The notes under the pieces are model-generated. The model worked only from the letters and a program-made list of their open reading frames with translations, was not told the DNA's origin and searched no databases. The position numbers were made by a program, and so were the translations under genes. Source: an uncultured Candidatus Saccharibacteria bacterium (GTDB lineage Bacteria > Patescibacteriota > Saccharimonadia > CAZHVB01). Taken from it: a stretch of 64,000 nucleotides of DNA. Positions within the stretch are counted from its first letter, which is position 1, and every line of letters starts with the position of its first letter. Of this stretch, positions 1 to 64,000 are shown piece after piece. The stretch spans positions 26,133 through 90,132 of the forward strand of contig CAZRIY010000002.1 of NCBI GenBank assembly GCA_964600295.1, read 5' to 3'.

Positions 1-20380: not shown

Positions 20381-22873
20381 ATGAAAGAATTCAACGATTT
20401 CAAAGCTTTTGATGACAGATTGACAGAAAATGCGCGTTACAGTTTGGAGCGGGCCGGCGAAATCGCTCGGGCATTGGGTTCCACTTACATTGGTACCGAA
20501 CACATTCTACTCGGGGTTCTCGGCCAAGAAGGCTCGATTGGAGCCAGAGTATTACGCAATGCCGGCATCACCTTTGAAAGAGCCAAATTAGCTTTATCGC
20601 TTACTCCCAAAGTTATGACCAGCACCTCGGCCAGGGGATTGAGCGAAACTGCCAAGCTGACTCTCCAGCTATCGATGAAAATTGCCCGCGATTTTGGCCA
20701 GGAACGCTGCGGCACCGAACACGTGCTGTTCGGTGTTTTATCCCAAAAGAATGCCCGTGCTACCATCCTATTGCGCGATATGAATGCCGATTTGGATATG
20801 GTGCGCAGCGAGCTTGAGCAATACTTGTCCAACCAGCAGTTTTACTACCAAGAGCGATCCCGGCGCAACTCATCCCGGCAGACCAAGGGGGAAACTCCCA
20901 CTATTGATTATTTTGGGGTTGATCTAACGGCTCAAGCTCGAGCTGGCAAGCTGGACCCAGTAGTTGGCCGCGAAAGCCAAATTAAACGAGTAATTACCAT
21001 CCTCAATCGACGGGTTAAAAACAACCCAGCGTTAATTGGTGAACCCGGTGTGGGCAAAACCGCTATTGTCGAAGGTTTGGCCCAGCAGATAGTGGCCGAG
21101 GATGTGCCCGAACCATTGCTGGGTAAACGAATTGTGATGCTGGATCTATCGGGCGTGATTGCCGGCACCAAGTATCGCGGTGAATTCGAGGATCGTCTAA
21201 AGCGAATTCTGGAGGACCTGCATAACAACAACGACATCATATTATTCATCGACGAGCTGCATTTGATTGTCGGAGCTGGCGCAGCCGAGGGTGCAATTGA
21301 TGCTGGAAATATTCTCAAACCGGCGTTGGCTCGCGGTTTGATTAGGGTTATTGGTGCCACCACTTTGGACGAGTACCGCAAACACATTGAAAGAGATGCC
21401 GCCCTAGAACGCCGTTTCCAGACAGTCTTAGTACCGGAGGCTAGTGGCGAAGAGACAGTGGAAATCTTGAAAGGGCTGCGCAAGCATTACGAAGGCTTTC
21501 ACAAAGTTAGTATTAGCGACGAAGTTATCATTGAAACCGTCAAGCTTGGTACCCGCTATCTTCCAGATAGATATCTGCCAGATAAAGCCATCGATATTTT
21601 GGACGAGGCCGCCGCCGAGGTGCGCATTAACAAACACGGCCGAGCCAGTAGACCAACCAAGCGCCTGCACGCTCAGCTGCGCCAGCTCAATCAAGAAATG
21701 GATGCCGCTGCCGAAGCCGAGAATTATGAACTGGCGGCCCGTCTCAAGACCCAGATCAGCATTTTGGAAGATAAATTAGAACAAACCAAAGCTAAAACTG
21801 CTGGCAAGAGCAAATCCTTGGCCATCAAGACTGATGATATTGCCCACGTTGTGGCTTCAATGACCGGAGTACCGGTGACTAAATTGCTGCGGTCTGAGGT
21901 TCAACAGCTGGTGCGTTTGGACAAAACGCTCAGTCGGCGCATCGTCGGGCAGTCTGAGGCTATCGCCGCTATTGCCCGTTCCATCCGCCGCAATCGCTCC
22001 GGCATTGCCGATATCAAGCGCCCCATCGGCTCCTTCCTATTTATGGGTCCGACCGGCGTGGGTAAGACGGAATTGGCTAAGGTCCTGGCCGAAGAACTAT
22101 TCAATACCAAAGAAGCCCTAATCAAAATTGATATGAGCGAGTTTATGGAACGTCACAACGTTTCCAGGCTGTTGGGTGCCCCCGCTGGTTACATTGGTTA
22201 CGAAGAGGGTGGACAGCTGACCGAGAAAGTCCGACGCCAGCCATATTCGCTGATCCTATTTGATGAGGTTGAAAAAGCTCACCCGGATGTCTTCAACATG
22301 CTGCTGCAGATTTTTGAAGACGGCTATTTGACCGATGCCAAAGGCCGTAGGGTAGATTTCACCAACACGGTTATCATCATGACATCCAATATCGGTGCCG
22401 AGAACCTGCAGAAGGAAGCTGCCCTAGGCTTTCGCATTCGTGAAAGCGGTAATCTCTCTCGTCTTGATTCTTTGCACGAGGACATCAAGGCCAAGGTCTT
22501 TGAGGATCTAAAAAACACCATGCGGCCGGAATTGCTGAATCGCATTGATCAAGTCATCGTCTTTAGGGCCCTTTCCTTATCAGATGTGGGCAAGATTTTA
22601 GAACTACGCCTGAATGAGCTGACCAAACGGCTGAGCGATAAGGGTTTAGCCATTATGCCCTCATCCAGTGCCAAGCGCTATTTGGTTGAAGCCGGTTATG
22701 ACCCGAATTTTGGCGTTAGACCGTTGCGCCGGGTACTCGAGGAGCAAATTGAAGGACCGATTGCAACGGGCATTTTAGAGGGACGCTTCACCCCAGGAGA
22801 TACTATCAAGATTGGCTATCAAGATAAGAAACTGACATTTGAAGTCGCCCATATCAAAAACCCGGTGGCTTAA
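20381..22873 (+). CDS. clpC: ATP-dependent Clp protease ATPase subunit ClpC
   Basis: Two Clp_N repeats, two AAA+ modules ([16 protein letters not shown]) and a short UVR-type middle domain; 830 aa. Confidence 0.9.
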
Positions 22874-22891
22874 TATAGGTTCCGAGTCTCA

Positions 22892-23848
22892 ATGATGATT
22901 TTCAGGCGCTGGTTTTCGTTGATGTTGTTGGCGGCGCTAATCCTGGGAGCCGCCAAGTTTGAGGACATTCGGGATTGGTGGTGGCTGCGTAACTACCAAC
23001 CAGTGGCCGAAATTCAAGCACTGGCTGATAAAGCCGCTCTGAATGATACCGGCCGGCGCATGTTTTACGTGGGCCGGCCGCGGATTGACGATAAACTAAA
23101 TTTTGCTCGGTCCTGTCCGGTAGGAGAAGCCGAGGGCAGCCTGGTGCTGGGCTGTTATAGCAGCGGCTATATATATCTGTTGGAGGTAAAGCGGACAGAA
23201 CTGGCCGGCGTAATGGAGGTAACTGCCGCCCATGAAATGTTGCACGCGGCCTATGAGCGCTTATCGAGTAAAGATCAACAGACAATTAACCGACAATTGG
23301 AACAATTCTACGGCCAAGTTAACAATCCAGAGCTAGATCAGGTGCTGGTTGATTATGAACAAACCGAACCCGGCCAGCGGCTGAATGAGCTGCATTCGCT
23401 GCTGCCAACCCAAATTGCGGTTCTTAGCCCGGAACTTGAGGCCTACTACAGCCGCTATTTTACCAATCAAGATCAAGTTGCCAATGCTTACTTAGCCTAT
23501 CAAGCTGTATTTAGAAGTTTGGAAGCCCAGATAGAACAGTTGCGGGCAGACGCCAGCTCGCTGCAAGCTCAAATTAGCGCTCAGGAGGCGGCGATGGAGC
23601 AAACTCGGACTGAAATTGAGACTATGAGTAGCCAGATGGATAGCCTCAAGGCTGCGGGTAGGATTGACGAGTATAATGCGCTAGTGCCAGCTTATAATGG
23701 ATTGGTTCGAGAATATAACGGCATGATTACTTATTATCGTGATCTGATTGCGCTGCATAATTCTAAAGTTGATCAGCTTAATCAGTTGGCGCTGGAACAA
23801 AATGAGCTGGTTGAGAGCCTCGACAGCACGAAATTTACGCCACTCTAG
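22892..23848 (+). CDS. secreted/membrane-anchored HExxH-motif protein with C-terminal coiled coil (uncharacterized)
   Basis: N-terminal hydrophobic segment, AAHEMLHAAYE motif and a long Q/E/A-rich heptad region; 318 aa. Confidence 0.5.
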   Translation: MMIFRRWFSLMLLAALILGAAKFEDIRDWWWLRNYQPVAEIQALADKAALNDTGRRMFYVGRPRIDDKLNFARSCPVGEAEGSLVLGCYSSGYIYLLEVKRTELAGVMEVTAAHEMLHAAYERLSSKDQQTINRQLEQFYGQVNNPELDQVLVDYEQTEPGQRLNELHSLLPTQIAVLSPELEAYYSRYFTNQDQVANAYLAYQAVFRSLEAQIEQLRADASSLQAQISAQEAAMEQTRTEIETMSSQMDSLKAAGRIDEYNALVPAYNGLVREYNGMITYYRDLIALHNSKVDQLNQLALEQNELVESLDSTKFTPL

Positions 23849-23853
23849 TAGTC

Positions 23854-24453
23854 TCAAGAGATTTTCTTGGGGCTGGCCGGCAGCACAGAACGAAAATGGC
23901 GGATCAGTTTGGACTGCTGGTCAATCTTGGAAATCTCGGCCAAGCTAACAAAAGTCGCAATACCGTAGGTTCGCTTAAGATATTCGATCTCAATTAAACA
24001 GGGAAAGGGATAAACCCAAGCGCTTTTCTGTAGTTGGTAGAAGCCGAGATCTTTTAGTTTCTGAGTCAACTTATTTCGCGCCTGGCGGTGTTCTTCTGGC
24101 ACATCAAAGATTACCAGCCGCCAACGGCCGTCCCAACGTCTGGGGCGGGGTATGGCCAACTCATCAAGCGAGATTTTTTGGGCTCGTTTGACACCGGTTT
24201 GAGACAACCGCAACCTAAGTTTGCCCTTGGGTTGGTTGGAAACCAAAACCAGTTCTTGTTGCTGGATGTATCGCACAATGCGCTTGAAATAAGCTGGGGC
24301 CGTACTCTTACGCAGCCGCTGTTTAACTTCAATGTTTAAGTAGGGAGCCAGGTTGGGCGCTGAGCGCAGAATTGTAATATTGCCACCGGCCGCCAGATAC
24401 TTGATGACTTGGTTTATGGTTTGCTTCGTCAGTTGGTTTGATGCCATACGCAT
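23854..24453 (-). CDS. PaaX-like (Cas2-fold C-terminal domain) putative transcriptional regulator
   Basis: The WRLVIFDVPEEHRQARNKLTQKLKDLGFYQLQKSAWVY block resembles PaaX_C; 199 aa. Confidence 0.4.
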   Translation of the reverse strand: MRMASNQLTKQTINQVIKYLAAGGNITILRSAPNLAPYLNIEVKQRLRKSTAPAYFKRIVRYIQQQELVLVSNQPKGKLRLRLSQTGVKRAQKISLDELAIPRPRRWDGRWRLVIFDVPEEHRQARNKLTQKLKDLGFYQLQKSAWVYPFPCLIEIEYLKRTYGIATFVSLAEISKIDQQSKLIRHFRSVLPASPKKIS

Positions 24454-24526
24454 ATTTTAGCCGATCGCCGATATTTTTGTAATTGAGCTATCCGAGCCAT
24501 CATAATCGATATGATATTGTTAATCC

Positions 24527-25876
24527 ATGGCAAAACAAGGGGGACGGCATTTTGTCTGTCAGGAGTGTGGACAGACTCAAGCCAAATGGGGCGGACGTTG
24601 CCCAAATTGTGGGGCCTGGAATAGCTTGCTAGAGGAGACCGCACTGCCTACCTCTAACCCCGGACTGGTTAGTCAGGGGAAAGTCATAACCGCTCAACCG
24701 CTTAATAAAATTAGCCACAACAAAGTTGTTAAGCGGCATCAAACCGGAATTGAAGAACTTGAGAACGTCTTGGGGGGCGGCATTGTGCCCGGCAGTCTAA
24801 TTTTGGTGGCGGGAGAGCCAGGTATCGGCAAATCGACGCTACTGCTAGAAGTGGCCGATGGCGTAGCCAAGAACGGCTTGGTGCTCTATGTTAGCGGTGA
24901 AGAATCGCTGGAGCAGTTAAAGCTACGCACGCAGCGGCTTAAAGTCACGGCCGCTCGTCTGGAGCTAGCCGCTTCGGTTAGTAGTGATGATGTAGCCGCT
25001 ACCATCGCCAGCGGTCGCTACCAGTTGGTAATAGTTGACTCGGTGCAAACCATGGCTGCGGCTGGTCTGAGCACATCCGCCGGTAGCATCAGCCAAGTCA
25101 CAACCAGCACCCAGTTGTTCTTGAACGCTGCCAAGGGATCGCAAACGGCGGTTATGCTGGCCGGGCACGTTACCAAAGAGGGCAGCATCGCTGGGCCAAA
25201 GCTGTTGGAACATATCGTTGACGTGGTGCTTTATCTTGAGGGCGAGCGCTTTGGCAATTTTAAACTGCTACGCAGTACCAAGAATCGCTTCGGGTCAACC
25301 TATGAAGTAGGCATATTTGAAATGATCGAATCGGGGTTAGTACCGGTAGATAACCCTTCCAAGGCCTTTTTGGATGAGCGCCAAAGTAGCGACGGTTCCG
25401 TAGTTTTGGCTGCGATCGAGGGGTCGCGGGCTATTTTGGTGGAAGTTCAGGCGCTGGTTAGTCCCTCGCCCTTCGGCTATCCCAAGCGGACAGCCGTCGG
25501 CTTTGATCTCAACCGGTTAAACTTGTTGCTGGCGGTACTTAATAAAAGAGGGGGGATGCATCTTGGTACCCACGATGTGTATATTAATATCGTGAGTGGT
25601 ATGAGAATTAACGAACCGGCAGCTGATTTGGCCGTAGCCATGGCAATTGCTTCGGCTGCTCGTTCTCATATCCTGGTCGATAAAACTGTGGTCTTCGGCG
25701 AGGTGGGACTAGGCGGTGAAGTACGCAAAGTAGCCCATGCCGAAACCAGAATTAAGGAGGCCCAAAAGCTGGGATTTAGCCAAGCTATCGCTCCGTCGGC
25801 TGATGGAGCCAGTGGATTTATTAAAGTAGCCAGAAACTTAAGCCAAGCCATAAAGCTGGGGTTGGAGAACAAATGA
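24527..25876 (+). CDS. radA: DNA repair protein RadA/Sms
   Basis: C4 zinc finger (CQECG...CPNCG), RecA-like ATPase (GEPGIGKST) and a Lon-like C-terminus. Confidence 0.95.
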   Translation: MAKQGGRHFVCQECGQTQAKWGGRCPNCGAWNSLLEETALPTSNPGLVSQGKVITAQPLNKISHNKVVKRHQTGIEELENVLGGGIVPGSLILVAGEPGIGKSTLLLEVADGVAKNGLVLYVSGEESLEQLKLRTQRLKVTAARLELAASVSSDDVAATIASGRYQLVIVDSVQTMAAAGLSTSAGSISQVTTSTQLFLNAAKGSQTAVMLAGHVTKEGSIAGPKLLEHIVDVVLYLEGERFGNFKLLRSTKNRFGSTYEVGIFEMIESGLVPVDNPSKAFLDERQSSDGSVVLAAIEGSRAILVEVQALVSPSPFGYPKRTAVGFDLNRLNLLLAVLNKRGGMHLGTHDVYINIVSGMRINEPAADLAVAMAIASAARSHILVDKTVVFGEVGLGGEVRKVAHAETRIKEAQKLGFSQAIAPSADGASGFIKVARNLSQAIKLGLENK

Positions 25877-26595
25877 TAGATATCTTAATTGTAGTTTTAA
25901 ATTTATTGGCGTTGGTCGGTCTCGGCTGGTTGATCACCAAAACTCGCCGACCGGCTTCCCATAACAAGGGGTTGGTTTGTTTGCTCGATACCAGTGCCCT
26001 GATCGATGGCCGCATCTTAGAAGTAGCCCACACTGGCTTCTTACCTACCCATCTGATGTTGCCCGAATTCATTCTGTCCGAGCTGCAGCATATCGCCGAT
26101 AGCCCAGAAGAATTGCGCCGCTCGCGAGGCCGTTTGGGTTTGGATGTAGTCAAGAAGCTCCAGGCCATGGGTGATTTGAGTGTGGAAGTAATTGAGGATC
26201 GGGCGCCAGATGTAGAGGCGGTGGATGACAAGTTGGTGGCTATTGCCAAAGCTGCCAATGCGGCCATCATCACCACTGACTACAATCTTAATCAAGTGGC
26301 CACCATCAATGGCATCAAAGTTCTAAACGTCAATGAATTGGCACAAGCGCTTCGTCCCCTGGCCCTACCCGGCGAGCGGGTCAAGATCAAGCTTGTCCAG
26401 CGGGGCAGTGATCATGGTCAAGCCGTCGGTTACTTGGACGATGGCACCATGGTAGTAGTGGATCGCGCCCACCGCTTAATCGGCCAGGAGGTAGAAGCCG
26501 AAGTTAATCGAATTATGCAGACCGTAGCCGGAAAAATGCTATTTGCCCGCCTATTGTCGACTGGCTCGAGCGAAGCGGCGAAAGACAAGACTTAG
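25873..26595 (+). CDS. yacL: membrane-anchored PIN-TRAM domain protein (YacL-like)
   Basis: Transmembrane N-terminus, PIN domain (LLDTSALIDGRILE) and a C-terminal TRAM domain. Stop overlaps the radA end by 4 nt. Confidence 0.8.
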   Translation: MIDILIVVLNLLALVGLGWLITKTRRPASHNKGLVCLLDTSALIDGRILEVAHTGFLPTHLMLPEFILSELQHIADSPEELRRSRGRLGLDVVKKLQAMGDLSVEVIEDRAPDVEAVDDKLVAIAKAANAAIITTDYNLNQVATINGIKVLNVNELAQALRPLALPGERVKIKLVQRGSDHGQAVGYLDDGTMVVVDRAHRLIGQEVEAEVNRIMQTVAGKMLFARLLSTGSSEAAKDKT

Positions 26596-29280
26596 CCAAC
26601 CCGCAACGCTTGGCAGGTAGACGATACCACTGAAGATCGGTCCCTGTCGGCGGCCGCGGGGTAAAATTGGATTCTGGGGGTTCCAGGTAGTAGTGATACT
26701 GTACTCGCCGGTGTATAAGGCCTTATCGTAGACCACCCCATTGAAGGTATAAGAGCCCGGAGACGGCGGTTTGTACTCAATATCATAGGTACCATTGCCG
26801 CTGATAGCCTGCTCGTGTATTTGTTGTCCGTTGGCAGTGATTGTCAACTTATCTAGGGCATGGGTGCCGCCAGTCACCGTGGCTTTAATTTTGATCTTAT
26901 CTTTATCAGGATCTGTATCAAGAACCACGGTCGGTTTGCTGTCTGAGCAGTTATGTATGGTATCTTTTTCCGACGGGATTGGGCCCCCGGCTCCGCCAAG
27001 CGAACGCACACCCGCGCTCCAGCGCGCATAGGCAGGATCGGTTGAGGGAATTTCTGGTTCTATGCCTACGCTGGTTCTCTCCTCGCGAGCTAATGGTGGA
27101 GTACAATCGGTGGCCAATTTGCCCGAAACCTTATCGACGGTGGCGGTTTGGGGGCCGGGTGAGGGCTGGGGGGTAAACCAGGCCGGGAAAATGTCGGTAA
27201 CACTGCCGCTCGAACCCTGGCCAGGTAGCTTGCCAGTCGTTCTGTCCAAAGTGACATTCTTCAAACCCTCGGGTTTATCGAAGGGCTTGTTCTCCTTCCC
27301 CTCATGGGCTTTGGCCATAAAGGGCGCCCAAATGGTTCCAGTTAAGGTCGAGGTGATGCCGCTCATGGCTTTATTATCGCTATGGCCCACCCAGACGCCA
27401 GCCACCAGGTGCTTGCTGCCGCCAATCATCCAACCGTCGCGATTCTTATCGGTAGTACCGGTTTTGACAAAGGCAGACTGACCAGGGATTGTCATATATT
27501 TGGCGGAGCTACCGAAGGTAATCGAGCGGGCCGCCGGATCAGATAAAATATTTGTCATCAGGTAGGCAATCTGGGGATCGAGCACCCGTTTGCCCTCGCC
27601 TTTATGTTCGTAGGCCACCTCGCCTTTGGGCGTTGTAGCTTTAATTATCGGGCTGGCCTCGTAGTGCAGACCGCCATTGGCAAATGTTTCATAGCCGTTA
27701 ACGTGGTCGGCCAGCTTAATTTCACCTGCACCCAATACCAGACTTAGCCCATAATCTTCCGGGTTATCCAAGGTGGTGATGCCCATGCTGTGGGCGGTAT
27801 CCAGGGCTTCTTGCAGGCCTACAATATAAAGCATTTTGACGGCTGGGATGTTAAAGGAATTACCCAGCGCATGCCGGATGGTCATGGCGCCGTGGAAGCG
27901 GTTGTCGTAGTTATTGGGTACATAACCGCCGCCAAAATCTGTCCGAACATCATACATTACGCTGCCCGGGCCCCATTTGCCGGTTTTAAAGCCGGCGGCA
28001 TAGACGTAAGGCTTAAAACTTGAGCCTGGTTGACGACGCGCCAGCGCGGCGTTGAACGAACCGTAGCCCGGGTGGTTGAAACCACGGCTGCCAACCATGG
28101 CCATGACTTCGCCGTTTTCCGGATTACCGGCCACCAGCGCCGCATTATTGCCGCCAGCTCTATCGATGACACCAATTCCGGCCGCCACTGCTTCCTCAGC
28201 CTTTTTTTGAATATCAACATCGAGCGAAGTAATAACGTGCAGTCCGCCCTCGCTAACCTGGCGCTCACCCAGCTTCTCCTTTAAATATGATTCGGCGTAG
28301 AGCACAAAATGAGGGGCGGTGACGTTAGCATAGAGATCCGGCACTTCGTTAACCTTGGCATAGGTATCAGTCTGTTTGGCGGCTTCGGACTCCTCGGCGC
28401 TGAGTAGACCTTGATCGCGCATCAGATCTAGAATTAAATCTTGGCGGGCGAACAGCTCATCCAGGTGCTCACCATAAGGGGAGTAATAGGTGGGAGCCTT
28501 GGGTAAAGCCGCCAGCAGCGCCGCCTCGTCGGCCGTTAGGTCTTTGGCGTCTTTACTGAAATAGGTTTTGGCCGCCGCCTGGACACCGTAGGCTTGGGCG
28601 CCGTAGGGAATTTCGTTCAAATAAAGCTCAAGAATGTCTTCCTTGGCGTACAGCTGCTCGATCTGAATCGACAAAATTAGCTCTTTGACTTTGCGGGTGA
28701 AGGTTCGTTCCGGGCTCAAGAGGGCATTCTTAACATACTGCTGAGTAATAGTTGAGCCACCCTGAATTTGCTGGTCTCGATTGAGGACATTATTGATGGC
28801 GGCCCGCAGGATACCCAGCGAACTAAAAGCCCCGTGGCGGTAAAAATTCCTATCTTCAATGGCCACCGTGGCATTGCGAATATAAGGGGAAATATTCTCC
28901 AGCTCAATTACGGTGCGATTTTGGTCACCGTGGACTTCGTAAAGGAGGTGCTGGCCAGTCCTATCATAAAAACGGGTAGTTTGGGCCAGGATTCGGCTAT
29001 TGACTTGGCCCGGGGTTGGCAAATCCTTGGCAAAGTAGAGGAACAGGGCAGCTACAAAGGCCACCCCAATGCCGAACCAGATGCCAATAATCTTAAGGGC
29101 GGCAATCCCGCCGTATTTGGTAAACCAAAAATCGCGAAATCGCTTGGGATTTATATACCATAGCCAACGTTTCCACCAAGTTTGGGGAATTTTAATACCG
29201 GCTGGTGCACGGCGAACATGACGGCCGCTCTTACCCAGCAGTTTTCTGACAGGATGTTTAATTATACGAAGAAGTCTCAT
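26551..29280 (-). CDS. class A penicillin-binding protein (transglycosylase + transpeptidase) with C-terminal extension
   Basis: Transmembrane anchor, the EDRNFYRHGAFS glycosyltransferase motif and a transpeptidase domain; 909 aa. Confidence 0.9.
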   Translation of the reverse strand: MRLLRIIKHPVRKLLGKSGRHVRRAPAGIKIPQTWWKRWLWYINPKRFRDFWFTKYGGIAALKIIGIWFGIGVAFVAALFLYFAKDLPTPGQVNSRILAQTTRFYDRTGQHLLYEVHGDQNRTVIELENISPYIRNATVAIEDRNFYRHGAFSSLGILRAAINNVLNRDQQIQGGSTITQQYVKNALLSPERTFTRKVKELILSIQIEQLYAKEDILELYLNEIPYGAQAYGVQAAAKTYFSKDAKDLTADEAALLAALPKAPTYYSPYGEHLDELFARQDLILDLMRDQGLLSAEESEAAKQTDTYAKVNEVPDLYANVTAPHFVLYAESYLKEKLGERQVSEGGLHVITSLDVDIQKKAEEAVAAGIGVIDRAGGNNAALVAGNPENGEVMAMVGSRGFNHPGYGSFNAALARRQPGSSFKPYVYAAGFKTGKWGPGSVMYDVRTDFGGGYVPNNYDNRFHGAMTIRHALGNSFNIPAVKMLYIVGLQEALDTAHSMGITTLDNPEDYGLSLVLGAGEIKLADHVNGYETFANGGLHYEASPIIKATTPKGEVAYEHKGEGKRVLDPQIAYLMTNILSDPAARSITFGSSAKYMTIPGQSAFVKTGTTDKNRDGWMIGGSKHLVAGVWVGHSDNKAMSGITSTLTGTIWAPFMAKAHEGKENKPFDKPEGLKNVTLDRTTGKLPGQGSSGSVTDIFPAWFTPQPSPGPQTATVDKVSGKLATDCTPPLAREERTSVGIEPEIPSTDPAYARWSAGVRSLGGAGGPIPSEKDTIHNCSDSKPTVVLDTDPDKDKIKIKATVTGGTHALDKLTITANGQQIHEQAISGNGTYDIEYKPPSPGSYTFNGVVYDKALYTGEYSITTTWNPQNPILPRGRRQGPIFSGIVYLPSVAGWLSLVFRRFARASRQ

Positions 29281-29361
29281 TACAGTTGCCTAATTGCCCC
29301 CAGAATCAACTATCAATTATAGCGAATCTCTGGCCTTTGCAATAGGCACCATTTATACTGG

Positions 29362-30531
29362 TTGGCAATGACAAAAACAGAGAAGCTTTTGGATAGACGA
29401 GTACAAAAAATTCTGCCCTCAAAAACTGGCCTTGAGGCATTACTAAGCAAACGAAAAATACGCCTATATCAAGGTTTTGATCCTACCGGTAAACTCCATA
29501 TTGGCCACGGAATTGGCCTCAGGTTGCTAATGAAATTTGCTAGAGCTGGCCATGAAGTCATTTTTCTGTTTGGGACGGGCACCGTTTTGGTGGGTGATCC
29601 ATCACAAAGAGAGTCGGGCAGAGCAGAGATAACGCAAGCTGAGATTGATGGTTATATCAAGGGCTGGAAACAGCAAGCTGCCAGCATTGTCGATTTTGAC
29701 AAGATACAAGTTAAACAAAATGGCGATTGGCTGACCAAGCTTACTCTCGAGGATCTAATTGGGGTTGCTTCTAAGATTTCGGCCACCCAACTTTTTAAAA
29801 GAGAATCTTTCCAAAATCGCATCAAAAGAGGTGATACTGTCTGGTACCACGAGACCATGTACCCATTGTTGCAGGGCTACGATTCGGTGGTACTGGATGT
29901 AGATTTAGAAATTGGCGGCACCGATCAAGAGTTCAATATGCTAATGGGACGTGAGCTACTTAAAAAAATTAAGAATAAAGAGAAATATGTACTGATGATA
30001 CCGCTGATATTGGGAATTGATGGCAAAAAGATGAGCGCCAGCCAAGGAAATTGTGTCTGGATAGATGATCCGTCCGAGCAGATGTACGGAAAGTTAATGA
30101 GCATTGCCGATAGCCAAGTGCCCAGCTATCTAGAACTTTGCACTGATCTGTCAGATACAGAAGTCGAGACCGCTACGAGACAGTTAAAAATAAAACCTCG
30201 CAATATCAAAGCCCTGATGGCCAAAGAGATTGTCAAGATTTATCACAGTGAGAAAGCTGCCGAGGATGCAGCCAAAGCTTTTAATTCTCAGTTCAAAGAC
30301 CGCCAACTCCCCGCCGACATTCCAATCGTAAAGCTTGATAAGTTCGAGTGGGAACTCGCGGATCTGCTGACGGTTATTGACTTGGCATCAAGCAAAACTG
30401 CCGCCCGCAGAATTATTGAACAGGGCGGAGTCAAGATCAACTCTAAACCCGTTTCCAAGGACGGTACTTGGAAACTAAAAGCCGGAGATGTTGTCCAAGT
30501 AGGCAAGCGCCATTTTGCCAAAATTGCCTAA
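29362..30531 (+). CDS. tyrS: tyrosyl-tRNA synthetase
   Basis: HIGHGIG (HIGH) and KMSASQG (KMSKS) motifs plus a C-terminal S4 domain. Confidence 0.9.
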   Translation: MAMTKTEKLLDRRVQKILPSKTGLEALLSKRKIRLYQGFDPTGKLHIGHGIGLRLLMKFARAGHEVIFLFGTGTVLVGDPSQRESGRAEITQAEIDGYIKGWKQQAASIVDFDKIQVKQNGDWLTKLTLEDLIGVASKISATQLFKRESFQNRIKRGDTVWYHETMYPLLQGYDSVVLDVDLEIGGTDQEFNMLMGRELLKKIKNKEKYVLMIPLILGIDGKKMSASQGNCVWIDDPSEQMYGKLMSIADSQVPSYLELCTDLSDTEVETATRQLKIKPRNIKALMAKEIVKIYHSEKAAEDAAKAFNSQFKDRQLPADIPIVKLDKFEWELADLLTVIDLASSKTAARRIIEQGGVKINSKPVSKDGTWKLKAGDVVQVGKRHFAKIA

Positions 30532-30540
30532 AAGGTCTTG

Positions 30541-30569
30541 TTGACAGACTACCGTTTTAATAGTTAATT
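30541..30569 (+). promoter_or_regulatory. sigma70-like promoter (TTGACA-N17-TTAATT/TAATTATAT) for the small gene at 30619
   Basis: Consensus -35 hexamer; the A/T-rich -10 is approximate. Confidence 0.3.
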
Positions 30570-30618
30570 ATATCCACCATCGAATTGACGTGCTCACCCA
30601 AAAGGAGGTGATATAGCA

Positions 30619-30834
30619 ATGCGCGTTGAGGGGAAGAAGCTGTTTTGGTTTGTTGCTGTACCGACGGCAGTCGCTGTCGCTCCATACCAAGTAATACCCG
30701 GCTGGCTTCGGATTACCTCTGGAGCCATAGCGGTGCTGGGAGCAGTGGGAGTCGTAATCGGAGTCTGGGCTGCGGCCTTCGAGTCCTCACTCCAGAACTT
30801 CAGCTCCAAGAACCAGGAAACAACCCAGCAGTAG
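30619..30834 (+). CDS. small hydrophobic (likely membrane/secreted) protein, 71 aa
   Basis: Near-perfect AAAGGAGGTG Shine-Dalgarno 8 nt upstream. Hydrophobic stretches, then a structured 3' region. Confidence 0.5.
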   Translation: MRVEGKKLFWFVAVPTAVAVAPYQVIPGWLRITSGAIAVLGAVGVVIGVWAAAFESSLQNFSSKNQETTQQ

Positions 30835-30905
30835 CAACAACAAACTTCCCCCATGATGGCGCCCGAGCGGCGGTAGAGTGAATTTTCCTCCTTCCGCTCG
30901 GGCTG

Positions 30906-30958
30906 CCCGGGACAACACTTTTTAGTGATTCGTCCCGGGCCTTCTTCTTTTTTGGGTT
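30906..30958 (+). terminator. terminator-like hairpin plus T-run downstream of the small gene
   Basis: Stem cccggga...tcccggg (7 bp, ~20-nt loop) followed by ccttcttcttttttgggtt. Confidence 0.35.
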
Positions 30959-30970
30959 ACCATTGAGGCA

Positions 30971-51648: not shown

Positions 51649-51668
51649 CCTGCCTGCCGGCAGGCAGG
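51649..51668. repeat. perfect 20-nt palindrome CCTGCCTGCCGGCAGGCAGG directly after the rpsJ stop
   Basis: Self-complementary over its full length; same family as the copies in nusA, rpoB and rplV. Confidence 0.7.
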
Positions 51669-51691
51669 TCGACACCGAAATCAAGATGTAG
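51668..51691 (+). repeat. second copy of the rpsJ 3' end (gtc gac acc gaa atc aag atg tag = VDTEIKM-stop)
   Basis: Differs from copy 1 (gtg gat act gaa att aaa atg taa, 51619-51642) only at synonymous positions. Confidence 0.65.
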
Positions 51692-51868
51692 ATGAAAAGA
51701 CTACCGAAGATGCTTAATCATCCGGTACCTATTTTATTAACATTAGGTGGGTTATTTATTGTAGCCTCGATCTTTATGGGCGAATTTTTTGTGATACCCG
51801 GGATTATTCTAATGATAATCGGAGTGTGGTACTGGAAGGGAACGGTTTGGCCATTCTCGGACAAATAA
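51692..51868 (+). CDS. small membrane protein, 58 aa (MKRLPKMLNHPVPILLTLGGLFIVASIFMGEFFVIPGIILMIIGVWYWKGTVWPFSDK)
   Basis: ORF bracketed by repeat copies 2 and 3, with two hydrophobic helices; it is below the ORF-track size cutoff. Confidence 0.4.
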   Translation: MKRLPKMLNHPVPILLTLGGLFIVASIFMGEFFVIPGIILMIIGVWYWKGTVWPFSDK

Positions 51869-51870
51869 TT

Positions 51871-51891
51871 GAAACCGAAATTAAGATGTAA
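51871..51891 (+). repeat. third copy of the rpsJ 3' end (gaa acc gaa att aag atg taa = ETEIKM-stop)
   Basis: Imperfect direct repeat of copies 1 and 2. Confidence 0.6.
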
Positions 51892-51904
51892 TTCTGATAG
51901 TTTC

Positions 51905-52441
51905 ATGGAACCCCAAGCCATCTCTAACAGCGAGCCATTGCCTATCGATGCGGTTACTGAGCTTCGATCTCAAATAGACGACCTCTTAATTGATATGAGA
52001 GAGTCTATAGAGGAGGTGGGGGAGCATCAGTATACCCATATATTAAAGACTTTTATGTCTGGAGCCAGAGAAATTATCATTGAAAAAAGTAAAACCGATG
52101 AGGACCCAGACTTCTTACGTTCGGTTGGCATCCGAGAGTTCATTAAGGATCCAAGTGGCCAGAAAGCGGTGCTAAGGACAGTCTATTATCTTTGGACAAA
52201 TCTGGATATAACTAAGGAATACCACATAGCGGATAATCGTGGACCATGGGAATTGAGCGAGCCGTTCAAAAAATTCTTAAGGATACTTAATGGAAGTGAT
52301 GAAGAGCTAAACCCGGCTGAGGAAGAGGAGATGTTGCGGATAGGAGGAGGTGGTGAATTGCGCGAATTCGCTAGAGACGCAGAAACCGTTTCAGGTGAAG
52401 AATTGACCCAAGTTAAAAAATTATTGGCTAACCTTAGCTAA
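51905..52441 (+). CDS. hypothetical acidic protein, 178 aa
   Basis: AT-rich ORF; start placed at MEPQ because the track's start lies inside repeat copy 3. Confidence 0.5.
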   Translation: MEPQAISNSEPLPIDAVTELRSQIDDLLIDMRESIEEVGEHQYTHILKTFMSGAREIIIEKSKTDEDPDFLRSVGIREFIKDPSGQKAVLRTVYYLWTNLDITKEYHIADNRGPWELSEPFKKFLRILNGSDEELNPAEEEEMLRIGGGGELREFARDAETVSGEELTQVKKLLANLS

Positions 52442-52450
52442 AAAAAACCG

Positions 52451-52466
52451 GGTAGCCAGGGCTACC
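52451..52466. terminator. hairpin ggtagcc-agg-gctacc with an A8 run upstream (reads as a T-run terminator on the minus strand)
   Basis: 6-bp GC stem; orientation ambiguous. Confidence 0.3.
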
Positions 52467-52470
52467 AAAA

Positions 52471-52499
52471 TTGCTAACACCAGCTATATATTATATAAT
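52471..52499 (+). promoter_or_regulatory. near-consensus sigma70 promoter TTGCTA-N17-TATAAT abutting the ATG at 52500 (possible leaderless transcript)
   Basis: Exact -10 consensus hexamer and 17-nt spacer. Confidence 0.4.
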
Positions 52500-52943
52500 A
52501 TGGTTATGGTTGGAGATACACCCGGTGCTCAGATTGAATCGAGAGTACATGATTTATTGGCTGAAATTAAAACGTCCGTCAAACGTCTTTTAGTAGCTGA
52601 GCGGATCCATTATAACGTTGAGGGTGAAGTCTATACTAAGTTTCGCGACTTCGACTCAGATACTAGCTCCTTGCGGGTTCAAGAGATGTCTTCCGATAGC
52701 AATATGAAAGATCCAGAATTTAATATCCATCTTTTTATATTCGACGAACTGCCTGCAAGCTCTGGAGATTACACTGCCTTGGATTTTAATCTATCATCTT
52801 CTAGATCGGTAACCGAAATTAGTGGCGTAAAGGACGGTCGCCATTATCAATATCCCGGTCGCGTATCTGATGCATCCGACCTTTCCGAATTAGCTGATTT
52901 GCTAAAGGACGCGCCCGCCCGGCAGACTACAGCTGATGTATAA
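52500..52943 (+). CDS. hypothetical acidic protein, 147 aa
   Basis: ORF immediately after the promoter-like element; weak N-terminal similarity to the 178-aa neighbour. Confidence 0.45.
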   Translation: MVMVGDTPGAQIESRVHDLLAEIKTSVKRLLVAERIHYNVEGEVYTKFRDFDSDTSSLRVQEMSSDSNMKDPEFNIHLFIFDELPASSGDYTALDFNLSSSRSVTEISGVKDGRHYQYPGRVSDASDLSELADLLKDAPARQTTADV

Positions 52944-52988
52944 AGAAAGCGCCCCGAGTCGGTTGTTGATTGACCCGGGGCGCTAACC

Positions 52989-53291
52989 CTAGAAGTTGTA
53001 GTTCGGCAATCGCCAGAGCTTGAGCCACGTGCTCATGATGACAAGTAGCCCGATCAGCATAATGACATCTCGACCACTGGCGAGAGGGAGATGGCGAGCT
53101 ATTGCCAGTGTGATGGCAATTATCTCCATCTCGATAACGATAGCGACGAGGGCCATCCATCCACGTGAACCCACTGGCTCACTATTGCCACCAGAATCAC
53201 CATAGAAGAATTCCTGGGGTGGTGGGGGAGGATCGTCGTAATGTTTAACGATCTCGTCGAAACTCTTATTTACATCAATGCTGTGGAGCAT
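52989..53291 (-). CDS. small membrane protein (100 aa; polyproline N-terminus, two transmembrane helices)
   Basis: Perfect AAGGAGGTGA Shine-Dalgarno 5 nt upstream on the minus strand, overlapping the stop of the upstream minus-strand gene. Confidence 0.55.
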   Translation of the reverse strand: MLHSIDVNKSFDEIVKHYDDPPPPPQEFFYGDSGGNSEPVGSRGWMALVAIVIEMEIIAITLAIARHLPLASGRDVIMLIGLLVIMSTWLKLWRLPNYNF

Positions 53292-53295
53292 TGGC

Positions 53296-53529
53296 TCACC
53301 TCCTTGGCCATATCAGCCAGACGACGATGATGGTGAAGGGCATCAGAAACAACAGGCTGACGATCAACCCCAACCCGCCATATCTATCTGGTTTGATGGC
53401 TGGCGCGATGGCAAAGATGAGCCAGATCGCCGCCAGCAGAAAAACGGTGAAGATCTTGACTGTATCGTCCGAGTTCATTGCTCGATCTTCTTCGTTGCTG
53501 AGAGGACGAAAGCCCAAAAACCACGGCAT
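53296..53529 (-). CDS. small membrane protein (77 aa, two transmembrane helices)
   Basis: Start placed at MPWF because AGGAGGTG lies upstream of it; the track's longer start is less likely. Confidence 0.5.
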   Translation of the reverse strand: MPWFLGFRPLSNEEDRAMNSDDTVKIFTVFLLAAIWLIFAIAPAIKPDRYGGLGLIVSLLFLMPFTIIVVWLIWPRR

Positions 53530-53655
53530 TTTGCACCTCCTAAGGTTCGGGTCTTCAACCACAGTGGCCGAAAACTATATCTAAGCCATATCATCAAAAA
53601 TAAATCCATGCAAGCAATATGGCAATCGGATATGGGGTGTGGTTAAATCAAGGAT

Positions 53656-53919
53656 ATGGCTAGATCAAAACAAAAAGTGGAACCAGATTCAGTCTATTTC
53701 TTAAAAATTTTACTGTTTTTCATCGTCGGTGCTCTCTGGCTGCGGCAGGATTTTGATGTACTACCTGGAATTAGCGCCTTACCGGTTGGCCTGGTTATCG
53801 GGCTGCTGTTTGCCAGGCATGAACATTTCATGATCGATCGCAAAATCGAATACTTGGTACTACTATCGGCCGCACTGCTGAGCTATTTGGCACCAATCGG
53901 CATCGTAATCGAAATCTAA
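53656..53919 (+). CDS. small membrane protein (87 aa, ~3 transmembrane helices)
   Basis: Hydrophobic ORF whose TAA overlaps the ATG of the downstream metalloprotease gene (TAATG). Confidence 0.5.
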   Translation: MARSKQKVEPDSVYFLKILLFFIVGALWLRQDFDVLPGISALPVGLVIGLLFARHEHFMIDRKIEYLVLLSAALLSYLAPIGIVIEI

Positions 53920-55664
53920 TGCGCCAATTTTTACGCAGAGTGAGGTGGTGGCGCAAAGACGCTCCGCGCCAGTTTTGGCTGGTAGTCGGGCTACTAATAT
54001 TGACTAGTGGCACAGTGGTTGCCCAAACTTTCCCAGTTAAACGTCAGCTGGTCTATGAGCCATGCCAAGCTAACTATGGTGAAACCGTTGGCGGTTGGGA
54101 CGGTGATGGTGATCAGGTTTGGAACGAACGCAACTTTCACTATGAAGTGCGCCGCTTCCGAATTGAAGCCGCTGCTCCTATCGGTTGGTTCCATAATGTT
54201 CAGGAGCAACCGCCTAGCCGATTGTCTACCGTCGATTGCCAACCAGAATTACAGGGTTTTGTTGACACTAATCATGACTCCTATCAATGGTTTGGCGCCC
54301 GCACCTCCGCTATTCGCTTGGGCATGCCGGACTTAGGAGAACTTAACCAGGGTGGTCGTATCAAAATCGATCAGCCCAGAACCAAACCGGATGATGCCGT
54401 TTCGCCGCCGATTTTTGGTGATAGCCACGGCCGGGCCGCGGCTTGGGTGGACGACGGCGCCCAGGCCAATCTAGTGACTACCGACAAGGGTCAGCAGCTG
54501 TTATGGTGCCAGGGCAACAACCAGCCGCTCAATCCCGATCAATCCTGCAACGATGTAGCCGATATTGGCGGCAAGTCGGTGAGGGGAGTAGGCTACTTAT
54601 TCGTTGAAGATAATTGCCCAAAGGCGGGCGGCGTTAACTGTGACCAAGCCACTGCCTGGTATAGACGCCAAAACCTCGATTACAGCCAGCTTATTGGCAG
54701 CAACCAGCGGGGCGAGCTTAATCCTTTTTACTTGCAGCTAGATGCGGTTTCAACCTACGCTAACCGGGTTGGAGCCTGGATGGTACTGACATTTAAATAC
54801 CCCAAGCTATCCAACATCAGCAATCAAGTCAGCCTAGATAAACAGACCTATCAGGTGGGCGAAACTATCACAGCCACCGCCGGTTTTTCCAAAATTGGTC
54901 CTACTGTTACCAACCTTAGTATCAATCCAGATCTCAGTAACCAGCCATTGCAAATTATTGCCAATTTTGAAACTTCCACCGGCAACTTGGAGGACATTAA
55001 TAAAGGAAAAGAAGCTGAAGCAGCCGCCAAGTTTAAGATCACTGATGCTGCCCAGCCCGGCCAGTGTTACAACCTAACCTTTAACTTTCAAGCGGAGAGC
55101 ATTTTGGAGGTTGATGGCAGCAGAGAGGTTAAACTGGCGCCGCTGGCTAGCCGTTACTGCATTGCCGCCCCTGCCAGCGCTACTTATACCTACAGTGTAA
55201 CCACCCGCGGCAATGTGCAAAGTGATGTCAATGAATTTGCCGATTTGGCAGCCGAAACACTAGCTTCGGTGTCGGGTTGGTCACAAGCTGGGGCTGGTTT
55301 TAGCCGAGTAAATAGCGGCGGGGATTTTACTTTGGTGCTGGCGGCGCCGGATCAAATGACATCATTTTCTAGCGGCTGCGATGCTACCTATAGTTGTCAG
55401 GCTGGTGGCTTTGTAATTATCAACGATGAACGCTGGCGAACAGCTACGCCGTCATGGAATAATAACGCCGGTAGCCTGCGTGATTATCGCCACATGGTGA
55501 TTAATCATGAGACTGGTCATTGGCTGGGCTTTGGCCACCTCAACTGCTCGGCCCCCGGCGCGGCGGCGCCAGTAATGCAGCAACAATCGATCAGCCTGCA
55601 GGGCTGCGCTCACAATCCTTGGCCGACGCCGGCCGAAATCCAGACTTTAAAAAGCCGTCTCTAG
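53919..55664 (+). CDS. secreted/membrane-anchored metzincin-like zinc metalloprotease (HExxHxxGxxH), 581 aa
   Basis: N-terminal signal anchor (FWLVVGLLILTSGTVVAQ) and a C-terminal HETGHWLGFGH motif followed by Cys/Met residues. The large middle region is uncharacterized. Confidence 0.6.
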   Translation: MRQFLRRVRWWRKDAPRQFWLVVGLLILTSGTVVAQTFPVKRQLVYEPCQANYGETVGGWDGDGDQVWNERNFHYEVRRFRIEAAAPIGWFHNVQEQPPSRLSTVDCQPELQGFVDTNHDSYQWFGARTSAIRLGMPDLGELNQGGRIKIDQPRTKPDDAVSPPIFGDSHGRAAAWVDDGAQANLVTTDKGQQLLWCQGNNQPLNPDQSCNDVADIGGKSVRGVGYLFVEDNCPKAGGVNCDQATAWYRRQNLDYSQLIGSNQRGELNPFYLQLDAVSTYANRVGAWMVLTFKYPKLSNISNQVSLDKQTYQVGETITATAGFSKIGPTVTNLSINPDLSNQPLQIIANFETSTGNLEDINKGKEAEAAAKFKITDAAQPGQCYNLTFNFQAESILEVDGSREVKLAPLASRYCIAAPASATYTYSVTTRGNVQSDVNEFADLAAETLASVSGWSQAGAGFSRVNSGGDFTLVLAAPDQMTSFSSGCDATYSCQAGGFVIINDERWRTATPSWNNNAGSLRDYRHMVINHETGHWLGFGHLNCSAPGAAAPVMQQQSISLQGCAHNPWPTPAEIQTLKSRL

Positions 55665-55681
55665 CTAGATTCGACCTCTGG

Positions 55682-55710
55682 TTGACAGAGGTAACTAAGA
55701 TTGGTAGCAT
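55682..55710 (+). promoter_or_regulatory. sigma70-like promoter upstream of rplC (TTGACA-N17-TAGCAT), with the -35 inside palindrome CCTCTGgttgaCAGAGG
   Basis: Hexamers and spacing; the palindrome spans 55675-55691. Confidence 0.4.
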
Positions 55711-55808
55711 TAGACGGTATCGCTTTTACTGCTTAACAGTGGTGAAATGATTGGCTGCGGAGCGCCATATAGTTATTTCGCGGTCTAAATTTATTTAAAG
55801 GCGGAGAC

Positions 55809-56441
55809 ATGAAAGCTTTAATTGGTCGTAAATTGGGCATGACCCAGATTTTTGGTGAGCGTGGTAAAACCCAGGCGGTTACACTGCTCCAAGCCGGTCC
55901 TTGCGTGGTTACGCAAGTCAAAACTGCTGAGAAGGACGGTTATAACGCTATTCAGCTGGGTTTTGGCGAAGCCAAGCAACTTTCCAAACCGGCAACGGGA
56001 CATCTGAAGGGGAGTAAATCTAAAGCCCGCTATTTGCGCGAATTCCGGCTTGAGCCCGCAGACGATAAAACAGCTGCCGAAACTGCACTCAAGGTTGGAG
56101 ATAAGCTGGAAGTTTCGCAGTTTAAAGCTGGCGACGAAGTCACAATAGTAGCCATCAGCAAGGGCAAGGGCTTCGCTGGTACCATCAAGCGTTATAATTT
56201 TTCCCGCGGTCCCAAAACCCATGGCTCAATGAGTTATCGGCGGCCCGGCTCAATCGGCTCAATGTACCCCCAGAAAGTTTTCAAGGGTAAGAAAATGGCT
56301 GGTCGGATGGGTTATGACCGGGTGACACTAAAGAAAATGAAGATCGCCGAAGTTAAGTCTGAGGAGCGACTTTTGGCCGTAGCCGGACCTATTCCTGGTC
56401 CGCGCAAGGGTTTGGTATTGATAGCGGGCAGCAATGGTTAA
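55809..56441 (+). CDS. rplC: 50S ribosomal protein L3
   Basis: MKALIGRKLGMTQIFGERG N-terminus. Confidence 0.95.
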   Translation: MKALIGRKLGMTQIFGERGKTQAVTLLQAGPCVVTQVKTAEKDGYNAIQLGFGEAKQLSKPATGHLKGSKSKARYLREFRLEPADDKTAAETALKVGDKLEVSQFKAGDEVTIVAISKGKGFAGTIKRYNFSRGPKTHGSMSYRRPGSIGSMYPQKVFKGKKMAGRMGYDRVTLKKMKIAEVKSEERLLAVAGPIPGPRKGLVLIAGSNG

Positions 56442-57105
56442 AGCGGCTGCCTACACCAGCAGCGGAGCTAAAGCTTCCCAGGCTGTTAATCTGCCCGAAG
56501 CGGTCTTTGGTGAGGAAGTCAGCAATCACCAGTTACTGCATGAAGCGATTCGGGCTTATCAGGCCGAATTGCGCCGAGTAAGCGCTAAGACCAAAACCCG
56601 AGGACAGGTCCGAGGTGGGGGTAGAAAACCCTGGAAGCAGAAGGGTCTGGGCAAAGCTCGGGCCGGCTCAATCCGATCACCAATTTGGAAGGGCGGCGGT
56701 GTGACATTTGGGCCGACGGGTGAACAAAATTATCGAATCAACCTGCCCAAAGCAGCTCGTAGGCTGGCTTTGCGCCAAGCTCTCAGCCTCAAAGCCCAGG
56801 CTGGTGCCATCCTGGTAATTGATAGCTTAGAATCTAATGCCGGCAAAACCAAAGACATAATGCAACTGCTGGAAAAGCTAGGGGTCGCCAGAAAAACCCT
56901 GCTAGTGGTTGATAAACCCACTCCACAATTAACCAGATCGACCAATAATCTGACAGGTGTTAGCCTGACCAGTGCCCGCTACCTCAACCCCTATCGGGTA
57001 TTAGACGCCGATCAGCTAGTTATCACAAAACCGGTGCTGAGTGTTATCAAAGATTGGCTGGGTCAAGAGTCGGCTGCCAAAGATACTGAGGCCAGCCGTG
57101 GATAG
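56434..57105 (+). CDS. rplD: 50S ribosomal protein L4
   Basis: Its start overlaps the rplC stop; L4 motifs (GGGRKPWKQKGLGKARAGS). Confidence 0.93.
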   Translation: MVKAAAYTSSGAKASQAVNLPEAVFGEEVSNHQLLHEAIRAYQAELRRVSAKTKTRGQVRGGGRKPWKQKGLGKARAGSIRSPIWKGGGVTFGPTGEQNYRINLPKAARRLALRQALSLKAQAGAILVIDSLESNAGKTKDIMQLLEKLGVARKTLLVVDKPTPQLTRSTNNLTGVSLTSARYLNPYRVLDADQLVITKPVLSVIKDWLGQESAAKDTEASRG

Positions 57106-57409
57106 TTTATTGGCGTTGCCGGTGATTAGCGAAAAAGCCATGGCCATTGTGGCAGCTAATAATTGCTATGCCTTTTTGGTGCCCAAGTCAGCGGGTAAAA
57201 CTGCCATTGCGCGGGCCGTAGCTACCAAGTTTGGGGTCAAGGTCACCAGAGTTAATACCACAATTATTAAGGGTAAGCCCAAGCAAATGTCGGTGCAGCG
57301 TGGCCGCCGTCGATTGAGCGGCAGCCGCTCGGACTTTAAGAAGGCCTATGTAGTCCTAGCCAAGGGAGAAACCATCAAATTATTCGAAGACAAGGGCGAG
57401 AAAAAATAA
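57099..57409 (+). CDS. rplW: 50S ribosomal protein L23
   Basis: GTG start after a GAGG Shine-Dalgarno; LPVISEKAM... L23 core. The track's ATG at 57041 would overlap rplD by 65 nt. Confidence 0.85.
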
Positions 57410-58239
57410 TGGCTACACGAGTCTATCGCCCCACCACACCAGCCCGTCGTGGCATGAGCAGCCGCGATACCGCGGTGCTGACAGTCAAAAAGCCAGTAAA
57501 ATCACTGGTCAGAGCTGGCGGGGTTTCTAAGGGACGTAATGATGTAGGGAAGATCACCGTCCGTCACCGCGGCGGCGGGGTCAAACGTCGCTATCGTCTA
57601 GTCGATTTTAAAAGTAAGGTTGATTCTGAGGGCACGGTAAAAACCATAGAATATGATCCCAATCGCTCTGCTCACATTGCCCTAGTAGAAGACAGCGATG
57701 GTGAATTGTCTTATATTTTGGCCGAAGCCAAGATGAAAGTCGGCCAAAAACTTAGAGTCAGCGCTGAAGCCCCCATAAAAAGTGCCAATCGTTTACCGCT
57801 GTCTGCCATTCCAACGGGTAGTTCAATATATAATATCGAGCTTGAACCGGGTAGGGGCGGGCAGTTGGCTAGAAGTGCTGGAGCCTCGGCGACGCTTGCC
57901 GCCAAAGACGAACAATATGCTCAGGTCAGGTTACCCAGCGGCGAAATCAGGCTAATTAATCTGGGGTGTTACGCCACCCTGGGGGCGGTCGGCAATGAAG
58001 CCCACCAACACATTAAATGGGGCAGCGCAGGCCGCCGACGTCGGCTGGGTTGGCGTCCATCGGTCCGGGGGAAGGCTATGAACCCGTCAGATCATCACAT
58101 GGGTGGGGGCGAGGGTAAGTCTGGTCCGGGCAGACACCCCACCACGCCGTGGGGTAAACCAGCAATCGGTGCCAAAACCCGCCGCCGCAAGCGAACCCAG
58201 AAAATGATAGTTCGCTCTCGTAGCAAGGGTAGGAGATAA
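57409..58239 (+). CDS. rplB: 50S ribosomal protein L2
   Basis: 276 aa with L2 motifs. Confidence 0.96.
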
Positions 58240-58241
58240 TC

Positions 58242-58586
58242 ATGAGTCGATCACTCAAAAAAGGACCCTACTTGGATGTCAAATTGATGGCTAAGATTAA
58301 GCGGCTAGGTGCTGGCGACCGGACGGTTATTAAGACCTGGGCTCGGTCCAGTACCATAGCTCCGGAGATGGTCGGCCGCACCATTGCTGTCCACAACGGC
58401 AAGACCCACTTGCCAGTGCTGATTACCGAAAATATGGTTGGTCATAAACTGGGTGAATTTTCTCCAACCCGCCGGTTTAAGAGCCACGGCGGTAAGCTAG
58501 CCAGAGAAGTAAGTAAAGGTAGCTCGCCACAAACTGGCGGCCAAACCGTGCCTAAGGCCGCACCGGCCGCCGAGAAGAAAGTCTAA
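58242..58586 (+). CDS. rpsS: 30S ribosomal protein S19 (with ~20-aa C-terminal tail)
   Basis: SRSLKKGPY...[11 protein letters not shown] core. Confidence 0.95.
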
Positions 58587-59011
58587 TGCAAGTCCAAGCT
58601 AAAGCTAAATCGTTGCGCATTCCGCCTCGTAAAATGAGTCTGGTGGCCTCGTTGGTGCGCGGCCGTAGCGTAATCGAGGCTATGACCATTTTGGAACATA
58701 CGCCGCGGCGAGCCGCCAAATCATTGCGCGAAGTCATCCGTAGTGCCCAGGCCAATGCCGAACACAATTTTAGCCTCGAAACAGATCAGCTGAGGTTATC
58801 TACCGTGATTGTTAGCCCTGGTTTTGTGCTTAAGCGTGCCCGAGCTGCTTCCAGGGGTACAATGCACCGGATTCGCCACCGCACCTCGAATGTGATGGTA
58901 GTTGTCGAATCACCTAATAAAGTAAGTAGCCTGCCTGCCGGACAGGCAGGTAAGAAGTCGGTGCAGCCAAAACCCACCACCAAGGAAGGTCGCCATGGGC
59001 CAAAAAGTTAA
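58586..59011 (+). CDS. rplV: 50S ribosomal protein L22 (extended C-terminal tail carrying a palindrome copy)
   Basis: L22 core; tail reads KVSSLPAGQAGKKSVQPKPTTKEGRHGPKS. Confidence 0.95.
   Translation: MQVQAKAKSLRIPPRKMSLVASLVRGRSVIEAMTILEHTPRRAAKSLREVIRSAQANAEHNFSLETDQLRLSTVIVSPGFVLKRARAASRGTMHRIRHRTSNVMVVVESPNKVSSLPAGQAGKKSVQPKPTTKEGRHGPKS
58930..58950. repeat. GC-rich palindromic repeat copy (cctgcctgccggacaggcagg) in the rplV 3' coding tail
   Basis: Same palindrome as the 51649 copy with a 1-nt insertion; encodes LPAGQAG in frame. Confidence 0.6.

Positions 59012-64000: not shown

Follow-up and report, generated by a model that had tools for sequence, protein, structure and literature searches.

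In Firmicutes, clpC lies in an operon under a stress-controlled promoter, with the order ctsR-mcsA-mcsB-clpC-radA-disA-yacL in Bacillus subtilis and CtsR acting at the operator. The 64-kb stretch of Candidatus Saccharibacteria DNA analyzed here (the window) has the same clpC ... radA ... PIN-TRAM order, and its clpC promoter likewise appears to be stress controlled. The Saccharibacteria block nevertheless differs from that of Firmicutes in that mcsA, mcsB, and disA are missing, the operator upstream of clpC is a CIRCE element of the HrcA type rather than a CtsR site, and a further gene, here called X, separates clpC from radA in nearly all Saccharibacteria genomes examined. In fold, the nearest described proteins to X are the zincins of MEROPS family M34 (anthrax lethal factor [LF], PPEP-1/2/3, and the N-terminal domain of Certhrax), with which it has no sequence-level relationship and from which it differs in being membrane anchored, in carrying a 118-residue helical hairpin, and in being encoded in a clpC heat-shock operon. 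In the role that we propose for X, HtpX and BepA would be its functional analogues, although HtpX and its M48 relatives have several transmembrane (TM) helices and a cytoplasmic catalytic domain, whereas X has a single TM helix and a catalytic domain predicted to face outward. The accessory modules also differ, as BepA combines an M48 domain with a chaperone-like TPR domain.

Gene organization and conservation of X

In the window, clpC (20381 to 22873, plus strand) encodes an 830-aa protein with Clp_N, two AAA modules, UVR, and ClpB_D2-small domains. It is followed 18 nt later by X (22892 to 23848, plus strand; 318 aa), whose stop codon is 5 nt from a convergent open reading frame of 199 aa (23854 to 24453, minus strand). 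Beyond a 73-nt intergenic region are radA (24527 to 25876, plus strand) and a YacL-like PIN-TRAM gene (25873 to 26595, plus strand). Pfam matches identify ClpC, RadA, PIN plus TRAM, and a PaaX-type domain in the 199-aa protein. The gene order and both gaps given in the first-pass annotation hold. That annotation had described two genes inserted into a Firmicutes-like clpC-radA-yacL block, a description that fits the PaaX-like gene but not X, which is a class-wide resident of the nusA-clpC-X-radA block.

A word-indexed protein search with X returned 2026 matches, and the best 120 of these were 227 to 352 aa long, nearly all about 300 to 350 aa. Every label among these 120 that names an organism refers to Saccharibacteria, Saccharimonadales, or Patescibacteria, and their functional labels are "hypothetical" or coiled-coil artifacts such as "chromosome segregation ATPase." An exhaustive search in which the query profile covered only the N-terminal domain gave E ≤ 1e-3 for 1348 clusters (built at 50% identity), 684 of which reached E ≤ 1e-30; the best 150 of the 1348 share the same architecture, mostly at about 320 aa and with the domain in an unchanged position. 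Among GTDB species representatives, at least 583 genomes encode a relative of X, and the best 80 of them are mostly labeled Saccharibacteria or Saccharimonadia.

The loci of these 80 species-level genomes, almost all of them from Saccharibacteria, were compared by tblastn with the proteins that neighbor X in the window. The first-pass annotation had named adjacency to clpC as a test for its homologs, and in 76 of the 80 loci the gene immediately upstream of X, in the same orientation, is indeed clpC; the gap has a median of 23.5 nt, and in 73 loci it does not exceed 150 nt. In 75 loci radA is downstream, in 58 of them by no more than 150 nt. The block nusA-clpC-X-radA-(PIN-TRAM)-PBP1(-)-tyrS is thus class-wide in Saccharibacteria, and X is a conserved family at a fixed position rather than a local insertion. 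Both of its junctions tolerate insertions, as indicated by a CNNM gene between X and radA in one locus (L005), a chorismate mutase gene and an NTPase gene between clpC and X in another (L008), and the PaaX-like gene in the lineage of the window.

In Southlakia epibionticum, clpC and radA flank a hypothetical gene of 999 bp, SEML1_0511, which is presumably the counterpart of X, judging from its position, size, and fold. Transposon sequencing in this organism classed SEML1_0511 as nonessential at all three time points, with 53 to 67 insertions; clpC, clpP, and radA were also nonessential, and nusA, the PBP gene, and tyrS were essential or growth defective. Such a pattern fits a stress-specific function of X.

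A probable CIRCE-controlled clpC operon

Upstream of clpC in the window is an inverted repeat, TTAGCACTC-TTGACGCTA-GAGTGCCAA (20279 to 20305), which has one mismatch to TTAGCACTC-N9-GAGTGCTAA, the consensus of CIRCE, the operator of the heat-shock repressor HrcA. The promoter predicted for the clpC-X unit (TTGACG-17-TAGAAT, 20288 to 20316, plus strand; sigma-70-like, matching the consensus at 10 of 12 positions) has its −35 hexamer inside the spacer of this repeat, so promoter and operator overlap. Of the 67 loci with enough upstream sequence, 65 have a CIRCE-like site (three mismatches or fewer) no more than 300 nt ahead of clpC, and such sites number only 66 in all 761 kb of loci. The sole other one in the window, at 37505 with three mismatches, is 20 nt upstream of clpP (37552 to 38166). 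We also considered control by CtsR and rejected it in favor of CIRCE, as a search for CtsR boxes gave 13 weak matches, none of them near clpC. A homolog of HrcA is annotated in Southlakia epibionticum.

The conserved position of a CIRCE site over the promoter indicates that clpC and X, and usually also radA, form an HrcA/CIRCE unit. Cotranscription of clpC and X, which the first-pass annotation had thought likely, is almost certain given the small gaps in 73 of the 80 loci and the common CIRCE-controlled promoter, and no intrinsic terminator-like site was found between the two genes in the window. X would then be the second cistron of a clpC operon that commonly runs on into radA. Because the promoter that drives this operon is overlapped by CIRCE, we expect repression by HrcA and induction by heat or proteotoxic stress, as also appears to be the case for clpP in the window. 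A literature search found no paper treating HrcA or CIRCE together with Saccharibacteria among the matches listed, and the TM7x transcriptome paper mentions clpC of the host only and is uninformative about X.

A distant zincin domain on a membrane anchor

The AAHEMLHAAYE motif reported in the first-pass annotation is real and occupies residues 112 to 122 of X. Its HExxH core (H114-E115-x-x-H118, within HEMLH at 23231 to 23245) is a putative zinc-binding and catalytic motif and is invariant in all 312 homologs examined, comprising 263 of 263 members of the family and 49 of 49 members of a branch from Acidimicrobiia; conservation of the motif among homologs was the other test that the first-pass annotation had named. 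Positions invariant among 32 diverse X sequences include C75, C88, H114, E115, H118, Y121, Y155, E166, H168, and F190, and these residues, together with S169, are also invariant in all 49 members of the Acidimicrobiia branch. The distance from H118 to E166 is 48 residues in X and 48 or 49 in 221 of the 263 family members. Exactly two Cys residues occur in 233 of the 263, and the invariant pair probably forms a disulfide.

In the AlphaFold model, residues 23 to 190 (22958 to 23461) form an alpha/beta domain in which HExxH is on helix 106 to 122 and E166 and H168, in the motif NELHS (23384 to 23398), are on helix 163 to 174, two helices further on. This order of helices likely corresponds to the gluzincin layout, with E166 as the candidate third zinc ligand. 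A mixed sheet precedes the active-site helix and a later helix carries the candidate third ligand, as in the zincin alpha/beta fold. Fold comparison placed LF and PPEP-like proteins (M34) nearest to this domain, followed by YbeY, minigluzincins, M48/BepA, and BlaR1, all with modest scores, and a Foldseek search of the isolated domain against the PDB gave nothing significant (best E value, 1.8; LF chains at a TM score of 0.43). Taken together, the modest scores and the lack of a significant Foldseek match mark the domain as a remote offshoot within the zincin fold. The fold class itself is already known, and, independently of this analysis, a supplementary table assigns residues 41 to 215 of SEML1_0511 to the ECOD group "Metalloproteases (zincins) catalytic domain" on the template of anthrax LF (e4dv8A2) with p 0.857 (Wang et al. 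2023, PMC10633639, Table S2).

At the sequence level, the domain matched no family in Pfam, NCBIfam, PADLOC, or PHROGs, and X represents an uncurated protein family. Searches with 30 members of the family at E ≤ 10 gave no above-noise match to ATLF or to any peptidase family in Pfam. A sequence-profile search of the PDB gave no match to the domain and only coiled-coil noise for full-length X. Membership in M34/ATLF by sequence was rejected accordingly. The first-pass annotation had suggested SprT-, WLM-, or M48-like folds. An SprT/WLM (Spartan, Wss1) identity fails, as there is no Pfam match and no third His at +6 after HExxH, the signature HExxHxxxxxH being absent. The M48 suggestion does not hold either, as X lacks a match to PF01435 and has a single N-terminal helix instead of a multipass membrane architecture.

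That N-terminal helix bears out the proposal of an exported or membrane-tethered start. It spans residues 2 to 21 in the AlphaFold model (22895 to 22954) and is predicted, from hydropathy and flank charge, to be a signal anchor in the N-in orientation. Across the family, the median start of the hydrophobic helix is near residue 5 and its median hydropathy is 2.18; the N flank carries a net charge of +2.8 versus +0.15 for the C flank. The N flank is the more positive one in 137 of 144 sequences, which favors an N-in/C-out orientation. Directly after the TM helix is a conserved Trp-rich helix, DWWxLRxY, which fits an interfacial, uncleaved anchor. Taken with the Cys pair and the signal-peptide-like starts of the Acidimicrobiia homologs described below, the flank charges place the catalytic domain outside the cytoplasm.

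A helical hairpin with an asparagine ladder

The stretch of about 120 aa that had been read as heptad repeats is a helical hairpin of about 118 aa in the AlphaFold model (residues 193 to 310, 23468 to 23821), with antiparallel helices at 193 to 254 and 258 to 310 and arms of about 9 nm each. The first helix has ordinary I/L residues at its a/d positions and is variable otherwise. The second consists of strict heptads, [Y/H]-N-x-x-V, with invariant N262, N269, N276, N290, and N297 (23672 to 23785). If V and Y form the a/d core, the Asn residues are at the e flank and make a ladder along one side of the hairpin with a period of 10.5 Å. The ladder is retained in the Acidimicrobiia branch, where N also occurs at position 283 and S, Q, or A stands in place of three of the ladder Tyr residues; since Asn was kept while these Tyr residues were lost, the Asn ladder is the constrained feature of the hairpin. 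The ladder may be an oligomerization seam or a ligand-binding rail.

Two further observations concern the hairpin. The best sequence match in the PDB is to a helical filament made by design, whose heptads are rich in Asn. Across two phyla, the Asn ladder is conserved and the rest of the surface drifts.

A branch in Acidimicrobiia

One locus in our sample (L025) is a contig of 70% GC from Acidimicrobiia that encodes a homolog 43% identical to X over the common part. A search seeded with this homolog recovered about 60 proteins of about 480 to 530 aa, some of them on genomes of 2.5 to 2.6 Mb, and their genes adjoin neither clpC nor radA. As judged by eye, their starts resemble cleavable Sec signal peptides (...PASGA|A, ...PASA|A), and an additional domain of some 230 aa separates the signal peptide from the zincin domain. 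In 9 of 49 members this domain matches SecDF_P1_head (best E value, 1.2e-7; 32 bits versus a cutoff of 27). The P1-head subdomain of SecDF contacts unfolded preproteins emerging from SecYEG, and the fusion hints at unfolded exported polypeptides as the targets of the module.

In a neighbor-joining tree, built without support values, the 49 Acidimicrobiia sequences form one clade inside the diversity of Saccharibacteria, with four Saccharibacteria sequences as its sister (P0017, P0020, P0033, and P0068). Two of these, P0017 and P0020, appear to belong, as the window does, to the subclade with the PaaX-like gene. We tentatively suggest, from tree topology, a single transfer from Saccharibacteria to Acidimicrobiia.

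A PaaX-like gene inserted in one subclade

The 199-aa protein was annotated as a PaaX_C/Cas2-fold regulator. Its Cas2-like PaaX domain stands, but the match is to PaaX_M (PF20803, E value of 1e-22), the central Cas2-like domain, rather than to PaaX_C, which is absent here and present in longer relatives (P0176 and P0177). The protein bears the signature WDGxWR..FDVPE, and a winged helix-turn-helix probably precedes the PaaX_M domain (at about residues 50 to 100). We rejected its identity as a full PaaX repressor, since only PaaX_M was detected and the score against the PaaX equivalog TIGR02277 is 26.2 bits, far below the cutoff of 264.55; it is also about 100 aa shorter than PaaX. An identity as Cas2 was rejected as well, as the match to TIGR01573 covers only residues 111 to 147, the protein has 199 aa where a stand-alone Cas2 has about 90 to 100, and the gene is flanked by X and radA. 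Unlike in PaaX and Cas2 systems, no paa genes, cas1, or CRISPR adjoin it.

A PaaX-like gene between X and radA was found only in the window and two other loci (L007 and L010), i.e., in 3 of 88 loci. The four closest homologs of its product are 49 to 71% identical to it, and three of the four are encoded on contigs equal in length to contigs with the closest homologs of X; other relatives are at most 40% identical and come from other sources, with Parcubacteria among the few that are named. By these comparisons, the gene is a recent lineage-specific insertion in the small clade of the window, and its product would be an unrelated small regulator. Where this convergent gene is present, radA must use its own promoter; the insertion has probably put an end to transcription of radA from the clpC promoter. 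The divergent spacer between the two genes (24454 to 24526, 73 nt) contains weak promoter-like sites for both, matching the consensus at 9 of 12 positions. The palindromic GCCGATCGC in this spacer is common to the window and L007. A search of the spacer for an operator yielded one trivial palindrome and a short motif common to one relative, which is too weak a signal for an operator.

Proposed function and alternatives

We hypothesize, with moderate confidence, that X is a heat-shock-coregulated, membrane-anchored, and outward-facing metallopeptidase of the gluzincin type that deals with exported and membrane proteins when these are unfolded or in surplus, the hairpin being its holding or oligomerizing arm. 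The protein would consist of a cytoplasmic N terminus of a few residues, a signal-anchor TM helix, an extracytoplasmic zincin domain, and a hairpin of about 9 nm. Under stress, the cell would make ClpC for proteolysis in the cytoplasm alongside the outward-facing X. On the outer side of the membrane, X would cut exported and membrane proteins that are misfolded, unfolded, or in excess, while the hairpin would serve as an arm for oligomerization, for holding substrates, or for both. A more specific and rather doubtful version is a "rail-and-cutter" envelope protease, in which the Asn ladder would grip an extended polymer by repeated side-chain hydrogen bonds and deliver it to the zincin site. 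Candidates for this polymer are an unfolded secretory polypeptide, gripped by its backbone much as by the Asn ladders of armadillo repeats, and a glycan strand, whose disaccharide period is about 10.3 Å. If this is true, such a protease would be of a kind not described before, present throughout the class Saccharibacteria, and transferred a single time to Acidimicrobiia.

A protease at the cell surface might alternatively remodel the envelope or process surface proteins, cleaving adhesins, pilins, or peptidoglycan stem peptides in the way of PPEP and Zmp1 (M34), and its Asn ladder, at 10.5 Å, might dock along a regularly repeating polymer, for example a glycan strand; we regard both the remodeling role and the docking as unlikely, if conceivable. 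PPEP genes usually neighbor those of their substrates, whereas no candidate substrate gene adjoins X, and the ladder Tyr residues are not kept in Acidimicrobiia. No cell-wall-binding domain was detected in X by a Pfam search. Moreover, CIRCE control and the fusion to a SecDF P1 head favor stress and unfolded proteins over envelope remodeling. It is highly improbable that X is instead a noncatalytic coiled-coil scaffold with a relict zincin-like fold, comparable to the N-terminal domains of LF and Certhrax, as dead zincin domains lose HExxH and X keeps HExxH, E166, H168, and Y155 in 312 sequences from two phyla.

The first-pass annotation had envisaged a ClpC-coupled, membrane-tethered regulated protease or anti-sigma-like signaling factor, and the tight class-wide linkage to clpC and the combination of HExxH with a single-pass membrane protein are what such a factor would show. 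The topology makes this reading scarcely credible, since a hydrophobic helix from about residue 5 leaves no cytoplasmic domain for a sigma factor or ClpC, the catalytic domain is predicted to face outward, and binding of either partner through so few residues (median, 5) is implausible. In addition, no sigma or anti-sigma gene was found in the conserved neighborhood, where the neighbors are clpC and radA, and the Acidimicrobiia homologs are seemingly secreted and encoded away from clpC. Together these points suggest that the coupling to ClpC is transcriptional, through the heat-shock regulon, and not physical. An LF-like toxin protease directed at an actinobacterial host is just as hard to credit. 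Saccharibacteria are epibionts of Actinobacteria, the fold of X is LF-like, and its family seems to have been exchanged with Acidimicrobiia, which belong to Actinomycetota, the phylum of the hosts of cultivated Saccharibacteria. However, in Saccharibacteria X is anchored in the membrane and not secreted, growth on the host does not require it, and it resides in a housekeeping stress operon; Acidimicrobiia hold its homolog as an ordinary chromosomal gene.

Implications

As far as could be checked, the uncurated family, its combination of a TM helix, a distant zincin domain, and an Asn-ladder hairpin, and the class-wide CIRCE-controlled clpC operon are new. Saccharibacteria have tiny genomes, and the retention of X at one position in nearly every species examined suggests that it likely matters for their physiology. 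Its placement gives a testable function to a class-wide "dark matter" gene, and X may serve as a fold-defined seed (TM helix, zincin domain, and Asn-ladder hairpin) from which to build a new family in Pfam or MEROPS. The offshoot in Acidimicrobiia hints that genes have moved between Saccharibacteria and Actinomycetota. The presence of CIRCE, and not CtsR, before clpC and clpP offers a first view of how the heat-shock regulon is wired in a lineage of the CPR.

Gene neighborhood of the clpC-radA block

Large zinc peptidases, not always of the same family, are repeatedly encoded beside the nusA-clpC-X-radA block, in which X is the 318-aa membrane-anchored zincin-like protein encoded between clpC and radA. 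In the window, an M13 (neprilysin/PepO-like) peptidase gene (16917 to 18863) is located directly 5' of nusA, and the equivalent slot in other Saccharibacteria holds an M3 peptidase (L001) or an M1 peptidase (L003 and L005). Downstream of X, a 4-nt overlap between radA and the PIN-TRAM gene (25873 to 25876) suggests that the two are translationally coupled. The 3' end of the PIN-TRAM gene also overlaps convergently by 45 nt (26551 to 26595) with a class A PBP ORF on the minus strand (26551 to 29280, counted from its most upstream start codon).

The complete Saccharibacteria synteny, nusA-clpC-X-radA-PIN-TRAM-PBP, is also present in L049, a contig labelled Magnetospirillaceae; as this synteny appears under an alphaproteobacterial MAG label, the contig was probably mis-binned. 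Another compared locus, L032, is a 2.1-kb contig labelled Actinomycetota.

Regulatory features

Only two sites resembling CIRCE, the HrcA operator, were found in the 64-kb window, each of them 5' of a clp gene. One precedes clpC; the other, an inverted repeat with three mismatches (TTGGCACTC-N9-GAGTGCCAG; 37505 to 37531), lies about 20 nt 5' of clpP (37552 to 38166) and follows the gene for trigger factor and an ORF of 117 aa. Based on these positions, the Clp machinery in the window seems to be controlled by HrcA rather than by CtsR, the Firmicutes clpC regulator.

Other relatives of the PaaX_M-like protein encoded between X and radA, one of them named Parcubacteria, have a TM-like hydrophobic segment (e.g., LGIIAMGGIITFSAAFPALL) ahead of the wHTH (alignment A4), and the window copy (23854 to 24453, minus strand) is less hydrophobic in this segment than the others. 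Association with the membrane would be an unusual property for a PaaX-like regulator. The spacers between the PaaX-like gene and radA in the window (24460 to 24472) and L007 (about 4760 to 4775) share a short palindromic motif, AGCCGATCGC, a possible operator, which is absent from L010.

Repeat chemistry and homologs of X

For residues 218 to 289 of X, within its helical hairpin, the top PDB sequence hits (8ub3, 8uao, and 8ubg) were the de novo designed helical filaments DpHF7/18/19, which are made of Asn-containing heptads (...EHNRAIVEHNAIIVENN...). The repeat chemistry of this natural family therefore resembles that of designed hydrogen-bond-network helices.

Homologs of X in Acidimicrobiia (L025 1619 to 3343, at 70% GC; P0321 to P0381, L089, and L090) are about 500 aa long, with a signal-peptide-like N terminus and an extra SecDF_P1_head-like domain (matched in 9 of 49 members), and are unlinked to clpC. 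In a neighbor-joining tree without support values, they form a single clade inside Saccharibacteria, sister to P0017, P0020, P0033, and P0068. Actinomycetota is the phylum of cultivated Saccharibacteria hosts, and the nested position of the clade tentatively suggests transfer of X-family genes between Saccharibacteria and Actinomycetota.

Follow-up and report, generated by a model that had tools for sequence, protein, structure and literature searches.

Palindromes in the nusA, rpoB and rplV tails and behind rpsJ of a Saccharibacteria genome are probably solo copies of a nuclease-associated mobile palindrome

A GC-rich palindrome of about 20 nt occurs four times in a 64,000-nt stretch of DNA from an uncultured Saccharibacteria bacterium (the whole stretch analysed is called the window below). 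Three copies are translated in frame near the 3′ ends of nusA, rpoB and rplV, and the fourth lies directly behind rpsJ. Why does the same short hairpin sequence stand at the ends of four genes of the transcription and translation machinery? Here we name the 20-nt palindrome PAL (CCTGCCTGCC/GGCAGGCAGG; the central 1–2 bases vary) and analyze its copies in the window, its distribution in other genomes and phages, its neighbouring genes and its filled and empty sites.

The four copies in the window and their host genes

The four copies and their host genes, the latter identified by Pfam, are listed with window coordinates.

18903–20228: nusA
20051–20070, + strand: nusA copy of PAL, T-centre variant CCTGCCTGCCGGTAGGCAGG, in frame in the NusA tail
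38352–41876: rpoB
41837–41856 (core 41841–41856), + strand: rpoB copy of PAL, decayed 20-mer ATTGCCTGCCAGCAGGCAGG with 3 mismatches to the 20-mer
51274–51642: rpsJ
51649–51668, no strand assigned: rpsJ-side copy of PAL, perfect CCTGCCTGCCGGCAGGCAGG, within a displaced pseudo-copy of the rpsJ 3′ end
58586–59011: rplV
58930–58950, + strand: rplV copy of PAL, 21 nt, AC-centre variant CCTGCCTGCCGGACAGGCAGG, in frame in the L22 tail

The pattern CCTGCC(N0–10)GGCAGG gave 7 overlapping matches at these four sites, compared with a mean of 0.04 in 100 dinucleotide-preserving shuffles of the window. The four palindromes located by the preliminary description of this DNA were thereby confirmed, and its translations LPAGRQG, LPASRQG and LPAGQAG are correct. 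PAL encodes NLPAGRQG at residues 383–390 of 441 in NusA, KLPASRQG in RpoB and LPAGQAG at residues 116–122 of 141 in L22. The coding copies had been placed 20–60 nt before the stop codon. This holds for rplV (58 nt) and roughly for rpoB (18 nt); the nusA copy is 158 nt from its stop and falls outside the range. All three coding copies are downstream of the last Pfam domain of the host protein, which ends at residue 360 in NusA (KH), 1099 in RpoB (domain 7) and 108 in L22.

The nusA insert is probably 21 nt long, made up of the 20-mer and the G at 20071, with an inferred exact boundary. On direct reading, removal of 20 nt from nusA causes a frameshift to a stop, and removal of 21 nt restores the Lys-rich tail. 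The same way of keeping the frame, palindrome plus G, was seen in ScpB of another Saccharibacteria genome (L095). The boundaries of the nusA and rpoB inserts were inferred and are not base-exact; the tails of relatives are too diverged. A sequencing or assembly artefact was ruled out by the in-frame copies, by an independent Logan assembly of the same organism (L001), in which the rplV copy is also present, by copies in cultured isolates and complete genomes, and by the existence of sequence variants.

About 120 homologues each of L22, NusA and RpoB were compared, following the proposal that orthologues be checked for the tail and the palindrome. The tails were present and the palindrome was absent at this position. 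LPAGQAG was found in 1 of 120 L22 homologues, which is the window's own protein. The closest among the L22 genes listed (P0002/L002, 68% identical) shares the tail AATAAAGTAAGT...AAGAAGTC minus exactly the 21-nt palindrome, and its DNA matches rplV on both sides of the gap, making it an empty site. No LPAGRQG-like residues were recognised at the PAL position among 120 NusA homologues. Two of the 120 fit a permissive version of the motif, and in one of the two the matching segment seems to be frameshifted. The shared tail of the NusA relatives ends ...K(L)KKKSELESSLLEAIEEHG and aligns with window KPASKQDLEAALIESVDKS directly after the palindrome. The RpoB tails of 120 relatives, which are variable and acidic, lack the peptide at the PAL position. 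Another lineage has an independent 21-nt copy in its rpoB tail (CCTGCCTACCGGACAGGCGGG, L287 909–929), 45 nt before its stop.

Since relatives have the tails without the palindrome, the tails are older than the insert, and the palindrome, as judged from these alignments, is a lineage-specific insert of about 7 codons. The earlier suggestion that the palindrome creates C-terminal extensions was not borne out: Lys-rich or acidic tails exist without it, and PAL adds only about 7 residues.

The rpsJ copy has a different setting, with the following features.

51616–51642, + strand: functional rpsJ 3′ end, GGA GTG GAT ACT GAA ATT AAA ATG TAA (Pfam S10 to residue 121 of 122)
51645–51691 (51645–51648 and 51669–51691), + strand: pseudo-copy of the last 27 nt of rpsJ, with PAL 4 nt from the gene-proximal edge
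51692–51868: membrane ORF, 58 aa, between the second and third rpsJ-end copies
51874–51891, + strand: third partial rpsJ-end copy ACCGAAATTAAGATGTAA, 18 nt, without palindrome, behind the membrane ORF

The perfect palindrome starts 6 nt past the rpsJ stop codon (51640–51642). Excision of the 20-mer joins GGCG to TCGACACCGAAATCAAGATGTAG and gives GGC GTC GAC ACC GAA ATC AAG ATG TAG, which encodes GVDTEIKM followed by a stop, a peptide identical to the true rpsJ end. The pseudo-copy differs from the true end (51616–51642) at 6 positions, and every difference is synonymous or in the stop codon. Because such a pattern is unlike the decay of a neutral duplicate, the best reading of the two ends is that alleles of diverged lineages were brought together here. 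In a relative with the same gene order (L288), no PAL was found in 20 kb; its plain rpsJ end, which encodes the same C-terminal peptide as the window rpsJ, is followed by a plain hairpin.

Two other ideas about this region were tried. The "LPAG" of S10 was considered as a natural half-site that seeded the palindrome, and was dropped after precise removal of the 20-mer restored GVDTEIKM and its stop without it. An integrated island between rpsJ and rplC was rejected, as neither an integrase nor att repeats were found there. A DUF3152 block near rpsJ/rplC is conserved in a relative, so it is an old feature that is separate from PAL.

Distribution of PAL and its nuclease partner gene

We scanned genomes, one per species, with the pattern CCTGCCTGCCGG(N1–2)AGGCAGG. 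The scan gave at least 120 matches, and more than 10 phyla are represented among the matches listed. By our estimate with equal base frequencies, fewer than 10 matches are expected by chance in the whole genome collection. The matches listed include CPR/Patescibacteria (many classes), Omnitrophota, Bacteroidota, Planctomycetota, Bdellovibrionales, Gammaproteobacteria, Nitrospirota, Chloroflexota, Thermodesulfobacteriota and others; those in Bacteroidota include cultured Winogradskyella, Flagellimonas and Olivibacter. WWE3 RIFOXYC1_FULL_40_10, Winogradskyella echinorum KCTC 22026, Flagellimonas yonaguniensis and Olivibacter oleidegradans are examples of complete genomes with PAL. In phage contigs, 84 stretches contained PAL compared with 0 for a composition-matched control palindrome, and certain phage contigs hold 5–7 copies. 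The centre is most often C (66) or T (34), with several 2-nt forms. PAL occurs in either orientation, and in coding as well as intergenic DNA. The preliminary description had taken the palindromes for a family specific to this genome, a claim at odds with the identical 20-mer in many phyla and phage contigs.

Solo insertions share no clear target consensus; the recurring features were limited to a purine at −1 and flanks of the type A..T or G..G. A conserved left-flank tetranucleotide of the IS200/IS605 kind was not seen at PAL sites. A search of the window with Rfam 15 gave no match to PAL; the sole match was a tRNA-Leu at 33576–33659. Literature searches for the sequence and the peptides, and on GIY-YIG in combination with palindromes or tRNA, on UPF0213/YhbQ and on CPR repeats, turned up no account of PAL; their coverage was incomplete and an earlier description is possible.

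At five loci from the pattern scans (L070, L116, L035, L112 and L191), PAL was found 20–67 nt upstream of an ORF of about 80 aa on the same strand. The ORF encodes a stand-alone GIY-YIG domain (Pfam PF01541, E values of 1e-14 to 1e-17). L116 is such a cassette in a Saccharibacteria MAG, and the L112 cassette is fused in frame into an HsdS-like protein. The nuclease is 77–84 aa long and consists of the catalytic domain only, with no separate DNA-binding domain. Its GIY, YIG, Arg and Glu residues are invariant in an alignment. No NCBIfam name matched it. Its closest solved structures are the UPF0213 proteins BH0048 and EF2693 (E of about 1e-12), followed by SLX1 (E of 7e-6 to 4e-4); I-TevI is more distant.

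A metagenome scan was started from an alignment of the protein only and recovered 80 loci with relatives that are 40–57% identical. PAL adjoins the GIY-YIG gene in 64 of the 80, mostly as the exact 20-mer ending 13–46 nt ahead of the start codon. An intact tRNA starts no more than 40 nt after the ORF in 50 of the 80 loci, and in 42 of these 50 PAL is upstream. In 10 of the 80 the intact tRNA is directly upstream (within 100 nt), and PAL is then downstream in 6 of the 10. The PAL side carries a redundant partial, at times full, copy of the same tRNA as the intact one on the opposite side. The loop that PAL interrupts in this spare copy is the D loop (where insertion follows GGTA, GGTAGA or GGAA), the anticodon loop or the T loop. 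Spare copies are at times interrupted twice or by a nested PAL. Related nuclease genes have other palindromes at equivalent places.

When all ORFs around PAL sites were clustered, GIY-YIG was the sole recurrent neighbour family besides phage structural genes that carry in-frame inserts, and no transposase-like family was among the clusters. Among the PAL sites from the genome scan, those with a GIY gene no farther than 200 nt away are a minority. We also considered whether asymmetric variants always point the same way with respect to the nuclease gene, and rejected this, as both orientations were seen. PAL keeps one sequence while identity among the proteins falls to about 45%, and this speaks for a recognised site and against debris. 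PAL appears to be a conserved cis partner, by association, of widespread genes for GIY-YIG proteins of about 80 aa (UPF0213/SLX1-like) next to tRNA genes. Other readings of the adjacency would make PAL a landing pad, a regulatory hairpin or an immunity scar of the cassette.

The rpsJ region has the order intact rpsJ end, a few bases, and pseudo-copy cut by PAL near the proximal edge. Apart from the missing nuclease gene, this architecture mirrors that of the tRNA cassettes (type B). No GIY-YIG gene was found in the 64-kb window by tblastn or profile search; a GIY-YIG gene beside tRNA genes is a feature of loci in other genomes and not of the window. The rpsJ copy is probably what remains of a cassette-type insertion that carried an rpsJ end of foreign origin and later lost the nuclease gene.

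Mobility, tolerated sites and rival explanations

A paralogous empty site that spans the junction was found within 1.2 kb for 17 of 235 PAL sites, compared with 0 of 194 random controls. We aligned 16 filled/empty pairs. About 11 had sharp junctions with an insertion of 20–22 nt and no target duplication, and a few were ambiguous. The usual insertion is 20 nt, and for one variant it is 22 nt. Two phage protein families provide exact 21-nt in-frame filled/empty pairs. PAL is also nested in PAL, just off centre (L026, L036, L077, L084 and L257), and it occurs inside unrelated hairpin repeats (L163, L166 and L168). At the level of aligned DNA, these comparisons show PAL to be a 20–22-nt insertion that makes no target-site duplication and inserts into itself.

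The distribution of PAL relative to genes is uneven. Long ORFs contain 38% of PAL sites compared with 82% of random positions, with the reservation that ORF-based coding calls are approximate at high GC. In other genomes 62% of the copies are outside long ORFs, compared with three of the four window copies inside genes. Among loci with no more than 55% GC, 13 of 34 copies of 21-nt forms are inside long ORFs compared with 8 of 100 copies of 20-nt forms (Fisher p = 1e-4). All three reading frames of PAL are used, giving PACRQAG (L112), LPAGRQ (L024 and L095) and LPVRQAG (L146).

We consider it likely that each window palindrome is a solo copy of a mobile palindrome associated with a nuclease, surviving only where it is tolerated. 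The GIY-YIG nuclease, a relative of structure-specific nucleases, would recognise PAL and hairpin loops when the DNA is single-stranded or extruded. It would move PAL both in cis and in trans, much as is proposed for RAYT transposases and REPs. Purifying selection would remove harmful copies and leave PAL in dispensable DNA. The tolerant places in this gene-dense Saccharibacteria genome would be protein tails past the last Pfam domain, Lys/Ala-rich next to the inserts, and the dead rpsJ end, and the LPAGRQG-type heptapeptides and mRNA hairpins would be by-products, not functions. As a speculation, PAL in the spare tRNA may shield the cassette by splitting the direct-repeat homology into pieces shorter than about 20 nt. 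The targets at the window sites are not obviously hairpin loops.

Other parts of the preliminary description can be judged against these data. Its phrase "footprints of a mobile palindromic element" is borne out by the precise filled/empty sites, the nesting and the absence from orthologues. Its comparison with MITEs fails on the missing target duplication and on the recurrent neighbour, a GIY-YIG nuclease gene. It also described a specific decoration of transcription and translation genes. In other Saccharibacteria, PAL is in frame in FtsK and ScpB, and it also occupies spacers beside genes for aminoacyl-tRNA synthetases and RecJ. Taken overall, most copies are intergenic. Given these FtsK, ScpB and RecJ-spacer copies, the apparent gene preference in the window does not generalise to other Saccharibacteria. 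Highly expressed genes of information processing contain or directly precede all four window sites; by our estimate, such genes fill about one third of the window. There may be a bias toward highly transcribed DNA beyond what tolerance explains.

PAL might itself be immobile and mark, as a scar or for immunity, the place where a GIY-YIG homing cassette cleaved or inserted, with solos arising by deletion of the nuclease gene. It does have a fixed place in the cassette, 4–20 nt from the edge of the redundant gene copy; the rpsJ copy has the cassette architecture without the nuclease gene, and tRNA pseudo-fragments with PAL and without a GIY gene occur at L029 and L056. However, the 21-nt inserts in L22, the phage proteins and ScpB are clean, showing neither an accompanying duplication nor a trace of a cassette. 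PAL within PAL and within unrelated repeats lies far from any GIY gene, and an identical 20-mer across phyla, next to a nuclease diverged to about 45% identity, is unexpected of a scar. We regard this explanation as unlikely. A still smaller probability is given to the idea that other machinery moves or maintains PAL (an IS200/IS605-type or RAYT Y1 transposase, a restriction-modification system or phage recombination) and that adjacency to GIY-YIG is secondary. Single-strand Y1 transposition (IS608, REP/RAYT) typically inserts at hairpin loops without target duplication, and the duplication-free hairpin-loop insertion of PAL resembles it. PAL contains GCCGGC and, with the common A...T flanks, two inverted ACCTGC sites. 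Its frequency in phage contigs, up to 5–7 copies, and the small share of genome-scan sites that have a GIY gene at up to 200 nt also fit other machinery. Against it, no recurrent neighbour family besides GIY-YIG was found apart from insert-carrying phage structural genes, a protein-only start recovered PAL at 64 of 80 loci, and the IS200/IS605-kind tetranucleotide was not seen on the left flank.

Could the hairpins instead be RNA elements selected by the host, such as mRNA 3′ stabilisers, RNase processing sites or attenuators, the kind of function that the preliminary description suggested? The RNA folds are stable (−13 to −21 kcal/mol), all four copies are near 3′ ends of highly expressed genes, and the independent rpoB-tail copy is from another Saccharibacteria lineage. 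Yet the palindromes are absent in all close relatives examined, and PAL occurs elsewhere in either orientation, in coding and intergenic DNA, across phyla and phages. It has no Rfam match, and the rpoB copy is decaying. Signs of a terminator or attenuator role are likewise missing: no terminator-like site was called on the sense strand at any copy, the flanks lack T runs, and no T-tract follows the hairpins on that strand. We think that a host-selected RNA role is very improbable. As for selection on an LPAGRQG-like peptide as the cause of the DNA pattern, the three coding copies are in frame and encode similar heptapeptides, and S10 naturally ends NLPAGVD..., a superficial resemblance that vanishes on precise removal of PAL. 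About 120 homologues of each protein lack the peptide at these positions, the three PAL frames are used elsewhere, and most copies are non-coding. The peptide without palindromic DNA was looked for in relatives, where its presence had been named as evidence for protein-level conservation; the result was negative, and a DNA-level origin is favoured. The comparisons of homologues leave next to no probability for peptide selection, which we take to be effectively refuted already.

A mobile, nuclease-associated palindrome is thus the preferred reading of the window copies. A broader proposal is possible at somewhat short of an even chance: PAL and the GIY-YIG gene of about 80 aa would be an undescribed class of mobile element, in which an SLX1/UPF0213-like mini-nuclease inserts a 20-nt hairpin into hairpin loops of single-stranded DNA. 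The element would propagate next to tRNA genes, where it duplicates part of the tRNA and uses the hairpin to disable the spare copy, would spread across phyla, probably on phages, and would leave in-frame heptapeptides in core proteins such as RpoB, NusA, L22, FtsK and ScpB.

Implications and comparison with known systems

If this proposal is true, a selfish element of 20 bases would exist across much of the bacterial domain and in viruses, together with one of the smallest nuclease genes, and the 20-nt hairpin would be among the smallest mobile DNA units known. Uncharacterised UPF0213-type GIY-YIG proteins would gain a concrete, testable role, and a new model of hairpin-directed DNA insertion would stand beside REP/RAYT and IS200/IS605. 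It would account for odd heptapeptides in universal marker proteins and for tRNA pseudo-fragments in CPR and Bacteroidota, and the window palindromes would need no regulatory explanation. In practice, PAL would be a recurring cause of broken assemblies and of false indels in phylogenies built on ribosomal proteins and RpoB.

Among known systems, REP/REPIN-RAYT has short, GC-rich, dispersed palindromes like PAL that make no target duplication. REPs are mostly extragenic, as are the PAL copies in other genomes, whereas three of the four window copies are inside genes. In both systems the repeat flanks a single-copy gene of nuclease type that is dedicated to it, and the model for both is a hairpin mobilised in trans. 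In contrast to the HUH/Y1 transposase of REPs, the partner of PAL is a GIY-YIG protein. The REP unit is an imperfect palindrome of 30–40 nt or a doublet, whereas PAL is a single perfect palindrome of 20 nt. REPs are species- or clade-specific, whereas PAL is identical across phyla and phages. PAL also differs from REPs in its apparently low copy number per genome and in a partner gene fixed to a tRNA gene and a duplicated tRNA fragment. Unlike MITEs, PAL makes no target-site duplication and is a bare palindrome without internal sequence. Rickettsia palindromic elements (RPEs) are similar in that they insert in frame and add a short peptide at permissive sites. However, RPEs are 100–150 bp long, are, as far as is known, restricted to Rickettsia and relatives and have no known nuclease, whereas PAL is 20–21 nt, unrelated in sequence and cross-phylum.

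The GC clusters of fungal and algal mitochondria are also short GC-rich palindromes in AT-richer genomes, intergenic and occasionally in frame in genes. They are often near homing-endonuclease genes; to our knowledge, a fixed pairing with a defined mini-nuclease gene has not been reported. They differ from PAL in compartment, hosts and sequences. Free-standing GIY-YIG homing endonucleases (T4 SegB in a tRNA cluster, I-TevI) share the GIY-YIG domain and a gene next to conserved genes. Both are also associated with local duplication or amplification of tRNA-region DNA, and a 2026 paper (PMC13096335) reportedly deals with segmental amplification driven by SegB. Unlike Seg and I-TevI, the PAL partner is about 80 aa, lacks a DNA-binding domain and is nearer to UPF0213/SLX1 by sequence. 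We know of no description of Seg/Tev homing in which an invariant palindrome splits a redundant target copy. UPF0213 (YhbQ-like) proteins and SLX1 are stand-alone GIY-YIG folds, as is the PAL partner, and are its best structure matches. SLX1 cuts branched and hairpin-like DNA and works with SLX4 in eukaryotic repair. A role in mobile elements or a cognate palindrome for UPF0213 was not found in the literature searched. PAL lacks defining features of each of these: REP/RAYT, RPEs, GC clusters and homing endonucleases. We take it for a nuclease-associated mobile palindrome, with a substantial chance that PAL and the GIY-YIG gene together form a new class of mobile element.

Nucleases, palindromes and unusual cassettes

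PAL, the 20-22-nt GC-rich palindrome read as a mobile element, is not the only palindrome found with GIY-YIG genes of the cassette type (stand-alone nuclease genes of ~80 aa). Related GIY-YIG genes at five other loci, L241, L269, L272, L072 (about 880-915) and L258, carry palindromes other than PAL, such as CCCGCCCGAACGTACCGTTCGGTACGGGCGGG and CCCGCCTGCCGACGGCGGGCAGG. Because these different palindromes occupy the same tRNA D-loop position as PAL, beside related GIY-YIG genes, the sequences suggest that nuclease and palindrome co-vary as pairs. A further GIY-YIG subgroup (L229, L245, L247 and L274) is not beside tRNA genes and is without PAL; each gene is enclosed by a long hairpin, CCGGGTAGTGAAA...TTCTACTACCCGG.

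At locus L248 (1-800), three tandem tRNA-like genes lie behind a PAL/GIY-YIG/tRNA-Arg cassette. Their acceptor, D and T arms are of Arg type, the anticodon arm is GCA (Cys), and a PAL-derived insert of 16-20 nt lies between positions 9 and 10. ARAGORN labels them "tRNA-Pro" (93-97 nt). At locus L112 (2790-4895), PAL and a GIY-YIG domain lie in frame within a conserved linker of a 701-aa ORF. Read by eye, this ORF appears HsdS-like, that is, a type I restriction specificity subunit. As the insertion is in frame, the nuclease would be produced as part of the host protein.

PAL in repeats and in another rpoB tail

PAL is often housed in short tandem heptamer-like repeats (L091, L101, L085, L113, L058 and L074) in several phyla, including Bacteroidota, Planctomycetota and one CPR Uhrbacteria MAG. 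In some phage contigs (L163, L166), it interrupts the widespread repeat CCCCTCTCC..GGGAGAGGGG..GGGGGTGAGG. The rpoB tail at L287, whose RpoB has its best matches in Saccharibacteria, contains a partly decayed 21-nt PAL (909-929), 45 nt before the stop and translated as SLPTGQAG. This copy is independent of that in the window rpoB.

The rpsJ region

The window holds three copies of the rpsJ 3′ end, and a small ORF lies between copies 2 and 3:

51616-51642: rpsJ end, copy 1
51645-51691: rpsJ end, copy 2
51692-51868: 58-aa membrane ORF
51874-51891: rpsJ end, copy 3

Since the copies differ from each other only at synonymous or stop positions, their sequences suggest that small cassettes arrived repeatedly, each with its own rpsJ end. 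A non-ribosomal block of ~4 kb (51692-55664) separates rpsJ from rplC and is closed by an 87-aa ORF and a 581-aa DUF3152 protein. In the relative L288 (4096-7134), this place is taken by a pair of NUDIX genes along with a 94-aa ORF and DUF3152. The DUF3152 pair is thus conserved, and variation lies in the rpsJ-proximal part.

tRNA gene and candidate operators of the window

The sole tRNA gene in the window has neither PAL nor a GIY-YIG cassette:

33576-33662: tRNA-Leu(tag)

It is overlapped by a mechanically listed ORF (33582-34271), whose real start is probably further downstream than listed.

Two hairpins, one upstream of a clpC-like gene and one upstream of clpP, have the form GCACTC-N9-GAGTGC:

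20282-20302: hairpin
37506-37530: hairpin

The consensus of the CIRCE/HrcA operator is TTAGCACTC-N9-GAGTGCTAA. Both hairpins match it.

Follow-up and report, generated by a model that had tools for sequence, protein, structure and literature searches.

Judged from its sequence, a 581-residue ORF in the S10 operon of this Saccharibacterium is genuine and encodes an exported zinc protease, a rare long form of the DUF3152 family. Our explanation of the locus as a whole, to which we assign a probability of roughly 0.7, is that an exported zinc endopeptidase is encoded behind a small gene to which it is coupled, that it has an ancient link with the Actinomycetota and that its substrate lies in the envelope. 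A basic cytoplasmic tail and a hydrophobic helix would hold three extracytoplasmic modules, and the protease would probably be membrane-tethered. The two beta-sandwich domains of the long form would be spacer or targeting modules, and the DUF3152 domain would be a minimal metzincin, most like snapalysin, from a lineage that Saccharibacteria share with one group of Actinomycetota. The protease gene would be translated directly behind an 87-aa gene, and the enzyme would cut envelope material, whether of the cell itself or of an actinobacterial host. The window referred to below is the whole 64,000-nucleotide stretch of DNA that was analysed.

Gene, predicted active site and predicted fold

The original prediction had named two ORFs, and the ORF list contains both exactly where they had been placed, on the forward strand: the 581-aa ORF at 53919..55664 and the 87-aa ORF at 53656..53919. 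A DUF3152-type C-terminal domain had also been proposed. The Pfam search agrees, with DUF3152 (PF11350) matching aa 421-561 at 84.2 bits (E 1.3e-23) against a gathering cut-off of 25.1. The same domain is precomputed on all 14 of 14 database homologs, and NCBI names a 40%-identical homolog 'DUF3152 domain-containing protein'. DUF3152 is a widespread actinobacterial family that includes Rv3207c of Mycobacterium tuberculosis. The literature searched yielded no characterised member, no DUF3152 biochemistry and no snapalysin-like enzymes in Saccharibacteria, and in the literature found Rv3207c appears solely in in-silico adhesin and vaccine lists.

The catalytic domain, with a predicted minimal metzincin fold, spans aa 421-581 (55179..55661, forward strand). 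The sequence HETGHWLGFGH at aa 530-540 (55506..55538, forward strand) had been recognised as an exact HExxHxxGxxH signature followed by cysteines and a methionine, and it is indeed followed by C543, M553 and C563. The protein thereby carries the HExxHxxGxxH/D motif of the metzincin clan (MA(M)), and since only 7e-6 matches to HExxHxxGxxH are expected in a protein of this composition, the motif is not a chance occurrence. By analogy with the metzincins, the zinc would be bound by H530, H534 and H540, E531 would act as the general base that activates the water, and G537 is the predicted turn glycine. Met553 (55575..55577, forward strand), 13 residues past H540 in the invariant stretch APVMQQQS, is the candidate methionine of a Met-turn under the metal; it is invariant in both of our alignments, and the model has a pLDDT of 52 at aa 551-560. 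Two invariant cysteines, C543 and C563, lie on either side of this stretch. H530, E531, H534, G537, H540 and M553 are invariant in 11 full-length homologs that are 37-54% identical to the 581-aa protein, and again in an alignment of 22 catalytic domains from Saccharibacteria and Actinomycetota, so the prediction survives the conservation test on which it had been staked. Zinc binding and peptidase activity are predictions from the sequence and from the analogy with metzincins.

The AF2 model of the 581-aa protein, built on an 11-sequence alignment, has a mean pLDDT of 78.9 and a pTM of 0.63, with pLDDT values as low as 52-67 at some places within the catalytic domain. A Foldseek search with this predicted model matched MMP-13 and MMP-12 at probability 1.0, and by this similarity the domain has the fold of a metzincin catalytic domain. 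A PDB sequence search with the full 581-aa protein gave no match; a profile of the 22 catalytic domains gave weak matches, about 100 residues long, to MMP-12, MMP-8 and serralysins. The matrixins and serralysins (MEROPS M10; MMP-12, MMP-8, MMP-13, serralysin) have the HExxHxxGxxH motif in common with the protein. However, the score of the protein against Pfam Peptidase_M10 (PF00413) is 12.2 bits, below the cut-off of 24, its sequence has no cysteine-switch propeptide motif of the PRCGxPD type, and, unlike these enzymes, it has neither a hemopexin nor an RTX domain. The closest solved fold is that of snapalysin (MEROPS M7; the small neutral protease of Streptomyces caespitosus, PDB 4hx3), a likeness of fold only, at 19% identity, and there is no Pfam (Peptidase_M7) or PDB sequence match between snapalysin and the 581-aa protein. 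In snapalysin the third zinc ligand is an Asp, whereas the corresponding residue here is His540. The protein also differs from snapalysin in its extra domains and its membrane helix.

An N-terminal signal anchor had been predicted. A basic tail is followed by a single hydrophobic helix at aa 17-37 (53967..54029, forward strand; hydropathy, model and alignment of N-termini), the limits varying from about aa 17-37 to aa 18-38 between Kyte-Doolittle hydropathy and the predicted model. The helix may serve as a signal anchor, or it may be a long Sec signal peptide. The sequence VVA|QT would suit signal peptidase I; the site is not conserved among the homologs. All 12 cysteines of the protein lie beyond the helix, in the predicted extracytoplasmic part, and across the 11 full-length homologs 11 of them are invariant and one is nearly so. 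The helix and the placing of the cysteines suggest that the modules behind the helix are probably extracytoplasmic. The middle of the protein, put by the first reading at about 450 unrecognisable residues, is shorter, at about 380 aa (aa 39-420), and contains two beta-sandwich domains. The first of these, at aa 39-296 (54033..54806, forward strand), is family-specific and disulfide-rich, and no known fold is specifically related to it. It is rare, and is also found in very large, membrane-anchored and probably surface proteins. The second, at aa 297-415 (54807..55163, forward strand), is Ig-like.

DUF3152 architectures and candidate substrates

DUF3152 is found in three architectures in Saccharibacteria, one of which is a fusion to PG_binding_4, a domain whose binding of peptidoglycan is itself only putative. 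In Saccharibacteria paralogs of 465-530 aa, PG_binding_4 precedes DUF3152 (scores of 36.1 and 28.4 bits, with the cut-off at 22.1), and two more such paralogs are borderline. These proteins reproduce exactly the scaffold of L,D-transpeptidases with a transmembrane segment, PG_binding_4 and YkuD, with DUF3152 in the place of YkuD. The same PG_binding_4 scaffold fused to YkuD adjoins the long-type DUF3152 gene at one locus (L004). The short type is a secreted-looking enzyme of 160 aa with a cleavable-looking signal peptide, and a VanY gene lies divergently upstream of it at L005/L006, L099, L123 and L124. The PG_binding_4 fusions and the pairing with VanY hint at a cell-wall substrate, although the presence of VanY and YkuD genes nearby may be no more than the mark of a variable hot spot for insertions. 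The window's protein is not built on the YkuD-type scaffold: Pfam gave no PG_binding_4 match on the 581-aa protein, and neither of its beta-sandwich domains is related to PG_binding_4. Saccharibacteria paralogs lie between uvrB and gatCAB, a housekeeping context that is uninformative. Actinobacterial copies of DUF3152 recur near JAB, ThiS, glutamate racemase and MBL genes, a weakly suggestive pattern in a neighbour clustering that is polluted by spurious ORFs of high-GC genomes; the glutamate racemase is a further hint at the cell wall. A link with phage lysins would have favoured cleavage of peptidoglycan, but PHROG gave no match and neither did a tblastn search of 50,697 phage records.

From these associations we infer, with a confidence that comes near to even odds, that the enzyme would cut peptide material of the envelope, either peptidoglycan-linked peptides or wall-associated proteins. 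The metzincin core, the snapalysin-like fold and the associations with PG_binding_4, VanY and YkuD provide a concrete, experimentally testable hypothesis for the DUF3152 family, in which its members would be exported zinc peptidases that act on the cell envelope. If the protease cuts the cell's own wall, it would add to the sparse picture of envelope remodelling in reduced cells, and if it cuts host walls it would provide a molecular handle on the contact between epibiont and host.

The best of the alternatives, which we nevertheless regard as doubtful, is that the protein is a snapalysin-like protease that scavenges nutrients for an amino-acid auxotroph, its place among ribosomal genes tying peptide supply to the demands of translation. 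Snapalysin is a secreted Streptomyces protease of broad specificity, the short type resembles a secreted enzyme of 160 aa, and the gene is situated in the S10 operon, all of which would suit such a role. A long form that is probably tethered and has two further domains of targeting type would not, and the PG_binding_4 fusions and VanY pairing favour the wall over soluble proteins as the substrate. DUF3152 is also present at only nine of 49 sampled loci, which would be odd for a core nutritional function.

The link with Actinomycetota

An association of the domain with Actinobacteria, part of the original prediction, is borne out by our searches. The catalytic domain is 47-58% identical to copies from Nocardioides, Blastococcus, Microthrixaceae and Acidimicrobiia, and in an unbiased tblastn search of 72,556 plasmids all 15 of the 15 records with a match are from Actinomycetota. 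Among 73 genome loci with DUF3152 about 45 are from Actinomycetota and about 26 from Saccharibacteria or other Patescibacteria, in a scan biased by its search patterns. The window's domain is 50% identical to a near actinobacterial group of Nocardioides/Blastococcus type, 36% identical to a distant actinobacterial group and 47% identical to the PG_binding_4 paralogs of Saccharibacteria. It shares with the actinobacterial members the invariant core HExGHxxGxxH...C...APxMxQQ. The actinobacterial members sampled are proteins of 199-988 aa, many of them of about 230-500 aa, with other N-terminal modules, and the window's protein is unlike them in its rare 258-aa beta-sandwich, its Ig-like domain and its position in a Saccharibacterium S10 operon.

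A phylogeny of the catalytic domain had been suggested as a check on host-derived acquisition. In the neighbour-joining point tree the main clade of Saccharibacteria nests beside the Nocardioides/Blastococcus-type group, within a wider actinobacterial diversity, but bootstrap support is low for every key grouping, with monophyly of the Saccharibacteria recovered in 12 of 200 bootstraps and the split between the near and distant actinobacterial groups in four of 100, which is too little to give the transfer a direction. The base composition is not donor-like: the GC content is 52% in the protease gene, 49% in the window and about 70%, mostly 65-75%, in the actinobacterial loci. On the other hand, the family appears to be otherwise restricted to the putative donor phylum and is highly similar between the phyla, as transfer would predict. 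The native GC content and an old synteny, in which the slot is shared by lineages that are 35-54% identical, point to ancient sharing, and nothing detectable marks the acquisition as recent or as host-derived, the latter being the possibility that had been raised. The identities and the taxonomic distribution suggest, as the most economical history, that the domain was transferred long ago and then diversified into the three architectures.

This bears on a second alternative, that the protein is a host-interaction effector captured from an actinobacterial host, a protease on beta-sandwich stalks that cuts the host surface or wall for attachment or feeding. Cultivated Saccharibacteria grow on Actinobacteria (PMC10633639). 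The high identity of the catalytic domain to actinobacterial copies and the otherwise actinobacterial distribution of the family would fit such an origin, the N-terminal beta-sandwich is common to very large, membrane-anchored and probably surface proteins, and Ig-like stalk domains are typical of adhesins. We consider an effector of this kind unlikely all the same, given a composition that bears no sign of recent transfer, a position in a housekeeping operon that stays the same in divergent lineages, the position of the paralogs between uvrB and gatCAB and the presence of the same enzyme in free-living Actinobacteria that have no host. In the ORFs and Pfam matches, moreover, no secretion-system or pilus genes adjoin the protease gene. 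A bolder version of our own proposal holds that the S10 operon contains a growth-coupled 'envelope cassette', a universally conserved small membrane protein and, translationally coupled to it, an actinobacterial-type, wall-directed metzincin that would be displayed on novel beta-sandwich stalks and would cut peptidoglycan or surface proteins of the actinobacterial host at the contact site. We think this decidedly improbable; if true, it would mean that an old loan from the phylum of the hosts now serves to attack the chemistry of the host wall.

The small membrane protein and the rpsJ-rplC slot

The 87-aa gene that precedes the protease gene had been described as encoding a protein with three transmembrane segments, and Kyte-Doolittle windows agree, giving hydrophobic segments at about aa 10-31, 33-55 and 64-87. 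There is no family for this protein in Pfam or NCBIfam, and at least 3955 homologs were found. A loop with the consensus FA.HDHFQIDRKIEY, derived from 120 homologs, contains an invariant His, Asp and Glu, and the positive-inside rule suggests that the protein is N-in/C-out with this loop in the cytoplasm. The overlap TAATG that had been noticed at the junction (53917..53921, forward strand) consists of the TAA at 53917-53919, the last A of which is also the first base of the ATG at 53919-53921, so that the two genes share one base. No obvious Shine-Dalgarno sequence was seen upstream, which makes translational coupling by termination and reinitiation likely. The close junction is conserved: in 14 of 15 loci, which include long as well as short types, the ATG of the DUF3152 gene lies at -4 to +9 nt from the stop of the small gene.

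The zone in which both genes lie is an insertion of 4.2 kb, bounded upstream by rpsJ (ribosomal protein S10, 51274..51642, forward strand; ORF and phmmer matches, and called Ribosomal_S10 at the same position in syntenic loci) and downstream by rplC (ribosomal protein L3, 55809..56441, forward strand; called Ribosomal_L3 in L001 and in syntenic loci). Of 80 metagenome loci, 48 showed S10 upstream and 49 showed L3 downstream. In Saccharibacteria the small gene occupies the rpsJ-rplC gap almost universally. It is conserved and previously undescribed, and it breaks an otherwise near-universal adjacency of rpsJ and rplC; our literature search found no report of an insertion in the S10 operon of Saccharibacteria. 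In the window the small gene and the DUF3152 gene together stand between S10 and L3, as they do at L002, L003, L004, L007/L008, L011 and L013. A DUF3152 gene follows the small gene at nine of the 49 sampled metagenome loci where rplC is visible and is absent from the other 40. The protease is a facultative rider on the slot of the small gene, so its expression probably accompanies or adjoins that of the ribosomal-protein genes, and the gap serves as a cargo slot for envelope enzymes.

A third alternative makes the two proteins an obligate unit, in which the small membrane protein anchors, chaperones or regulates the protease, as small partners of other membrane-associated metalloproteases do. 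Adjacency and overlap are kept in the long and short types, and the invariant His, Asp and Glu of a single loop would be compatible with such a function. The small gene occurs without DUF3152 at 40 of 49 loci, however, and its product is not a dedicated partner of the protease; its homologs vastly outnumber the few dozen DUF3152 partners, and its syntenic copies are 61-64% identical where the protease is 38-49% identical at the same loci. The conserved loop is predicted to be cytoplasmic and the catalytic domain to lie outside, and the PG_binding_4 paralogs have no small-membrane-protein neighbour. An obligate unit is therefore something we hold to be quite unlikely, little different in this from a captured effector. 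The weakest alternative, a catalytically dead surface protein or adhesin with a protease-like fold, for which one could cite the beta-sandwich modules and the listing of Rv3207c as a predicted adhesin in in-silico screens, is most improbable, since the invariance of the catalytic residues of the metzincin motif and of the methionine across two phyla is a signature of purifying selection on catalysis.

We also considered whether the small protein might be a BofA-like inhibitor that gives a His to the catalytic zinc, and rejected this; the His-rich loop is predicted to be cytoplasmic, there is no Pfam match and the small protein mostly occurs without the protease.

A terminator scan found none after the protease gene, and Rfam found no RNA family at the locus or in its surroundings. 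The 144-nt spacer that separates the protease gene from rplC contains a promoter-like sequence, TTGACA-17-TAGCAT with a TG extension (55682..55710, forward strand; 10/12 in a consensus scan), which is suggestive at most, promoter-like sites being no more frequent in the region than in shuffled sequence. The insertion hot spot is variable in its contents and also harbours NUDIX, methyltransferase and MOSC genes.

Catalytic core, predicted fold and export

The 581-aa protein (53919..55664, + strand) matches Pfam DUF3152 (PF11350) over aa 421-561 (E 1.3e-23, 84.2 bits against a cut-off of 25.1), the family named in the original prediction, while its Pfam Peptidase_M10 score lies far under threshold and a search of NCBIfam gave no match. 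The motif HETGHWLGFGH is at aa 530-540 (nt 55506-55538), with C543, M553 and C563 after it, so that the HExxHxxGxxH signature with trailing cysteines and methionine was correctly read; about 7e-6 such motifs would be expected by chance in a protein of the same composition. Among 5.8 billion clustered proteins there are 11 full-length homologs of 542-649 aa with 37-54% identity, one of which is annotated at NCBI as 'DUF3152 domain-containing protein [Candidatus Saccharimonadales bacterium]'. In their alignment H530, E531, G533, H534, G537, H540, M553 and 11 cysteines are invariant, and the signature residues are equally invariant when 22 catalytic domains drawn from both Saccharibacteria and Actinomycetota are aligned (H-E-x-G-H-x-x-G-x-x-H, the next Cys and A-P-x-M-x-Q-Q). 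We propose that zinc would be held by H530, H534 and H540, with E531 as the general base and M553 forming the Met-turn.

In an AlphaFold2 model built from the 11-sequence alignment (mean pLDDT 78.9, pTM 0.63), aa 17-37 form a helix at the N-terminus and aa 50-295 are rich in beta-structure. A beta-sandwich at aa 296-415 is predicted with very high confidence (pLDDT above 90), and the C-terminal domain is of the alpha/beta kind. Foldseek matched the predicted catalytic domain to those of MMP-13 and MMP-12 with probability 1.0, indicating a similar fold, and with the 22-domain profile the similarity to MMP-12 and MMP-8 (E about 0.003) and to serralysins (E 0.006-0.02) spans some 100 residues rather than the motif alone. 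This suggests that the catalytic domain is a minimal metzincin. By sequence it belongs to neither M7 nor M10.

A Kyte-Doolittle scan identified a single hydrophobic segment at about aa 18-38, after a strongly basic tail, and all 12 cysteines lie beyond this helix, in agreement with an oxidising environment outside the cytoplasm. The protein, multi-domain and with the predicted features of export, carries a metzincin core that is intact and conserved. The protease may remain tethered or may be set free by cleavage at a candidate site between VVA and QT, which is not conserved in the homologs. DUF3152 itself is a known, uncharacterised family; the architecture found here is new. In the literature searched we found no experimental study of any DUF3152 protein, and Rv3207c is named there only in computed lists for adhesins and vaccines.

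In a full HMMER scan the N-terminal beta-sandwich domain was found in only 18 of 1.84 billion cluster representatives. Twelve of these are the protease family itself (546-649 aa), and the other six (P0146-P0151) are large proteins (751-1231 aa), probably from the surface of related organisms, with the domain directly after an N-terminal hydrophobic segment; five are otherwise without any Pfam match and one has a sub-threshold Ig-like match. From this distribution the domain looks like a rare module, portable between proteins and placed at the base of those on the surface, and not like a protease propeptide. The six proteins also have a conserved C-terminal region in common (for example ...LTVNG...F.F.R...), for which no Pfam match was found.

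The small membrane protein and the rpsJ-rplC gap

The neighbourhood is the standard rpoB-rpoC-rpsL-rpsG-fusA-tuf-rpsJ ... rplC-rplD-rplW-rplB series, in which rpsJ (51274-51642) and rplC (55809-56441) are set apart by a 4.2-kb stretch. The adjacency of rpsJ and rplC is near-universal in bacteria. The protease gene lies in this stretch directly after an 87-aa ORF (53656..53919, + strand) whose TAA (53917-53919) ends on the first base of the protease ATG (TAATG); both ORFs and their overlap agree with the original prediction. Among 15 loci of both the long and short types described below with DUF3152 directly after the small gene, 14 have the DUF3152 start -4, -1, +1, +3 or +9 nt from the small-gene stop, usually with no Shine-Dalgarno-like sequence. 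The abutment, like the operon slot, is conserved, which agrees with the original reading of a coupled pair; the coupling itself is a prediction, and these junctions look like putative termination-reinitiation sites from which the protease would be translated behind the small ORF.

The small protein has three hydrophobic segments (Kyte-Doolittle) and is more conserved than the adjoining protease, with 61-64% identity across syntenic loci versus 38-49% for the protease in the same loci. It is a member of a very large Saccharibacteria-specific family: a profile search that scored 8000 candidates gave at least 3955 homologs, those with names being almost all from Saccharibacteria or Saccharimonadales, and no Pfam family was found for them. 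Its gene is almost always located between rpsJ and rplC. Of 80 metagenome loci collected with the small protein as query, 48 show S10 upstream and 49 show L3 downstream; among those with 3 kb or more of sequence downstream, L3 is missing from a single locus. Where L3 is visible, a DUF3152 gene intervenes in 9/49 loci and is absent in 40/49; in 27 of these 40 rplC follows the small gene after 109-362 nt, and in 13 after 501-1719 nt. Of the two, the small protein is the conserved element and the protease a rider. The most conserved stretch of the small protein, FA.HDHFQIDRKIEY, is a loop that the positive-inside rule would place on the cytoplasmic side. This placement and the frequent occurrence of the gene alone argue against the small protein serving the external catalytic domain as a dedicated partner or inhibitor.

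In other lineages the gap contains NUDIX, methyltransferase, YkuD, VanY or MOSC genes, and it thus behaves as a variable cargo slot. In the literature searched we found no mention of rpsJ and rplC being separated in Saccharibacteria by a conserved gene for a small membrane protein; this genomic setting of the protease is worth recording. The rest of the gap (51692-53562) has five more ORFs, none with a family match. Three of them, of 58 (membrane), 190 and 147 aa, are on the + strand. The other two, of 100 and 88 aa, encode hydrophobic products on the - strand and break up a normally single operon. The spacer upstream of rplC has a promoter-like site, TTGACA-17-TAGCAT (55682-55710), extended by a TG, and ribosomal-gene transcription may perhaps restart from it after the insertion; this is suggestive only, the number of such sites being not above shuffled expectation. 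The site overlaps a small hairpin, CCTCTG-gttga-CAGAGG, at about 55676-55692.

Relation to Actinobacteria

Mean identity to the catalytic domain of the window is 60% for other long types, 53% for short types, 50% for a near actinobacterial group (Nocardioides, Marmoricola, Blastococcus, Modestobacter, Microthrixaceae, Acidimicrobiia), 47% for Saccharibacteria PG_binding_4 paralogs and 36% for a distant actinobacterial group (Streptomyces, Brachybacterium, Saccharothrix and others). A neighbour-joining tree places the main Saccharibacteria clade beside the near group, inside wider actinobacterial diversity, but the bootstraps, 12/200 for monophyly of Saccharibacteria and 4/100 for the split between near and distant groups, are too low for this placement to be relied upon. 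In an unbiased tblastn search of 72,556 plasmids from all phyla, all 15 matches to the catalytic domain were from Actinomycetota, including one Actinomyces oris record; phage records gave no match. GC content is 52% for the protease gene, 49% for the window and mostly 65-75% for actinobacterial DNA. Taken together, these data make an ancient inter-phylum transfer, of unproven direction, the economical reading, with duplication and domain shuffling following within Saccharibacteria. The link between the phyla holds, but the host-derived acquisition first suggested was overstated; the GC content is native. The Nocardioides-type genes closest to the Saccharibacteria copies have recurrent Prok-JAB, ThiS-like, glutamate racemase and MBL-fold neighbours (L042, L044, L023 and about 8-10 more actinobacterial loci).

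Architectures in Saccharibacteria and possible substrate

When one genome per species was scanned by pattern and ORFs were then analysed, three DUF3152 architectures emerged in Saccharibacteria. The long type (555-610 aa; the window and loci L002-L004, L007, L011, L086) and the short type (232-270 aa; a signal-peptide-like N-terminus and the catalytic domain) occupy the rpsJ-rplC slot. The paralog type (457-530 aa), between uvrB and gatCAB, combines a transmembrane segment, PG_binding_4 (36.1 and 28.4 bits against a cut-off of 22.1; 21.7 and 18.5 in two more) and DUF3152. In locus L004 the same transmembrane-PG_binding_4 scaffold bears a YkuD L,D-transpeptidase immediately adjoining the long-type gene. 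A divergent VanY D-Ala-D-Ala carboxypeptidase gene (E about 1e-36) lies just upstream of the short-type gene in four distinct loci (L005/L006, at L005:4266-5018; L099:529-1317; L123:3579-4379; L124:732-1607).

These associations are the sole functional hints, and all point towards wall-peptide chemistry. They are circumstantial, since NUDIX, methyltransferase and MOSC genes occur in the slot as well. We tentatively favour envelope or peptidoglycan-linked peptides as the substrate, with a probability of about 0.4-0.5. General protein scavenging seems unlikely as the role of the protease. A specifically host-directed role is less likely still, and would overlap with the envelope reading if the envelope were that of the host; the effector function first suggested is overstated.

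The short-type gene is often followed by a coupled gene for a 250-334-aa membrane/coiled-coil protein of no assigned family. The paralog lineage is present in L021, L025, L036, L048 and 13 other loci (for example L025:4897-6483), with its uvrB / gatC-gatA-gatB position conserved. Paralog-type contigs labelled Nevskiaceae (L043, 51% GC) and Parcubacteria (L051) group with Saccharibacteria, and their binning or labels may be wrong. Two divergent Patescibacteria proteins (L068:4774-6558, 594 aa; L074:4789-6579, 596 aa) have, in order, a zinc-ribbon-like CxxC...CxxC below the Pfam threshold, a membrane segment, PG_binding_4 (above threshold in L068, not in L074) and the catalytic domain, a layout suggestive of an external protease whose head, in the cytoplasm, would sense a metal or a signal.
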